Shown: piece after piece, positions 1 to 58,139 of the stretch
How positions within the stretch are numbered: position 1 is the stretch's first letter
Layout of the letters: the number at the start of each line of letters is the position of its first letter
From: a virus
Lineage: Duplodnaviria > Caudoviricetes
Direction: 5' to 3' (one strand)
Virus record (IMG/VR): IMGVR_UViG_3300039828_000001
Location: 1-58,139 of that record
Length of the DNA stretch: 58,139 nt
Notes under the pieces: generated by a model
Told to the model about the DNA's origin: nothing
What the model saw: the letters and a program-made list of their open reading frames with translations, nothing else
Databases searched by the model: none
Position numbers and translations under genes: made by a program

Positions 1-99
1 CTCGCGGCACCTTGTGCGTTCTGCGGGGCGTACTCGCTGCCGGGCTTCGCTGCGCACAGCGCGCTGTTCGCGCTGAGCGACCTGCTCGTGCTGAAGGCG
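1..99. repeat. 99-bp terminal direct repeat (assembly overlap of a circular or circularly permuted genome)
   Basis: Bases 1-99 are identical to 58041-58139, and an ORF reads through the junction. Confidence 0.95.
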
Positions 100-456
100 C
101 TGGAGGTCGTCGGCAAGCGGATCGTCCGCGTCTCCCGTACCCGGTACAACCTGCGCGAGGGCCGCCCGTGGCACGAGAGCCACGCGTTGTGGAGGCCGGA
201 TGGCCCGATGATGGACAAGGGCCTGGAGAACGCGTGGGACCTCGTGCCCGTGCTCATCGACAGCCAGGGCCTCTCGGCCACGGTTGCGCCTACGGTCGTC
301 GTGAACATGCTCGACCGGTACACGCGCGACCTGCTCATGGCGGGCCAGCCGCACTCGGTGCGCCTGCTGCGGGCACGCTTCGAGAAGGTGCTCGGCATCA
401 CGATCCCCTGGGAGGGAGTCACCCCGAATGGCGCTGGTCGAACTCACGCGCGCTGA
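1..456 (+). CDS. 3' part of a portal-downstream protein that wraps the origin (starts GTG 58005)
   Basis: Frame 1 is open from base 1 to 456 and continues the ORF starting at 58005, which overlaps the portal stop (GTGA). Confidence 0.7.
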   Translation, partial: LAAPCAFCGAYSLPGFAAHSALFALSDLLVLKALEVVGKRIVRVSRTRYNLREGRPWHESHALWRPDGPMMDKGLENAWDLVPVLIDSQGLSATVAPTVVVNMLDRYTRDLLMAGQPHSVRLLRARFEKVLGITIPWEGVTPNGAGRTHAR

Positions 457-2224
457 GCAGGAGGAGTTCCGCGACGCGGCGGAGGTCGCCGTCTCGCGCG
501 CCGTCGATGCGGCGACGCGCGCGTGGCTCGCGGACGTGCTCGCGGCGATCCGTGGCGGGCTGCGCGAGGGCCTGCCCGCCGACTCGCTCGTGGCAGCCGG
601 AGCCGAACTCCCGCTCAACCTCGGGACGATGAGCCGGTGGTGGGCCGACCGCGTGAACGGCGGCGTCGCGACGGCGATCCGCGCGGTGTGGGAGCAGGCG
701 TACGTCCGCACCCGGCCGGGCGAACTGCTCTCGTCCTCGCTCGACCGGCTCGACACGTTCATGGCGGCGGTGAGCGACCGGCTCGTACGCGGGCTGGTGC
801 CGCCGCTGCCGGACGACGCGATGGACCGCGTGCGGTACGTCATCACGCAGTCGGCCGCGCTCGGGTGGTCCACGCAGCGCACCTCGCAGAACATCGCGAC
901 CGCGCTGTCATGGGAGCAGGACGGGCGCGCGCTGCGCCGCGAGTACGACCGTCTCACGGGCGACATCGAGGCAATCCTGGACCCGCTCGGTCCCCCGGGT
1001 ACTCCCGCGCGCGAGGCTGCGCGTACGGGTGACCCGCGCGTGCGCGCGCTACAGGATCTGCGGGCGCAGACGGTCACGGCGCTCGACAGCGAGAAGTCGC
1101 ACTGGCAGGTCCGCGCCGACCGCATCGCCCGCACCGAGAGCACGGCCGCGTACAACTTCGCCAACCTCACGGCGCTCGCGGACGAGGGCTGGACGCACAA
1201 GGAGTGGATGGCGACGCGCGACACCCGCACGCGCGAGGCACACGTTGACCTCGACGGGCAGGTGGTCCCCGTGGCCGAGCCGTTCATCGTGGATGGCCTG
1301 CCGATCATGATGCCGGGCGACCCGTCGGCCGCCGCGTTCCTCACGGTCAACTGCCGGTGCATCCTGGTCGGCGCCGACGCTCCCCCGGGCGAGGTCGAGC
1401 CGACCGCCGCCCAGATCACGCAGGAGACCGCCAGGGCTCTCGAACAGGCGCTCCCGGCACCCGCGCCCGCGCCGACCACGAACGCCGCCCCAGTGCCCGC
1501 CTCCGCGTCCCAGGTCATCCCCTTCGCCCAGCGCGTGCCCGCTCTGCGGGGCGAGCCGACTCGTGAGGCTCGGGTTGCGGCCGAGGCGCTGTTTACCGAC
1601 TTCACCTCGCAGATCAACGATGCCTGGGCGGGTCAAGGGGTCGTCGCCAATCGGATAACGCACTCCGTCGACAAGGGCCGGGTGAAGATGTCGTGGACGC
1701 TGGTCGATGCGAACGGGGCTCACGTCGGGAGCCTTTCGCGGCAGGTGCGCCGTCTTCCGGACGGTCCGGTCGTAGTCGAGAACACCTTCTTCGGACTCAC
1801 CCCAGAAGCGCAGGGCGGGGGCTTGGCGAACAACCTCGCGGCGCGTCTTGAGGACTGGTACCGGCGCAGCGGCGTGACGGCGGTCGTGGTGCACGCGAAC
1901 ATCGACGTGGGCGGGTACACCTGGGCGCGGCAGGGCTTCGAGTGGGATCCGGAGATTCAGGGATGGGCTGACGTGAAGCGCTTGCTCCAGCGCTTCTGGG
2001 AGTACGCCTCTGCACGAGATCAAGTGGACCTGTGGAGGGCAGCCGTCGAGAACAACAAGGACAACCCGGACGCCTGGCCGAGTCCGTACGAACTCGCGAT
2101 GTTCGGGTGGGAGGGCCGGTTGCCGGACCCGAAGCGGCCCGGCAAGGAGACGTGGGTCGGGCAACGCGCGATGCTCAACACGGACTGGTACGGGCGCAAG
2201 CCGCTCGGAGAGGAGCCTGCATGA
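428..2224 (+). CDS. MuF/SPP1 gp7-like head morphogenesis protein with C-terminal GNAT-like domain
   Basis: MuF motifs RIARTE, KEWMATRDTRTREAH, PGDP and VNCRC; Pro/Ala linker; C-terminal AQGGGLA...HANIDVGGYTWARQGF. Confidence 0.85.
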   Translation: MALVELTRAEQEEFRDAAEVAVSRAVDAATRAWLADVLAAIRGGLREGLPADSLVAAGAELPLNLGTMSRWWADRVNGGVATAIRAVWEQAYVRTRPGELLSSSLDRLDTFMAAVSDRLVRGLVPPLPDDAMDRVRYVITQSAALGWSTQRTSQNIATALSWEQDGRALRREYDRLTGDIEAILDPLGPPGTPAREAARTGDPRVRALQDLRAQTVTALDSEKSHWQVRADRIARTESTAAYNFANLTALADEGWTHKEWMATRDTRTREAHVDLDGQVVPVAEPFIVDGLPIMMPGDPSAAAFLTVNCRCILVGADAPPGEVEPTAAQITQETARALEQALPAPAPAPTTNAAPVPASASQVIPFAQRVPALRGEPTREARVAAEALFTDFTSQINDAWAGQGVVANRITHSVDKGRVKMSWTLVDANGAHVGSLSRQVRRLPDGPVVVENTFFGLTPEAQGGGLANNLAARLEDWYRRSGVTAVVVHANIDVGGYTWARQGFEWDPEIQGWADVKRLLQRFWEYASARDQVDLWRAAVENNKDNPDAWPSPYELAMFGWEGRLPDPKRPGKETWVGQRAMLNTDWYGRKPLGEEPA

Positions 2225-2439
2225 CGTACGCACAGGACCGCGTGATCCGGCGCGTGTTCGCGGAGTGGCGCGCGGAGGTCGCCTCGCGCGTCGAGGTCGA
2301 GCGGCGGTACCTGACCGACGAGCGCTCGCAGTACGGCGAGGCGCCGGAGGCGCTGAGCGCGAGCCCAGCCGACGACACCGAGTTGCACCGCCGCGTCCAA
2401 CAGGCGCTGATCGAGGCCGGACTGCCTCAGATACCCTGA
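2221..2439 (+). CDS. small hypothetical protein coupled to MuF (possible immunity partner)
   Basis: ATGA overlap with the MuF stop; GAGGAG RBS; 72 aa. Confidence 0.7.
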   Translation: MTYAQDRVIRRVFAEWRAEVASRVEVERRYLTDERSQYGEAPEALSASPADDTELHRRVQQALIEAGLPQIP

Positions 2440-2492
2440 GCCCAGAATCCCGCTGCTGGCCTTGGGCCGGGCGCTCTGAGAGGAGCACCCCC

Positions 2493-3965
2493 ATGGCAGC
2501 GCGAGTCATCAAGATCCCTCGCACGCAGAGCGCTCGCGTGCAGGCCGTCGTCGCATCGAGCGCATCGTTCGCGGAGGCGGCTCAGACCGCCCCCGACACC
2601 GCCGCTTCGGCACCTACCTGGTCCGGCCCGATCGTGGTCGAGAACGAGATGACCGGCGACGCCCGGCTCATCGAGTCCGGCGCGCTGCGCTGGGACACCC
2701 TCCCGATTCCGCTCCGGTGGGCGCGCGAGGACACTGGCGGCCACCAGGGCGCTGAGGTCGTCGGGCGCATCGAGACGATCGAGCGTGCCGCCTCGGGCCA
2801 GATCCTCGCCACGGGCACGTTCGACGTGGGCTCGGAGGTCGGCCGCGAGGCGTACCGCCAGGTCGCGGAGGGCCTGACTTCGGGAGTCTCGGTCGACCTC
2901 GATGACATCGCCTTCGAGGTGCGCGTCGCCTCCGAGATCATCGAGGCGAGCGAGGCGATGTGGGCCGAGATGATGGAGGGCGGCGAGCCCCCGGAGCCGG
3001 AGACCGACGACGAAGGCCGTGTCGTCGTCCTCAAGATCGGCAAGGACGACGAGGTGATGGTCACGACCGACGCGCGTATCCGCGCGGCGACGATCGTGGC
3101 TGTCCCGGCATTCGAGAGCGCGCGTCTCGCCATCACGGACCACGGCGATCTCGCCCTGGCGGCGAGCGCTGCGCCGGGCGGGACCCCCGCACTCGCCCTC
3201 GTCGCGTCCGCCGCGCCGGTCAACCCGCCTGCTGCGTGGTTCGCCGCGCCGACGCTGACCGGGCCGACGGCCCTCCAGGTCACCGAGGATGGACGCGTGT
3301 TCGGCCACCTCGCGCTGTGGGAGACGTGCCACACCGGCTACTCCGGTCAGTGCGTCACGCCGCCCGCCTCGAACTCGGGCTACGCCTACTTCCGCACGGG
3401 CGCGCTGCTCACCGAGGATGGCACGGAGGTGCCGGTCGGAGCGCTGACCGTCGACACGATGCACGCCCCGAGCCGGGCCAGCGCGAAGGCGAGCCTCGCG
3501 CACTACGACCACACCGGCACCGCCGTCGCGTGGGTCTCGGCGGGCGAGGACGAGTGGGGCGTGTGGGTGGCGGGCGCGCTGCGCTCCGACGCCTCGGACG
3601 AGCAGGTGGCCGTTCTCCGGTCGTCCCCGCTGTCGGGCGACTGGCGCCGGATCGGCACCTCGATGGAACTCGTAGCCGCGCTCGCGGTCAACGTCCCCGG
3701 GTTCCCGGTCCCGCGCACGCGCGCGCTCGTGGCCTCAGGCGCGATGCAGTCCCTCGTGGCCGCCGGGATGGTCGCGCCGGATCGCGTCATCGCCCCGGGG
3801 CAGCCGGGCGCGCTCACGTCGGACGACCTGCGGTACCTGAAGCGGCTCGCCGCGCGGGAGCGCTCAGCCGAGGTCGCGCGGGCGGTCGTGCCCGACGACG
3901 ACCCGGCGCTGCTCCGGTTGCGGGCGAAGGCGTTGGCGCTGCGCGTCGGCGTTGGGGCACGCTAG
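2493..3965 (+). CDS. capsid maturation protease / head assembly protein
   Basis: Lies between MuF and the capsid genes; TGDAR, H...VVGRI, GVSVDLD, ATIVAVPAF and LSGDWR motifs typical of actinophage prohead proteases; GAGGAG RBS. Confidence 0.75.
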   Translation: MAARVIKIPRTQSARVQAVVASSASFAEAAQTAPDTAASAPTWSGPIVVENEMTGDARLIESGALRWDTLPIPLRWAREDTGGHQGAEVVGRIETIERAASGQILATGTFDVGSEVGREAYRQVAEGLTSGVSVDLDDIAFEVRVASEIIEASEAMWAEMMEGGEPPEPETDDEGRVVVLKIGKDDEVMVTTDARIRAATIVAVPAFESARLAITDHGDLALAASAAPGGTPALALVASAAPVNPPAAWFAAPTLTGPTALQVTEDGRVFGHLALWETCHTGYSGQCVTPPASNSGYAYFRTGALLTEDGTEVPVGALTVDTMHAPSRASAKASLAHYDHTGTAVAWVSAGEDEWGVWVAGALRSDASDEQVAVLRSSPLSGDWRRIGTSMELVAALAVNVPGFPVPRTRALVASGAMQSLVAAGMVAPDRVIAPGQPGALTSDDLRYLKRLAARERSAEVARAVVPDDDPALLRLRAKALALRVGVGAR

Positions 3966-3969
3966 GTGG

Positions 3970-4071
3970 ATGTCTGCCTGTAAGCACACGACCACGCACA
4001 CGAACGAGCACGCGGGCACGACCTGGTGTTCCGACTGCGGCAAGTTGCTGGACGTGAGGATCGAAGAGTGA
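3970..4071 (+). CDS. 33-aa Zn-finger-like peptide
   Basis: MSACKH...WCSDCGK (CxH / CxxC). Confidence 0.45.
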   Translation: MSACKHTTTHTNEHAGTTWCSDCGKLLDVRIEE

Positions 4072-4090
4072 CGACGGAGGAGAACTAACC

Positions 4091-4258
4091 ATGTGCAACT
4101 GCGGGAAGAAGGCCCAGGAGGGCACCCGGCGAGCCGCCGCGCGCTCGACCGAGATCAGCACCTCGATCAAGACGCAGGTCTCGGCGGCGGAGCGCGTACG
4201 CATCCGTCAGGCTGAGAAGGCTGCGGCCACGACGACCTCGAAGGCGTCCACGGTCTGA
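4091..4258 (+). CDS. small basic protein with N-terminal MCNCG
   Basis: GGAGGAG RBS; MCNCGKK start common in actinophage head regions. Confidence 0.7.
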   Translation: MCNCGKKAQEGTRRAAARSTEISTSIKTQVSAAERVRIRQAEKAAATTTSKASTV

Positions 4259-4268
4259 GCCCCTGACG

Positions 4269-4311
4269 ACGAATCCCCGGTTCAGCGCCACGCGTTGGGC
4301 TGGGGATTCGT
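4269..4311 (+). terminator. hairpin terminator
   Basis: ACGAATCCCCGGTTCAGCG...CGTTGGGCTGGGGATTCGT stem immediately after a stop codon. Confidence 0.6.
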
Positions 4312-4349
4312 GCGTTATAAACCTGTTACAAACTTTTTCCGGTCAGGGG

Positions 4350-4393
4350 TAGCGCGGACGTGGGCAGTGGTATATGCTTACGTATGTCAGCAC
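4350..4393 (+). promoter_or_regulatory. phage promoter-operator copy
   Basis: TAGCGC-N17-TATGCT plus GCTTACGTATGTCAGCAC; upstream GCGTTATAAACCTGTTACAAA shared with the 37236 copy. Confidence 0.85.
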
Positions 4394-4419
4394 AGCGGAG
4401 CAGGACAAAGGAGCAGATC

Positions 4420-4935
4420 ATGAAGATCACCCGGACGGTCAACGAGAACGGCACCTACCGCTACGAGATTGACGGCAAGGTCCAGTACGCGGCGAGCAAG
4501 GTTCTCTACACCCACGCCAGCACCTACGCCATGGGTGACTCGACCCCGGTGCTGTTCCACAAGACCGAGGCCGCTGCGGGTCGCGCCAAGGGCTACGCCA
4601 CGAGCGGCTGGGTCAAGACCGCCGTCCTGGAGATTGAGGCTACGGTCGAGGCGCCCGCCGAGGTCTCTCCGGTCGAGGTCGAGGCTCCGGCCGCCGAGCC
4701 GACCATGACCGTCGAGGTCACCTGGACGGTAGGCGACTCGGTGATCGAGTCCCGTACGGTCGCGATTCCCGCCGCCGCCCGCCCGGCGCGCTACGTCATC
4801 GCTCGCCAGACGCTGAAGGACTGGGGCCTGAGTGCTGAGATGACCGGCCGCCGTACGGTCGAGAGCGGTCTCTGCTGGACCCTGACCGACAGCGCGGGCT
4901 TCCCGGCCGGAGCCGTGACGGTCGCCACCCCCTGA
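4420..4935 (+). CDS. hypothetical protein
   Basis: AAGGAG RBS; high-GC3 codon usage. Confidence 0.75.
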   Translation: MKITRTVNENGTYRYEIDGKVQYAASKVLYTHASTYAMGDSTPVLFHKTEAAAGRAKGYATSGWVKTAVLEIEATVEAPAEVSPVEVEAPAAEPTMTVEVTWTVGDSVIESRTVAIPAAARPARYVIARQTLKDWGLSAEMTGRRTVESGLCWTLTDSAGFPAGAVTVATP

Positions 4936-4954
4936 TCCTCCCGAGACGGGGGAG

Positions 4955-4998
4955 TAGCGCTCCCCCGTCTCTCCATGTATGCTTACATACGTAAGCAC
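4955..4998 (+). promoter_or_regulatory. phage promoter-operator copy
   Basis: TAGCGC-N17-TATGCT plus perfect-arm palindrome GCTTAC-ATAC-GTAAGC. Confidence 0.85.
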
Positions 4999-5022
4999 AA
5001 CCCATCCCCGAAGGAGCACTTC

Positions 5023-5319
5023 ATGTCCGCTCAGACCCTCTCCCCCGCCACCCCGTACGTGCTCGACGCGGAGGGACGCGCAACCTACCTGCCGAACCTG
5101 ACGGCCCGCGTTCGCCAGATCCTGCCGGGCGACTTCCTGCTCAACGCGGCGGACGAGCCGGTCGTCCTCGTGACCAAGGTCGAGGTGCTGCACGGCGCGC
5201 ACCCGCGCGTCCGCATCTCCGGGGTGACGACGCCCCGTGCGAGCCGGGCCCGGCGCGGCTTCGTGAAGACGCTCCCCGCCTCGGCGGTCGCCCGCATCAC
5301 GCGGCCGGTGTTGGGCTGA
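5023..5319 (+). CDS. hypothetical protein
   Basis: AAGGAG RBS downstream of the promoter motif. Confidence 0.7.
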   Translation: MSAQTLSPATPYVLDAEGRATYLPNLTARVRQILPGDFLLNAADEPVVLVTKVEVLHGAHPRVRISGVTTPRASRARRGFVKTLPASAVARITRPVLG

Positions 5320-5477
5320 TGCGTGGCTGCGACTGGTGCGGCGTTCCGCTCACCAAGCGGCAGAAGCGGTGTTGCTCGCGGGCCTGCACGGTCCGCTGCC
5401 AGAACCGGGATCGGGCGCGCGAGGCGCGCTTGCTGAAGGCTCGCGGCCAGTCCTGAAAGACCGCTCCGGGGCAGGAG

Positions 5478-5520
5478 TAGACACCTGCCCCGGAGCGTGT
5501 ATGCTTACGTATGTCAGCAC
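5478..5520 (+). promoter_or_regulatory. phage promoter-operator copy
   Basis: TAGACA-N16-TATGCT plus GCTTACGTATGTCAGCAC. Confidence 0.85.
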
Positions 5521-5544
5521 AACGGAACGACGGAAGGCACTACC

Positions 5545-5724
5545 GTGAACGCTTACCTCACCGCCAAGGTCACCGAGGTTGAGGCGCTGCTCGCCCAGGC
5601 CGAGGAGACCGGCAACCGCGCCGCCGCCCGCCAGGCCAAGGCCGCGATCGCCCGGTACAAGGAGGGCAACTTCATGGGTGCTGGCATCCTCCACGCCGCC
5701 GCCGCCGACTCGCTCAAGTCCTGA
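5545..5724 (+). CDS. hypothetical protein
   Basis: GGAAGG RBS; GTG start; Ala-rich helical sequence. Confidence 0.65.
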   Translation: MNAYLTAKVTEVEALLAQAEETGNRAAARQAKAAIARYKEGNFMGAGILHAAAADSLKS

Positions 5725-5765
5725 CCCTCCCCCGTTCCTCTCCCATCCCCCGAAGGAGCAAGACC

Positions 5766-6425
5766 ATGAAGACCTCTGACCTCGCCATTGGCACCGTCTA
5801 CCTCGTGAACGAGCGCGCGGACTGGAAGCCCGGCTACGGCTCGAAGGCGTACCGCCTCATGGCCCTCGACAAGTTCTCCGCCAAGGGCGCTGGGCGCTGG
5901 AACGCGAAGGCCAAGGAGGTCACTATCGACGGCGTGACCTACAGCCACTATGGCAAGACGTGGACGAGCAAGTCCTGGGACGGTGAGGTCAAGTACCTCA
6001 TGCTCCGGGTTGACCCCGAGACGCATGAGCCGATCAGCGCGAAGGTGGACGGTCGCCCGTTCCTTGCGATCGTGGCGCCGAGGGAGATTCGCGGCGAGTG
6101 GGCCTCGGCGCGGGCCGAGGCCGCGACCGCCCACCAGGAGGCGAACGAGCGTCAGTCCACGATCCGCGAGCGGGCCGATGCCTCGCTCGCCCGCATGACC
6201 AAGGCGGCGAACCGTTTCCGCGCGGTGCTCGGCCTGGAGGCCGACTCGTACTCGTCCCTCGTGTCGAACTCCACGGCCCGCTACGACAACGTGGCCTGGG
6301 GCCAGGGCGTCACGCTCAGCACCACGGCAGCGGAGACGGTGCTCGACCGGCTCGCCAAGGCTGAGGCTCGCGCCGCCGAACTCGAAGCGACGCTCCGCGA
6401 CGCCTACGGGCACCACGTCGTCTGA
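5766..6425 (+). CDS. hypothetical protein
   Basis: AAGGAG RBS; strong codon bias. Confidence 0.8.
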   Translation: MKTSDLAIGTVYLVNERADWKPGYGSKAYRLMALDKFSAKGAGRWNAKAKEVTIDGVTYSHYGKTWTSKSWDGEVKYLMLRVDPETHEPISAKVDGRPFLAIVAPREIRGEWASARAEAATAHQEANERQSTIRERADASLARMTKAANRFRAVLGLEADSYSSLVSNSTARYDNVAWGQGVTLSTTAAETVLDRLAKAEARAAELEATLRDAYGHHVV

Positions 6426-6516
6426 CGCCCCCGGTGGTCGCCCGGCTCCGGCCGGGCGGCTGCCGAGCACGGCAGAACCGCACCACCCCCACCCACCGCT
6501 CTCCCTGGAGGTCCCC

Positions 6517-6855
6517 ATGTCCACCCCCATCGGCCAGGTCTACACCGACTCGGCCTACTTCCTCGCGATCGAGGGCTTCGCCGCCTACGAGTTCGGGCCG
6601 TCCAACCAGGCGGACTGGAACGCTCTCGTCACGGTCAGCCCGACCTTGCTGCTCAACCTCGGCAACACCGTGCTGGCCGAGAACCTGCGCCACCTGACGC
6701 TGCCGGGCTGGGCCGGGCTGGTGTGGCTGCGCCTCACGTCCGAGAACCAGCGGGTGCTGGTGAAGATGGCTACCGAGGGCTCGGCCGACGCGATCGAACT
6801 GGAGCGCCTGTTCCTTGCGCAGATGGACGAGAGCCTGGAGGGTGAGACGCTGTGA
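6517..6855 (+). CDS. hypothetical protein
   Basis: GGAGG RBS. Confidence 0.75.
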   Translation: MSTPIGQVYTDSAYFLAIEGFAAYEFGPSNQADWNALVTVSPTLLLNLGNTVLAENLRHLTLPGWAGLVWLRLTSENQRVLVKMATEGSADAIELERLFLAQMDESLEGETL

Positions 6856-7084
6856 TTACCTCAACGCCCATCCGCCCCGACCAGGTCCGCCCGACGGACC
6901 GCCCCACGGTCGATAGCGGGACGCACCGCCCGTCCTCGCAGGCCGGGTTCGCCGCCGTCCTGATGCACCGCTGAGCGACCCCGATGCCCCGTCACCCGTA
7001 GAGGTGGCGGGGCATCGTGCTACTCTCGGCCCGATAACGTAGGTCGTTGGCGGCAAGGGCCAGACTCCCGTCAAGGGAGAACCC

Positions 7085-8887
7085 ATGACCAACCCCACGA
7101 CGCACCGTCGGGCATACCGCCCGGTCGCGCGCGCTCTGGCCTACGAGGACACTCCGGCGAACGATGTTCCCGCCGAGGTCGTGATCCCCGAAGACCTCAC
7201 CACCCTCGATGACGCAGCGCTCGACGCGCTGCACTCGCAGGCCGTCGCCGCGTTCCAGGGTCTCCAGGAGGCCGAGGTCACCCGCGAGACGCTGGATGCG
7301 ATGTCCGCCCTCGCGGAGGGCATCGACTCCCTCGCCGCTGACCAGACGCGCCGCTCCGAGGAGCGCGCCGCGCTTGCCGCTGAGGCAGAGGCGCTGGCCG
7401 CTCGCGTCGGCACGCTCGCCACCGCGCCGGAGACCCCGGCCGAGGTGCCCGTCGAGGAGGCCCCGGCTGACGCCGAGGTGCCCGCCGAGAGCGTCACGGC
7501 GTCCGCTGCGGGGGTCCGTCGCATCTCGCTCCCCGCCGTCACGGCCCGTCGCACGGCTCGCTCGGCGGCTCCCGCCCCGCGCGCCGATGAGCGCGACCCG
7601 TCGCTGCCGCGCATGTTCGCTGCGACCGAGGGCTTCGGCCTGGTCAACGGCGCTGAGGTCGACTTCTCGTCCGCCTCGCGCGCCGTCGCGCAGCGGCTGT
7701 CCGGCTTCAACAAGGCGTCGTTCGACTCGGCTCGTGCGACCGGACGCCGCCTGCGCCAGCAGCACAACCTGCTCACGGTGCACAAGCAGTTCTCCGACGA
7801 CCTGATCGTCCGGAGCGACAGCGTGGAAGAGGCGCAGCGCGTCCTTGACCGGGCGATGGACGAGACGCGCCTGCCGGGCGGCTCGCTCACCGCGTCTGGT
7901 GGCTGGTGTGCCCCGTCCGAGACGATCTACGACCTGTGCGAGTTGGAGAGCCGTGACGGCCTCCTCTCCATCCCGGAGATCAACCTCGCGCGCGGCGGTC
8001 TCCGCTACACGCAGGGCCCGGACTACGCCTCGATCTACGCCGACACCGGCTTCTGCTACACCGAAGCCGAGGACATCGCGGGCGACTACGACGGGCTCGG
8101 CGGCGGCGCAAAGCCGTGCTTCCACGTCGACTGCCCCGACTTCCTGGAGGAGCGGATGGGGCTGTGCGGCGTCTGCCTCACGGCCGGTCTGCTTCAGGCT
8201 CGCGGCTACCCCGAGATGATCGCGCGCACCATGCGCGGCTCGCTCATCGGCCACGAGCACCGCGTCAACGCGAACGTCATCAGCCAGATGATCAACGGCG
8301 GCACGGCGACGACCGGCCACACCGGCTCGACGGCGATCACGATGCCCGCGAGCCAGGTCGGCGCGACCGCCCCGGTGCTCACGGCGATCGAACTCCAGGT
8401 CGAGCACATGCGGCACCTGCACCGCATGTCGCGCACGACCACGCTGGAGGCCGTCTTCCCGTACTGGGTGCGCGGCGTGATCCGCTCCGACCTGTCGCGG
8501 CGTCTCGGCCTGGCCGAGTTCGACGTGTCGGACCAGCGCATCAACGCGTGGTTCGTGCAGCGCGGCATCGCGGCGCAGTTCGTCTACGACTGGCAGGACA
8601 TCGCCACCACGGCGGCGTCCGGCTTCACGCAGTGGCCCACGACGGTCTCGTTCCTGCTCTACCCGGCCGGTACGTGGGTCAAGGGCACGAGTGCGATCAT
8701 CTCGCTCGACACGATCTACGACTCCGCTCTGCTCGGCACGAACGACTACACCGCCCTCTTCACGGAGGAGGGGTACTCGACCATCAAGATGTGCCACGAC
8801 TCGCGCGTTGTCACTGTGAACATCTGCCCCGACGGCGCAACTCACGCCGGAGTCGCCATCGACTGCGACGGCTCCGAGGGCGCCTGA
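7085..8887 (+). CDS. major capsid protein (hexamer type, with N-terminal scaffold-like region)
   Basis: 600 aa; coiled-coil N-terminus, then SLTASGGWCAPSETIYD, matching cluster B-like actinophage capsids. Confidence 0.85.
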   Translation: MTNPTTHRRAYRPVARALAYEDTPANDVPAEVVIPEDLTTLDDAALDALHSQAVAAFQGLQEAEVTRETLDAMSALAEGIDSLAADQTRRSEERAALAAEAEALAARVGTLATAPETPAEVPVEEAPADAEVPAESVTASAAGVRRISLPAVTARRTARSAAPAPRADERDPSLPRMFAATEGFGLVNGAEVDFSSASRAVAQRLSGFNKASFDSARATGRRLRQQHNLLTVHKQFSDDLIVRSDSVEEAQRVLDRAMDETRLPGGSLTASGGWCAPSETIYDLCELESRDGLLSIPEINLARGGLRYTQGPDYASIYADTGFCYTEAEDIAGDYDGLGGGAKPCFHVDCPDFLEERMGLCGVCLTAGLLQARGYPEMIARTMRGSLIGHEHRVNANVISQMINGGTATTGHTGSTAITMPASQVGATAPVLTAIELQVEHMRHLHRMSRTTTLEAVFPYWVRGVIRSDLSRRLGLAEFDVSDQRINAWFVQRGIAAQFVYDWQDIATTAASGFTQWPTTVSFLLYPAGTWVKGTSAIISLDTIYDSALLGTNDYTALFTEEGYSTIKMCHDSRVVTVNICPDGATHAGVAIDCDGSEGA

Positions 8888-8906
8888 CCGTAGGCTCACC
8901 TCCATC

Positions 8907-8937
8907 GCGGCCCGCTCGCCTCGCGCGGGCGGGCCGC
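8907..8937 (+). terminator. GC-rich hairpin after the capsid gene
   Basis: GCGGCCCGCTCGC...GCGGGCGGGCCGC. Confidence 0.5.
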
Positions 8938-8957
8938 TCTGGTGAAAGGAGAACGAC

Positions 8958-9809
8958 ATGGCTTACGGAGCCCCGACCGTCGTTGACCGGCCTACGCGGA
9001 CGCAGATCCCCTACGGCCTGTTCTCGGTGGTGGACTTCCGGACGGACACCACCGGTGGCCGCTGGGAGAACGGCATCGAGTGGGATGCGCTGACGTGCTC
9101 CCCGGCTTCCGGCATCGGAGACCCGCTGTGCCTTCCGAGCGGGATGGAGACGACCTCCGCGTCCGGCCTGCCGAAGACGCCCTCGATCGACGGCGGTATC
9201 GGGGAGGCCTCGCGTTTCACCGTCTACCACCTAAACGAGTGCTCGCCGGTCGGCAACACGCCGGAGCAGGCGATGGCCGACGCCCAGACGGCGCTGCTTC
9301 TCACGGAGCAGGCGCGCGTCGAGCAGGCGCTGTGGCTGGGCGACCTCGGCAACGAGCCGAACTTCCAGCAGGCCGAAGTGCTCACGATCAGCCAGACCAA
9401 CCCGGCCTACGTGCTCGGGGCGGTCGAGCAGGCTGTCCGTGACCGGTACGGCGCGCTCGGCGTGATCCACGTCGGGCTTATCGGCGCGGCCGTGCTCCGC
9501 GAGCACGACCTCATCGAGCGCATCGGCTCGCGCTACTACACGTACGCGGGCACGCCGCTCGTCATCGGCACGGGGTACGAGGAGGTCACGGGCGGTCCGA
9601 CACTTGGCGCGGCTACTTCTGGGTCGGTGTGGATGGTCGGCTCGTCCGCGATCATCGGCTACCGCTCCGAGGTGTTTGTGTCGAGCGCGCGGCCGGGCGA
9701 CCTGCTCGACCGCGAGGTCAACACGCTCTCGGGTATCGCGGAGCGGAACTACCTGCTCGCGCTGGAGTGCGGCACGGTCGCTGCTGAGTTCGAAGCGTTG
9801 GAGGTCTGA
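8958..9809 (+). CDS. second capsid protein (pentamer type)
   Basis: Follows the major capsid gene; PYGLFS...RWENG, EQALWLG and AERNY motifs of the actinophage capsid pentamer family. Confidence 0.65.
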   Translation: MAYGAPTVVDRPTRTQIPYGLFSVVDFRTDTTGGRWENGIEWDALTCSPASGIGDPLCLPSGMETTSASGLPKTPSIDGGIGEASRFTVYHLNECSPVGNTPEQAMADAQTALLLTEQARVEQALWLGDLGNEPNFQQAEVLTISQTNPAYVLGAVEQAVRDRYGALGVIHVGLIGAAVLREHDLIERIGSRYYTYAGTPLVIGTGYEEVTGGPTLGAATSGSVWMVGSSAIIGYRSEVFVSSARPGDLLDREVNTLSGIAERNYLLALECGTVAAEFEALEV

Positions 9810-9810
9810 C

Positions 9811-10170
9811 ATGGCAGGACCGATCGTCTACGACGGCACCGGCCTTCCGCCGTCGCCGCACCGCCGCCGCCTCGCCCCACGCCTGGAGCCCGAGGTGGTC
9901 GAGCCGGTGGTGGTGCCGCTTCCCGCGCCCGCGAGCGAGCCGTTCACGGCTACGGTGGAGTTCTCCAACGTCAGCCCGGAACTGTTCGCGCTGATGACTG
10001 GCGGCGGCCCTGGGTACGAGGCTCCCCCTCAGGACACGCAGGAGGACGCTGAGCAGGCGCCCACCGAGTTCCCGGGGGAACCGGCCGACGACGACGCTTC
10101 GAGCCCTGAGAAGGGCGCGAGCGCCTCCGAGGATGCAGGAGCGGCGACCCTCGCGGCGCTGGGCCTGTAG
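9811..10170 (+). CDS. hypothetical acidic/Pro-rich protein
   Basis: GGAGG RBS; fills the gap between capsid and tail genes. Confidence 0.65.
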   Translation: MAGPIVYDGTGLPPSPHRRRLAPRLEPEVVEPVVVPLPAPASEPFTATVEFSNVSPELFALMTGGGPGYEAPPQDTQEDAEQAPTEFPGEPADDDASSPEKGASASEDAGAATLAALGL

Positions 10171-10236
10171 CCTCAACCCGAACGACAAGGTGCTGGCGGT
10201 CAGGGCCGAACCTCTCGAACGATCGAGAGATTCGCC

Positions 10237-10920
10237 ATGGCAAAGTGCTTTATCCCTATCTTCGGGCGGCGCATCCGCGTCACCCGCCTGGACGAGTGCG
10301 GCAACGTGCCGTCCGCCGAGACGCCCGACTCGTTCGTTGCGACGGACGGGTTCGTCTCGCTGTCGCTGACCTCCGAGGTGGAGGACGGCGTCGAGATTCT
10401 TCGCCGCAAGGCGGACGGCACGTTCTGCGTGAACGAGATGGGCGACACGTTCTTCAAGCGGTTCACCGTGGAGATGTCCTTCTGCGGGGTCAACCCGGAC
10501 CTGCTCTCGATGATGACGAACGCCGAGGCGTACGAGGACTACGACCTCGAAGCCGCTGGCATCGTCGTCCCCGAGGGCTCGATCAGCAAGCGGTTCGCGC
10601 TCGAACTGTGGACCGGCCTGACGAACGAGGCGTGCTCCGGCACCGAGACGGCGGGCGGCTACCTGCTGCTGCCGTTCGTGGCTGCGGGCGTGCTCGGTGA
10701 CCTCGAAGTCACCGGTGAGGACGCCATCGACTTCTCGATGACGGGCGCCTTCACCAAGGGCAGCAACAACTGGGGCGTCGGCCCGTACGACGTGCTCTCG
10801 GACGGCGGTGTCGCCTCGCCGCTGCCGTCGGCGCTCGACCCGCTCGACCACCTGCTGCTCGTGCGCACCGGAGTCGCCCCGCCGCCGTCGGCGTGCGAGG
10901 CGCAGCCGATGCCCGCGTAG
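10237..10920 (+). CDS. major tail protein
   Basis: GRRIRVTRLDECG...DGFVS...FCGVNPD...FALELW; position; followed by a terminator. Confidence 0.85.
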   Translation: MAKCFIPIFGRRIRVTRLDECGNVPSAETPDSFVATDGFVSLSLTSEVEDGVEILRRKADGTFCVNEMGDTFFKRFTVEMSFCGVNPDLLSMMTNAEAYEDYDLEAAGIVVPEGSISKRFALELWTGLTNEACSGTETAGGYLLLPFVAAGVLGDLEVTGEDAIDFSMTGAFTKGSNNWGVGPYDVLSDGGVASPLPSALDPLDHLLLVRTGVAPPPSACEAQPMPA

Positions 10921-10930
10921 CAACTCCGAC

Positions 10931-10958
10931 CCGGCTCGGCCCTTCGGGGCCGGGCCGG
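10931..10958 (+). terminator. hairpin terminator
   Basis: CCGGCTCGGCCC-TTCG-GGGCCGGGCCGG. Confidence 0.7.
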
Positions 10959-10994
10959 TCTCGTCTAGGCTGACCTCGATCGAAAGGAGCGCCC

Positions 10995-11819
10995 ATGTCG
11001 CTTCAGACCGGCCCGTGCGACTGGCCGCTGCTGTTCGCGTGCGGTGACGACGCGGCAGGGTGCGAACACCTGGACTCGCTCCCGGCGAGCGGGCGCGAAG
11101 CGTTCGAGGACATGGCCGTCGACTACCTGTGGAACTGGACCGGCCGGAAGTTCGGCCCGTGCCCGGTGACGCTGCGGCCGTGCCGCTCCGACTGCACGGC
11201 GGGGCAGAGTACGTTCTGGGGCTCGTCCGGCCGGAGCCGTCTCGGTATGCCGTGGACGCCCGTACTGATCCGGGGCGAGTGGTTCAACCTCGGTTGCGGC
11301 TTCTGCGGCGACTCGTGCTCGTGCTCGACGGTCTCTTCGCTCACGCTCCCCGGGCCGGTCTCCGGCATCGTGGAGGTCGAGGTAGACGGCGTGATCCTCG
11401 ACCCGTCGGCCTACCGCGTGGACGACGCGCGGTTCCTCGTCCGGCAGGACGGTGGCATCTGGCCGACGTGCCAGGACATGGGCCTCGCGCTGGGCGAGGT
11501 CGGCACCTGGGCGGTCACGTACGAGCGCGGCGTGCCGGTGCCGTCGGGCGGGCAGATCGCAGCCGGGCGGCTCGCGTGCGAACTCGCGCGTGCGGCGTGC
11601 GGCGACAAGACCTGTGGGCTCCCTCAGCGGGTCCAGACGATCACCCGCCAGGGCGTGACGATCGCGATGCTCGACGCCTTCGATGACGTGGACAAGGGCC
11701 ACACCGGCATCTGGCTGATCGACTCGTGGGTCGCCTCGGTCACCCGCCAGCCGCGCAGCATGACTGTGATGTCGCCGGACCGGCGCCGGACCGTGCGCGG
11801 CCGGGTCACCACGTCGTAG
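10995..11819 (+). CDS. head-to-tail adaptor
   Basis: LWNWTGRKFG.CPVTLRP and C.LPQRVQTITRQGVT...TGIWLIDSW motifs. Confidence 0.75.
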   Translation: MSLQTGPCDWPLLFACGDDAAGCEHLDSLPASGREAFEDMAVDYLWNWTGRKFGPCPVTLRPCRSDCTAGQSTFWGSSGRSRLGMPWTPVLIRGEWFNLGCGFCGDSCSCSTVSSLTLPGPVSGIVEVEVDGVILDPSAYRVDDARFLVRQDGGIWPTCQDMGLALGEVGTWAVTYERGVPVPSGGQIAAGRLACELARAACGDKTCGLPQRVQTITRQGVTIAMLDAFDDVDKGHTGIWLIDSWVASVTRQPRSMTVMSPDRRRTVRGRVTTS

Positions 11820-11914
11820 GCTGAGCCCGCGACGCCCACCCCATAGCGTCGCCAGGTTGATGTGTGCATGGTGAAGGCCCGCTCGGTCTGCCGAGCGGGC
11901 CTTCGTCGTGTCGG

Positions 11915-12478
11915 TCAGAGGCGACCGGCGCAGACCGGGCCGATGCCCGCCGCGATGCTCTCCTCGTTGGTCAGCGTCTTCGAGCACACGCAGCACGAGC
12001 CGTACAGCGCGCCCCACTCCTTCGCCTCTTCGAGCGTGAGCCGGGTCGCGGCGGACAGGCGGCGCAGCGCACCGGCCGCGTACTCGAACGACCAGTCGTA
12101 GCCTTCCTGCACGAGCACCTTCGCGTAGAGGCGACCCGAGCCGTGGACCGCGCGCTGCACCTTGTAGATCGCGCCGTCCACGCGGTGCATCCCCTCCAGG
12201 CTCTCGGTCTCGGCAGCCGGAGCCGGAGCAGCGTCGGTGGGGGCGAGCGCTCCGGGCAGGTACGGAGCCTTCAGCAGCGCCTCGATGACGTGCGACGCGC
12301 CCTGCTTCGTCGCCTCGCCGTGCGTCCACAGGTCGCGCAGCACGTCGAGGCTGGCGCGGGCAGCGGAGGAGGTGAAGGTGGCGTCGGTCCCGTTGTCGGG
12401 CGTCCACACCAGGGACAGGTCGCGCTCGGTCTTCAGACGGTTGATCAGGTTGATCTGGGCCTCGGTCACGGTGTTCAC
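11915..12478 (-). CDS. DUF6011-like Zn-binding protein
   Basis: C-terminal CCVCSKTLTNEESIAAGIGPVC; GAAGGAG RBS before GTG. Confidence 0.75.
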   Translation of the reverse strand: MNTVTEAQINLINRLKTERDLSLVWTPDNGTDATFTSSAARASLDVLRDLWTHGEATKQGASHVIEALLKAPYLPGALAPTDAAPAPAAETESLEGMHRVDGAIYKVQRAVHGSGRLYAKVLVQEGYDWSFEYAAGALRRLSAATRLTLEEAKEWGALYGSCCVCSKTLTNEESIAAGIGPVCAGRL

Positions 12479-12507
12479 GGTCGGTCTCCTTCGAGGTGGG
12501 TAAGCGG

Positions 12508-12708
12508 TCAGTTCGCGACGCGGACGGTGTAGAGCGAGCGCCCGTTGCGGCCCAGGTAGTTGTCGGCGTAGGCGTCGAGACCGCTCCACTCGGACAGGGC
12601 CTGCGCGTAGCCGTTCGCCTCCTCGTACGTGGCGAAGGCGGGGCGGTTGCTGGCGAAGTACTCGCGAACCTCGGTCTCGGAGGTGAAGGACTCGATCTTG
12701 CGGGCCAT
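12508..12708 (-). CDS. hypothetical protein
   Basis: AAGGAG RBS downstream of a minus-strand promoter motif. Confidence 0.7.
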   Translation of the reverse strand: MARKIESFTSETEVREYFASNRPAFATYEEANGYAQALSEWSGLDAYADNYLGRNGRSLYTVRVAN

Positions 12709-12731
12709 GGCCGGGCTCCTTAGTGCGTTGT

Positions 12732-12775
12732 GTGCTGACATACGTAAGCATACACGCGCCGACTGGCCCGCGCTA
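12732..12775 (-). promoter_or_regulatory. phage promoter-operator copy
   Basis: Reverse complement reads TAGCGC-N17-TATGCTTACGTATGTCAGCAC. Confidence 0.85.
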
Positions 12776-12842
12776 CTCCTGATCGGAACTGGTCCCGTAG
12801 GATCGTGCGCAGCGCCCGATCCCTCTCGGAGAGAAGACCCTG

Positions 12843-13181
12843 ATGACCGCATCGACAGCCCTGCGAACGTCCGTCGCTACCCACATCACCACGGTCGTCA
12901 CTCACATCGGCCTCGTGGACGCCGGAGGTAACGAACTCACCGGAGGCACGTACGCGCGCCTGCCCGCCGCGATGGTCGTCGCCGCGCAGATGGCTCGCCC
13001 CGCCGCGAACCTGAACTTCTCCGTTCCGGCAGGTTCGACCGTAGGCGGATGGCGCGGGTACTCGGCGCTGTCCGGAGGAACTGATTGGGGCGGGGACGAT
13101 CTAGTGCAGGAGTCGTACACCGCCGACGGCACCTACACGCTGCTCGCCGCGAGCACGGGCTACCCGGTCACGGCCATCTGA
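12843..13181 (+). CDS. virion structural protein
   Basis: ELTGGTYAR...FSVPAG motif common in small tail-associated proteins. Confidence 0.65.
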   Translation: MTASTALRTSVATHITTVVTHIGLVDAGGNELTGGTYARLPAAMVVAAQMARPAANLNFSVPAGSTVGGWRGYSALSGGTDWGGDDLVQESYTADGTYTLLAASTGYPVTAI

Positions 13182-13182
13182 G

Positions 13183-14436
13183 ATGGCCCAGCACTCGATC
13201 TGGGCCGGAGGGCCGCCGACCGCCGAGCCGACGCTGGCCGACGACAACGAGGCCATTGTCACGGGAGCGTCGTTCTACAGCCTCGCGACGGTCTGGTACT
13301 GCCGAGGCGGCGGCTGGCGCGTGCCCGCGTCGGCGGTCGGCTCGCTCCCGGCATCGGTAACGATCCGGCTGCACCTCGTCCCCCTCAACACCAATCCGAA
13401 CTTCACCGCCGCGCCGGACGCCTCGGGCGTCGCGACGGTCGCGGCTGGGTGGATCTGGGCGACGTGGACCCCGGTGCAGGTGCCCGTTGGCATGGCGATG
13501 TGGGTGTCGGTCAACGCCGGGGAGCCGTACCTCGCGACCGCAGTTGGGCTGATGGGGACGGCCCCGATTCAGGCGTCCGATGCCTCTGACCTGTACCTGT
13601 CCGAAGCGGACATCGGCGCAGGCGTGCAGCCGCGAGGGTACTTCGACTACGCCGGAGGCTCCGGCGAGGGGCAGTCGCAGTTCTGGTTCGCGACCGACGT
13701 GCTCGTCACCGACACGCCAGACACGCCGTCAGGCGGCTCGGAGGCTGAGGTCGTCATCGGCTCCGAAGGGCTCGGCACCAAGGCTGCCTCCGGCGCGAGC
13801 GAGGCGGGCGTGGTCATCGGAGCGACGGGCGCGGGCGACAACCCGGACGACGTGGAGTTGATCCCCGACCGGCTCGGCCCGCTGATGCTGGACCTGCTCG
13901 ACTGCGCCGAGAACGCGATGAACGGCGCGGGCACCCCCGTCGGCCGGGCTCATCTCGTCGCCGGGCTCGACGCCGTGTGGGACGACTGTTGCGCGGCTGA
14001 CGATGCGGCGGGCGGCGCGGGCGGCACGCTGTGGGTCCGGGTGATCGAAACGTACCCGACGGCGGGCCAGGGCTCGCCGTACCCCCAGCGAGACGTGTCG
14101 ACGCGCTCGTGCCACCCGTTCGCGTGGGCCGCGCAGTTGGCCGTCGGCGTCGTCCGGTGCACGCCGACCGTGGACGACAACGGTGTAGCACCGTCGCCCG
14201 ACGCGATCACGCTGTCCGCGCTGGAGATGACGCGCGACCGCGCCACGTTGGAGACTGCCATCCGGTGCTGCTTCGCGAACCCGGACGGCGCTCCCGAGGG
14301 CATGGAGGAGGGCAAGGTCATCCTGTTCGGGTGGGTGCCGCTCGGCGCTAACGGTGGGTGCGCGGGCGGCGAGTGGACCGTCTACGTGCTGATCCGCTCG
14401 TGCGCGTGCCCGGACGACCCGCCGCGCCGCTCATGA
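13183..14436 (+). CDS. tail terminator/completion protein fused to an N-terminal beta-rich domain
   Basis: C-terminal WDDCC...GTLWVR...GVVRC...PLGANGGC; aromatic beta-rich N-terminus. Confidence 0.6.
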   Translation: MAQHSIWAGGPPTAEPTLADDNEAIVTGASFYSLATVWYCRGGGWRVPASAVGSLPASVTIRLHLVPLNTNPNFTAAPDASGVATVAAGWIWATWTPVQVPVGMAMWVSVNAGEPYLATAVGLMGTAPIQASDASDLYLSEADIGAGVQPRGYFDYAGGSGEGQSQFWFATDVLVTDTPDTPSGGSEAEVVIGSEGLGTKAASGASEAGVVIGATGAGDNPDDVELIPDRLGPLMLDLLDCAENAMNGAGTPVGRAHLVAGLDAVWDDCCAADDAAGGAGGTLWVRVIETYPTAGQGSPYPQRDVSTRSCHPFAWAAQLAVGVVRCTPTVDDNGVAPSPDAITLSALEMTRDRATLETAIRCCFANPDGAPEGMEEGKVILFGWVPLGANGGCAGGEWTVYVLIRSCACPDDPPRRS

Positions 14437-14855
14437 CCCAACGCGTTCGCATCACCCTCAACCGGACCCAGATCAACCGGCTGCTCACCGACCCGAACGA
14501 GCCCGTCGGGCGGGCCTCCCGCCGCGCGGCCGGGCGCGCGCGCGACCTCGCGCGCCAGAACATCACCACCGACGGCCTCGTGGACACCGGACGGCTGCGA
14601 CAGTCGATCGCCGTCGAGCACCTTCGCTCGACGCCGCGCGAGACGCGCTACGAGGTTGGGTCCGATCTTGAGTACGCGATCTACCCCGAGGTTGGTACGC
14701 GCGACCACGGGCCGCGCACGGCGCGCGTGCTGCGGTTCAAGCCGAGCGGGGCGAGCGGCTTCGTCTTTGCGAAGCGCGTGCGCGGCGTCAAGGCGTACCG
14801 GTATCTCCGACGCGTGCTGACGCAGTTGAAGGTGACCGACTGGCTCGGCGGGTAG
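14433..14855 (+). CDS. HK97 gp10-like tail completion protein
   Basis: VDTGRLRQSI...EYAIYPEVGT motif. Confidence 0.75.
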   Translation: MTQRVRITLNRTQINRLLTDPNEPVGRASRRAAGRARDLARQNITTDGLVDTGRLRQSIAVEHLRSTPRETRYEVGSDLEYAIYPEVGTRDHGPRTARVLRFKPSGASGFVFAKRVRGVKAYRYLRRVLTQLKVTDWLGG

Positions 14856-14865
14856 GCTGCGACAC

Positions 14866-15177
14866 ATGGCTGCCTCAATGGAATTCACCACCGCCAAGCG
14901 CCGCGAGAAGGCGATCACCTTCAGGATCGACGGCGACGACTACGCCTTCACTCCGCCGAAGCAGGCCCCGCTTCTGCTCGACTTTCTCAGCGGGGGAACC
15001 ACGGACACGGAGCAGACGCGGGCCGCGTTCGACTGGCTCGGGGAGGGTTTGCCCGACGACCAGGAGGAGCGGTTGATCGCGCGGCTGCGCGATCCAAAGG
15101 ACGACTTCGACCTGCCGAACCTGAAGGTCATCCTCGACTGGCTGACGGAGCAGGTGGGCGGACGCCCTACTACGTGA
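14866..15177 (+). CDS. tail assembly chaperone
   Basis: Upstream of the tape measure gene; ends in RPT. Confidence 0.7.
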   Translation: MAASMEFTTAKRREKAITFRIDGDDYAFTPPKQAPLLLDFLSGGTTDTEQTRAAFDWLGEGLPDDQEERLIARLRDPKDDFDLPNLKVILDWLTEQVGGRPTT

Positions 15178-15458
15178 CGGCGAGGCTCGTCCAGATGATC
15201 GACGCGAACTTCGCGTCCTTTGACGGATGGGCCGCGTCGTCCGGGATCGACCCGATGGGGATACCAGCCGACCGGCTGTTGAACCTGGCCTATTGGTGGG
15301 CGACCCGCAACGCGGAAGACGAGAACGCGATCCGGAAGTTCGACGCTCGCCTGTGGCAGCCGCCCGTAGGCGAGGCCCCGGCACCGGGCTCGGTGTGGGA
15401 CCCCGAGATCGAGAACGCCGCACTCGGCGCGCTGGCGACGGCGCTCGGTACCGGCTGA
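15174..15458 (+). CDS. tail assembly chaperone, second ORF (-1 frame)
   Basis: Overlaps the first chaperone in the -1 frame, directly before the tape measure gene. Confidence 0.65.
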   Translation: MTARLVQMIDANFASFDGWAASSGIDPMGIPADRLLNLAYWWATRNAEDENAIRKFDARLWQPPVGEAPAPGSVWDPEIENAALGALATALGTG

Positions 15459-15604
15459 CACGCGGCAGGTAGGCTGGCCCACGAGCGGCCAGCCTGCCCG
15501 CCGTTTCGGCAGCCCAGGGAGAGCCGGGCTGGCCGCTCACTGACACGGCTCGCTGGACACATGGACCGGAGCCTCCATCGCTACGGCGAGAGGAGGGCTA
15601 CGGC

Positions 15605-17941
15605 ATGGTGAGTCTGGGCGAGGCGGTCATCGAGGTCGGGGCGGACGCCTCCGACTTCGACCGTGACCTACGACGGGAGACCCGGCGCGCCGCCAAGAAC
15701 TCCGGCGACGATGGCGACGACGCTGGCCTCCAGTTCGGTAAGGGCTTCTCCAAGGGCTCGTCTCGCGGCGTCAAGGAGTCGATCAGCAACTTCGGCCAGT
15801 TGAACTTCTCGCTGGCAAGGGTCGGCGCGGGCCTCGGCGGCGTCGTCTCTGCGATCGTTCCCGTCGGCCCCGCGCTCGGCGGCGTCGCAGCGGGCATCGT
15901 CGCCATCGCGGGCGCGGCAGCGCAGGCGTCCGGAGCAGCCGTCTCGCTCGGCGGCGTGCTCGCGAGCCTCGGCCTCGGCGCAGGCGTCAGCGTTCTCGCG
16001 TCGCGGGGGCTGGGCGATGCGTTCGAGGCCCAAGCCAAGGCCCAGGAGGAACTGTCCCGCACGGGCGTCATCTCGGCCGCCACGCAGGAAGATCTGAAGG
16101 CGGCGATGGACGGGCTGGCCCCGTCGGCAGCCGACCTCGTGACCCAGGTACAGGCGCTCGCCCCGGCGTGGTCCGCGATGCAACAAGCGGTGCAGGGCCG
16201 GTTCTTCGAGGGCGTGGGCTCGTCGCTGACGATCCTGTCGAACTCGATCCTGCCGACGCTGTCGGCTCGCCTCACCGACACGGCGGGTATCGTCAACGGC
16301 GCGATCCAGTCGTTCGCCGGGTTCGCCTCGTCCGAGGGGTTCGTGTCGCGGCTCGACGGCGTGCTGTCGACGCTCAACAACACCCTCTCGGCGCTGCTCC
16401 CCGGCCTCGGCCAGATCGGGCAGGCGCTGTTCACCGTGTTCGAGAGCGGGCTGGGCCAGTCGGAGGGCATCGCGAAGGCGTTCTCCGACATGGCGACCCG
16501 GTTCAACGAGGTCATCCAGGCCGCGAACGGGAGCGGTGCCCTCGCCACCTTTTTCGAGCAGGCCGTTGACATCGGCGGCACGTTGCTCGGGATCATCGGC
16601 AATCTCGGCTCGATCCTCGGGTCGGTGTTCGGTGCGGGCGCAGGCGTCGGAGAGACGCTGCTGTCCGTGTTCGAGCGCGTGACTGGCACGCTGGCCGACT
16701 TCCTCAACACGGCCGAGGCGCAGGCCGGACTAGCGGAGTTCTTCGACCTCGTGTCTCAGACCGGGGACACGATCGCAGGGCTCGGTGCCGTCATCGGCCC
16801 GATCTTCGACGGCGTGTTCACGGTGCTCGGGGAACTCACCCCGCACATCAACGCGCTCCGCGACGCGCTGCTCCCGCTCGCTATCACGATCGGGGAGAAC
16901 CTGGGCGTCGCGCTGGTCGGCCTAGCCCCGCTGCTCGGGCTGATCGCTGGCCTGATCGTGGACCTCGTGCGCGTGGTCGCGCCGCTCGTAGGGGTGCTGG
17001 TCAGCGCCCTCGGCCCGGCCATCGCGGAAATCGGCGCGCTGTTCATGGAGCACCTCGGCCCGTCGATCGAGAGCCTGATCCCGCTGCTCGCGCCCGTGAT
17101 CGCGTGGCTCACCGGAGTCTTCGCCGCCCAGATCGTGAACACGGTCGAGTTCATCGTAACGACGCTGGGCGGCGTGTTCCAGATCCTCGGCGGCCTGATC
17201 GACCTGCTCGCGGGCGTGTTCACGGGCGACTGGGATCGGGCGTGGACCGGGATCAAGAACATCTTCTCCGGCGTGGTCAACGTCGTCATCGGCCTCGTGA
17301 AGTACCTGTGGAACTACATCATGAACCCGTTCACGCAGGGCTCGGCACAGTTGCGCGCCCTGACGGAGCAGATCAACGCGAACCTGAAAGCATCTTTCCT
17401 CGACGGCGTTAACAGCGTCGTCGGGTTCTTCACGGCGCTGCCCGGCCGGATCGCCGCCGCCGTCGGCGGGCTCGGCTCGCTGCTCTACGATGCGGGCCGG
17501 AACGTCATCCAGGGCCTCATCAACGGCATCGCCTCGATGATCGGGCGGGTCGGGTCGGCCATGGCGAACATCGCCGGGAAGATCCGGTCGTACCTCCCGT
17601 TCAGCCCGGCGAAGGACGGGCCGCTCTCGGGCTCCGGCAACCCGGAGAACTCGGGCCAGAAGATCGTGGACATGCTCGCGTCCGGCATCGACAGCCGGGT
17701 CAACCTGCCGGAGCGCGCGATGGGCCGGGCGCTGAGCCCGCTCACGCCGACGGCCACGCGCGCTCCCGGGATCGCGGCGAGCGCGCAGCGCGCGCCGGTC
17801 GCGGCCACCGCCGCCGCCGTCGAGGTGACCCAGAACTTCTTCGGCCCGACGACGAGCGGCGGTAGGTTGCAGGAGATGGAGCACACCATTCGCTACGCGA
17901 CGCAGGCACGTACGGAGACGATCGGGGGAGTGGCGACGTGA
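15605..17941 (+). CDS. tape measure protein
   Basis: 778 aa, Ala/Gly-rich; GDWDRAW and PFSPAKDGPLSG motifs. Confidence 0.9.
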   Translation: MVSLGEAVIEVGADASDFDRDLRRETRRAAKNSGDDGDDAGLQFGKGFSKGSSRGVKESISNFGQLNFSLARVGAGLGGVVSAIVPVGPALGGVAAGIVAIAGAAAQASGAAVSLGGVLASLGLGAGVSVLASRGLGDAFEAQAKAQEELSRTGVISAATQEDLKAAMDGLAPSAADLVTQVQALAPAWSAMQQAVQGRFFEGVGSSLTILSNSILPTLSARLTDTAGIVNGAIQSFAGFASSEGFVSRLDGVLSTLNNTLSALLPGLGQIGQALFTVFESGLGQSEGIAKAFSDMATRFNEVIQAANGSGALATFFEQAVDIGGTLLGIIGNLGSILGSVFGAGAGVGETLLSVFERVTGTLADFLNTAEAQAGLAEFFDLVSQTGDTIAGLGAVIGPIFDGVFTVLGELTPHINALRDALLPLAITIGENLGVALVGLAPLLGLIAGLIVDLVRVVAPLVGVLVSALGPAIAEIGALFMEHLGPSIESLIPLLAPVIAWLTGVFAAQIVNTVEFIVTTLGGVFQILGGLIDLLAGVFTGDWDRAWTGIKNIFSGVVNVVIGLVKYLWNYIMNPFTQGSAQLRALTEQINANLKASFLDGVNSVVGFFTALPGRIAAAVGGLGSLLYDAGRNVIQGLINGIASMIGRVGSAMANIAGKIRSYLPFSPAKDGPLSGSGNPENSGQKIVDMLASGIDSRVNLPERAMGRALSPLTPTATRAPGIAASAQRAPVAATAAAVEVTQNFFGPTTSGGRLQEMEHTIRYATQARTETIGGVAT

Positions 17942-20055
17942 GCAGCAACTCGGGCGCGTGGGGCATCGCGATGTGGCGCGACGACTCCGGCACGCAGGGC
18001 GAGGGCATCTCGCTCTCGGGCGGAGACGCGATCGACTCGGCGCTGCCGACCGACCCGCTCGGCTGCCTCAACGCGCCACCCGACGGGCTCGGCCTGCCCG
18101 GCATCCGGGCCGGAGATGTGGTCTTCGCGCAGACCGACGGCGTGGTTCAGTTCGAGGACTTCTACGAGAACCGGATCCTCACGTTCCGGGCGACGATCTG
18201 CAACGACGGTTGCCCCGGCTGCCCGACCGGCCGGGCGAAGGCGAAGCGGCTCCTTCGGGAGTGGTCCCGGACGTGCACTGGGGCGACGCTCGCGATCTTC
18301 ACCGACTGCCACGACCCGGACGCGACGAATGAAGAGCGCGTCGTCACGGGTCCGTACCTCGTGCGCGGACGGCCGCGCGCGGCGGACCTCACCTGGTCTA
18401 CGTCCGACCTCGGGTGCGCCGATGTGTTGCTGCGCTTCGACGCGCAGGACCACCGGCTCGTGATCTTGCCGGAGGAGAACGACGCGGCCTCGCCGTGGAC
18501 CGGAACGCTGTGCGAGGACGTGCTCACCGAAGGCGACGCGGCGCGGGTGAACGACCTGCTCGACCCGCGCCAACGCGCGACGGCGTGGGCGCTCGGCGGC
18601 GGCACCGCGACGCAGACTCGCCCGACGACCGGAGGCCCGCACAACCAGGGCTACTTCCAGCAGGCCATGACGGTGCAGAACGCCTCGAACATGACGATTC
18701 CCCAGGCCGGGACCGGTACGAGTGGTCGGCCGGTCGTCGCTGGGCAGAAGGTCTACGTCTCGGCCTATTGGTACAAGTCCGTCACGACGGGCGTACAGCG
18801 CATCGACGTGGCTTGGTACGACGCGGCGGGCGTGCTCCTGTCCACAACGGCAGGCTCGGATCTCGCCATCGCCACGGCTAACGTGTGGTGGCGCGCGGGG
18901 CAGTCGTTCACGGCTCCGGCGAACGCAGCGTTCTACACGCCCATTCTGACGTGGAACGGCACCTACACGGCCGGTACGACGGTGCGCGTGGCGGATGCCC
19001 TGGCCGAGGTCTTCGAGGCAGCCGAGACCTCCGCCGAGGGCATCTACTTCGACGGCGCGTGGCTCGGCTCGTGGACCGGGACGGCAGACGCCTCGACCTC
19101 GACCAGCCGCGTAGCGCGGATCAACTATGCCTGGGACCCGCGCGGCACGACCGGCTCGCAGTGGGCGGTCAATGGTGGCTCAGGCTCGTCTGTCGCGGAA
19201 TCGCTGCTCACCAGCCAGTCGGACGGGCCGGTCATCTCAGGTGTCACGACCGACACCTACGTCAGGTACACCTGGCTCACCGGCAACTCTGGCGGCACTC
19301 CGAGTGTGCAGTACTCGGCGCTGCACGTTCCGACCGAGGCGTTCGAGATTGGTGATCAGGTTACGGTCTCGTTGTACGTGCGGCCGTCCATCGCGATCGC
19401 CGCGCACACCGTCTTCCTCTCCCAGCAGGTGAACGGCGCTGACGGTGCGAACGTCAACGGCGCAGCCGAAGGCGCGCTCACTGCGAACGTGTGGACGCGG
19501 GTCGATGCGACGCTGACGCTGACCGTCTACGCGGAGGGCATCAACGAGGCAGGCGTCTCCTTCGGAACGGTGAACTTCCCCACCGGCACGACCGTGGACG
19601 TGGCCTACGCGCTCATCGAGCGCGTCGGCGCGACCGACGACTACTTCGACGGCAACTCCGACCTGAGCGTGTGGCAGGGCACGGAGAACGCCTCGATCAG
19701 CCTCCAGGGCGAAGGCGAGGCGGCGGCGGTCGGCACCGACGTGACCGTGGTCGGGGACCTGTGCGCGTACCCGGTCTTCGAACTGACCGGCCCACTGACC
19801 GGCCCCATCACGATCTACTACGACGGCGACTCGACCATCGTCTACAACGGCGACATCGGCGTGGACGATGCTCCGGTGTTCATCGACACGCGCTACACGC
19901 GGGCCTACCAGGCCGGGGTCGACGTGTCAGCGAACCTGTCCGGTAGCCTCGCCGCAGCGCTCCCTCTCGGGACGACGATGATCACCGTGACCAGCGGCCC
20001 GCTGGACACGGGAACTGTACAGATTTGCTGGCAGAATGCGGTGATTTCCGGATGA
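17938..20055 (+). CDS. minor tail protein (Dit-like with inserted carbohydrate-binding modules)
   Basis: First gene after tape measure; two repeats ending YFDG...W.GT..AS.S. Confidence 0.75.
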   Translation: MSSNSGAWGIAMWRDDSGTQGEGISLSGGDAIDSALPTDPLGCLNAPPDGLGLPGIRAGDVVFAQTDGVVQFEDFYENRILTFRATICNDGCPGCPTGRAKAKRLLREWSRTCTGATLAIFTDCHDPDATNEERVVTGPYLVRGRPRAADLTWSTSDLGCADVLLRFDAQDHRLVILPEENDAASPWTGTLCEDVLTEGDAARVNDLLDPRQRATAWALGGGTATQTRPTTGGPHNQGYFQQAMTVQNASNMTIPQAGTGTSGRPVVAGQKVYVSAYWYKSVTTGVQRIDVAWYDAAGVLLSTTAGSDLAIATANVWWRAGQSFTAPANAAFYTPILTWNGTYTAGTTVRVADALAEVFEAAETSAEGIYFDGAWLGSWTGTADASTSTSRVARINYAWDPRGTTGSQWAVNGGSGSSVAESLLTSQSDGPVISGVTTDTYVRYTWLTGNSGGTPSVQYSALHVPTEAFEIGDQVTVSLYVRPSIAIAAHTVFLSQQVNGADGANVNGAAEGALTANVWTRVDATLTLTVYAEGINEAGVSFGTVNFPTGTTVDVAYALIERVGATDDYFDGNSDLSVWQGTENASISLQGEGEAAAVGTDVTVVGDLCAYPVFELTGPLTGPITIYYDGDSTIVYNGDIGVDDAPVFIDTRYTRAYQAGVDVSANLSGSLAAALPLGTTMITVTSGPLDTGTVQICWQNAVISG

Positions 20056-21320
20056 CGGTTGCGTGCGAGTGTGCCTCGAACTGGCGCGTCGAGTTGGTCG
20101 AACTAACGACTGGCTCGGTCGTGTCTGTCATCGTGCCGGTCTCGTTCGAGTTCCAGTCGAACTTCCTCACTCCGGGGCGAGGCTCGATCACCTTCCACCG
20201 CAAGGGCGTCGGCAACGCGAGCGACATCCTGGTGGGGTTGGGCAGCCAGCCGGTGTACGTGCCGATCTTCGACATGTACCCGCGCCGCATCGGCATCTAC
20301 ATCTCGCGCCTCGCAGGCGGGGCGGCGACCGGCCTAAACCCGGTTCCGATGTTCGCTGGGATCGTGGACTCGATGTCGGGCGCGGCGAACGGCCTCGTGA
20401 CGCTCGGGTTCTTCGAGATCCAGCAATACCTGAACTACCGGGTCATCCGGACTGACCTCACGTTCACCGCCATCGACCAGACCGAGATCGCGCGCCAGTT
20501 GGTGCTGTACGCGCGCGGGGAGAACACCCTCGGCGGCTCGACCGACCCGGATGCGGGTGTCGATGACATCCGCCTGTTCGCGGACTCGAACCCGACGCTG
20601 GGCACGAACCGGGACCGGACGTACAAGGCGGACGAGCGCCCGACCATCGGCCGGATGCTCGACAATCTGATGGGCGTGATCGGGGGCCCCGTCTACCAGA
20701 TGTCGCACTCGCGCTCGGCGGCGGGCGTGTGGACCTCCACGATGGAGTGGTACGACAAGGTGCCGCAGACGGTCATCCAGACCATCTCGGCGGCGAACGT
20801 GACGGACTTCTCGTTCGCGCTGGAGGGCAACGAACTCGGCAACCTGATCGACGCGTTCGGCAAGCCGGACCCGGACGGGACGCCGCTCATCGCCACGGAC
20901 AACGCCACCGGCTCGCTGCTCATGTCGATGCCCCGGTATGACGCGACGCCCGGCTACCCGACGGTCTCGGACTTCAACGAGTTGCTGGAGAACGCTCAGG
21001 GGTACGCGGTCGAACACCTCGACGTGGCGGCGGAGTTCCAGTTCGCTTTCTCGGGCCTTGACTTCACCGGACCTAACGGCCTCGATCCGCTCGACATCGG
21101 AGACCTCGTGCCGGGAAACCACATCTACGTCGATGTCATCTCGCAGAACTGGCGGATCACGGCGGACGAGAGCCTGCCGACCGCGCTCACGCGCCTCGGC
21201 TCGGTCTCGGTCAGCGTGCAGCCGGAGGGCCCCGAGCGAGTCTCGGCCCAGGTCATCGCTGAGGGCATGGACAACATCGCCTCCCAGGACGGCTTCTTCT
21301 ACCCCTGCGTGGACTGCTGA
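20052..21320 (+). CDS. minor tail protein
   Basis: Position in tail operon; DQTEIARQLV / RDRTY motifs. Confidence 0.75.
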   Translation: MTVACECASNWRVELVELTTGSVVSVIVPVSFEFQSNFLTPGRGSITFHRKGVGNASDILVGLGSQPVYVPIFDMYPRRIGIYISRLAGGAATGLNPVPMFAGIVDSMSGAANGLVTLGFFEIQQYLNYRVIRTDLTFTAIDQTEIARQLVLYARGENTLGGSTDPDAGVDDIRLFADSNPTLGTNRDRTYKADERPTIGRMLDNLMGVIGGPVYQMSHSRSAAGVWTSTMEWYDKVPQTVIQTISAANVTDFSFALEGNELGNLIDAFGKPDPDGTPLIATDNATGSLLMSMPRYDATPGYPTVSDFNELLENAQGYAVEHLDVAAEFQFAFSGLDFTGPNGLDPLDIGDLVPGNHIYVDVISQNWRITADESLPTALTRLGSVSVSVQPEGPERVSAQVIAEGMDNIASQDGFFYPCVDC

Positions 21321-21931
21321 TGGCCGGGGCAGGGCAGGTCGCGCGGGGCTGGGACCTCGACCGGATCATCCGGAACTACGAGCAGCGCATCAACACGCTG
21401 GAGAAGTTGGCGCGCGGCGCGGGCACCTCGGCGTTCCTGGTGGACACGCCCCGATGGCGCTCGACGCTTGCCGCGAACGCGACCATCACCTCAGGGTCGT
21501 TCGCAAACATCGGGTTCGCCACGGCGGGCTCTGCACCTGCTCACAGCCCAGGCTCTCCCGCGTTCATGCAGTACATCACCCCGGGGGGCGAGCCCCGGTA
21601 CCAGTTGGATCGCGACGGCCTCTACTACATCAAGATGTCGATCCAGTGGAACGGGACGGCGGGGACGGGTGTGCGCAAGGGGCACATCTTCGAGAACGCG
21701 ACGGCCACGCCGATCGACTCGTACGAGCAGGCAAGCACGAGCGGCAACGGCATGATGGAGTCGGTGCACACCATCTACCCGTTCCTTGCCGGGCAGTATT
21801 TCCGGGTAGGCGTCTTCCAGAACTCGGGCGGCAACCTGGACATCCTGTCAACGGGGAGCGGATCGGCAACGGACCCACGTGCTGCGTCAAGCCTCATCGT
21901 GGTTCCGATCGGGGCGTACGACGTGGCCTGA
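21320..21931 (+). CDS. minor tail protein / receptor-binding head-like
   Basis: Coiled-coil N-terminus; C1q-like DGLYYI...FQNSGG C-terminus. Confidence 0.7.
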   Translation: MAGAGQVARGWDLDRIIRNYEQRINTLEKLARGAGTSAFLVDTPRWRSTLAANATITSGSFANIGFATAGSAPAHSPGSPAFMQYITPGGEPRYQLDRDGLYYIKMSIQWNGTAGTGVRKGHIFENATATPIDSYEQASTSGNGMMESVHTIYPFLAGQYFRVGVFQNSGGNLDILSTGSGSATDPRAASSLIVVPIGAYDVA

Positions 21932-21980
21932 GACTTCACCCGTTCGGGCAGGTTGACAACCGGTCAAGGTACCCTCCGGC

Positions 21981-22433
21981 ATGGCTCGTGACGTACCCCG
22001 AAAGGCCGCTGCAATGCTCTCGATCACCGCTCTCGTAATCGCCAGCACGCCTGCCCCGACCGAGCAGGTGGCGGAGACCCTGGTCAACACGCCCACCTCG
22101 CTCGTAGCCACGCTCGGCTCGGTGGCGTCGCTCGCGATCGTCGGAGCGTTGGTCTGGGTCGGGCGCATCGTGAAGCAGCGGCTGGAGCGGGTGCTGAACC
22201 AGACGGAGAACAGCCACCAGGCGACTGACTACCCGAACCTGCGAGATGAACTCACGGCAACGCGGCAAGCAGCGGAGCAAGCCGTCACGGTAGTCGGAGA
22301 CCTGGCGCAGACCGTGCGCGACGACCGCACGTCGGCGCGCGCCGAGACCGAGGGCGTGCGGCAGGACCTCCGAGCGCTCTCACAGCGCCTCGACCTCCAC
22401 ATCGTGGAGACGATCCGCTCCCAGAAGCAGTAG
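21981..22433 (+). CDS. membrane protein (DUF2746-like)
   Basis: TM helix then QTENSH...NLRDEL coiled coil; TACCCT -10 just upstream (leaderless). Confidence 0.65.
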   Translation: MARDVPRKAAAMLSITALVIASTPAPTEQVAETLVNTPTSLVATLGSVASLAIVGALVWVGRIVKQRLERVLNQTENSHQATDYPNLRDELTATRQAAEQAVTVVGDLAQTVRDDRTSARAETEGVRQDLRALSQRLDLHIVETIRSQKQ

Positions 22434-22514
22434 CCGCCCCGTAGGGGCGATGAGAACGGCCCGACAGGGAAACTCCCCTGCCGGGCCGCTTGCGTCTCTC
22501 AGCGGGGCTCCTCG

Positions 22515-23615
22515 TCAGTCGTGGAGGGACGTACGTCGGGCAGCCGCCCGCTCGTACGCCTTCGCCCAATCGTTCGCCCGTACTTCGAGGGTGAGGTGCC
22601 GGGCGGCGTCGCGAGCCTGAGTCTGGGCGTCCCACAGCGCGGGCGGGTGCGTGACCAGTTCTTCGAGCGCGAACTTCCACGCGCCGACCGTGCTCACGAC
22701 CGAGACGGCGGAGACCGCCTTCCCGAGCAGCCGGTTCGCGGGAGTTTCCGACGCGACGACGGCGAGCCCTCGGCCTGCGTACTCCAGCGCCTTCAGCCAC
22801 GACTTCGCGGCGTTGAACTTCGAGTCCGCCAGGGGCACGATCCCGACATCGAACACGTCGAGTGCTGCGTGATAGTCGGCCAGCGAGACCGCCGGGTGCA
22901 CGGTGACCTCGTGCGGGTCGAGCCCGAACGCCTTCGCCGCGCGGTCGCCACCCCCACCGACGACGTGCAGTTCCGCACCGAGTTCGCGTACGGCCCACGC
23001 AACAGCCGGAGCCGCAACGTCGAGGTCGTGCGGGTGGACGCCGAGACTTCCCGCCCATCCGATACGTACCGGGTCGCCGTTGCGCTTCGCCCGCCTGTCA
23101 CGGATGTCGTCCCATGAGGCGAGTGCACGGTCCGGCAGGTAGTTCGGGATCACCTCAGTACGGCCGTGCTCGCCGTAGCGCTTCGCGAGAGCGCTCGTCG
23201 TGACTGTGACAAGATCCGCAACACGCGCAGCGTCGTCACACCAGCGCCAGTGCACATCGTCACCGCGCGGGCCGCGACCGTTCCAGTCCCGCCATGCCAC
23301 GTTGTCACGGTCGATCGCCCACATCGCGTCATCGAAGTCCACGACGACGGCGACGCCCTGGCGCTGGCACCAGCGCATGAACTCGACCGAGTTCGGAGAG
23401 CCGACGCGCTGAAGGTGCACCACGTCTACGCCGTCGAGGTCGAGTCCGCGTACCACGAACTCTCGCGTGTACGGGTTGCGCGCGAACTGGAACGTGCGCG
23501 GGTTGACCGTCCGCACGTCCCAGTCCGGCCGCGCGAGCGCGACCGCACGCGCGGGCCAGTGCACGCGGTACGACCCGCACGCGCCCGTGTCCGACGGGAT
23601 CGCCAGGACGCGCAT
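22515..23615 (-). CDS. glycosyltransferase (GT-B / GT4-like)
   Basis: GACGSYR, LQR, VVDFDD, IGWAGS and FNAAKSWLKALEYAGRG motifs. Confidence 0.85.
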   Translation of the reverse strand: MRVLAIPSDTGACGSYRVHWPARAVALARPDWDVRTVNPRTFQFARNPYTREFVVRGLDLDGVDVVHLQRVGSPNSVEFMRWCQRQGVAVVVDFDDAMWAIDRDNVAWRDWNGRGPRGDDVHWRWCDDAARVADLVTVTTSALAKRYGEHGRTEVIPNYLPDRALASWDDIRDRRAKRNGDPVRIGWAGSLGVHPHDLDVAAPAVAWAVRELGAELHVVGGGGDRAAKAFGLDPHEVTVHPAVSLADYHAALDVFDVGIVPLADSKFNAAKSWLKALEYAGRGLAVVASETPANRLLGKAVSAVSVVSTVGAWKFALEELVTHPPALWDAQTQARDAARHLTLEVRANDWAKAYERAAARRTSLHD

Positions 23616-23848
23616 CAGCCCCGCACCAGCAGGCCGTCGGAGGCGAGGGATCGCAGCGCGTTCAGGGCGAAATCGACCTCCGCGTAAGACGCCTCGCGCG
23701 CGACGCGCACTCGCGCGTCGTCCCAGGCCAGCGTCTCAACCTGCCCGGTCGGGCCCGAGTACAGCGGGTCCAACTCGTACAGCCGCTTCGCCAGCATGTC
23801 GCGCAGGCCGGGCGAGTCCAGGTCCAGCATCACTCGCAGATCCGTCAC
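23615..23848 (-). CDS. hypothetical protein
   Basis: GAAGGA RBS; translationally coupled to neighbours. Confidence 0.6.
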   Translation of the reverse strand: MTDLRVMLDLDSPGLRDMLAKRLYELDPLYSGPTGQVETLAWDDARVRVAREASYAEVDFALNALRSLASDGLLVRG

Positions 23849-24207
23849 GTTACGGGTCCTTCCGTGTCGTCGTTCTGTGTCAGCCCCAGCGCCTCGATCC
23901 ACGCCGCCTCGCGGCGGGCCTCGCGACGCTGGTCTGTTCTGTAGCAGATCTTGCACAGGCCGCGCCCGTGGTGTGGTCGCGTTACGCCCTCGGGCGGAGC
24001 GCTGCGCGTGCGCAGCGGCCATTCGCACCGGAGGCAGTGTGACGGCACCTCGGTCTTCGGGCGGGCTCCGGTCCGGTCACGTGACACGCACGTCGAGCAC
24101 AGACCATGCCCGCCGTACAGTCGCGTCCCGTCACGGTACGACTCGCTGTGACGGCGCACCGCGATGCCGCACCTGGTGCAGTGCGTCGTGCCGTCGTGCT
24201 TCACCAT
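23845..24207 (-). CDS. double Zn-finger protein
   Basis: Two HCxRC...GxGLCxxC repeats. Confidence 0.65.
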   Translation of the reverse strand: MVKHDGTTHCTRCGIAVRRHSESYRDGTRLYGGHGLCSTCVSRDRTGARPKTEVPSHCLRCEWPLRTRSAPPEGVTRPHHGRGLCKICYRTDQRREARREAAWIEALGLTQNDDTEGPVT

Positions 24208-24434
24208 GGCTCGACCCCGCGCCGCGCCGCTTCGGCGCGGTCACGTGACAGAGACGTGCGGCACGTTGCGGAGCAGGTGTGACGCCTACGGCCCGAGGCG
24301 AGCGGTAACGGTCCCTCGCAGTAACGGCACAGCGAGGGATCGTCACGCTTCTCGGCCCGCACGTCACGCAACCGCGCGCGCAGGCCCTCGACGGTCAGGT
24401 CGTGACGCGAGGCGACACGCTCCTCCACCGTCAC
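24201..24434 (-). CDS. Zn-finger hypothetical protein
   Basis: CRYC...CSATC. Confidence 0.55.
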   Translation of the reverse strand: MTVEERVASRHDLTVEGLRARLRDVRAEKRDDPSLCRYCEGPLPLASGRRRHTCSATCRTSLSRDRAEAARRGVEPW

Positions 24435-24685
24435 GTTTCGATCCGCATCGTGTAGCGGCTGTCACGCTTCAGCACTTCGTTCTTGACCCAGTGCTTCGCC
24501 GCGTTCTCAGCGCCGCGCCGGGTCAGCGTCTCCCCGAGAGCGGCTACGGCCTGGATCGTGAGCGGCTTTCCTCCAGTAGTCGAGAGGTTAGGCGGCGAGA
24601 CGGGGGCCAGCACACGCCACTCCCACCGGAGCCAGCCCATCCGGCGAACCGTCACGGTCCACACGATCTTCGCCTGCTCGCTCAT
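24431..24685 (-). CDS. hypothetical protein
   Basis: AAGGAG RBS; overlap coupling. Confidence 0.6.
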   Translation of the reverse strand: MSEQAKIVWTVTVRRMGWLRWEWRVLAPVSPPNLSTTGGKPLTIQAVAALGETLTRRGAENAAKHWVKNEVLKRDSRYTMRIET

Positions 24686-25044
24686 CCCCACTCCTTCCCG
24701 CTCACGCTGTCCCGGTGCCCGCCGCCGTGGTAGCGGCTCTTCGTGCAGAAGTGCACCGCGTTCGAGATGGTCGTACGGCTCGTCTGCCGCAGCGGCTCCT
24801 CGTGCTTCTCGTCGCAGCGCTCATCGCGCAGCGGCACTACGTTGTTCAACTCTGCCTCCTTTAGGTTGCTTGCGATCGCGCGCCGAGCGACCTCGGCGTC
24901 ACGGTTGGACAGCCACCGGCGGAACTCGGCGCGAGCGTCCTCCCGGCTCGGGTCTTCCCCGTCCGGGTCGGGGCAGCGCAAGACCTCCCACGCCACCTCG
25001 ATCAGGTGCGTGGGCGGGACCCACGCGAAGTCGTCGGCGGTCAT
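24682..25044 (-). CDS. hypothetical protein
   Basis: ATGA overlaps at both ends. Confidence 0.55.
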   Translation of the reverse strand: MTADDFAWVPPTHLIEVAWEVLRCPDPDGEDPSREDARAEFRRWLSNRDAEVARRAIASNLKEAELNNVVPLRDERCDEKHEEPLRQTSRTTISNAVHFCTKSRYHGGGHRDSVSGKEWG

Positions 25045-25172
25045 CCGGGGTCGCTCGGCAACTGGCCGGAGCACGCGAGGAAGACCCACGAAGCGCAGTA
25101 GAGCACGGCGCCCAACTTGATGAGCGTCCAGAGAGTCTTGAGGAAGGGCTCCGGCCCGTCGCCGTCCATCAT
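25041..25172 (-). CDS. small membrane protein
   Basis: GGGGAG RBS; one hydrophobic helix. Confidence 0.5.
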   Translation of the reverse strand: MMDGDGPEPFLKTLWTLIKLGAVLYCASWVFLACSGQLPSDPG

Positions 25173-25174
25173 GG

Positions 25175-25447
25175 CTACTCCCCCTGCCGAACCGGGACCA
25201 GCGCGAACGGGATCTGCTTCACGCCGACGCAGCCAGGCGTGCGCGAGGCGAACCGCTCAGCGATACCGCGAGAGGAGTTCATCTGAGGCGCGCCCGCCGT
25301 GTCCCACGGCCCGACGTAGAAGCACACGCGACCCTCGGCGTCGGTCAGCCACCAGGCGTCCCGGCGCACCTGCACGATCGCGAAGGCGGGCGGCTCGGTC
25401 ACGTACGACTCCGGCCGCCACACGAACATCCCGGCCACGCTACCCAT
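25175..25447 (-). CDS. hypothetical protein
   Basis: Operon spacing; GGAGG RBS. Confidence 0.55.
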   Translation of the reverse strand: MGSVAGMFVWRPESYVTEPPAFAIVQVRRDAWWLTDAEGRVCFYVGPWDTAGAPQMNSSRGIAERFASRTPGCVGVKQIPFALVPVRQGE

Positions 25448-25829
25448 CGCAGCGGCCCTCCCCGTTGTCGTAGTAGTCGCCCTTGGCGCACGCCCCGTAG
25501 ACGCTCGCCGGGACGCTCACCACGCCCTTGTCGTCGCCTTCCACGAGGTGCAGGCGGTAGTGCTCCGGGTCGTACTGGGGGCACGAATAGGGCACCTGGT
25601 ACGACTCGGTGACGCTCTGCGTGGTGGTCGTCGTGGTGGACTTCCCGTTCACGTACGTCGTCCGCGTGACGGGCCGGACCACGGTGCGGTATTCGGTCCG
25701 GTAGCAGGTGCCGATCCACGAGTCCGCGTCGTCGTACTCGCGCTTCGTGACGGTGCCCGAGGAGATGCCGCACGCGCTCAGCGCGAAGGCTGCGCCGACC
25801 GCGAGGGCGACGGCACGCCGCGCGCTCAT
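25440..25829 (-). CDS. lipoprotein
   Basis: Signal peptide with lipobox LSAC. Confidence 0.7.
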   Translation of the reverse strand: MSARRAVALAVGAAFALSACGISSGTVTKREYDDADSWIGTCYRTEYRTVVRPVTRTTYVNGKSTTTTTTQSVTESYQVPYSCPQYDPEHYRLHLVEGDDKGVVSVPASVYGACAKGDYYDNGEGRCDG

Positions 25830-26239
25830 GCGAGCATCATGGGAATCGCTCCGGTCTCCGTCTCGGGCGAGGCGGTGCGGCCGGTGATGCCGTGCAGCGC
25901 GTCGCGCCAGGACGACACGGCAGCCGCCACCGTCATCAGCGCGTCAGTCGCCGTCGAGGGCGTGCCGGACAGCGCGTACGAGAGGATCGCCTGATCGAGA
26001 TGCTGGCGGGCCTGCCCGCAGCGGCGAGCCTCGACGGCCCGCTCGAAGAAGCGGTGGGCGCCGCGCCGAACCATCTCGGGCAGCGCCTGCAGGTCGGCGG
26101 CGGTGACCCACGTCAGGCCGACGACGCGCGGCGCGTCGAGGTCGGGCAGGTCGGCCGGGTCGGGAACGTCGAAGTTCTCGGGCAGGTACGCGGCCTGGAT
26201 CAGCCGGTCTGGCACGCGGGCGAGGAGAAGAGTGCTCAT
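25826..26239 (-). CDS. hypothetical protein
   Basis: AAAGGA RBS. Confidence 0.65.
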   Translation of the reverse strand: MSTLLLARVPDRLIQAAYLPENFDVPDPADLPDLDAPRVVGLTWVTAADLQALPEMVRRGAHRFFERAVEARRCGQARQHLDQAILSYALSGTPSTATDALMTVAAAVSSWRDALHGITGRTASPETETGAIPMMLA

Positions 26240-26296
26240 GGTGCGGTCCTTTCGGTTGGGGCGAGCGCGGGGCCTTAGAGACCCGCGCTCAGTGGA

Positions 26297-26536
26297 TCAC
26301 TGGTCGCGCAGGTACGCGGTGCGCCGGTTGAAGTGGTCGCGGTCGGGCCGGTCCTTGCGAACGGCGTTGCCGGGAGACACGAGCCGGTCCCCGACGCCAC
26401 GTGCGGCCATTTCGAACGTGCCGCAGGCCGAGCACACGGGCGTCCGGTTGTCGTACCACGAGACCGTGGCGCGATCCGGCGTGAACTTGTCCCCGCAGCC
26501 GGGGCAGTTGCGCGGAGCGTTGTCCGTCTTTGCCAT
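26297..26536 (-). CDS. Zn-ribbon hypothetical protein
   Basis: CPGC...VCSACG; GGAGG RBS after the promoter motif. Confidence 0.65.
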   Translation of the reverse strand: MAKTDNAPRNCPGCGDKFTPDRATVSWYDNRTPVCSACGTFEMAARGVGDRLVSPGNAVRKDRPDRDHFNRRTAYLRDQ

Positions 26537-26553
26537 GTTTCCTCCGGTGAGTT

Positions 26554-26597
26554 GTGCTGACATACGTAAGCATACACAACCACACGCCTCAGCGCTA
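26554..26597 (-). promoter_or_regulatory. phage promoter-operator copy
   Basis: Reverse complement reads TAGCGC-N17-TATGCTTACGTATGTCAGCAC. Confidence 0.85.
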
Positions 26598-26840
26598 CCC
26601 CGCGTTCGCGTAGTCCTCCAAGTCGAGGAGACCGCGCTCCCGCACCTCCGAAGAGTTGCGGGCGCGCAGCATCTCTCGCCACGCCTGCATCGAGCGGTGA
26701 TGCCGGGCACGACCGAACGCTTCGGCCGCCTGCATCGTCTCGAAGAAGATGGGCTCCTCCAGGTTGACGACGAGCCCGTTGAACCGAAGGCCCTCGACAG
26801 ACTCGGGCACGTCGGGCTCGGTGTTGGGGTCGATCGTCAC
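26595..26840 (-). CDS. hypothetical protein
   Basis: GTGA overlap with the RHH gene. Confidence 0.6.
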   Translation of the reverse strand: MTIDPNTEPDVPESVEGLRFNGLVVNLEEPIFFETMQAAEAFGRARHHRSMQAWREMLRARNSSEVRERGLLDLEDYANAG

Positions 26841-27175
26841 GCCTCGGCGTCCTCTCGCGCGGCGCGCCGCTTCTCGGTCGTGGTCACGAAGGTCACGAGG
26901 AACTTCGTGATCGCGTTGCTCAGCGTCTCGCCGTTGCTCCGGGCCTTGGTCTTCGCCGTGGCCCAGGTGTCCTTGTTCGCGTAAAACGTCGCGATCTTGC
27001 GCGGCTCAGCGCCGTTGGGGCGGCGAGCCAGGCCCATCGTCGCGCTCGGCGGAGAGTCGCTGATGATGTAGTTGTCGAGGAACGTCCCGATGATGGTGCT
27101 GAGCGGCTTATCGATGGACGCTGATGCGTCCTTCGCCCGTTCCCACAGGTCGCCGTCTATACGGATGGTAGGCAC
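26837..27175 (-). CDS. tandem ribbon-helix-helix DNA-binding protein
   Basis: Two RHH-like units (TIRIDGDLWERAK...LSTIIGTFL and ATFYANKDTWATAK...LSNAITKFL); AAGGAGG RBS. Confidence 0.7.
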   Translation of the reverse strand: MPTIRIDGDLWERAKDASASIDKPLSTIIGTFLDNYIISDSPPSATMGLARRPNGAEPRKIATFYANKDTWATAKTKARSNGETLSNAITKFLVTFVTTTEKRRAAREDAEA

Positions 27176-27196
27176 GATTCACCTCCTTGTAGTGTT

Positions 27197-27211
27197 ACTT
27201 ACGTAGTAAGT
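27197..27211 (-). promoter_or_regulatory. operator variant upstream of the RHH gene
   Basis: Palindrome ACTTAC-GTA-GTAAGT overlapping a TAGACT -10-like box. Confidence 0.55.
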
Positions 27212-27222
27212 CTAGCAGGCTG

Positions 27223-29595
27223 TCAAGAGACGATCACGCCGACATCCTTCAGGCCCCACCGACTGCCAACAGATGCCTCGGCACCCAAAGGCACGTCCAG
27301 GTCGCAGTCGAGCCGACGGAGCAGCGTGTGCGGGTTGATCATCCGGTGCATGACGCGCGCAACCGCGCGCTGCCAGTCGTCGGCCGGGACTTCGACCACG
27401 AGCGAGTCGTGCACGGTGCCGATCATCCGCACGCCCGGCACCGGCTTGCCGTACTGGCCCATCACGTCGGCCGCTGCCATCTGCATCAGGTCGCTCGCGA
27501 ACGACTGCACCGGGCTGTTCACGGCCTGCCGCTCGGCCTCGCCCTGGAGGTGCGGGTTGCCGTCGAGGATGTTCGGCACCCGCCGTACCCGCCCGAGCGG
27601 CGAGACGACCTGGCCGGTGGCGCGAGCGCGCTTGATCGAGGACATCTGCCACTCGTACATGCCCGGCCACTGCTCGAAGAACGCGCTCCAGGTCGCCTGC
27701 GCCTCCTCCGCAGTCAACTCCACGCCGTAGGCCGTCTCGGCGTACGTGCGGAAGCCCGCAGGGCTCTGGCCGTAGATCAATCCGAAGTTGGAAGCCTTTC
27801 CCAACTGCCGCCACTTACTCCAGGGATAGCCGCTTACTTCTTCGAGCGCGGGTGCACCCGCCGATGACACGACCTGCACAGCGTCATAAGGTTCTCCGGC
27901 CGGTTGTCCGAGCGGTCGTGGTTCAGATGATGCACGTCCAGCGTGTTCTGAATCCCCTTCCCAAGGCCAACCCAGCCGCTCGAAGTCTTCCCGCAGCGCT
28001 CGCAGGAGTTCTTCCGGAAGCGCCTGTACTGCTCGGGCGATATCCCGCCCTTCCAAGCGGGATTCTTCTCCCCGAGTTGCGCGCCACCACTCCCGACTCC
28101 TGGCGTCCTGATCCGCCCCGAACGCACTGCTGAGGCGTACGAGCGTTTCCGAGAGGAGGCGAGGCGGCGTGACGCTCCGCACAATTCGCAGAACTTCTGC
28201 GCCGGTCCCGTTGGGAGGTAGTCCGTTCCGCATGAGGTACAGATTCGCGGTGCGAAGCGTTTCTTCGGGGTGGAGGGTTGCGGCGATGGCGAGGTGGAGG
28301 TCACGATTCTCAGTATAAGCGTCAATCATGGGCTGACACCTAGCGATGTACGCCGCCGCGCGCAACTCGATCTGCGAGTAGTCGATCTCCGCGATGAGGT
28401 AGCCCTCGGCGGGGACGAACGCGGGCTTCAGCGCCTTGGTCACCTGCTGCATGTTCGGATCGGCGGACGAGAGCCGCCCGGTGATGACACGGCCGACGTT
28501 GTAGCGTGGATGCAGCCGCCCGTCGTTCGCCTGGAGGTCGAGCCACGCGTTCAGGAACTCCAGCCGCTTCACGGCCTGCCGGTAGATCAGCAACTCCCCC
28601 GGCAGCGGCGAGAGACCCTGGCGAGCCTGGCGCGCGAGGACGTGCCGCGACCACTGGGGCTTGCCGTTCGGGGTGATCGCATCGACGCGCAACTGTCCTC
28701 GCTCGACGGCCTGGTCTGCCCACGCCCGGAACCACAGCGAGGTCGGCGCGAACGAGGGCGTGCCGTCGAGCGGGTTCAGCGCGAGCAGCGCCTCCAGCGT
28801 CTCGTCGCGCGTCTTGCTGTCGAGGGCGATCTGGTCCCGGACCCACCCACCGTCTAGCGCGATGCCGCGCTGCTCGACGGCGGCGAGGTTGCGCACCATC
28901 GGCATGACGCACCACGAGACGAACTTCCCGAGGCGCACGGCCTCTACCTCGTCCGCCGTCTCGGGCTGCTCCTCGGTGTCGAGGTCGAGCCGCTGCGCCT
29001 CGCCCACGCGGTACGTCCAGTACGTGTCCCGGGCCGCGTACTCGCCCAGGTGGAACAGCGGCACGCGCTCGGCGGCGGCTTCCTCGCGGAAGTCGATCCC
29101 GTCGTTCCACGCCTCGATCCCGAACAAGCGCGGGGCGACCTCCTTCAGCCGGGTGCTCTCGTTCTCGTCCAGCAGGTGCGCGACGACCTGCCCGTCCCAC
29201 ACGAGATGGCCGGAGAGGTCGATGCCGGTATGGGCGAACGCCCACCGCAGGTCGAACTTCCCGTTCCACGCCTCCAGATTGCCCGCGTGCGCCATGGCGC
29301 GCACGAGCCGCTTGAACACGACGCGCCATTTCCCGCAGAACGGGCCGTCCGGGTGCGACAGCGGCACGACCCAGTTGGTCACGGTGCCGTCGAGGTCGTA
29401 GCGCAAGGGCACGGTGAACGACGCCATCACGACGCGCGCCCTTGGCGCGTGCTCATCCAGGCCGGTCGTCTCCCAGTCGAAGGTGATGCTCTCGGCCTCG
29501 TTTAGCGCCTCGACGCAGCGCGCCAGGTCGTTGTCCGACAGGACCCACGCGATGTCGCGCGGGTCGAACGTGTCGCCCTGCTGGTAGGGGTTCAC
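27223..29595 (-). CDS. polA: DNA polymerase I (family A) with a 141-codon insert
   Basis: Exo FDWETTGL and YAARD; TGRLSS.DPNMQQ; motif A DYSQIELR; motif B KASNFGLIYG; NSPVQS; motif C VHDS. Confidence 0.95.
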   Translation of the reverse strand: MNPYQQGDTFDPRDIAWVLSDNDLARCVEALNEAESITFDWETTGLDEHAPRARVVMASFTVPLRYDLDGTVTNWVVPLSHPDGPFCGKWRVVFKRLVRAMAHAGNLEAWNGKFDLRWAFAHTGIDLSGHLVWDGQVVAHLLDENESTRLKEVAPRLFGIEAWNDGIDFREEAAAERVPLFHLGEYAARDTYWTYRVGEAQRLDLDTEEQPETADEVEAVRLGKFVSWCVMPMVRNLAAVEQRGIALDGGWVRDQIALDSKTRDETLEALLALNPLDGTPSFAPTSLWFRAWADQAVERGQLRVDAITPNGKPQWSRHVLARQARQGLSPLPGELLIYRQAVKRLEFLNAWLDLQANDGRLHPRYNVGRVITGRLSSADPNMQQVTKALKPAFVPAEGYLIAEIDYSQIELRAAAYIARCQPMIDAYTENRDLHLAIAATLHPEETLRTANLYLMRNGLPPNGTGAEVLRIVRSVTPPRLLSETLVRLSSAFGADQDARSREWWRATRGEESRLEGRDIARAVQALPEELLRALREDFERLGWPWEGDSEHAGRASSEPRPLGQPAGEPYDAVQVVSSAGAPALEEVSGYPWSKWRQLGKASNFGLIYGQSPAGFRTYAETAYGVELTAEEAQATWSAFFEQWPGMYEWQMSSIKRARATGQVVSPLGRVRRVPNILDGNPHLQGEAERQAVNSPVQSFASDLMQMAAADVMGQYGKPVPGVRMIGTVHDSLVVEVPADDWQRAVARVMHRMINPHTLLRRLDCDLDVPLGAEASVGSRWGLKDVGVIVS
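27834..28325 (-). CDS. HNH endonuclease nested in the +1 frame of polA (start uncertain)
   Basis: CxxC pairs, GEKNPAWKGG, CERCG and LDVHHLNHDRSDNRPENLMTLCRSCH. Confidence 0.85.
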   Translation of the reverse strand: MTLILRIVTSTSPSPQPSTPKKRFAPRICTSCGTDYLPTGPAQKFCELCGASRRLASSRKRSYASAVRSGRIRTPGVGSGGAQLGEKNPAWKGGISPEQYRRFRKNSCERCGKTSSGWVGLGKGIQNTLDVHHLNHDRSDNRPENLMTLCRSCHRRVHPRSKK

Positions 29596-29613
29596 GGGGC
29601 TCCTTTCAGGTTG

Positions 29614-29634
29614 TGTGCTTACGTATGTAGCCTA
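29614..29634 (-). promoter_or_regulatory. promoter-operator variant upstream of polA
   Basis: Minus strand TAGGCT-ACATACGTAAGCAC followed by GAAAGGAG RBS. Confidence 0.65.
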
Positions 29635-29642
29635 CCCTACCG

Positions 29643-31190
29643 CTACGGGCGCAGGTGCCTCAGCATGGCCGTCTCCAGGTCGGTCCGGTCGCGGTGCGCT
29701 CCGAGCACCACCTCATCGACCGAGCCGGGGACCACGACGTTCCAGAAGGTGACGTGCGAGCCGGTCTGGCCGATGCGGTTGAGCCGGTCGCGGGCCTGCA
29801 CGAAGTCGTCCCGCCGCTCGCTGAGCGAGGCGAACACGGCATGGCTGCTGGTGACGAGTTCGTTCACGGCAAGCGACAGGGTGCGCATCTGCGCGACCAG
29901 CACGAGCCGCTTCGGCTCGGCGGACCCGAACCGCTTCCGCATCCTCTCGCGCTCGCGCGGGGGAGTGTCGCCCGTGATCACGAGCACGTCCGTGTCGGCA
30001 CGTACGCACGCCGCCGCGATGTCCGCGACCTCGCGCTTGAAGTGGGCGAACACGACCACGCGGCTCTCCCCGTCGAGCGTGTCGTTCACAACCGAGGCCA
30101 CGGCATCTGTCTTCGAGGTGCCGACCCGCTCCGTGATGCCCGTGTCGGTCACGACGTAACCACTCGTGATCTGGCGCAGCCGCATCATCTGCGTGAGCCG
30201 GTTCGGCACAGTCGCCAGCGCGCCGGAGTCGAGCAGCGTCGCGAGCGAGTCCTTCATGTCGTCGTAGGCGCGACGCTCCTTCGGGGACAGCGTGACGGGC
30301 ACGGGAACGTCCATGACGGGTGGCAAATCGAGGGCGTCCTCCTTACGGACGACGATCGCGTTCCGGGCCATGATGTCTTGCATCTCCGCCAGGTTCTGGA
30401 AACCCACGACCTGCTTCCCCTGCCACCCGCCGAGCACCGCGTACCGCTCCTGGAAGCGCCCGTAAGGCATCGGGTGCTTGGTCTTGCCGTCCCGGTTGTC
30501 GATCGTGTGGAACGCCTCCGGCTGGAGGAACTGCCACTGCCCCCACACGTCCATGGGCGAGTGCGGCATGACGGTGCCCGACAGGATCAGTCGCCGGGGA
30601 GCGATGAGGCGCAGCCGCCGCACGGCGCGCGAGACGTTCGAGAACGCGCCCTTCAGCCGGTGGCTCTCGTCCACGATGAGCAGGTCCGGACGGTACTTCG
30701 CCACGGCCTCGATGAGCAGGTCGGTCGTGGTCTTCGAGCGCGTGACGCGCCGCTTCTGGCTGAACGAGTCGAGGCTCATCGAGATGACCCGGATCCCGGT
30801 CAGCCCGCCTTCGCGGCGAGCGCTGGCTAGCAGCCACTTCGGCGGCACGCCGACGCCGCCGACGGACAGCGCCGTCGCGCGCTGGTCGACGCGCCCACCG
30901 AGCGCCATCGCGGTGACCTGCTGGCCGACGGCGGCGTACTGCACGGCCTGGTCGACCCAGGTGTCGAGCGCGGCGACGGGTGAGAGCACGAGCACCCGCA
31001 CCTCGCGCTGCGCCTTCGCGGCGAGCATCGAGGCGTACGTGATCGCGCACCGGGTCTTCCCCGTCCCGGGATCGAGGAGCAGCGCGCAGACACCGTTGGT
31101 CTCGATGATCCGACGCACGGTCTTCACCTGGTGTTCGAACAGCGGAGGCCCCGGGAGGGTGAACCCGGAGGTCTGAGGGGAAGTCTGCAT
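29643..31190 (-). CDS. SNF2-family DNA helicase
   Basis: PGTGKT, DESH, LSGT, VVFAHF, QARDRLNRIGQ. Confidence 0.9.
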   Translation of the reverse strand: MQTSPQTSGFTLPGPPLFEHQVKTVRRIIETNGVCALLLDPGTGKTRCAITYASMLAAKAQREVRVLVLSPVAALDTWVDQAVQYAAVGQQVTAMALGGRVDQRATALSVGGVGVPPKWLLASARREGGLTGIRVISMSLDSFSQKRRVTRSKTTTDLLIEAVAKYRPDLLIVDESHRLKGAFSNVSRAVRRLRLIAPRRLILSGTVMPHSPMDVWGQWQFLQPEAFHTIDNRDGKTKHPMPYGRFQERYAVLGGWQGKQVVGFQNLAEMQDIMARNAIVVRKEDALDLPPVMDVPVPVTLSPKERRAYDDMKDSLATLLDSGALATVPNRLTQMMRLRQITSGYVVTDTGITERVGTSKTDAVASVVNDTLDGESRVVVFAHFKREVADIAAACVRADTDVLVITGDTPPRERERMRKRFGSAEPKRLVLVAQMRTLSLAVNELVTSSHAVFASLSERRDDFVQARDRLNRIGQTGSHVTFWNVVVPGSVDEVVLGAHRDRTDLETAMLRHLRP

Positions 31191-31299
31191 GGGCTAACCC
31201 TATCACCTATGTAACATGCCAAAACTGGGGCATACGTAACTTTTCGAGTTTTTTGACAGGCCCTCCGGGGGTCCCGCGTTTTCGCAGGTCAGACCCTAC

Positions 31300-31374
31300 T
31301 TTCTAACTTTGAGGTTTGAGGTCGCCCTATAGATAAAACCTCAAACCTCAAAGTTAGAAACTTATAGAGGAGTC
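31300..31374. repeat. AT-rich hairpin element A (23-bp arms, 15-bp asymmetric core); inverted copy of element B
   Basis: TTTCTAACTTTGAGGTTTGAGGT-CGCCCTATAGATAAA-ACCTCAAACCTCAAAGTTAGAAA; the whole 75 bp is the reverse complement of 34913-34987. Confidence 0.95.
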
Positions 31375-31376
31375 AG

Positions 31377-33536
31377 TCACCCAGAAGCGGGCTGGTCGTC
31401 GGCCAGGAGATACCCCACGCCGCCGCCCTTGCCGTTCCGCTGTTCGAACAAGATGCCCTCGTCCACGAGGGCGAGCACGGCAGCCTTGACCCTCGGGTGG
31501 GTAGCCCGCCCGCCCCCGGCCGAGAGCCGGTCGTACGTTTCGGAACGCAGAGCCGTCGAGGTCATCGCCGCGCCGCCCTGGTCCTGCATCACTGCGATCG
31601 TCGCGTCACGGATGTCCTGATCGGTGACGATCGACTGCGACGCGACGGTGAGCGTGCCGCCGCTCGTGAGCGCCGGGCCGGACGCCGGGTCACCGAGCGT
31701 CATCTCCAGCGTCTCGTCGTCCCAAGACACGTCGTGCTCCTCGAAGGACACGTCACGGCCCTGGGCCGAGAGCGTGCGCAGCCCGGAGCCGTCGGCCTTC
31801 TTCGCGAACACCCAGAAGGCGTCCGGGTCGTCGTGCAGCGCGGACGAGCCGCGAGCGCGCTTGCCCTCGCCATGGCCCGCGTGGGCCGTGAGGATCAGGT
31901 CCCGCACGCCCGCGTCCTGCCGAGCCCAGCGCCCGGCCTCCGAGAGCCACGTCTGCACCTCGCCCGCGTCGTTCTGGGACTCGCCCGTGAACGCCTTCGT
32001 GAAGGTGTCGATGAGCAGCGTCTCCACGTCGCGGTCGCGGAGCATCTTCGCCAGCGCCTTCTTGTGCTTCTCAGAGCGGAACGGGTTGCCCATCGCGCGC
32101 AAGTTCACGAGGACGAGCCGGTCGGCCGGGATGCCCAACTTCCGACACCAGCCGCCGACCTGGGCCGGGGTCATCTCGAAGGACAGCATCGCGACGCGGC
32201 GGTGCGCCTCGACCGGCCGCACGGCGAACTCCCCGAGGAACTTCTCTCCGGTGAGCAGCGAGTGGAACAGGTTCAGCGCCAGGGTCGTCTTGCCCGCCTT
32301 CGCCTGGCCGATGATCGTGAGGGTTCCCTCCCACGGCATGAGCCGGTCGATGCGGCCCGGCTCCTCGGGCTCGCGCTCCCACACCTCATCGATCGTCGCC
32401 ACGTCCCACTCGACCTCGGGCTCGGTCTCTTCGAGGTACGCCTGGCGGGCAATCTCCCGGACGTGCATCCGGACGACCTCCTGCTGGACCATCCGCGCCA
32501 CGGTCTCCGGGTCCATCGACGCGAGGCTCCCCGTCAGGCTGACGGAATGGGCGCTCTCGCCGTCCGGGAGGTCGTCCGGGGACGTGGGCGCGGGGGACGT
32601 GCTCAGAGGCTCTTCAAGGGCCGTGTACGTGCTCCGCTCGTGCCCGTACCAGCGCTCGGCCTTGTAGACGAACTCGCGCACCCGGCGCGCGGGCTCCTCG
32701 CCGATGTGCTGAGCAAGGGTCGGGAAGCCCTGGACCGGACGGCCCTCGCGGATCTTGCGGATGGTCGAGGGGATCGTCTCCGAGACGCGAGCCTCCGGCC
32801 CGTCATCGTCGTGCGTCAGGTCAGCGAGGACACGGAGGATGCCCTCGGCGTTGCCCTGCTGGCCCCAGACGGGCGAGACGACCGGCGCGTCGGGCGGACC
32901 CTCGCGGAGCAGCGATCCGGCGAGGGCGAGGTAGGCGTCATGCCGACCGCCGCGCTCCGGCCACACCTCCGCGAGATAGGTCACGAGGGCGATGCACGAG
33001 ACGCGCGCCATCAACTCCTGCTGGCTCATCACCAGCGGCTCGAACCACGGGTCCGACTCCCACCTGTACGACTCGCCCTCGGGGTGCACCGACGGCGGAA
33101 GCGCGGTCTGGTGGCCGGAGCCGCGCGCCTCCACGATCATGCGGCGGTCGGGCGTCTGCCACGCCTCGCGGGTGACCGTGAGGTCGGGCACGCGGTACCA
33201 GTAGTGCGAGCCAGGCGAGCCGACGCGGCCGGTGCGCATCGTGTCGGCGGGGAGGAAGAACCGAGCGGCGTACGGGGCCTTCGGGTGGTCGAGGTCTATG
33301 TCTACGAGGCCGCCGCTCGCGACCCCGAGCGCGACGCCCAGGTTGTACTGCTCTGCGGCAAACGCCGCCTTGACGGCCTCGGCGTCCGCGTAGCGGACCT
33401 CCGGCCAGTTGCCGAGCGCCGGGCGCTTCGTTCCGGGGCGGAGCGGGACGGGCGTCCAGCCCCTCGCGTGAGCGCCCAGAGCGGCGTCGAGGATGGTACT
33501 CTGGGCGGGCATCTGGATGTTGTTGCGCAACTCCAC
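31377..33536 (-). CDS. bifunctional primase/polymerase fused to RepA-type AAA helicase
   Basis: Prim-Pol motifs NLGVALG, LVDIDLD, HYWY and PPSVH; Walker A GQAKAGKT; LLIDT; ARGSSAL. Confidence 0.85.
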   Translation of the reverse strand: MELRNNIQMPAQSTILDAALGAHARGWTPVPLRPGTKRPALGNWPEVRYADAEAVKAAFAAEQYNLGVALGVASGGLVDIDLDHPKAPYAARFFLPADTMRTGRVGSPGSHYWYRVPDLTVTREAWQTPDRRMIVEARGSGHQTALPPSVHPEGESYRWESDPWFEPLVMSQQELMARVSCIALVTYLAEVWPERGGRHDAYLALAGSLLREGPPDAPVVSPVWGQQGNAEGILRVLADLTHDDDGPEARVSETIPSTIRKIREGRPVQGFPTLAQHIGEEPARRVREFVYKAERWYGHERSTYTALEEPLSTSPAPTSPDDLPDGESAHSVSLTGSLASMDPETVARMVQQEVVRMHVREIARQAYLEETEPEVEWDVATIDEVWEREPEEPGRIDRLMPWEGTLTIIGQAKAGKTTLALNLFHSLLTGEKFLGEFAVRPVEAHRRVAMLSFEMTPAQVGGWCRKLGIPADRLVLVNLRAMGNPFRSEKHKKALAKMLRDRDVETLLIDTFTKAFTGESQNDAGEVQTWLSEAGRWARQDAGVRDLILTAHAGHGEGKRARGSSALHDDPDAFWVFAKKADGSGLRTLSAQGRDVSFEEHDVSWDDETLEMTLGDPASGPALTSGGTLTVASQSIVTDQDIRDATIAVMQDQGGAAMTSTALRSETYDRLSAGGGRATHPRVKAAVLALVDEGILFEQRNGKGGGVGYLLADDQPASG

Positions 33537-33639
33537 TCCTTCGGGTTAGACAGCAGCAAGTCACCCGCGCAGGGCCGTCCCAAACTGAGGAAGCCGCCTA
33601 CCACGGCGGCTGGGACGGCCTTTTTGCGTGCTGTCGATA

Positions 33640-33660
33640 GTGTTACATTGGTAAGCATAC
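33640..33660 (-). promoter_or_regulatory. promoter-operator variant upstream of the primase
   Basis: Minus strand TATGCTTAC-CAAT-GTAACAC. Confidence 0.6.
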
Positions 33661-33708
33661 CGCGCCGTGGGACCGTCCCCGGCCAACTGCGAGATTGCTG
33701 AGGTGGAC

Positions 33709-34905
33709 ATGACTGTACCCGCACCCGAGGGCCGTCGGATGCTCTCGTTCAGCGCGCTGAGCGCGCACCGCAAGTGTCCGCAGGCATGGGCTTACAGGTA
33801 CTTGGATCGGCTCGAACCGGCCGACAACTCGCGCTCGCTCGCGAGGGAGTTCGGCTCGATGTGGCATGCGCTCCGGGCCATCGACGCGATCTACCGGGGC
33901 GCGGTCCCGGACGGCACCCTGAAGCACGCGCCGAGCGTCATCACGACCGGCGACTTCGGCCCCAAGTTCCATTCGGGCAGCGTTGGGCTGTACGCCCACC
34001 CGACCCTCGGCCCGATCACGACCGAGGCGGACCTGCTCGACGCTCTGGAGAAGTGGCTGAGCGGCCTCCAGGACGACGACAGGGCCGCCTGGTACGCCGA
34101 CTACCCGGAGGGTCCGATCGTCCGTCTGCGGGCCATGAGCAAGCGCTGGCACGCCCGCTGGGATGCGGACACGCAGCACGAGCGCGTGTTGGGCGTTGAG
34201 GTCAAGGCGAGCCGGAACCTGGGCGGGTCCTTCGACATCGGCGGCAAGGTGGATGAGGTCTACCTGGACACGCGCCGCAACCTGGTCGTCGTCCGTGACC
34301 ACAAGTCGTCCGCGAACATGCCCGCGATGGAGGCTGCCGACGACCTGATGGACTCGCAGTTGCACCTGTACGTCTGGATCATCACGCCCCTCGTGATGAC
34401 GTGGGGCCACGGCGAGCCGCGCGCGCTCGCCTACGACCGGGCGCGCACTGCCCAGGCGAAGGAACCCCAGATCACGAAGAGCGGCACGTTGTCGAAGTCG
34501 GTGACCGACTACGACCTGGAGGCGTACCTCGCCTTCACGGCCGAGCCGGTGCCGTACCCCGGGCTGAAGAAGGACGGCTCGGGCGCGGGCGAGTACGTGC
34601 GCGACGAGACCGTGGTAGCGCGGCTGTCGACCCCCTCGGCGCAGGACGGGTGGAACCGGCGCACGCTGACCCCGGTCAACGTGAACGTCGTGCTCGCGCA
34701 CCTCCGCGCGGCCCGCGACACGGGCGAGGACCAGGGCCGCACGCGCAACCGGTACGACACGAGCGGCACCGCCCCTCGCAACATCGACCGGCGCGGGTGC
34801 TCATGGTGCGACTTCAACGGGCTCTGCCGGGCGCAGATGCTCGGCGGCGTCGGGGCCGAGACCGAGTACGACCTGAGCGAGTTCGGTCTTCGCCAGCGTC
34901 AGTAG
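33709..34905 (+). CDS. RecB/Cas4-like PD-(D/E)XK exonuclease
   Basis: SFS...KCP, GSMWH, GKVD...DHKS, QLHLY and C-terminal CSWCDFNGLC (Fe-S-type cysteines). Confidence 0.85.
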   Translation: MTVPAPEGRRMLSFSALSAHRKCPQAWAYRYLDRLEPADNSRSLAREFGSMWHALRAIDAIYRGAVPDGTLKHAPSVITTGDFGPKFHSGSVGLYAHPTLGPITTEADLLDALEKWLSGLQDDDRAAWYADYPEGPIVRLRAMSKRWHARWDADTQHERVLGVEVKASRNLGGSFDIGGKVDEVYLDTRRNLVVVRDHKSSANMPAMEAADDLMDSQLHLYVWIITPLVMTWGHGEPRALAYDRARTAQAKEPQITKSGTLSKSVTDYDLEAYLAFTAEPVPYPGLKKDGSGAGEYVRDETVVARLSTPSAQDGWNRRTLTPVNVNVVLAHLRAARDTGEDQGRTRNRYDTSGTAPRNIDRRGCSWCDFNGLCRAQMLGGVGAETEYDLSEFGLRQRQ

Positions 34906-34912
34906 GCTGCTC

Positions 34913-34998
34913 GACTCCTCTATAAGTTTCTAACTTTGAGGTTTGAGGTTTTATCTATAGGGCGACCTCAAACCTCAAAGTTAGAAACTTATAGAGGA
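34913..34998. repeat. AT-rich hairpin element B (34-bp arms, 15-bp asymmetric core)
   Basis: Arms 34916-34949 and 34965-34998 are perfect inverted repeats around TTTATCTATAGGGCG. Confidence 0.95.
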
Positions 34999-35042
34999 CT
35001 AGGCCCGAAACCGGGGCAAAGCGACCCTCCTCCGAGAGGGTG

Positions 35043-35061
35043 TATGATTACGTATGTCAGC
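35043..35061 (+). promoter_or_regulatory. promoter-operator variant
   Basis: TATGATTACGTATGTCAGC. Confidence 0.7.
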
Positions 35062-35169
35062 CGCCCCTCACGGCGGCTGGCCCCTCGGGGGAGGGCTGCC
35101 GGTCGGCGTCTCGCGACGCCGACCGCGCTCCCCCGGATCACACTCCCCCGGATGAAGGACGTGATGCAC

Positions 35170-36006
35170 ATGGCGCAGACCCTCGCAGGGCTGTCGCTCA
35201 CGAATGGCGAGACCGCTGGTGCCGACTACGGCAAGTGGCTGCTCCATGGTCCGCAAGGCGCGGGCAAGACCACGCTCGCATCAACCGTCGCGGAGATGGG
35301 CAAGACCCTCTTCCTCGACATGGCGGGCGAACGCGGCACGCGGTCGTTCGCGAACGCGCCGTACTCGAAGAACATCGACGTGGCCCGACCGACCTCGGTG
35401 ACCGACCTCGATGACGTGTACTGGGCGCTCGCCGCAGGCGGGCACGGGTACAGCGCCGTCATCATCGACTCGCTCACGTCCGTGCAGAAGCAGGCCACCC
35501 GGTTCCTCACCGGGGCGAGCGAGACCGCCGTGAAGGAGATTCGCATGGGCACCGCCCCGGCGACGATCCAGACCTGGGGGCAGTCGCTCGACATCATGAC
35601 CGACATCGCGACGTTCTGGTTCGGGCTGGCCGACGCGACGCGGGCCGAGCCGATGCACGTCGTGATGACGGCGCAGACCAAGATCACTCCGCGTGACGAG
35701 AACAACCCGGTCGCGACGCGCATCCCCGACGTGCAGAAGGGCGCGCTCTCAATCGTGCTCGCCTCGCCGGACTACATCCTCTACTGCGACACCGAGGACA
35801 CGGACACGTACGACGACGACGGCAACCCCGAGCGACGGCACATCGTGCGCTTCGGCAACTCGCTCGACTACCGTACGAAGGCTCGGCTCCCGTACGACCT
35901 TCGTGGCAAGATTCCTCCCATCCTGGGCAGGAAGTCATCCCCGTCTCTGGCGGCTCTGAGCCGCGTGCTGCGCGTGGGTGGCGCGACCGGACCGGCCGCG
36001 AAGTAG
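35170..36006 (+). CDS. AAA ATPase (Sak4-like recombinase)
   Basis: HGPQGAGKTT and VIIDSLT; lies between the exonuclease and the SSB. Confidence 0.75.
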   Translation: MAQTLAGLSLTNGETAGADYGKWLLHGPQGAGKTTLASTVAEMGKTLFLDMAGERGTRSFANAPYSKNIDVARPTSVTDLDDVYWALAAGGHGYSAVIIDSLTSVQKQATRFLTGASETAVKEIRMGTAPATIQTWGQSLDIMTDIATFWFGLADATRAEPMHVVMTAQTKITPRDENNPVATRIPDVQKGALSIVLASPDYILYCDTEDTDTYDDDGNPERRHIVRFGNSLDYRTKARLPYDLRGKIPPILGRKSSPSLAALSRVLRVGGATGPAAK

Positions 36007-36053
36007 TGGTCTCCCGGAACAACGAGCAGAACCACAGAAAAGAGACACACCGC

Positions 36054-36683
36054 ATGAACATGCTCAACGTCAACCTCTCGCAGTACAAGGACCGCTTCGG
36101 GCAGACCGTGCCGCCCGGCCGGTACACGGTCGTCGTAGACGACCTGGAGCAGACCAACTCGAAGGCCGGGAACCCGATGGTGAACCTCTGGTTCCGGATC
36201 ATCGAGGGCCCGAGCGAGGGCGCAACCGTCGTAGACCGCGTGACCGTCACCGAGAAGGCGCTGTTCCGCGTCGTCGCGTTCATGCAGGCCATCGGCCAGC
36301 CGACGCCGCGCCGCAACCTCCAGGTCAACCTCAACACCTGGATGGGCAAGCGGCTCCAGATCGATGTCGAGGACGGCGAGCCGTACAACGGCCGCGTCCG
36401 TTCCGAGGTGCGCGGCTATATGCGCGTCGAGGGTAGCGGCGTCGAGACGGCGGTGAGCGACCTGTCGGACGACCTGCCCGCTGAGGCCGAGACCCAGGCC
36501 GCGAGCGCCGAGACGGCGGACCCGTGGGAGAACGCCTCCACGGGCTCGTGGGACGAGTCCACGGGACCGATCGAGACGGCCCTCATGGAGTCGGCCCCTA
36601 TCGAGGACGCTCCGGTAGCTGACCGCGTGATGGCGGCGGCGGGCAAGCCGCAGACGCTGTCTCTCGATGACATCGACCTTTAG
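36054..36683 (+). CDS. DUF669-like single-stranded DNA-binding protein
   Basis: PPGRY...SKAGNPM...YNGR; long acidic C-terminal tail. Confidence 0.7.
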   Translation: MNMLNVNLSQYKDRFGQTVPPGRYTVVVDDLEQTNSKAGNPMVNLWFRIIEGPSEGATVVDRVTVTEKALFRVVAFMQAIGQPTPRRNLQVNLNTWMGKRLQIDVEDGEPYNGRVRSEVRGYMRVEGSGVETAVSDLSDDLPAEAETQAASAETADPWENASTGSWDESTGPIETALMESAPIEDAPVADRVMAAAGKPQTLSLDDIDL

Positions 36684-36906
36684 TACGTAAAGGTCGCAAA
36701 ACACCCTGACGGGACGCGGTGACGGGTCGCGCACCCGCACCCGTCGGGGGCTCCACGCCTGGCAGGCGGGAAGTGTGCTGACACTCACTCAGCGAGGCCG
36801 CTTCCGCCTCGCGCCTCGCCTGCCAGGTCACCGGACGCCCCGGCTGCTGCTGACGCCTTCCCCGCGCCGCGCGGCCGGGGCGTTCCTCTGTCCGTAGGCT
36901 GGTGCC

Positions 36907-37224
36907 ATGCCTCAGCCTGAGACCCTGCTCGTCGGCCGCATCCGGAAGGCGATCCTCGTGGAGTTCCCCTCGGCGTTCGTCACGAAGATCGCGGGCGGAG
37001 CCTTCCAGAACGCGGGCCTGCCGGACCTCCTCGTCATCGTTGACGGGCGAGCCGTCGGCCTGGAGGTGAAGTGCCCCGGACCGACCGAGAGCGACGACCA
37101 TGCGCGTGCTCGCGAGACGCTGCGCCAACGCTCAGTGCGCGAGGCGATCGGCCGTGCGGGCGGCGTGGCGGAGGTGATCCTCACGCCCGAGGAGGCGCTG
37201 GCGGCGATCCGCCGCGCGATCTAG
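36907..37224 (+). CDS. VRR-NUC / Holliday junction resolvase-like nuclease
   Basis: E...GLPDLL...LEVK...Q motif. Confidence 0.8.
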   Translation: MPQPETLLVGRIRKAILVEFPSAFVTKIAGGAFQNAGLPDLLVIVDGRAVGLEVKCPGPTESDDHARARETLRQRSVREAIGRAGGVAEVILTPEEALAAIRRAI

Positions 37225-37273
37225 CCCTTTCTGGGGCGTTATCAACCTGTTACAAAATCTCTCCCGTTCGGGG

Positions 37274-37317
37274 TAGCGCGAGCGTGCGGCATGGCATATG
37301 CTTACGTATGTCAGCAC
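37274..37317 (+). promoter_or_regulatory. phage promoter-operator copy
   Basis: TAGCGC-N17-TATGCTTACGTATGTCAGCAC, with upstream element at 37236-37256. Confidence 0.85.
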
Positions 37318-37356
37318 AACGGGGCCGGGAAATCTGGCCGATCGGGAGGAACTACC

Positions 37357-37872
37357 GTGAACGTCACGACCGTCACCAACATGGGCCAGGGCCAGTACCG
37401 TCTCGTGGGCGAGGGCTTCACCGCCACCGCGACGCTCCACCGCTCGTGGGCCAAGACCAAGAAGACCCGCGTCTACCGCACCGAGGCGATTCGTGACGCC
37501 GCGCAGGCAGCGCTGCTGGAGAGGAAGGGCACGGTTGAGCCGACGTGGCCGACCCGCCCCGAAGGCGTCGAGGCGTGGGGCACGTCGGACGCCGACCGTG
37601 CTTTCAAGGCTGCCCTCGATACCGCTCAGGACGAGTTCGTTGCCTATCTGCGGGCCGTCCGACGCATCGAGAAGCCGCTCGTGCACGAGGCCCTGGACGC
37701 GATTGGTGCTTCCGTCGAGAGCCTGTCGTGGAACGCGAAGGCGGGTTGCTCGTGCGGCTGCTCCCCGGCTTACGTCGCCCCGACGACGCTGATCGTCAAG
37801 GCGAACCTGTTCCCGGCCTACGACGAGCCGACCATGTGCGAGTTCGCGATCGAGAGCCTGTTCCTGAAGTGA
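37357..37872 (+). CDS. hypothetical protein with AGCSCGCSP motif
   Basis: GGAGG RBS; Cys motif near the C-terminus. Confidence 0.7.
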   Translation: MNVTTVTNMGQGQYRLVGEGFTATATLHRSWAKTKKTRVYRTEAIRDAAQAALLERKGTVEPTWPTRPEGVEAWGTSDADRAFKAALDTAQDEFVAYLRAVRRIEKPLVHEALDAIGASVESLSWNAKAGCSCGCSPAYVAPTTLIVKANLFPAYDEPTMCEFAIESLFLK

Positions 37873-37917
37873 CCAACCCGGGGCAGGGCCTTCGGGCCTC
37901 GCCCCAAAACTGGGGGT

Positions 37918-37961
37918 TTTGCGATCAGCGTGAGTGGGTGTATGCTTACGTATGTCAGCAC
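37918..37961 (+). promoter_or_regulatory. phage promoter-operator copy
   Basis: TTTGCG-N17-TATGCTTACGTATGTCAGCAC. Confidence 0.85.
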
Positions 37962-37987
37962 GGAACAACTCCGAAGGAGCAAAAATC

Positions 37988-38227
37988 ATGAGCGCCGTCA
38001 CCTTCCGCAAGATCTCCGGAACGAACGTCTACGCCGGAACCCACGCCGACCTGGGCGACGAGCGCACGCTGTACCTCGGCGGAGACGCAAAGAACCCCGC
38101 CACCTACCTTAGCGTGGTCGTCCCCGGGCCGGGTGGCAAGGGGTGGATGGATGCGGCCCGGTCGTGGAGGACGTTCCGGACGCTGGCGGAAGCCGCCGAG
38201 TCGATTCGCAAGAACAAGCAGCGCTGA
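37988..38227 (+). CDS. hypothetical protein
   Basis: AAGGAG RBS. Confidence 0.7.
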   Translation: MSAVTFRKISGTNVYAGTHADLGDERTLYLGGDAKNPATYLSVVVPGPGGKGWMDAARSWRTFRTLAEAAESIRKNKQR

Positions 38228-38320
38228 CGCTCTGATCGGTACCGGGGCAGCCCGGCCGCTAGTCGGCCGGGATGTCTCCGGGGTCAATCAGACCGCCTCT
38301 CCCCCGAAAGGTTCACTCTC

Positions 38321-39340
38321 ATGGCTCACCAGATCACCGACACCGACAATCTGTTTAGCGTGCGGGAAATGCCGTGGCACGGCCTGGGCGTCGTCCTCGA
38401 CGGCTACCCGACCCGCACCGAGGCCCAGCAGATCGCCCTCCCGTGGGAGCCGATCAGCGAGCCGGTCTACCGCCGCGAGGTCGGGTTCGACGCGGACGGC
38501 CAGCCGACCGTCGAGTTCGTGGAGATCGAGGGCTCTAAGGAGGTCCGCCGCACCGACAACGGCGCGGGCCTGGGCGTCGTGAACGACACCTACGAGCCGG
38601 TCTCCAACACCGAGTTGTTCGACATCGCGGAGGCCGTTCAGGGCGAGGCGTCCGACGTGCGCTTCGAGACGGCGGGCTCACTCGACGGTGGCCGGAAGGT
38701 GTGGGTCCTGCTCCGCCTGGACGAGCCCATCCAGGTCCCCGGCGACCCGAACGGCGCAACGATCGCGTTCTATGCGCTCCAGAACTCGCACAACGGCACC
38801 GGCTCGCTCCGGGGCCAGGGCGTGAACACGCGGATCGTCTGCGCGAACACGTCTACCTGGGCCGACATGGAGGCGCAGCGCTCGGGCCACGAGTTCACCT
38901 TCCGCCACTCGAAGAACGTCAAGGACCGCATCGAGGACGCGAAGCAGGCGCTCGCCGGATGGCGCACCTCGGTCAACGAGTGGCTGACGGTCCAGGAGCA
39001 CCTGGTCAGCGTCAAGGTCACCCGCGACCAGCAGGAGGCGTTCATCGAGGCGTTCGTCCCGATGCCCGCCGCGCAGATCGTCTCGAAGCGCGTGCAGACC
39101 AACGTCGCCAACGTCCGCTCGACCCTGTGGGACATCCTCGGCAGCGAGACCTCCGAGGGCGTGGACAAGACCGCCTACGGTCTGGTGCAGGCAGCGGTCG
39201 AGTACGCCCAGCACTACCGCCGCACCCAGTCGTCCAGCGCCCAGGGCCACGCGGAGAACCGCTTCTCCCGGGCGATGCTCGACCGGTCCGAACTGACCCG
39301 CCAGGCTGTCCGCATCGTCCGCCAGGTCGCGGCGGTCTGA
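38321..39340 (+). CDS. DUF932-family phage/plasmid protein
   Basis: PWHGLG, ETAGSLDGGRKVW, NSHNG and RIVCANT. Confidence 0.85.
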   Translation: MAHQITDTDNLFSVREMPWHGLGVVLDGYPTRTEAQQIALPWEPISEPVYRREVGFDADGQPTVEFVEIEGSKEVRRTDNGAGLGVVNDTYEPVSNTELFDIAEAVQGEASDVRFETAGSLDGGRKVWVLLRLDEPIQVPGDPNGATIAFYALQNSHNGTGSLRGQGVNTRIVCANTSTWADMEAQRSGHEFTFRHSKNVKDRIEDAKQALAGWRTSVNEWLTVQEHLVSVKVTRDQQEAFIEAFVPMPAAQIVSKRVQTNVANVRSTLWDILGSETSEGVDKTAYGLVQAAVEYAQHYRRTQSSSAQGHAENRFSRAMLDRSELTRQAVRIVRQVAAV

Positions 39341-39347
39341 TCCACTC

Positions 39348-39373
39348 GGGAGCGGCCCTTCGGGGCCGCTCCC
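39348..39373 (+). terminator. hairpin terminator
   Basis: GGGAGCGGCCC-TTCG-GGGCCGCTCCC. Confidence 0.65.
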
Positions 39374-39396
39374 CTTCCGCCCGGGAGGGCATCGTG

Positions 39397-39738
39397 ATGG
39401 ACCTCGAAGCGTTCCACGCGGGGCACCGGCTCCGCGCGAACCGTCGAGCCAAGACCGCCGAGTGCGCGTGCGGGCAGCCGTTGCCGTGGGTCGGGATCGG
39501 GATGGCCTACGACCAGCACCTGCTGGAGCAGGCGTGGTACGCGGGCGTTTGCTTCGGGGCGCTGGCCGAGGCCGACGCTGCCGCCGAGGCGCGAGCGCGC
39601 GCCGAGGCGTGCGTGTGCAACATCGGGGTGCAGCCCTGTCCGGTGCACCCCGGCAACCTGAGAACCATTGATGAGCGGTTCGCGTTCGAGCGTGCTTGGG
39701 ACGCCGCGTTCCGCCGTAGCCAGAGAGGAACCTCATGA
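39397..39738 (+). CDS. hypothetical Cys/His protein
   Basis: GGAGG RBS; coupled to the next gene. Confidence 0.55.
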   Translation: MDLEAFHAGHRLRANRRAKTAECACGQPLPWVGIGMAYDQHLLEQAWYAGVCFGALAEADAAAEARARAEACVCNIGVQPCPVHPGNLRTIDERFAFERAWDAAFRRSQRGTS

Positions 39739-40052
39739 CCACCATCGAGACCGACCGCCCCGAGCGGCGGGGCACCCCGGACACGCGCCGGGCCGCCCTC
39801 GACCTGCTGACCGACGCCCGGCGCGACCCGGACGCGTTCACGCGGCGCGGTCTCTGGGAGTCCGCCAACCCTCGCCGCTCGGCGTGGCGCACGTTCAGCC
39901 TCGCCGCGAACATGGCCGCGCGGCTCTCGACTCGCGCTCTGCTCAGCGAGTCGGGCAACGCCCACCTGTGGGCCGAGGTGTTCGCCCTCCTGAACGACCG
40001 CAAGGAGCGCGCCCTCGCGTGGCCCTTCCAGACGCCCGTGAAGCGGGGCTGA
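39735..40052 (+). CDS. hypothetical protein
   Basis: GAGGA RBS; ATGA overlap. Confidence 0.6.
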   Translation: MTTIETDRPERRGTPDTRRAALDLLTDARRDPDAFTRRGLWESANPRRSAWRTFSLAANMAARLSTRALLSESGNAHLWAEVFALLNDRKERALAWPFQTPVKRG

Positions 40053-40056
40053 GGCG

Positions 40057-40344
40057 ATGAGGTACGCGGGGCCGCTCCCGTTCCCCGTCGAGACGCTGGG
40101 GGACCTCTGGGACCTCCCTGATGCCGTCCGCGCTGAGATTGAGCGCGTGCAGGCGGAGGAGGCCGGGGCGCGCCGGATGTACGACGACCAGTGCGACGCG
40201 CTGGAGTCGTCCGAGGAGCAGACCCGGTACGCTTCCACGCTGCTCGACAACCTGGATACCGAACTCCAGCGGGCGGCGAGCCTGCCCGACTTCCGCAAGA
40301 CGTTCGCCCGGCTCGTGCGCGAGTCGGACTTTGAGAGGAACTGA
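40057..40344 (+). CDS. hypothetical coiled-coil protein
   Basis: GAGG RBS. Confidence 0.6.
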   Translation: MRYAGPLPFPVETLGDLWDLPDAVRAEIERVQAEEAGARRMYDDQCDALESSEEQTRYASTLLDNLDTELQRAASLPDFRKTFARLVRESDFERN

Positions 40345-40347
40345 CCG

Positions 40348-40518
40348 ATGCGCGTGAACTACGACAACGAACCCGACCGTGTGTGTGCCGCGTGCGGCAA
40401 GAAGTTGAACGCCGACGAGGGCGTGGGAACCGTCCTGAAGGGCCTGAGCGGCCCGCTGTGCGGCCCGCACTACCGCGAGTTCAAGAAGAAGTTGCAGGAC
40501 AAGGAGAAGGGCAAGTAG
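40348..40518 (+). CDS. small Zn-finger protein
   Basis: CAAC...LCGPH; GAGGA RBS. Confidence 0.55.
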   Translation: MRVNYDNEPDRVCAACGKKLNADEGVGTVLKGLSGPLCGPHYREFKKKLQDKEKGK

Positions 40519-40554
40519 CCCGATCCCAGGCCACCGGGACGGTACCGTGCGGGC

Positions 40555-41544
40555 ATGGCAATCTACCCCGCAGGGCATTACCGCCCGGTGGCCTGGGCTG
40601 AGGCACGAGACGACTCCACCCCGGCGAACATGGCCGTGCTGCACGTCACCGCATCGCTGGCTGACTCGCAGTTCAACTACTTCAACAACCCGAGGAACGG
40701 CGCCTGCTCGAACTTCCACGTCGCGCTGGACGGCAACGTGGAGCAGTACATCGACACCGACCGGCTCTCGGCCGCCGAGGTCGAGGGCAGCAACGACGCA
40801 ATCTCCATCGAGACGGCGGGACTCGGCAGCGGAAAGTGGACGGACGCTCAGGTCATCTCGCTCATCGCGCTGCTCGCGTGGATCAGCGCGACGCACGGTA
40901 TCCCGCTGTCCGCGAAGCAGACCTCCCGGCCGGACGAGGCGGGCATCGGCTGGCACCGGCTCGGCATCGTCGGGACGTTCCCGCTGGAGCCCGCGATCCT
41001 GCGCGGCCGGAACCAGCGTCCCCTCGAAGGCACCGAGGCGTGGAGCACGCACCGGGGCAAGGTCTGCCCAGGAAACGACCGGATCCTCCAGATCCCGGAC
41101 CTGATCGGCGCCGCACGCGGGTTCGCCCTGCCGCCTGCCGTGCCGATCGCGCAGCCGGTCTTCCCGACGCAGCCGCCCGTCACGATCGCCCCGCCGACGG
41201 CTCGGCCGGACGACCTGCTACTAGATGGCTGGTTCGGCTCGAAGACGGCTCGCGCTCTCCAGGCTCGCCTGGGCAGCGTGGTCGATGGGGTCATCTCCTC
41301 GCAGCGGGCGAGCACTCCGGCCCGCACGAAGTACCTCACGGCATTCGAGTGGGTGGCTAAGCCCGAGGGTTCCAAGGCGCTCGCTCTCGTGCAGGAGCGC
41401 CTGGGCGTGGGCACGGACGGCATCCTCGGACCGATCACGACTCGGGCCTGGCAGGAGCGCCTGGGTGTGAAGGAAGATGGGGTGTTCGGACCTCGCACGA
41501 CCTCCGCGCTCCAGGGCGCGCTGAACGAAGGACGGATCTGGTGA
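40555..41544 (+). CDS. endolysin (N-acetylmuramoyl-L-alanine amidase plus peptidoglycan-binding repeats)
   Basis: VLHVT, SIET, GWH and KVCPG Zn-amidase motifs; repeated DG..G..T..ALQ. Confidence 0.9.
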   Translation: MAIYPAGHYRPVAWAEARDDSTPANMAVLHVTASLADSQFNYFNNPRNGACSNFHVALDGNVEQYIDTDRLSAAEVEGSNDAISIETAGLGSGKWTDAQVISLIALLAWISATHGIPLSAKQTSRPDEAGIGWHRLGIVGTFPLEPAILRGRNQRPLEGTEAWSTHRGKVCPGNDRILQIPDLIGAARGFALPPAVPIAQPVFPTQPPVTIAPPTARPDDLLLDGWFGSKTARALQARLGSVVDGVISSQRASTPARTKYLTAFEWVAKPEGSKALALVQERLGVGTDGILGPITTRAWQERLGVKEDGVFGPRTTSALQGALNEGRIW

Positions 41545-41813
41545 ATCTGGACGACAACGGAACGGTGACCGAGTTCACCGACGACTACACCGACGCGGTG
41601 TCCCCTCTCGTACGAACGGTCGCCTACTTCACGGCTGCGATCGGCGCGGTCACGATCGCGCTGATCGTAGGCGTGATCGCCCTGTGGCTGCCCGAGTACG
41701 CGGAGAAGGCGATGGCGACGGGCGGCCTCGTGACGACGTTCCTCGCGGGCGTCGCAGGCGTGCTCGGCGTGATCTACCGGCCGACGCAGTACCCGACCAT
41801 CTCGGCTCAGTAG
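41541..41813 (+). CDS. holin
   Basis: Two TM helices; coupled to the endolysin. Confidence 0.7.
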   Translation: MNLDDNGTVTEFTDDYTDAVSPLVRTVAYFTAAIGAVTIALIVGVIALWLPEYAEKAMATGGLVTTFLAGVAGVLGVIYRPTQYPTISAQ

Positions 41814-41837
41814 GACAAACGCGCTGCTCAGAGTGGG

Positions 41838-41881
41838 TAGCGCGTTTGTCGCGGTGCGTGTATGCTTACGTACGTCAGCAC
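41838..41881 (+). promoter_or_regulatory. phage promoter-operator copy
   Basis: TAGCGC-N17-TATGCTTACGTACGTCAGCAC. Confidence 0.85.
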
Positions 41882-41905
41882 AACCCGTTCCACTGGAGGC
41901 CCGTC

Positions 41906-42097
41906 GTGAAGAAGGAACTGCGAGACCGGATGCGCAAGGCCGAGGTCCAGGGATTCACCTGGCGGCTGAGCACTCGGGGTCACGTCATCGTCCAGAAGGA
42001 CGGACGGACAGTCGCCGTGTTCTCCGGGACGCCGAGCGACCTTCGGGCGTGGAAGAACTCGACGGCCGACCTGAAGCGAGCGGGCTTCCGCCCGTAA
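41906..42097 (+). CDS. HicA-like mRNA interferase
   Basis: QGF...RGH...SGTPSD.R..KN..ADLKRAG; 63 aa, basic. Confidence 0.65.
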   Translation: MKKELRDRMRKAEVQGFTWRLSTRGHVIVQKDGRTVAVFSGTPSDLRAWKNSTADLKRAGFRP

Positions 42098-42152
42098 GAG
42101 ACCTGGGGGCGGGCTCCGGCCCGCTCCCGCTACCGATGAAAGGAGCGCCACG

Positions 42153-42395
42153 ATGCGCTACCGCGTGCGCGTGACCTTCCAGGACCTTCTGGAGGACTTC
42201 CAGATCGACGCGCTTATGGAGACGTTCTCGCTGGCCACGTCGGTCAGCGGCGAGCGGCTGACCGTCGAGGTGTGGTCGGGCAACAGCGTGGACGTGCTGC
42301 GGCGTCTCGCCGTCGGGCTCGCGGAGGCTGCCGCCTTCGGGTACGGCCTGCCCGCCGTGAAGCAGATCCGGATCACTGCCCTTCGGGGCGAGTGA
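42153..42395 (+). CDS. hypothetical protein
   Basis: AAGGAG RBS. Confidence 0.65.
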   Translation: MRYRVRVTFQDLLEDFQIDALMETFSLATSVSGERLTVEVWSGNSVDVLRRLAVGLAEAAAFGYGLPAVKQIRITALRGE

Positions 42396-42429
42396 CCTTC
42401 TGCCCTCCCCCTACCGAAAGGAACGAAAC

Positions 42430-42882
42430 GTGCATATCAAGTGGAAGCGGCTCGACCGCGCCACTGCCCAGATCACGGCCTACGCGGGGGCGATCCTCGC
42501 TCTTGGGCTCGGCTCAGGCATCCTCATCGGCGCCGAGTTGGAGCCGCCCGAGGTAGTTGAAATCCGGACTACCGTCACGCTGGCGAAGCCGCCCGTGTGC
42601 GAGTACGCGATCGAGGCTGGCCGGGCGGAGATGTCCTTCGCGAAGGACCGCGACCGCGCGTCGAACGACGCGACCGTGCACGGCGACCTCGCCGCCGCCG
42701 CCGCGAATCTCGGTCACGTCAACGAGAGGCTGACGGAGCAGGACCTCGCCAACCAGTTCGAGTTGGACCGCGACACCGCCGAGTTCGCCCGGATCGGCGC
42801 GGAGCAGTCGTTCATGACCCACGCCGCTGCCTGCGACACCTGGGAGGTCGCGCAGCGCTTCACCGAGAGGATCCTCCAGTGA
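42430..42882 (+). CDS. membrane-anchored protein
   Basis: N-terminal TM helix; AAAGGA RBS. Confidence 0.65.
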   Translation: MHIKWKRLDRATAQITAYAGAILALGLGSGILIGAELEPPEVVEIRTTVTLAKPPVCEYAIEAGRAEMSFAKDRDRASNDATVHGDLAAAAANLGHVNERLTEQDLANQFELDRDTAEFARIGAEQSFMTHAAACDTWEVAQRFTERILQ

Positions 42883-43250
42883 CCCGCTCCACGCCCACGA
42901 TGCCCCACGCCTACCCGGCCGGTAACTACGGGAGGGTGCGCTACTACCTCGGCCACGGCCAGTCGTTCAACCACTCGTCCATGGCGGCGTACCGCGTACC
43001 GACCCCGGATTGGGGCCTGAACTCCGTTCTGAGAGACCCGGGACGCCTTCTCGGGGAAGACCGCGAGCGCTGGCTCCGGGACGCTCAGAACGTCGCCTAC
43101 GTGGTCTGGTCGTACCGCACGCCCGTCTGGTGGGTGACGTGGGACGGCACGGTCTACGCCGCGATGGACGTAGGCGGCGTGACGACCGCCAAGCACCGCA
43201 ACCTCGCGCTCGCCTGGGCGTGGGTCCCGACTTCCGAGGAGACGCTGTGA
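42879..43250 (+). CDS. hypothetical protein
   Basis: YVVWSYRTPVWW...TTAKH motif; GTGA overlap. Confidence 0.65.
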   Translation: MTRSTPTMPHAYPAGNYGRVRYYLGHGQSFNHSSMAAYRVPTPDWGLNSVLRDPGRLLGEDRERWLRDAQNVAYVVWSYRTPVWWVTWDGTVYAAMDVGGVTTAKHRNLALAWAWVPTSEETL

Positions 43251-43588
43251 TTGCTGACGACACTGCCTGCGACCCGTTCGAGGAGATGCCCGAGGCTGCT
43301 CCGGCCGAGCCGGGCTACCGCCCGGCCGACCTGACCTCCCGGCAGGCCGCGCTGCTGGACCACCTGCTCGACCTCGCGCGTGATCTCGAGGCACCTACCG
43401 CGAAGGCGGCGGGCGAGGCGCTGATCCGGATCACGTCCATCGCGTTCGACGCGCCGCTGCCCGAGCCGGTCGAGCGGGAGGGCGGCCTGGTGGGAGCCCT
43501 GTTCGGCAACCCGATCCGCCACGAGAAGGGTGACCGGCCCGAGCCGAGGATCATCGAGGTCGAGCCGGACCCGGAGCCCGAGCCGTGA
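43247..43588 (+). CDS. hypothetical protein
   Basis: GAGGAG RBS; overlap coupling. Confidence 0.55.
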   Translation: MIADDTACDPFEEMPEAAPAEPGYRPADLTSRQAALLDHLLDLARDLEAPTAKAAGEALIRITSIAFDAPLPEPVEREGGLVGALFGNPIRHEKGDRPEPRIIEVEPDPEPEP

Positions 43589-43959
43589 GCCGGGCGCTGT
43601 TCGAGAAGACCCGGCTGAACTGCGCCGACCAGGATCCGGAGATGTTCTTCCGGTGGGAGAAGGCGCACACCGCCGAGAAGAAGATCGAGCAGGCCGCCGA
43701 GGCGTTCGACGTGTGCTACCCCTGCCCTCAGCGGGTCGTGTGCGCGCTGCGCTCCCTGACTGCCGAGACGGGCGTGCTCCGGCACGGCATCTGGGGTGCG
43801 ACCACGCCCGCTGAGCGGCGCGAGATGGTCCGCAAGGGCGTCCGTACCGAGCGCGACGTGTGGAACGCGCTGGAGGTCATCGACCGCCGCACGATCGAGC
43901 GGCGCGTCAACGGGACCAAGCCGACCAAGGCCGCGCCGACCGAGGACGGTGAGTCGTGA
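43585..43959 (+). CDS. whiB: WhiB-family transcription factor
   Basis: C...DPEMFF...CxxCPxxxxC...GIWG..T..ER. Confidence 0.85.
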   Translation: MSRALFEKTRLNCADQDPEMFFRWEKAHTAEKKIEQAAEAFDVCYPCPQRVVCALRSLTAETGVLRHGIWGATTPAERREMVRKGVRTERDVWNALEVIDRRTIERRVNGTKPTKAAPTEDGES

Positions 43960-44255
43960 GCGAGGAGTTCAGCGCCGCTGTCCGCGCGAAGGCGGCTCGG
44001 TACATCCGGCAGGAGCGGGTCATGCAGGACGCTGACAAGGCCGAGGTGTGGTGGGTGGAGGGCGGCGATCCGAACCGCCCCTACCGCGTGCAGGTGACGC
44101 TCGACGGACGCGAGGTGCTGGCGGTGACGTGCTCATGCCCGCACGGCTCGCACACGGGCGGGGGCGAGGCGCGCTGCGCGCACGCCCTCGCCGCGCTGGT
44201 GAAGATACGGGACAAGGCCGAGACGAAGGGAGAGACCGATGGAGGTTCGCGTTGA
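43956..44255 (+). CDS. SWIM Zn-finger protein
   Basis: YRV...CSCP...CAHALA. Confidence 0.7.
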   Translation: MSEEFSAAVRAKAARYIRQERVMQDADKAEVWWVEGGDPNRPYRVQVTLDGREVLAVTCSCPHGSHTGGGEARCAHALAALVKIRDKAETKGETDGGSR

Positions 44256-44784
44256 CGGCACGAACGTCGGCCAGCGCTGGCGCGTGACCGGCATCCGGGA
44301 GGGCGACACGGGCGGACCCAAGCGGGTCATGCTGGAGTTCTGGGTCGAGTTCGAGAGCGGCGAGCACGTTCCGGTGCACCTGCCGCTCTCGTTCGACCCG
44401 GAACTGGCCCGCCGTCTCGGAGGGTACCTGATCGAGATGGCTGACCACGCCGAGCCGGGCGGGGCGCAGACGGGCTTGGGGGACCGACTGCGCGCGGTCA
44501 TGTCGCAGATCGAGTTCTACGACATGCACGGGCCGTACCTCGAACTCTGCGCCGAGGCCGAGCGGCTGGAGCGGGAGCGGGACGAGTGGCGCGACGTCGC
44601 CCAGACGAACGCCGAGCACCACAAGCGGGCGCGCGCTCAGATCGAGCGGGTGCGGGCCGTTGCGGATGACCTCGACCGGCCTCGCATGTGGCCGAACACG
44701 AGCGACTGGACGGCTCGGCGGGGCGCTATGACGCAGGCAGCGGCCGACATCCGCGCCGCCCTCGACCCGGAGGCGGGACTGTGA
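44239..44784 (+). CDS. hypothetical protein
   Basis: AAGGGAG RBS; coiled-coil C-terminus. Confidence 0.6.
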   Translation: MEVRVDGTNVGQRWRVTGIREGDTGGPKRVMLEFWVEFESGEHVPVHLPLSFDPELARRLGGYLIEMADHAEPGGAQTGLGDRLRAVMSQIEFYDMHGPYLELCAEAERLERERDEWRDVAQTNAEHHKRARAQIERVRAVADDLDRPRMWPNTSDWTARRGAMTQAAADIRAALDPEAGL

Positions 44785-44966
44785 GCGCCCGGGTCCGCGT
44801 CATCGGACGCGAGGGGCTGTGGGAGTTGCTGCGCCGCCCCTGGCATGTCCGCTGCTCCGAGTGCCGAACCGTGGGCCGTCACCGGCTCCTCGCGCGTGCC
44901 ATGGCGCAGCGTGACGCTCACGCGGTGGCGCACCGTCTGGGCGACTGGGCGGAGGCGCTCTCATGA
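44781..44966 (+). CDS. small hypothetical protein
   Basis: GTGA overlap; WHVRCSEC. Confidence 0.5.
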   Translation: MSARVRVIGREGLWELLRRPWHVRCSECRTVGRHRLLARAMAQRDAHAVAHRLGDWAEALS

Positions 44967-45193
44967 CCGGAGCACGCGAACGGCTCGACGCGATCGGGGC
45001 GCGGGTGACTGCGTTCCCAGACGATGCCGACCTCGCCGCCATGCACGCGGCGCTGACGGTCATCCAGGGTCACGCCGACTCGGCAGCCGTAGCCGAGATC
45101 GACACGGACTACGACCGTGGATACGCCGCCGCCATGCAGAACGTCGCCGCGCTCATCGAGGCCGCGCTCCAGCCGAAGGAGGACCGCTCGTGA
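44963..45193 (+). CDS. hypothetical protein
   Basis: GGAGG RBS. Confidence 0.6.
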   Translation: MTGARERLDAIGARVTAFPDDADLAAMHAALTVIQGHADSAAVAEIDTDYDRGYAAAMQNVAALIEAALQPKEDRS

Positions 45194-45390
45194 GAGACCT
45201 CGACGGACTGGCGGGTCTGGCCGCACGGGGGGCGATGGACCCGGCCGAGTACCTGGCTCAGTGCGATGCCGTGCACCCGATCACTCGGGATCAGTGCGCG
45301 CAGGTGCGCCACCCCAAGGGCACGAAGCACTGGCACGAGTGGAGCAACTTCACCGGCACCGGATACACGTGGAAGGCCGAAACCGAGTAG
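45190..45390 (+). CDS. hypothetical protein
   Basis: AAGGAGG RBS; GTGA overlap. Confidence 0.55.
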   Translation: MRDLDGLAGLAARGAMDPAEYLAQCDAVHPITRDQCAQVRHPKGTKHWHEWSNFTGTGYTWKAETE

Positions 45391-45428
45391 CGCGGGCTCG
45401 CCCGACGTGATACGGTTACGTAAGTAAC
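45388..45428 (+). promoter_or_regulatory. promoter-operator variant driving the Y RNA array
   Basis: TAGCGC-N17-TACGGT overlapping GTTAC-GTAA-GTAAC. Confidence 0.7.
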
Positions 45429-45431
45429 AAC

Positions 45432-45577
45432 GGAACGGCGCGATGCGCAGGAGCGGGTTACTCCTTTCGAAAAGGCCTGGTTGCGGGTTCGAGCCCCGCC
45501 ACCCGAGTACCTTCGGGTGTAACTCAATTGGCAGAGTGGGTAAAATTTCCCGCTCCGACTTGATCACGCGCCGTTTC
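45432..45577 (+). ncRNA. yrlA: Y RNA 1, YrlA type (permuted tRNA-like domain)
   Basis: Closing stem AACGGCGCG/CGCGCCGTT; stem GGAGCGGG/CCCGCTCC; T arm GCGGG-TTCGAGC-CCCGC; capped acceptor CACCCGA/TCGGGTG; D arm ACTC-AATTGGCA-GAGT; upstream of Ro60. Confidence 0.85.
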
Positions 45578-45590
45578 ACTACAATCGAAT

Positions 45591-45729
45591 ATCCGAGATG
45601 CGCAGGAACAGGCTACTTCGGGAACCGCCTATCCCAGGTTCAAATCCTGGCCCGCCGACTCGTCGGCGGGTAGCCAAGCGGCCTAAGGCAGCGGTTATAG
45701 CCGCCTGATCCGACTTTGAACTCTCGGGT
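45591..45729 (+). ncRNA. yrlA: Y RNA 2, YrlA type
   Basis: ATCCGAG/CTCGGGT closing stem; T arm CCAGG-TTCAAAT-CCTGG; capped acceptor CCCGCCGA/TCGGCGGG; D arm GCC-AAGCGGCCTAA-GGC. Confidence 0.85.
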
Positions 45730-45744
45730 TTTACAATTAAATAT

Positions 45745-45817
45745 GTTGCAGTTGCGAAGGCACCGGTTACTTCACTCTCATTGAAACCCATCCGGCGCCA
45801 TCTAGATTCTCTGCAAC
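45745..45817 (+). ncRNA. Y RNA 3, minimal (no tRNA module)
   Basis: GTTGCAG/CTGCAAC stem, TGCG internal loop, GGCACCGG/CCGGCGCC stem and TTACTTC motif, as in Y1 and Y2. Confidence 0.7.
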
Positions 45818-45825
45818 TCTCCGTC

Positions 45826-45908
45826 GATGGAGAGGGCCGCTGCGACGGCTCGGGTTACTTCTTTGGGATAAGACACCTGAGCCAATTTACTTCCCGGCCC
45901 TCTCCATC
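45826..45908 (+). ncRNA. Y RNA 4, minimal (no tRNA module)
   Basis: GATGGAGAGGGCCG/CGGCCCTCTCCATC stem, TGCG loop, GGCTCGGG/CCTGAGCC stem and TTACTTC; T-rich tail follows. Confidence 0.7.
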
Positions 45909-45927
45909 TTCTTTGTCCTTTAATGGC

Positions 45928-45941
45928 ATTACATACGTAAC
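45928..45941 (+). promoter_or_regulatory. operator core variant upstream of Ro60
   Basis: TTAC-ATAC-GTAA core. Confidence 0.45.
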
Positions 45942-45967
45942 ACCCACCTGAGCAGAAGGGATTGACC

Positions 45968-47539
45968 ATGGCACGGCTGAACCAGCGCTCGATCACGGGC
46001 GCACTTGCCGCCCGTACCCCGATCACCACGACCGGCGCGAGCGTCGCCACCGCTGAGGGTGGTGTCGGGCTCGCGCGCGATGCGAAGGCCGAGTTGTTCC
46101 TCTCGGCCGTGAGCGACTTCACGGAGAAGACGTTCTACGAGGGCGTCGGCCCCCGGCAGGAGCGCCAGCGCGCGCTGCTCGCGACCGTCGCGCTGACCGA
46201 CCCGGAGTGGGTGCTTGGCTTCGTCGGGTGGCTGCGCGGCACGGCGAACATGCGCACCGTCTCGATCACCGTCGCGGCCTCGGCCGTGAAGGTCAGGCTC
46301 GACGCGGGCAAGACCGGCCACAACCGTCAGATCGTCGCGGCGGCGTGCCTCCGGGCGGACGAGCCGGGCGAGTTCCTGGCGCACTGGCTCGCGACCTACG
46401 GGCGCAACGTGCCGATGCCCGTGAAGCGCGGTCTGGGCGACGCGGCGACGCGGACCTACACCGAGTCGGCGTGGCTGAAGTGGCGCGGGAAGGGCGCGAA
46501 GGGCTCGGTCGCGATGGCGGACGTGCTCAACCTCGCCCACCCGAAGCCGCGCGCCGAGTGGCAGGGGCCGCTGTTCAAGGCGATCCTGGACCACTCGAAG
46601 GGCCGCCCGGTCGCGCTCGACGGCGACGGGCTGCCCGTGGTCGCGGCGCGGGAGACGTTCCTCTCGCTCGACAAGACCGCCCAGGAGTACCTGCTCCGGG
46701 GCGACCGGGGCTTCGACGTGGTGAAGGACGCCGCGCTGACGCACGAGGTCGTCGCTGGAGCGCTCGGGAAGGTGCCGGGCAACATCTGGCCCGCCCTCGT
46801 GCCGAACATGGGCTACCAGGCGCTCCTGATGAACCTGCGCCGGATGGTCGAGGACGGCGCTCCGGACTGGCTGATCGCGTCGATCCAGGCTCGCCTCGCG
46901 TCGGCGGAGGAGGTTGCTCGGTCGCGGATGCTGCCGATGCGGATGCTCTCGGCCTACCGCAACGCGCCGGTCGCGTTCCACTCGGCGCTCGACCAGGCCG
47001 CTCAGCACTCGCTCGCGAACGTCCCGGCGCTTCCGGGCCGGACGCTGGTGCTGGTGGACTGCTCCGGCTCGATGGGCTACCCGATGTCCGAGCGGAGCAC
47101 GCTGACTCGGATGGACGCTGCGGCGCTGTTCGGTGCGGCGATCGCGCTGCGCGCGGAGGACGCGACGTTGGTCCGGTTCGGCACGACCTCGCAGGCGGTG
47201 CCGTTCCGGCCGCGTTCCGAGAGCGTGCTCCGCCTGGCCGACCGCCTCAGCGGAAACATGGGCGGCACCGCGACGGCCGGAGCGATTCGGGCGCACTACT
47301 CCGGCCACGATCGCGTGATCGTCCTCACGGACGAGCAGGCGGCGTTCTCGGGGAGCCGGGGCGTGTTCGTCAGCGTGCCGGAGAAGGTGCACTGCTTCAC
47401 CTGGAACCTCGCGGGGTACGTGGCAGCGCACGCCGAGGCGGGTCGCTACCGGCACGCCTTCGGCGGCCTGAACGACGCGGCCTTCGACCTGATCCGCCGG
47501 GTCGAGACGGGCTTCGCCACCTGGCCCTGGGAGGACTAG
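45968..47539 (+). CDS. rsr: Ro60/Rsr RNA-binding protein (TROVE + vWA)
   Basis: EGG.G..RDAK.ELF, TFYE, NMRT, RADEPGE, KRG, HPKP, ALLMNLR, vWA MIDAS LVDCSGSM, GGT, TDEQ and WNLAGY. Confidence 0.92.
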   Translation: MARLNQRSITGALAARTPITTTGASVATAEGGVGLARDAKAELFLSAVSDFTEKTFYEGVGPRQERQRALLATVALTDPEWVLGFVGWLRGTANMRTVSITVAASAVKVRLDAGKTGHNRQIVAAACLRADEPGEFLAHWLATYGRNVPMPVKRGLGDAATRTYTESAWLKWRGKGAKGSVAMADVLNLAHPKPRAEWQGPLFKAILDHSKGRPVALDGDGLPVVAARETFLSLDKTAQEYLLRGDRGFDVVKDAALTHEVVAGALGKVPGNIWPALVPNMGYQALLMNLRRMVEDGAPDWLIASIQARLASAEEVARSRMLPMRMLSAYRNAPVAFHSALDQAAQHSLANVPALPGRTLVLVDCSGSMGYPMSERSTLTRMDAAALFGAAIALRAEDATLVRFGTTSQAVPFRPRSESVLRLADRLSGNMGGTATAGAIRAHYSGHDRVIVLTDEQAAFSGSRGVFVSVPEKVHCFTWNLAGYVAAHAEAGRYRHAFGGLNDAAFDLIRRVETGFATWPWED

Positions 47540-47547
47540 CAGGACGG

Positions 47548-47584
47548 GAGACGGGTCGGGCCCTCGGGCTCGGCCCGTCTCTTT
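47548..47584 (+). terminator. hairpin terminator after Ro60
   Basis: GAGACGGGTCGGGCC...GGCTCGGCCCGTCTC-TTT. Confidence 0.7.
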
Positions 47585-47596
47585 CAGCCCTTCTGG

Positions 47597-47615
47597 TATG
47601 CTTACGCATGTCAGT
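47597..47615 (+). promoter_or_regulatory. promoter-operator variant upstream of the bldC-like gene
   Basis: TATGCTTACGCATGTCAGT. Confidence 0.7.
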
Positions 47616-47640
47616 ACGTAATCACCTGAAAGGTGGAGAA

Positions 47641-47856
47641 ATGGCCCAGATCACGCCGTTTTCCCCGGAAGACACCCTGCTCACCCCGGCCGAGGTCGCT
47701 ACGCGCTTTCGCGTGGACTCGAAGACGGTGACCCGGTGGGCGCAGGCCGGACGGCTCCGGTCCTTCAAGACCCTCGGCGGGCACCGTCGCTACAGCGCTG
47801 CCGAGGTGGCCGCGCTGCTCGCCTCGGGCGCAGAGACCGCCGAGGACGCCAAGTGA
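47641..47856 (+). CDS. bldC: BldC-family MerR-like HTH regulator
   Basis: LLTPAEVATRFRVDSKTVTRWAQAGRLRSFKTLGGHRRY..AEV.ALL closely matches Streptomyces BldC as recalled. Confidence 0.85.
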   Translation: MAQITPFSPEDTLLTPAEVATRFRVDSKTVTRWAQAGRLRSFKTLGGHRRYSAAEVAALLASGAETAEDAK

Positions 47857-47971
47857 CGGCCCGCTCCCACTCGCGCGAGCGGCAGCGCGAGAAGGCGCGC
47901 CGCGTGCGCGACCGCTGGCGCGTCGCCAAGAAGTACCGCCAGGAAATCAAGATCGATACCGGAAAGGTCAA

Positions 47972-48163
47972 GTGAGTCTCATGAACCAGGCGCAGATCGT
48001 CTGGCACCCGACGGGAGCCCGCCCGACGTACGCGGCCCGCGAGCGCAAGCGCTCCGCGCTAGCCCAGGCAGGCATCATCCTGCTCGCGGTCTACCTCATC
48101 GCGGCGGTCAGCGGCCTCGCCGTCGGCGCGCTGGTGCTCTCGGTGCTGGGAGGCGTGGCATGA
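47972..48163 (+). CDS. small membrane protein
   Basis: C-terminal TM helix. Confidence 0.55.
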   Translation: MSLMNQAQIVWHPTGARPTYAARERKRSALAQAGIILLAVYLIAAVSGLAVGALVLSVLGGVA

Positions 48164-48492
48164 CCGAGCCCAAGAAGCCCATCAACTTCCAGGGCCTGCC
48201 GTTCGACCTCGCCCTCAACGGCGTGGCGACGGTCACCGGCCTCATCACCGCGCTCAACGGCTCGCTGAGGCTCATCCTCGCGGGGTACCTGTACGAGCCG
48301 GACAAGACCGACGGGACGGTCCTCGCCACGTTCATGCTCGGCGCTGGGGTGGTCATGGCGGGCCTGGCCGCGTGGCGCTTCGGGCGCCTCGCCGGGACGG
48401 CGCTGTTCATGCTGCTCGCCGTGGCCGGTCATCTGGCAGGCTTCGGGCAGCACGACGACGACGACGACGACAAGGAGCACACCCACGGATGA
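48160..48492 (+). CDS. membrane protein
   Basis: Three hydrophobic segments; acidic tail. Confidence 0.6.
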   Translation: MTEPKKPINFQGLPFDLALNGVATVTGLITALNGSLRLILAGYLYEPDKTDGTVLATFMLGAGVVMAGLAAWRFGRLAGTALFMLLAVAGHLAGFGQHDDDDDDKEHTHG

Positions 48493-48857
48493 GCACCCTC
48501 TTCACCGCCTGGTGCGACACCTGCGAGGACGGTGGCCCAGAGGTGCAGCGCACGGCGGGCGGCTCCTCGCTGATCGACCCGGCCGCGTGGTCCGCGTGGC
48601 TGATCGAGCACGGGCATCACGACCTGTCGCTGGTCGTGGAGAACAGCCATCCGTTCGGGCTGCCGTGGATTCAGGTCAACCGGGGCGGAATCCAGTTCCA
48701 GGTCCGCGTGCAGGACGCAGTAGCCGCCGACGCGGCGTGGAGCGCCTATCGCAAGGAGTACGGCACCAGCGTCAGCAAGGAGGATCGTGTGGCCGAGCGT
48801 CAGGCGTTCCTGGCAGGCTGGGCCGCGAAGACTACCGACAAGGAGCACACCGACTGA
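48489..48857 (+). CDS. hypothetical protein
   Basis: AAGGAG RBS; CDTC...H motif. Confidence 0.6.
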   Translation: MSTLFTAWCDTCEDGGPEVQRTAGGSSLIDPAAWSAWLIEHGHHDLSLVVENSHPFGLPWIQVNRGGIQFQVRVQDAVAADAAWSAYRKEYGTSVSKEDRVAERQAFLAGWAAKTTDKEHTD

Positions 48858-49369
48858 TGCATGACGCAGCCTTCGAGGCCGTGCAGCGGTTCAGCCGCAC
48901 GGTCAACCTCTCCGGGGTCACGGGCCGCGCCCTCGACCTCGGCGGTCGGGACGTGAACGGGACGGTGCACAGCCTCTTCCCGAACGTCGACTGGACGGTC
49001 CTCGACCGGGTCGAGCACCCGTCGGTCGACATCGTGGCCGACGTGACGAAGTGGTGGCCCGAGCGCGAGACGTGGAGCCTGGTCGTCTCAACCGAGACGA
49101 TCGAGCACGTCGAGGAGTGGTGGAAGATCATCGAGGTCGCCTACCGCGCGCTGGTGCCGGGCGGCTACCTGATCGTCACTGGCGGCAGCACCGGGCGCGG
49201 CCCGCATTCGTGCACGGGCGTTGTTCCGGTGCCGGAGGGCGAGCACTACGGCAACGTTGCGCCGGGCGAACTGTGGGACTCGGCGGTGCTGCTCGGCTTC
49301 GAGCGGCCGTACGTTGAGTACAACCCGGACCCGCACTTCGACGTGTACATGCTGGCGAGGAAGCCGTGA
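48857..49369 (+). CDS. SAM-dependent methyltransferase
   Basis: ALDLGGRDVNG, VDIVAD and STETIEHV...LVPGGYLIVT. Confidence 0.8.
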   Translation: MHDAAFEAVQRFSRTVNLSGVTGRALDLGGRDVNGTVHSLFPNVDWTVLDRVEHPSVDIVADVTKWWPERETWSLVVSTETIEHVEEWWKIIEVAYRALVPGGYLIVTGGSTGRGPHSCTGVVPVPEGEHYGNVAPGELWDSAVLLGFERPYVEYNPDPHFDVYMLARKP

Positions 49370-49905
49370 AGGTCCACTTCGCGGCGGGCACGCACCCGTT
49401 CCCGGCCCCGTGGCGGAACGTGGACTTCGAGGGCTTCCAGCCCGGCATCACCGATCAGGCTGACCTGCTCGACGGCATCCCGGAGCACCTGACCGGCATC
49501 GAGGACGCCTACGTCGGACACTTCCTGGAGCACCTGTACCTGCACGAGGGCGTGACGTTCCTCGCCCGCGTGCTGGAGCGGATGGCCCCGGGAGGTCGGC
49601 TCACGATCGTCGGCCCGGACGTGAACAAGGCTCGGCAGTGGCACGGCGCCGGACAGATCACCCGGGAACTCCTCGAAGCGTGCGAGGCACACGGCGAGGT
49701 CGATCCGGATCAGCCGCACGCTCGCGGCGCGGTGCACCTGTGGGACTGCACGGCGCAGCAGGTCGTGGACCTCGCGAACGCTGCGGGCTGGACGCGCGCG
49801 CAGGAGTTCCCGATCCGGGAGATGCGCCGCGTCGTGCCGGGCGTTCCGGTCATCAGCGATGCGGGCTGGCAGTTCGCCGTCGTCGCGACGGCTCCAGACG
49901 CCTGA
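49366..49905 (+). CDS. SAM-dependent methyltransferase-like protein
   Basis: HFAAG...WRNVD...HFLEHL...PGGRL.IVGPD. Confidence 0.75.
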   Translation: MKVHFAAGTHPFPAPWRNVDFEGFQPGITDQADLLDGIPEHLTGIEDAYVGHFLEHLYLHEGVTFLARVLERMAPGGRLTIVGPDVNKARQWHGAGQITRELLEACEAHGEVDPDQPHARGAVHLWDCTAQQVVDLANAAGWTRAQEFPIREMRRVVPGVPVISDAGWQFAVVATAPDA

Positions 49906-49947
49906 CCAGGCACAACGCACACAGATCGGGCTACTCCGAACTCGGGG

Positions 49948-49991
49948 TAGCCCTTTCTGCACGGAGCGTGTATGCTTACGTATGTCAGCAC
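49948..49991 (+). promoter_or_regulatory. phage promoter-operator copy
   Basis: TAGCCC-N17-TATGCTTACGTATGTCAGCAC. Confidence 0.85.
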
Positions 49992-50027
49992 ACGCCGGAC
50001 GGTCCGGCCCGCTTCTGGAGGTTCACC

Positions 50028-50300
50028 ATGGCCCTGTTCACCGCGACCGCCGCCCGCGACACGTTCGCAGACACCCGCGAGGGCGCGCTGGCCCTGATCG
50101 AGTACGTGCTGGACGAGGCGTACCGGACGGCGCTGCTCGCCGTGATCGAGGACGGCGCCGCGCGGCTCGTGCCGGACCCCGAGGTGTCGGGTGTGTGGGG
50201 CGTGCTCGACGCTCGCGGCAAGGCGAAGGTCGTGCTCTACACGGCCGAGGCCGACTTCGAGGCCGATGAGGAGTGGTTGGACTTCGTGACGTACGCCTGA
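50028..50300 (+). CDS. acidic hypothetical protein
   Basis: GGAGG RBS. Confidence 0.65.
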   Translation: MALFTATAARDTFADTREGALALIEYVLDEAYRTALLAVIEDGAARLVPDPEVSGVWGVLDARGKAKVVLYTAEADFEADEEWLDFVTYA

Positions 50301-50313
50301 CCCACGCTCGACG

Positions 50314-50345
50314 GGGACCGGCCCGGCCGAGTCGGGCCGGTTCCC
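50314..50345 (+). terminator. hairpin
   Basis: GGGACCGGCCCGGC...GTCGGGCCGGTTCCC. Confidence 0.5.
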
Positions 50346-50384
50346 GTTGAAATTTCAAGTACGACGAGACGAGAGGAACGAGCC

Positions 50385-50777
50385 ATGAAGGCAAAGGACA
50401 TCACCGTCCCCGGTGAGTACGAGGTCAAGCACTGGTCCGGCGCGAAGCGCGCGACGATCGTGCTGGTCGAGAAGGTCAACAAGCGGGTCTACGGCAGCGC
50501 CCGACACGACTGGAACGGCCACCAGGCGACCGTCTGGCAGGCCGTGGACGACGAGGGCACCGCCTACCCGCTCTCCGCCGTCCTGCGGCCGTGGGCCGAG
50601 GCCGCGCCGGAGCACGCGGAGCGGGAGGAGTTCGAGGCCCGGAAGAAGGCCGTGGGCGAGCGCCTGACGGCAGCCAACCTGGGCTTCGTGGACACCTCGA
50701 AGGACGGCCTCTTCTCGGTGGTGCTGCGGATGACCGTCGCGGACGCCGAGGCGCTGGCTGCCCGGCTGGAGGGCTGA
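50385..50777 (+). CDS. hypothetical protein
   Basis: GAGGA RBS. Confidence 0.7.
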   Translation: MKAKDITVPGEYEVKHWSGAKRATIVLVEKVNKRVYGSARHDWNGHQATVWQAVDDEGTAYPLSAVLRPWAEAAPEHAEREEFEARKKAVGERLTAANLGFVDTSKDGLFSVVLRMTVADAEALAARLEG

Positions 50778-50780
50778 CCG

Positions 50781-50939
50781 ATGCCCCGCAACGAGGACGA
50801 CGCGCTGACCGAGGCGATCTGGTCCGAGGACCGGTGCACGGCGGGCGACGGCAAGTGCCCGTACGTCATCAAGAACCTCAAGGACTACGAGCGCCACCTG
50901 GAGCGCATCCACCCGGACGAGGGGAGCGCGAAGTCATGA
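50781..50939 (+). CDS. small C2H2-like protein
   Basis: C.....CP...YERHLERIHP. Confidence 0.5.
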   Translation: MPRNEDDALTEAIWSEDRCTAGDGKCPYVIKNLKDYERHLERIHPDEGSAKS

Positions 50940-51031
50940 GCGGCAAGCACACCGACGGCATCGGCGGGCTGGTCGTGCTGCTGGTGATCCTCGTGGCCGC
51001 GATCGCGTGGATGATCGGCGGCATCCCGTGA
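50936..51031 (+). CDS. small membrane peptide
   Basis: Single TM helix; ATGA overlap. Confidence 0.45.
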   Translation: MSGKHTDGIGGLVVLLVILVAAIAWMIGGIP

Positions 51032-51129
51032 CCGAGCCGAAGCGGTGCAAGCGCTGCCGCCGCCCGATCCTGAGCGGCGTGTGGTGCACGAAGTGCGCCG
51101 CGATCATCCTGAGCGCGCTCACCGCGTAG
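51028..51129 (+). CDS. small Zn-finger peptide
   Basis: CKRC...CTKC. Confidence 0.45.
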   Translation: MTEPKRCKRCRRPILSGVWCTKCAAIILSALTA

Positions 51130-51138
51130 TAGGCTCAA

Positions 51139-51340
51139 GAGCACGGCGACCTTCACCGGACGCCTTCGGGTTCTCGCGGTCTAACCGACAACACCAGACC
51201 GCGACAGAGGCAGTGTTCGTAGTTGCGGCTGCCTAGCCCACCGGGGACCGCTCCGGACCGCCAGACGTGGGGCACCTGGCAGGCGCAAGGCCCGGTTCGA
51301 CTCGGTATCCAACCCGAGGGGCCGGGCCTTCGTCGTGCTC
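51139..51340 (+). ncRNA. candidate ~200-nt structured RNA upstream of the terminase small subunit
   Basis: Closing stem GAGCACGGCGA/TCGTCGTGCTC, five internal hairpins, TAGGCT -10 at 51130. Confidence 0.5.
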
Positions 51341-51450
51341 GCGCCCGCCCTACTGACAAACGTCACCATGTACCTACGCGAGCGCCGACACGCCGTAGGA
51401 TGCGGAGCAGATCACAAGAATCGACCTCATGGATGGGAGGGGAGAGCCCG

Positions 51451-51855
51451 ATGGCGGACCCGAAGGACCTCTCGACGCAACTCCCGATCAACCGCCAGTG
51501 CACCGCTACGAGCAAGCAGAGCGGCGAGCGGTGCAGGCGGATGGTGCAGTTGGGCTACACGGTGTGCTTCATCCACGGGGCACGCTCGCGCGGCGCCCAG
51601 GAGAAGGCGAAGTTGCGGCTGATTGCGCTGGTCGAGCCCGCGCTCGCGACCGTGGCAACGATCATGGCGACCTCCGACAGCGACGCGCTGCGGCTGCGTG
51701 CGGCGGAGAACGTGCTCGACCGGGGCGGGTTGCCGCGCGGCGTGACGATCAGCGGCGACGACGCGCGGGCGCTGCTCGCGGAGAAGTTGCTCGCGTACCG
51801 AGACAAGGCCGGGCTACCCGAGCCTGACGACAACCAGGAGATGACTGATGAGTAG
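51451..51855 (+). CDS. terminase small subunit
   Basis: QCTATSKQSGERC...CFIHGA motif; RLRAAENVLDRGG; upstream of the large terminase. Confidence 0.7.
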   Translation: MADPKDLSTQLPINRQCTATSKQSGERCRRMVQLGYTVCFIHGARSRGAQEKAKLRLIALVEPALATVATIMATSDSDALRLRAAENVLDRGGLPRGVTISGDDARALLAEKLLAYRDKAGLPEPDDNQEMTDE

Positions 51856-52117
51856 GACGCTGGGCCCGGAAGAGATCGAGCACCGCTTCGGCTTCCACAA
51901 GGCCACGATCGAGGGCGCGAACGCGACGCTGCCCAAGCACCGCGACACGCGTCTGCTGTTCCGCGAGTTAGCGGAGCGGCTGGACGAGATGCTGCCGCCC
52001 GGCCGGGCGAAGTCGGTGATGTTTACCGACCTGGAGAACGCGAGCATGTGGGCGCACAAGGCCATCGCGGAGACCGCGCCCGTCATCACCGAGGAGACCG
52101 CGAACGTGTCCGGATAG
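51848..52117 (+). CDS. Acb2/Tad1-like hairpin protein (candidate immune-signal sponge)
   Basis: RFGFH...PPGRAKSVMFTDLENASMWAHKAIA resembles the family motif PxxRExSLAxTxLEEAxMWANxAIA. Confidence 0.6.
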   Translation: MSRTLGPEEIEHRFGFHKATIEGANATLPKHRDTRLLFRELAERLDEMLPPGRAKSVMFTDLENASMWAHKAIAETAPVITEETANVSG

Positions 52118-52133
52118 GGTTTAGGGTTAGGGC

Positions 52134-52601
52134 ATGAGCCTTGTCAGAGACCCGAAGTTCCTCGACCTGTTCGCCCGAGCCTCCGAAGGGCGGTACCTCG
52201 ATGAGTGCTGGCCCTGGCCCGGCGGCCGCTCGAAGGGCGGCTACGGGATTATCTGGCTGGAGGGCAAGCAGCACCGCGTCTCTCGGCTTGTGCTCGGGCT
52301 CGTGGGCGAGGCTGACCAGGCGCTCCATGTGTGCGACAACCCGCCCTGCGTCAACCCGGCGCACTTGCAGCGCGGGACGATCCGCGAGAACCAGTACGAC
52401 AAGGGGCGCAAGGGTCGCGCGGCCCGAGGCGAGGAGAACCGGGGAGGTGGGAAACTCACGGCGAGCGACGTGAGAGCGATTCGCGAACGGCTGGCCTCGG
52501 AGGAGAAGCCGACGTTCGCTCAGGTGGGCCGGGAGTTCGGGGTATCTGGTGTCCTCGTCTCCAAGATCTGGAACGGCATCCTTTGGAGGAGCGTGCAATG
52601 A
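52134..52601 (+). CDS. HNH endonuclease with C-terminal HTH
   Basis: CWPW.G...GYG...HVCDNPPCVNPAHL..GT..EN..D. Confidence 0.9.
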   Translation: MSLVRDPKFLDLFARASEGRYLDECWPWPGGRSKGGYGIIWLEGKQHRVSRLVLGLVGEADQALHVCDNPPCVNPAHLQRGTIRENQYDKGRKGRAARGEENRGGGKLTASDVRAIRERLASEEKPTFAQVGREFGVSGVLVSKIWNGILWRSVQ

Positions 52602-53305
52602 GCAGGGCTATCGAGTTCGTCCCGCTGGATGACCTGGTGTTCGATCCTAGGAATCCGAAAAACCATGACGTAGGGCTCATCGACGCCTCTATCGGGCGCT
52701 TCGGCGTGATCGATCCCGTGGTGCGTGATGAGCGCACCGGGTACCTCATCAGCGGTCACGGTAGGACTGAGACGCTGCGTGCCATGCACGCGCGCGGCGA
52801 GAGTGCCCCGGAAGGCGTGCAGGTGGCCGAGAGCGGCGGCTGGCTTATTCCTGTAGCCGTGGGCTGGGCCTCCCGCACGGACACGGAGGCGATGGCTGCT
52901 CTCGTCGCGCTTAACCGTACGACCGAGGCTGGTGGCTGGGAGGAGACCGCGCTGCTCGACCTGCTGGAGCAGGTGACGGCTGCGGGCGGCGATGACGCCC
53001 TGCTCGGTGTCGGCTACGACGAGGCAGCGATCGAGGGCTTGCGGCAATACCTGAACGGGCTCGATGAGGTCGAGGGCTTCCTCGGCGCGGCCGACCCGGA
53101 GGCGCTGGCTGCGGCTCACGCCGAGCGTGAAGCGGGCGAGGCTGAGGGGGACGGCGGGCGTGCGGCGGACGACGCACTCAGCGTGCAGCCGGACGCTCGT
53201 GTGCTCCATGTCCAGGTCCCGGCTGACCTCTACCAGGAGGCGTACGCCGCGCTGTCCGAGATGCCGTGGGTGCTCGACGTGCGCGACGCGAAGGTGCAGA
53301 TGTGA
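52598..53305 (+). CDS. ParB/Srx-like N-terminal domain protein
   Basis: PRNPKNH...SIGRFG..DP...LISGHGR. Confidence 0.8.
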   Translation: MSRAIEFVPLDDLVFDPRNPKNHDVGLIDASIGRFGVIDPVVRDERTGYLISGHGRTETLRAMHARGESAPEGVQVAESGGWLIPVAVGWASRTDTEAMAALVALNRTTEAGGWEETALLDLLEQVTAAGGDDALLGVGYDEAAIEGLRQYLNGLDEVEGFLGAADPEALAAAHAEREAGEAEGDGGRAADDALSVQPDARVLHVQVPADLYQEAYAALSEMPWVLDVRDAKVQM

Positions 53306-54315
53306 GCCCTCGCGCGTTCTCTCCGGAGGACACGATCCCGTTGCTGGTCGACCCGGCGAGCGTGCTCATCGCGGTCATCACCGGCAACCGGCCCCGGCTC
53401 GAACAGCGCCCGACGACGCGCATCCTCGCTCTACTGGAGGCTGCGGGGTACGCGAACGTGGAGTGGGTAGTGCGCGAGAACCACGCGCCCGATTACGAGC
53501 AGGACCACCGTCCGATGAACGTCTACTCCAACGCGTTCACGCTCACGTACGCGCGCGACCACTGGCGACACCCGAAGGCGAAGTGGGCTCCGGATGCCTT
53601 CATGGGCGCGTTCGCGGGTCGGGAGTACGTCATGCGCTCAGCGGCGCAGCGGGGGTTCAAGTACGTGCTCCAGTTGGACGACAACGTGAAGTATCTAGTG
53701 CCCGCCCTCGGGGGAGCCCGGGGCGAGGAGTTGTCCCGCGTCTCACCTGTTGAATGCCTGAACGTCCTCATCAGTATCGCCGCCTCGACCAACGCGGCAA
53801 TGTGCGGGATGCAGTTGTCTACGGTCAGCCCGTTCGGGATCAAGCGCGTCATCCGACCGGGCTACCCCTACTCGGTCTTCGTGGAGACGATCACTCCGTA
53901 CCGGGTGCCGTACTACGGCCCGTTCGAGGACGACATCATGCACGCCCTCGACTACGCGCTCTCGCCGTCTCCCGTGACGGCTGCCGTCGTTCCGGGGCTC
54001 GTCTACTCCAAGGAGTCGAAGCCCACGTCGGGCGGAATGCGCTCGCACTACACGGCCGAGCGCGGCCTCGGCCTCGTACAGCACTTCCCGAAGAACGCCC
54101 GCCTCGTAGAGAGCACGCGCACCTCCTCGGTAGCGGACACCGGGCGAGGTATCCGGCACCTGCTCAACACGTCGGGCTTCACGCCGGTCCGCGTAACTGA
54201 TGACGTGCTCTACGACCGCTCGCGGGACGCTCTCTACGCCCTGACCGAACGTACGCGGGAGGCGATGATGGCGCAGCGTCGCGTGAAGATGGCAGCGCGC
54301 GCAGGAGCGTCATGA
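53302..54315 (+). CDS. GT-A fold glycosyltransferase (TET-associated / GREB1-like)
   Basis: GAFAGRE...VLQLDDN...FEDD...KES..GGM motifs. Confidence 0.55.
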   Translation: MSPRAFSPEDTIPLLVDPASVLIAVITGNRPRLEQRPTTRILALLEAAGYANVEWVVRENHAPDYEQDHRPMNVYSNAFTLTYARDHWRHPKAKWAPDAFMGAFAGREYVMRSAAQRGFKYVLQLDDNVKYLVPALGGARGEELSRVSPVECLNVLISIAASTNAAMCGMQLSTVSPFGIKRVIRPGYPYSVFVETITPYRVPYYGPFEDDIMHALDYALSPSPVTAAVVPGLVYSKESKPTSGGMRSHYTAERGLGLVQHFPKNARLVESTRTSSVADTGRGIRHLLNTSGFTPVRVTDDVLYDRSRDALYALTERTREAMMAQRRVKMAARAGAS

Positions 54316-55919
54316 CCGCCCCGACGCTGGGCGAACTGGTCCAGTTGGCCCAGGGCCTAGAGCCGGAAGAAATCGCAGCGCTCATCGCGGACCTGCCCGA
54401 GCCTGCGGTGAAGGCGCTGCTCGACGCGCTCAGCACCACGACGACCTCGACGGTCGCCTCCCCGCTCGACCAGGCTCTGATCACCGACGCGGGCTACCGC
54501 CCCCGGCCGCACCTTGCCCACGTCTCCGAGGTGATCCGCGAGGCGGTGGCCGACGTGGAGCGGGGCATCAGCCGACGGCTCATCATCGAGATGCCGCCCC
54601 GCTCGGGTAAGAGCACCCTGTGCACGCAGCACACGCCCGCGTGGATCCTCCGGCAGCACCCGGACTGGCCGCTGGCCCTCGTGTCTCACGATCCGAGCCT
54701 GGCCGTCTCGTGGGGCAGGCAGATCCGCCGATGGGTCGAGGCGGGGCAGGTCGGGGACGTGCAGATCGCGCCCGACGCGGGCGCTGTCTCCGAGTGGCAG
54801 ACGACGGCGGGCGGAGCCGTGCTCTCGCGCTCGACGCGCGGGTCGCTGACCGGTCGCGGCGCGAAGGTGCTGCTGATCGATGACCCGCACAAGGACTTCG
54901 TTGAGGCGCACTCCGAGGTCGAGCGGCAGCGCGTGTGGGACTGGTGGCTGACCGTCGCCCAGACCCGCCTTGAGCCGCCGTCCCTCGTGATCGTGGTCAT
55001 GACCCGGTGGCACGAGGACGACCTCGTTGGGCGGCTGCTGTCCGACGACCACGAGGGCGACCCGTCCGACTGGACGCGCGTGTGCCTGCCCGCGCTGGCC
55101 GACGGCGAGAACGACGCGCTCGGGCGCGCTCCGGGCGAACCGCTCATCTCCCCGCTGCTCGATGAGACGCCGGAGGAGGCCGCTCAGCGGTGGGAGGACG
55201 TGCGCCGGGCGGTCGGTACGTACGCCTTCTCCGCGCTCTACCAGCAGCGCCCTGCACCCGCGTCTGGCTCGATCTTCGACGTGGGGTGGTGGCGGTACTG
55301 GACGACGGACCCCGGGCGCGTCTCGGCCGACGGGCGCGTGGTGTTGCTGCCGGACATCGGCCCGTACGCGACGCAGGTCGAGTCATGGGACATGGCCTTC
55401 AAGGACACGAAGGCGTCCGACTACGTGGTCGGCCAGCGATGGGCGCGAGTCGGGCCGAACCGGTTCCTGCTGGCGCAGGTGCGCGGCCGGTGGACGTTCA
55501 CCGAAACGTTGCGCCGCGTGCAGGAGTTCGCGGACCCGCACGTCCCGACGCGACTGGTCGAGGACAAGGCCAACGGCACGGCCGTGCTCGATACGCTGCG
55601 GGACGTGCTCGACGGGCTGATCCCGGTCAACCCGAAGGACGGCAAGGAGGCGCGCGCTCGCGCCGTCTCGCCCGAGGTTGAGGCGGGGAACGTGCTGCTG
55701 CCGCACCCGTCGGAAGCCGTGTGGGTGAACGACCTACTGTCCGAACTGCGGAACTTCCCGCACGACGCGCACGACGACCAGGTGGACGCGCTGACCCAGG
55801 CGCTGATGCGGCTCCGCATCGCGACCGGCGCTCAGGTCACCGTCCCCGGGCGGCTCGGTCGCACGATCGGCAAGCGCTCGCCATCCTCCACCTCCCGCCG
55901 AAGGGTCTCCTCCTCATGA
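54312..55919 (+). CDS. terminase large subunit
   Basis: MPPRSGKS, LTGRGA..LLIDDP, TRWHEDD, YQQRP, SWDMAFK, EDKANG and HDDQVDA. Confidence 0.95.
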   Translation: MTAPTLGELVQLAQGLEPEEIAALIADLPEPAVKALLDALSTTTTSTVASPLDQALITDAGYRPRPHLAHVSEVIREAVADVERGISRRLIIEMPPRSGKSTLCTQHTPAWILRQHPDWPLALVSHDPSLAVSWGRQIRRWVEAGQVGDVQIAPDAGAVSEWQTTAGGAVLSRSTRGSLTGRGAKVLLIDDPHKDFVEAHSEVERQRVWDWWLTVAQTRLEPPSLVIVVMTRWHEDDLVGRLLSDDHEGDPSDWTRVCLPALADGENDALGRAPGEPLISPLLDETPEEAAQRWEDVRRAVGTYAFSALYQQRPAPASGSIFDVGWWRYWTTDPGRVSADGRVVLLPDIGPYATQVESWDMAFKDTKASDYVVGQRWARVGPNRFLLAQVRGRWTFTETLRRVQEFADPHVPTRLVEDKANGTAVLDTLRDVLDGLIPVNPKDGKEARARAVSPEVEAGNVLLPHPSEAVWVNDLLSELRNFPHDAHDDQVDALTQALMRLRIATGAQVTVPGRLGRTIGKRSPSSTSRRRVSSS

Positions 55920-56308
55920 CCTCTCCCCTCCTGTCCGCGCTGCCGTGGTTCGACTGGTTGCTGGTCGTCGGCGCGACGCTCCGGCTCACGCGCTTCGTCA
56001 TCTCGGACGACCTCGGCGTGCGCCTGCTCCGGAACCCGATCGAGGACTTCCTGATCGAGCGGCTGCGCCCGACCAGGCACTGGCTCGCGGAGGGCCTGTC
56101 GTGCCCGTTCTGCGTGGGGTTCTGGATCGGCGCTCTCGTGCTCGTGCTGACCGTGGCGGCGACGTTCGATCCTGCACCCGTGCGCCTCGTGTGGGAGGCG
56201 ATCCTCGCCGCTCTCACGCTGAACTACCTCGCGGCGCACGTCGGCTCGCGGCTCGACCCGAACTACGATGGCGACGACACGCCGACGACCGAGGGTGACC
56301 AGCGATGA
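55916..56308 (+). CDS. DUF1360-like membrane protein
   Basis: RLTRFV..D...LSCPFCVGFW. Confidence 0.75.
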   Translation: MTSPLLSALPWFDWLLVVGATLRLTRFVISDDLGVRLLRNPIEDFLIERLRPTRHWLAEGLSCPFCVGFWIGALVLVLTVAATFDPAPVRLVWEAILAALTLNYLAAHVGSRLDPNYDGDDTPTTEGDQR

Positions 56309-58008
56309 ACAACCACCAGCCGACCACGGCCGGACGGCTCGACATCTCCAAGGAGGGGATGCTCGTACCCGAGCGACCAAAGCCGCTCCAGTCGATCACG
56401 GCCGCTGCGTCGCGACTCACCTCGACCTCCGTCAAGAGGTATACGAAGCGCCAGGCCAACGGCCGCGCGGCCGAGGCGTGGGAGATGTTCGACCTGGTGG
56501 GCGAAGAGCACTTCCTCGCAACGACGCTCGCTCGCCGCATGGCGCAGGCGAAGTTCTTCGTCGGGCGCATCCCCGACGACGACGACACCGGCGAGCCGGT
56601 GCCCGTCGAGCCGGGCGACCCGGCTGACGTGCTCGACCTGTTCGGAAAGAACTCCGTGCAGCGCGCGCAGATGATCGAGCGCGCGGGCGTGGGCCTGTTC
56701 GTGCCGGGCGAGACGTACTTCGTCGGCGTGCCGCCGTACCTGTACGAGGCACGGGACGGCAGCGCCGGGGGCCAGGTGCAGCGCCTCGTGCAGACGCCGA
56801 CGGGGCGCATCGAGCCCGACGGGGGGCTGTACGCCCCGGACGGTACGCCGATCGACCTGCGCGACCTCGATTGGTACACGCTTAGCAACGACGAGGTGTC
56901 CTGGGGCTCGGACGACGACGTGACGCTCACGCTCGGTAAGCGGAAGGTCACCACCCTGCCGGACGCGGCGCTGATCATCCGCGCGTGGCAGGCGCACCCG
57001 CGCATGTTCGTGGAGACGGACTCCCCGACGATGGCCGCGCTGCCGATCCTGCGCGAACTCACCGGCCTCACCGAGCACGTCTCCTCGCAGATCGACTCGC
57101 GCCTGGCGGGCGCGGGCCTGTTCGCGATCGCGAAGTCGGTCAAGGACGCGATGTCCTTCGGTTCCGGCGACGAGAACGAAGACGCCTTCACCGAGGCCCT
57201 GATGGACGCGATGATCACCCCGATCAGCGACCGGTCGAACGCTTCGGCGCACGTCCCGCTGATCGTGACCGTGCCCGACGACGGCACCGGCCGCGCGGTC
57301 GCGGACTACTTCCACTACCAGCGGTTCGATTCCGAACTCGACGCTCAGGCGCAGTCGCTGCGCGAGGAGGCGATCCGCCGCCTGGCGCTGTCCCTCGACA
57401 CGCCGCCCGAGATCTTGCTCGGCGTCGGCTCGATGAACCACTGGGGCGCGTGGCTCGTGCGCGAGGACGTGATCGTGACGCACGTCGAGCCGCCGCTGGC
57501 GCTGTTGTGCGACGCGCTAACGCGGGAGTTCCTGTGGCCGGTGCTGATGGCCGACGGGATGCCTGAGGAGGAGGCCGAGAAGCACGTCATCTGGTACTCG
57601 GTCGCGCACCTCGTGACGCGCCCGAACAAGACCGACGACGCGAAGGACCTGCACGACAAGGGCGTCATCTCCGACGCGGCGCTGCGCCGCGAGACAGGCT
57701 TCTCCGACGAGGACGCTCCGGAGGTCAGCGCGGAGGTCGAGCAGGACCCGGCCGTCACCCTCGCGCTCGGCCTCGTGGCGAAGGCCCCGACGCTGCTCGC
57801 CAGCCCGGGACTGCCCGCGATCGTCGCCCAGATCCAGGCCGTGCTCGACGGGAACATCCCGGATGCCGAGGCCGTGATGCCTTCGGCCGCCGAGCCCGCT
57901 GCGATCGAGGCGGCTCCGGCCCCGACCGACGACGATGACGACACCACGGACGAGGGCGCTATGCCCGAGACCGACAACGACTCAGCCGACCTTGAAGGAG
58001 ACCTGTGA
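56305..58008 (+). CDS. portal protein
   Basis: AWEMFDLVGE, DSP, SRLAGAG and R.EAIRRLA..LD.PPE.LLG...NHW.AW; follows the terminase. Confidence 0.9.
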   Translation: MNNHQPTTAGRLDISKEGMLVPERPKPLQSITAAASRLTSTSVKRYTKRQANGRAAEAWEMFDLVGEEHFLATTLARRMAQAKFFVGRIPDDDDTGEPVPVEPGDPADVLDLFGKNSVQRAQMIERAGVGLFVPGETYFVGVPPYLYEARDGSAGGQVQRLVQTPTGRIEPDGGLYAPDGTPIDLRDLDWYTLSNDEVSWGSDDDVTLTLGKRKVTTLPDAALIIRAWQAHPRMFVETDSPTMAALPILRELTGLTEHVSSQIDSRLAGAGLFAIAKSVKDAMSFGSGDENEDAFTEALMDAMITPISDRSNASAHVPLIVTVPDDGTGRAVADYFHYQRFDSELDAQAQSLREEAIRRLALSLDTPPEILLGVGSMNHWGAWLVREDVIVTHVEPPLALLCDALTREFLWPVLMADGMPEEEAEKHVIWYSVAHLVTRPNKTDDAKDLHDKGVISDAALRRETGFSDEDAPEVSAEVEQDPAVTLALGLVAKAPTLLASPGLPAIVAQIQAVLDGNIPDAEAVMPSAAEPAAIEAAPAPTDDDDDTTDEGAMPETDNDSADLEGDL

Positions 58009-58139
58009 CCACGACCCTGCCTGTCACGACCGCCGCCCCGCTCGCGGCACCTTGTGCGTTCTGCGGGGCGTACTCGCTGCCGGGCTTCGCTGCGCACAGC
58101 GCGCTGTTCGCGCTGAGCGACCTGCTCGTGCTGAAGGCG
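58005..58139 (+). CDS. 5' part of the origin-spanning ORF (continues at 1-456)
   Basis: GAAGGAG RBS; GTG overlapping the portal stop; in frame with base 1. Confidence 0.65.
   Translation, partial: MTTTLPVTTAAPLAAPCAFCGAYSLPGFAAHSALFALSDLLVLKA
58041..58139. repeat. 99-bp terminal direct repeat
   Basis: Identical to bases 1-99. Confidence 0.95.

What the first reader, a model, noticed from the sequence alone, without database searches (positions are those of the whole stretch)
27834..28325. HNH homing endonuclease overprinted inside an unbroken DNA polymerase reading frame
Seen: PolA has a long insert between the DLH helix and motif B. The pol frame has no stop across it, while the +1 frame on the same strand encodes a complete Zn-finger/HNH endonuclease. 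The insert is bounded by a CGAAGAA direct repeat (minus strand; 28261-28267 and 27838-27844, 423 nt apart). Removing it gives DLHLAIAATLHPEEVSGYPWSKWRQLGKASNFG, close to canonical Pol I spacing. Flanking codons are unusually AT-rich, like a co-conversion tract. There are no intein ends (C/S...HN-C/S/T) and no room for a group I ribozyme core. Inference: a splicing-free selfish element that survives by dual coding (a tolerated insertion in the fingers domain), or by ribosomal bypassing between the matched GAA-GAA codons.
Basis: partly seen in the sequence, partly recalled or inferred. Interest (0 to 1): 0.85.

Follow-up and report, generated by a model that had tools for sequence, protein, structure and literature searches.

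The report
Hidden homing endonuclease inside polymerase gene
A selfish DNA-cutting (HNH) gene sits one base out of step inside this phage's DNA polymerase gene, and the polymerase appears to be made by simply reading through it as an extra loop rather than by splicing it out, a trick described in 2025 for a phage methylase gene.

Summary
PolA (27223-29595, minus strand, 790 aa) carries about 142 extra codons between motif A and motif B. The +1 frame of that stretch is an intact zinc-ribbon/HNH endonuclease ORF (27834-28325).

Evidence that the polymerase frame is read through:
- Four independent DNA lineages have no stop in the polymerase frame, 2-6 stops in the third frame, and an intact +1 HNH ORF. 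Three were found with HNH-frame-only patterns.
- With the HNH protein held fixed, an open polymerase frame has P = 0.10, 0.02, 0.003 and 0.002 in the four lineages.
- No intron or intein signature was found.

Evidence for mobility:
- The insert is scattered on the polymerase tree.
- Near-identical polymerases exist with and without it (P0006 versus P0048, 89% identity).
- The flanks are replaced along with it.

The 7-nt direct repeat occurs only in this window. The bypass idea has no support.

The kind is already known: the ShiLan out-of-frame HNH insertion in actinophage methylases (Arsenault et al. 2025). This scan had already noted the same layout on other DNA. Here the host gene appears to be the phage's only replicative polymerase, and the element recurs at one site in many diverged PolA genes. 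Lack of splicing and HNH activity are inferred, not shown.

The parts
27223..29595 (-). Family A DNA polymerase gene (3'-5' exonuclease plus polymerase), 790 aa, read through the insert
   Evidence: ORF. Pfam DNA_pol_A 1.3e-59 and DNA_pol_A_exo1. AF2 model with mean pLDDT 90.3. Foldseek to Klenow fragment 1kfs_A, E 5e-28, TMt 0.83.
27790..28349 (-). Block that differs from close insert-free relatives: the insert plus replaced (co-converted) polymerase flanks
   Evidence: An X3 contig joins 27789 to 28350 with 134 letters in place of 560. X7 contigs stop at the same two places. Protein alignments P0001/P0003 and P0006/P0048 show flanks replaced over roughly 10-17 residues on each side.
27838..28267 (-). 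Insert proper, about 141-142 codons in the polymerase frame (pol residues about 444-585), lying between the DLH helix and motif B
   Evidence: Alignment A1 and spacing counts. In the insert, GC3 is 0.58 in polymerase phase against 0.93/0.89 in the rest of the gene, and 0.77 in HNH phase.
27834..28325 (-). HNH endonuclease ORF in the +1 frame (163 aa from TTG 28325). The conserved core starts at 28265 (KKRF...). The TAA stop is at 27836-27834.
   Evidence: It is 56% identical to the +1-frame ORF of L004, 49% to that of L052 and 59% to that of L053.
28302..28304 (-). GTG, candidate start of the HNH ORF in this window. The SD+ATG start seen at the insert's 5' edge in relatives is absent here.
   Evidence: L004, L052 and L053 have an ATG at the 5' edge, with GGGGGA or GGAGG upstream in L004 and L052. 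The window has only TTG 28325 and GTG 28304.
28312..28339 (-). Promoter-like site (GTGTCA, 16 nt, TATACT) ending 7 nt upstream of GTG 28304. A possible internal promoter giving a leaderless HNH mRNA (inferred).
   Evidence: 1 site in 3 kb against 0.1 expected in shuffles. This is a consensus match only.
28179..28241 (-). N-terminal zinc ribbon of the HNH (CxxC ... CxxC, includes YLPTGPAQK)
   Evidence: Translation. Weak Pfam DZR hits. pLDDT 77-90 over model residues 1-50.
27846..28004 (-). HNH beta-beta-alpha-metal core with flanking CxxC pairs (CERCG ... DVHH ... N ... CRSCH)
   Evidence: Pfam HNH hit on residues 108-160. Strands and helix at model residues 109-137. Best solved match is the McrA HNH domain, 6ghc.
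27958..27972 (-). Codons for GWPWE in the polymerase frame. In the HNH frame this is a Gly-rich loop that is missing from the six nearest separately called HNH homologues.
   Evidence: GWPWE is invariant in the window, P0006, P0007 and P0008 and also present in L004. The loop is absent from P0121-P0126. The HNH model has pLDDT below 50 at residues 97-104.
28261..28267 (-). CGAAGAA, 5' copy of the 7-nt direct repeat
   Evidence: Read. Not conserved in relatives.
27838..27844 (-). CGAAGAA, 3' copy of the 7-nt direct repeat
   Evidence: Read. Not conserved in relatives.

Best explanation
An HNH homing-endonuclease gene with no intron and no intein has inserted into the loop at the fingers tip of the phage's family A DNA polymerase gene, just upstream of motif B. 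It lies one base out of step (+1) with the polymerase.

The polymerase mRNA is not spliced. Ribosomes read through the insert in the polymerase frame, adding about 142 mostly helical residues to the fingers, and the enzyme tolerates this. The HNH is made separately from an internal start. In relatives that start is an SD+ATG at the 5' edge of the insert. In this window it is probably GTG 28304, possibly on a leaderless transcript from an internal promoter.

In mixed infections the HNH would cut or nick insert-free polymerase alleles near this site. Repair from the insert-bearing allele would then copy in the insert together with 10-20 codons of flank on each side.

Shown: both frames are open and conserved, the polymerase frame is under selection to stay open, the insert is patchily distributed, and its flanks are replaced. 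Inferred: absence of splicing, HNH expression and activity, homing, and polymerase activity with the insert in place.
For: 1. Anatomy and family hits.
2. Four independent DNA lineages (window; L004 = L035, with the 99.4%-identical L044; L052; L053) each have 0 stops in the polymerase frame, 2-6 stops in the third frame, and an intact +1 HNH ORF of 134-164 aa. L035, L044, L052 and L053 were found with patterns written in the HNH frame only.
3. With the HNH protein fixed and synonymous codons redrawn by host-like usage, P(polymerase frame open) is 0.10, 0.022, 0.0026 and 0.0018. The product for the three unbiased lineages is about 1e-7.
4. A profile of the polymerase-frame insert hit 12 representatives among 1.84 billion proteins. 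Eleven are PolA proteins that span the insert at the same site. In 9 of them plus P0006 and P0008, the +1 frame is compatible with the conserved HNH residues at 51-76 of 77-83 columns. Register-slid controls, run only for P0006-P0008, gave 14-34%.
5. Rfam at E <= 10 finds no intron family in 27000-29800. Pfam finds no intein domain. The HNH ORF fills the insert.
6. Mobility. On a quick ML tree of 64 polymerases with the insert region masked, the 5 insert-bearing rows need 5 gains or losses. P0006 and the insert-free P0048 are 89% identical, with only the flanks replaced. A contig about 90% identical to the window lacks the insert.
7. Codon-phase GC in the insert follows the HNH frame, not the polymerase frame.
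8. AF2 places the insert as helices between the fingers helices, with the polymerase core at pLDDT above 90.
Against: - There are no RNA or protein data, so absence of splicing rests on sequence logic only.
- The window lacks the SD+ATG start found in the other three DNA lineages. Its HNH may therefore be poorly expressed or on the way to decay. The promoter-like site is only a consensus match, and L004 has none.
- Selection on the polymerase-frame amino acids beyond stop avoidance is only weakly supported. The third, non-coding frame is as similar between the window and L004 (45%) as the polymerase frame (43%). The substitution-class test for polymerase constraint gives p = 0.09.
- For 13 of the insert-bearing polymerases only the protein is available, so their HNH frame is inferred, not seen.
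- The middle of the insert is modelled with low confidence, pLDDT 43-72.
Confidence: 0.8

Rival explanations
1. Domesticated or decaying state in this particular phage. The insert is now just a fixed polymerase loop. The HNH frame in the window is a recent relic that is no longer expressed, having lost its SD+ATG start, so the element is no longer mobile here.
For: The ATG (with SD in two cases) seen at the 5' edge of the insert in L004, L052 and L053 is missing in the window. Only TTG and GTG lie further upstream, inside polymerase coding sequence. X1 and X2 show no insert-free variant of this same phage.
Against: The 163-codon ORF is intact, with all eight Zn-ligand cysteines and the HH...N...H residues present. 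The +1 frame stays open for 20 codons upstream of the conserved core, giving access to GTG 28304, which has a promoter-like site 7 nt upstream. Close relatives about 90% identical lack the insert, which points to recent gain or loss.
Confidence: 0.12
2. A cryptic, unrecognised self-splicing RNA or protein-splicing element removes the insert. The open polymerase frame would then be a side effect, for example to allow translation before splicing.
For: Homologous HNH genes do sit in conventional polymerase-gene introns. Coliphage 4HA13 has a joined polymerase CDS with a 29%-identical HNH inside it. Rfam covers only described families.
Against: No Rfam hit at E <= 10. The HNH ORF occupies essentially all of the 423-426 nt, leaving no room for a ribozyme core. 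The polymerase frame is open in 4 of 4 DNA lineages against a joint chance of about 1e-7 for the three lineages found with HNH-frame-only patterns (about 1e-8 with the window included), which a spliced insert would not require. The 4HA13 intron, by contrast, has stops in the polymerase frame. There is no C/S first residue, no HN plus C/S/T end and no Hint domain, and the insert is predicted helical.
Confidence: 0.05
3. Translational bypassing: ribosomes take off at GAA-GAA (28265-28260) and land at the matching GAA-GAA (27842-27837), skipping the insert.
For: A matched CGAAGAA word lies at both junctions in this window.
Against: The repeat is absent in L004, L052 and L053. No stop codon follows the take-off site. 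A 423-nt hop is far longer than the 50-nt gap of T4 gene 60 (listing and abstract of bioRxiv 10.1101/2022.08.31.505936). Bypassing would not select for an open frame.
Confidence: 0.02

Closest known systems
ShiLan domain: out-of-frame 'hidden' HNH insertion element in mycobacteriophage DNA methylase genes (Arsenault, Gosselin and Gogarten 2025, Genes 16:178, PMC11855218; I read the abstract, Results and Discussion)
   Same: - The insertion is absent from close relatives.
- The host frame has no stop through it.
- A complete zinc-finger HNH ORF lies in another frame of the same strand and ends at the 3' edge of the insert.
- No intron or intein signature is detectable.
- The host-frame peptide is predicted as a protruding helical element.
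- The distribution is patchy and suggests homing.
- The HNH cores are homologous: 34% identity over residues 83-159, E 8e-4, to the +2 frame of the phage Bipolar methylase.
   Different: - The host gene here is a family A DNA polymerase and appears to be the phage's only one (the flanking replication genes are an SNF2 helicase and a Prim-Pol primase-helicase). The paper stresses that its methylase is dispensable.
- The HNH is in frame +1, not +2.
- It is 143-163 aa, not 195.
- In three relatives the start is an ATG at the 5' edge (SD upstream in two), not a GTG 18 nt into the insert.
- The same site is occupied in many deeply diverged PolA lineages.
- No DNA polymerase I case appears in the text I read.
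[quoted passage not shown]
   Same: A homing nuclease is encoded in a shifted frame of an insertion whose host frame stays open. Both frames are constrained. Gordonia phage Clown's terminase is an example whose +1-frame HNH matches this one.
   Different: Those insertions are inteins that excise themselves from the protein. Here no splicing domain, junction residue or Hint fold is present, so the extra residues should remain in the polymerase.
Group I introns with HNH ORFs in phage DNA polymerase genes (coliphage vB_EcoM_4HA13 as annotated; I-PfoP3I, PMC3428280, listing and abstract only; SPO1 I-HmuI, recalled)
   Same: An HNH homing endonuclease targets a conserved stretch of a family A polymerase gene near motif B. 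The 4HA13 HNH is 29% identical over residues 21-158 and shares the IPTGP zinc-ribbon region.
   Different: In those cases the insert is removed as RNA. The 4HA13 polymerase frame hits a stop just inside the insert, and its CDS is annotated as joined. Here the frame is open and there is no ribozyme.
Free-standing HNH endonucleases of the zinc-ribbon type (P0121-P0126; McrA-like HNH core, 6ghc)
   Same: Same domain order and motifs. The closest is 54% identical.
   Different: Those are called as separate genes. The polymerase-embedded subgroup (window, L004, P0006-P0008) has an extra 10-12-residue loop that reads ER(L/I/F/W/E)GWPWE in the polymerase frame.

Membership tests
HNH endonuclease (Pfam PF01844 / PF13392) | Profile score above the curated cut-off | tested here: met
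   HNH_3 scores 31.1 bits (cut-off 24.8) and HNH scores 30.0 bits (cut-off 21.4).
HNH endonuclease (Pfam PF01844 / PF13392) | Beta-beta-alpha-metal core with His...Asn...His and two flanking CxxC pairs | tested here: met
   The motifs CERCG, DVHH, N, N and CRSCH..VH are present. The model has strands at 109-113 and 126-130 and a helix at 131-137. The best solved matches are the McrA and Cap5 HNH domains, but only at E 0.01-0.04.
HNH endonuclease (Pfam PF01844 / PF13392) | Nuclease activity | not testable with these tools
   Needs expression and a cleavage or nicking assay.
ShiLan-type out-of-frame HNH insertion element | Insertion in a host gene that close relatives lack | tested here: met
ShiLan-type out-of-frame HNH insertion element | Host reading frame has no stop through the insertion | tested here: met
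   True in 4 of 4 DNA lineages and in 11 of 11 PolA proteins hit by the insert profile. Chance is excluded.
ShiLan-type out-of-frame HNH insertion element | Complete HNH ORF in another frame of the same strand, ending at the 3' edge of the insertion | tested here: met
   The ORF is in the +1 frame. The TAA at 27836-27834 abuts the 3' junction. The same layout is seen in L004, L052 and L053.
ShiLan-type out-of-frame HNH insertion element | No intron or intein features | tested here: met
   Rfam scan at E <= 10. Pfam scan. Junction residues. Helical model.
ShiLan-type out-of-frame HNH insertion element | Insert retained in mRNA and protein (no splicing) | not testable with these tools
   No run listed as RNA holds the stretch. 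Needs RT-PCR and mass spectrometry.
ShiLan-type out-of-frame HNH insertion element | Patchy distribution consistent with homing | tested here: met
   The tree needs 5 changes for 5 insert-bearing rows. P0006 and P0048 form a close pair with and without the insert.
Intein | C/S/A first residue, HN plus C/S/T at the C-terminal junction, Hint fold | tested here: not met
   The insert runs ...HPEE|TLRT... to ...APALE|EVSG.... There is no intein Pfam hit and the prediction is all-helical.
Group I / II intron carrying a homing endonuclease gene | Ribozyme core detectable, with host frame free to carry stops | tested here: not met
   No Rfam hit. The ORF fills the insert. The polymerase frame is selectively kept open.
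Programmed translational bypass (T4 gene 60 type) | Matched take-off and landing codons conserved in relatives, with a stop after the take-off codon | tested here: not met
   The repeat occurs only in the window. No stop follows GAA-GAA.
Family A DNA polymerase | Motifs A, B and C, a 3'-5' exonuclease domain, and the Klenow-like fold | tested here: met
   Pfam hits. Invariant DYSQIELR, K..NFG..YG and HDS columns. Foldseek match to 1kfs_A, TMt 0.83.

The most novel reading that the evidence does not exclude
The polymerase-frame reading of the endonuclease gene may be more than tolerated filler. It may have become a real, selected sub-domain of the fingers, that is, a protein segment born by overprinting a selfish gene inside an essential enzyme.

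Support:
- GWPWE is invariant in the window, P0006, P0007, P0008 and L004. It sits in a stretch that is missing from free-standing HNH homologues and is a disordered loop in the HNH model.
- Between the window and L004, the changes there are silent for the polymerase but alter the HNH.
- The three tryptophans inside the insert force rare T-ending HNH codons in all five sequences.
- The two ends of the insert are modelled as confident helices.

If this reading is right, the element and the polymerase are co-adapted, and the site may act as a portable module that changes polymerase properties.
Probability: 0.3. Interest if true: 0.75.

Novelty: new member of a known kind. Interest (0 to 1): 0.6.

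Why it matters
This shows that a homing endonuclease gene can colonise what appears to be the phage's only replicative polymerase gene with no intron or intein at all, simply by keeping the host frame open through itself. The published case was a dispensable methylase.

The same site in PolA is occupied in many deeply diverged phage lineages. This is therefore a recurrent invasion route, not a one-off.

It matters in three practical ways:
- Annotation: gene callers hide these endonucleases, and the polymerases look like they carry an unexplained insert.
- Evolution of overlapping genes: it is a natural system where both frames are constrained.
- Enzyme engineering: it identifies a fingers-tip site that accepts about 140 residues.

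Tried and rejected
- Region-limited homologue search with polymerase residues 436-590 returned only the query itself. This was uninformative, because P0006-P0008 clearly share the insert.
- The search for related loci with the HNH alignment picked weak N-terminal patterns. It added only the L004 contig and an unrelated locus.
- The generic pattern DVHH...TLCRSCH gave 36 viral loci. Only 1 (L035) was polymerase-embedded; the rest are unrelated HNH genes.
- The metagenome scan with the YLPTGPAQK pattern gave 7 loci, of which 1 was relevant (L044). The genome scan gave 6, of which 1 was relevant (L057, which gives the same tblastn matches as L044).
- The look-up of sequencing runs listed no RNA holder, so expression and splicing could not be examined.
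- The laid runs are contigs only. Parts without cover in X3, X6 and X7 say nothing.
- The amino-acid identity test for polymerase-frame selection is confounded. The third frame is as similar as the polymerase frame. The substitution-class test is marginal, p = 0.09. Four-fold-site identity in the HNH frame (15 of 28) is not clearly above the gene's baseline (54 of 128).
- The careful ML search did not finish, so the tree is the quick one. Eight of 72 rows were dropped because the motif pattern failed.
- In one search, P0006, P0008 and P0130 were not parsed by my motif pattern and were left out. P0137 is a repeat protein and a spurious hit.
- The Foldseek search with the HNH model gave no match at E <= 0.001.
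- Scan notes by place and by sequence returned nothing.
- Supplements and the GitHub data of PMC11855218 were not seen. [quoted passage not shown]
Full report
**What is there.** The window is a complete 58,139-bp virus record with terminal repeats. On the minus strand, ORF 27223..29595 (790 aa) is a family A DNA polymerase with a 3'-5' exonuclease domain. Pfam gives DNA_pol_A at 1.3e-59, matched in two stretches, and DNA_pol_A_exo1. It sits in a replication module next to an SNF2 helicase, a Prim-Pol/AAA primase-helicase, a PD-(D/E)XK nuclease and an AAA_24 protein. Inside it, in the +1 frame, ORF 27834..28325 (163 aa) has an N-terminal CxxC...CxxC zinc ribbon and an HNH core. Both HNH profiles score above their curated cut-offs.

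**The insert and its absence in relatives.**
- Among the 120 best PolA homologues, the spacing from motif A to motif B could be parsed in 102. It is 43-61 residues in 98 and 187-190 in four: the window's protein, P0006, P0007 and P0008.
- The window's nearest relatives, P0002-P0005 (69-81% identical), lack the insert. The three other carriers are only about 50% identical.
- A soil-metagenome contig from another study, roughly 90% identical in the flanking polymerase sequence, joins window 27789 to 28350 with 134 letters in place of 560. Contigs of a third study break at the same two places. The net difference is 426 nt.
- About 44 nt downstream and 88 nt upstream of the insert are too diverged to align, so the flanks were replaced as well.
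- A second sample of the source study carries a 3766-nt contig identical across both junctions. An assembly chimera is therefore unlikely.

**Both frames are conserved at the DNA level.** Patterns written only in the HNH frame (DVHH...TLCRSCH and YLPTGPAQK) recovered three further independent lineages from public contigs. These are L004/L035 (with the 99.4%-identical L044 and the matching L057), L052 and L053.

In all four lineages:
- The polymerase frame has no stop across the insert.
- The third frame has 2-6 stops.
- The +1 frame holds an intact HNH ORF of 134-164 aa.

The HNH proteins are 49-59% identical to the window's. That is more than the polymerase-frame insert (29-43%) and, for L053, more than the polymerase itself (32-41%).

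I held each HNH protein fixed and redrew its synonymous codons by the codon usage of the surrounding polymerase gene. The polymerase frame then stays open in 10%, 2.2%, 0.26% and 0.18% of draws. The product for the three lineages found without reference to the polymerase frame is about 1e-7. The open frame is therefore selected. That is expected if ribosomes translate through the insert, and not expected if the insert were spliced out or hopped over.

**A wider family.** A profile of the polymerase-frame insert (window plus L004) was searched against 1.84 billion representative proteins. It hit 12, of which 11 are PolA proteins spanning the insert at the same site. They include very different lineages, some with N-terminal uracil-DNA-glycosylase-like fusions and some lysine-rich.

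Only the proteins are available for these, so I asked whether their +1 frame could encode the residues shared by the two known HNH proteins. It could at 71-76 of 83 columns for P0006-P0008, against 14-34% when the register is slid. It could at 51-76 of 77-83 columns for ten sequences in a second alignment. P0006, P0008 and P0130 were not parsed in that second run, and no slid control was run there. All signature motifs survive: C..CG..YLPTGPAQK.C..C, GRIR.PGVGSGGAQ, WKGG, CERCG, VHH and NL.TLCRSCH. One site in PolA is evidently a recurrent home for this endonuclease family.

**Not an intron, intein or bypass.**
- Intron: Rfam at E <= 10 gives no intron family over 27000-29800, and the HNH ORF fills the insert. 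By contrast, coliphage 4HA13 carries a 29%-identical HNH in a conventional polymerase intron. Its CDS is annotated as joined, the insert lies within motif B, and the polymerase frame hits a stop just inside it.
- Intein: the junction residues (...HPEE|TLRT... and ...APALE|EVSG...) are not intein ends. Pfam finds no intein domain. The insert is predicted helical. By contrast, Gordonia phage Clown's terminase carries a true intein (CLSGD...VHNC) with a related HNH in its +1 frame.
- Bypass: the CGAAGAA repeat has no counterpart in the other lineages, where the longest shared junction words are 6, 4 and 5 nt. No stop follows the proposed take-off codon.

**Mobility.** On a quick maximum-likelihood tree of 64 polymerases, with the region from motif A to motif B masked, the five insert-bearing rows need five gains or losses. 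Each has an insert-free nearest neighbour. Eight of 72 rows were dropped, and the careful search did not finish.

P0006 and the insert-free P0048 are 89% identical, and nearly identical right up to the junctions. About 17 residues upstream and 10-15 downstream are swapped. The same holds for the window against P0002 and P0003. The swapped flanks resemble those of other carriers (DLHL......W..RQ.GKA.NFGLIYG). This is the pattern homing with co-conversion would leave. Homing itself is inferred.

**Which frame is the original.** GC3 is 0.93/0.89 in the polymerase gene outside the insert. Inside it, GC3 is 0.58 in polymerase phase and 0.77 in HNH phase. The other lineages behave alike. The HNH has free-standing homologues, the closest 54% identical. 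The HNH frame is therefore ancestral, and the polymerase-frame reading is the overprinted one.

Substitution classes between the window and L004:

| Class of change | Observed / possible | Share |
|---|---|---|
| Alters both proteins | 53 / 548 | 9.7% |
| Alters the HNH only | 42 / 311 | 13.5% |
| Alters the polymerase only | 51 / 278 | 18.3% |

- Comparing polymerase-only changes with changes that alter both gives p = 0.0005. Constraint on the HNH is clear.
- Comparing HNH-only changes with changes that alter both gives p = 0.09. Constraint on the polymerase-frame residues is only suggested.
- The polymerase-frame identity (0.436) exceeds the resampling expectation (0.33 +/- 0.03). However, the non-coding third frame is equally similar (0.45). 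I do not count that as evidence.

**A hint of exaptation.** The subgroup formed by the window, L004 and P0006-P0008 has 10-12 extra residues between CERCG and LDVHH. These are absent from P0121-P0126, from L052 and L053, and from most of the wider family.
- In the polymerase frame this stretch reads ER.GWPWE, with GWPWE invariant in the five.
- In the HNH frame it is a variable Gly-rich loop, modelled at pLDDT below 50.
- Between the window and L004 the differences there are silent for the polymerase but change the HNH (V/A, L/R; read).
- The three tryptophans inside the insert that are invariant in all five sequences require T at the HNH third position. T is used at only 11-20% of such positions.

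**Structure.** The AF2 model of the whole polymerase has mean pLDDT 90.3 and matches the Klenow fragment (1kfs_A, E 5e-28, TMt 0.83). Confidence along the insert, which is helical throughout:

| Polymerase residues | pLDDT |
|---|---|
| 441-490 | 73-92 |
| 491-570 | 43-72 |
| 571-590 | 86-93 |

The position of the insert corresponds to the loop between the two fingers helices preceding motif B. That mapping rests on my knowledge of Pol I structures, not on a computed superposition.

**Expression of the HNH.** In L004 the ORF begins with ATG preceded by GGGGGA. In L052 the ATG is preceded by GGAGG. L053 also has an ATG. All three lie at the 5' edge of the insert. The window lacks this start. 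Its +1 frame is open 20 codons further upstream, with GTG 28304 and TTG 28325. A promoter-like GTGTCA-16-TATACT ends 7 nt before the GTG; it is the only such site in 3 kb, against 0.1 expected. A leaderless transcript is a reasonable guess and matches what the ShiLan authors proposed for their element. It is unproven, and the window's copy may equally be losing expression.

**Comparison with what is known.** Arsenault, Gosselin and Gogarten (2025, PMC11855218) described the same design in mycobacteriophage DNA methylase genes, the 'ShiLan domain'. I read the abstract, Results and Discussion. Their element is an insertion with an open host frame and a hidden HNH in the third frame that ends in the last bases of the insert. 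It has no intron or intein features and is inferred to home. The hidden HNH of the phage Bipolar methylase matches the present HNH core (34% identity, E 8e-4) and lies in the +2 frame of the annotated methylase. The paper's main text mentions no DNA polymerase I host. It argues that tolerance is helped by the methylase being dispensable.

Two full-text searches found no other treatment: 'ShiLan domain' gave 2 papers, and 'homing endonuclease' plus 'overprinting' gave 0. [quoted passage not shown] The relevant ones concern methylases or inteins. Supplements were not available.

This scan had already noted the same layout on other genomes (e1-3432206, e1-3439755). I did not test those notes.

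**Verdict.** The dual-coding, splicing-free reading is well supported, and the bypass reading is not. It is a new member of a recently described kind. It is notable for sitting in what appears to be the phage's only replicative polymerase gene, for recurring at one site across many lineages, and for a hint that part of the overprinted peptide is itself selected.

Noticed in passing
L051 (Gordonia phage Clown, MT771343.1) locus 1198-3957: The 919-aa terminase carries an intein (CLSGD...VHNC) whose interior encodes a related HNH in the +1 frame. This is an out-of-frame endonuclease inside a true intein.
   Followed up: partly
L050 (Escherichia phage vB_EcoM_4HA13, MN136198.2) locus 971-3560: The polymerase CDS is annotated as joined, with a homologous HNH (29% identity) in the intervening sequence. 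The interruption falls inside motif B (K..NYA), about 25 codons downstream of the site used here, and the polymerase frame hits a stop.
   Followed up: partly
P0136 (908 aa PolA, protein only): It seems to carry two selfish inserts: an intein-like block after ...TGRLSC, and the hidden-HNH insert before motif B.
   Followed up: no
P0128, P0131, P0133 (protein only): These PolA proteins have an N-terminal uracil-DNA-glycosylase-like extension and also carry the insert. The element therefore crosses very different polymerase architectures.
   Followed up: no
P0121 (202 aa, protein only): This is the closest separately called HNH homologue (54% identity). It has a 60-residue N-terminal extension that looks like an off-frame read, so it may also be embedded in another gene. 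Its contig is only 1332 nt.
   Followed up: no
window 45962-47539 (+): A 525-aa protein with a TROVE (Ro60-like) domain hit, E 3.8e-7. I did not look for a partner Y-like RNA.
   Followed up: no
L057 (CBDTZB010000206.1) and L044: L057 gives the same tblastn matches as L044, which is 99.4% identical to L004. It is binned in a MAG labelled uncultured Nocardioides sp., a hint of an actinobacterial host for that lineage.
   Followed up: no
L004 4506-4524 (+): A terminator-like stem-loop with a weak T tract lies right at the 3' end of the HNH ORF, inside the polymerase coding sequence.
   Followed up: no
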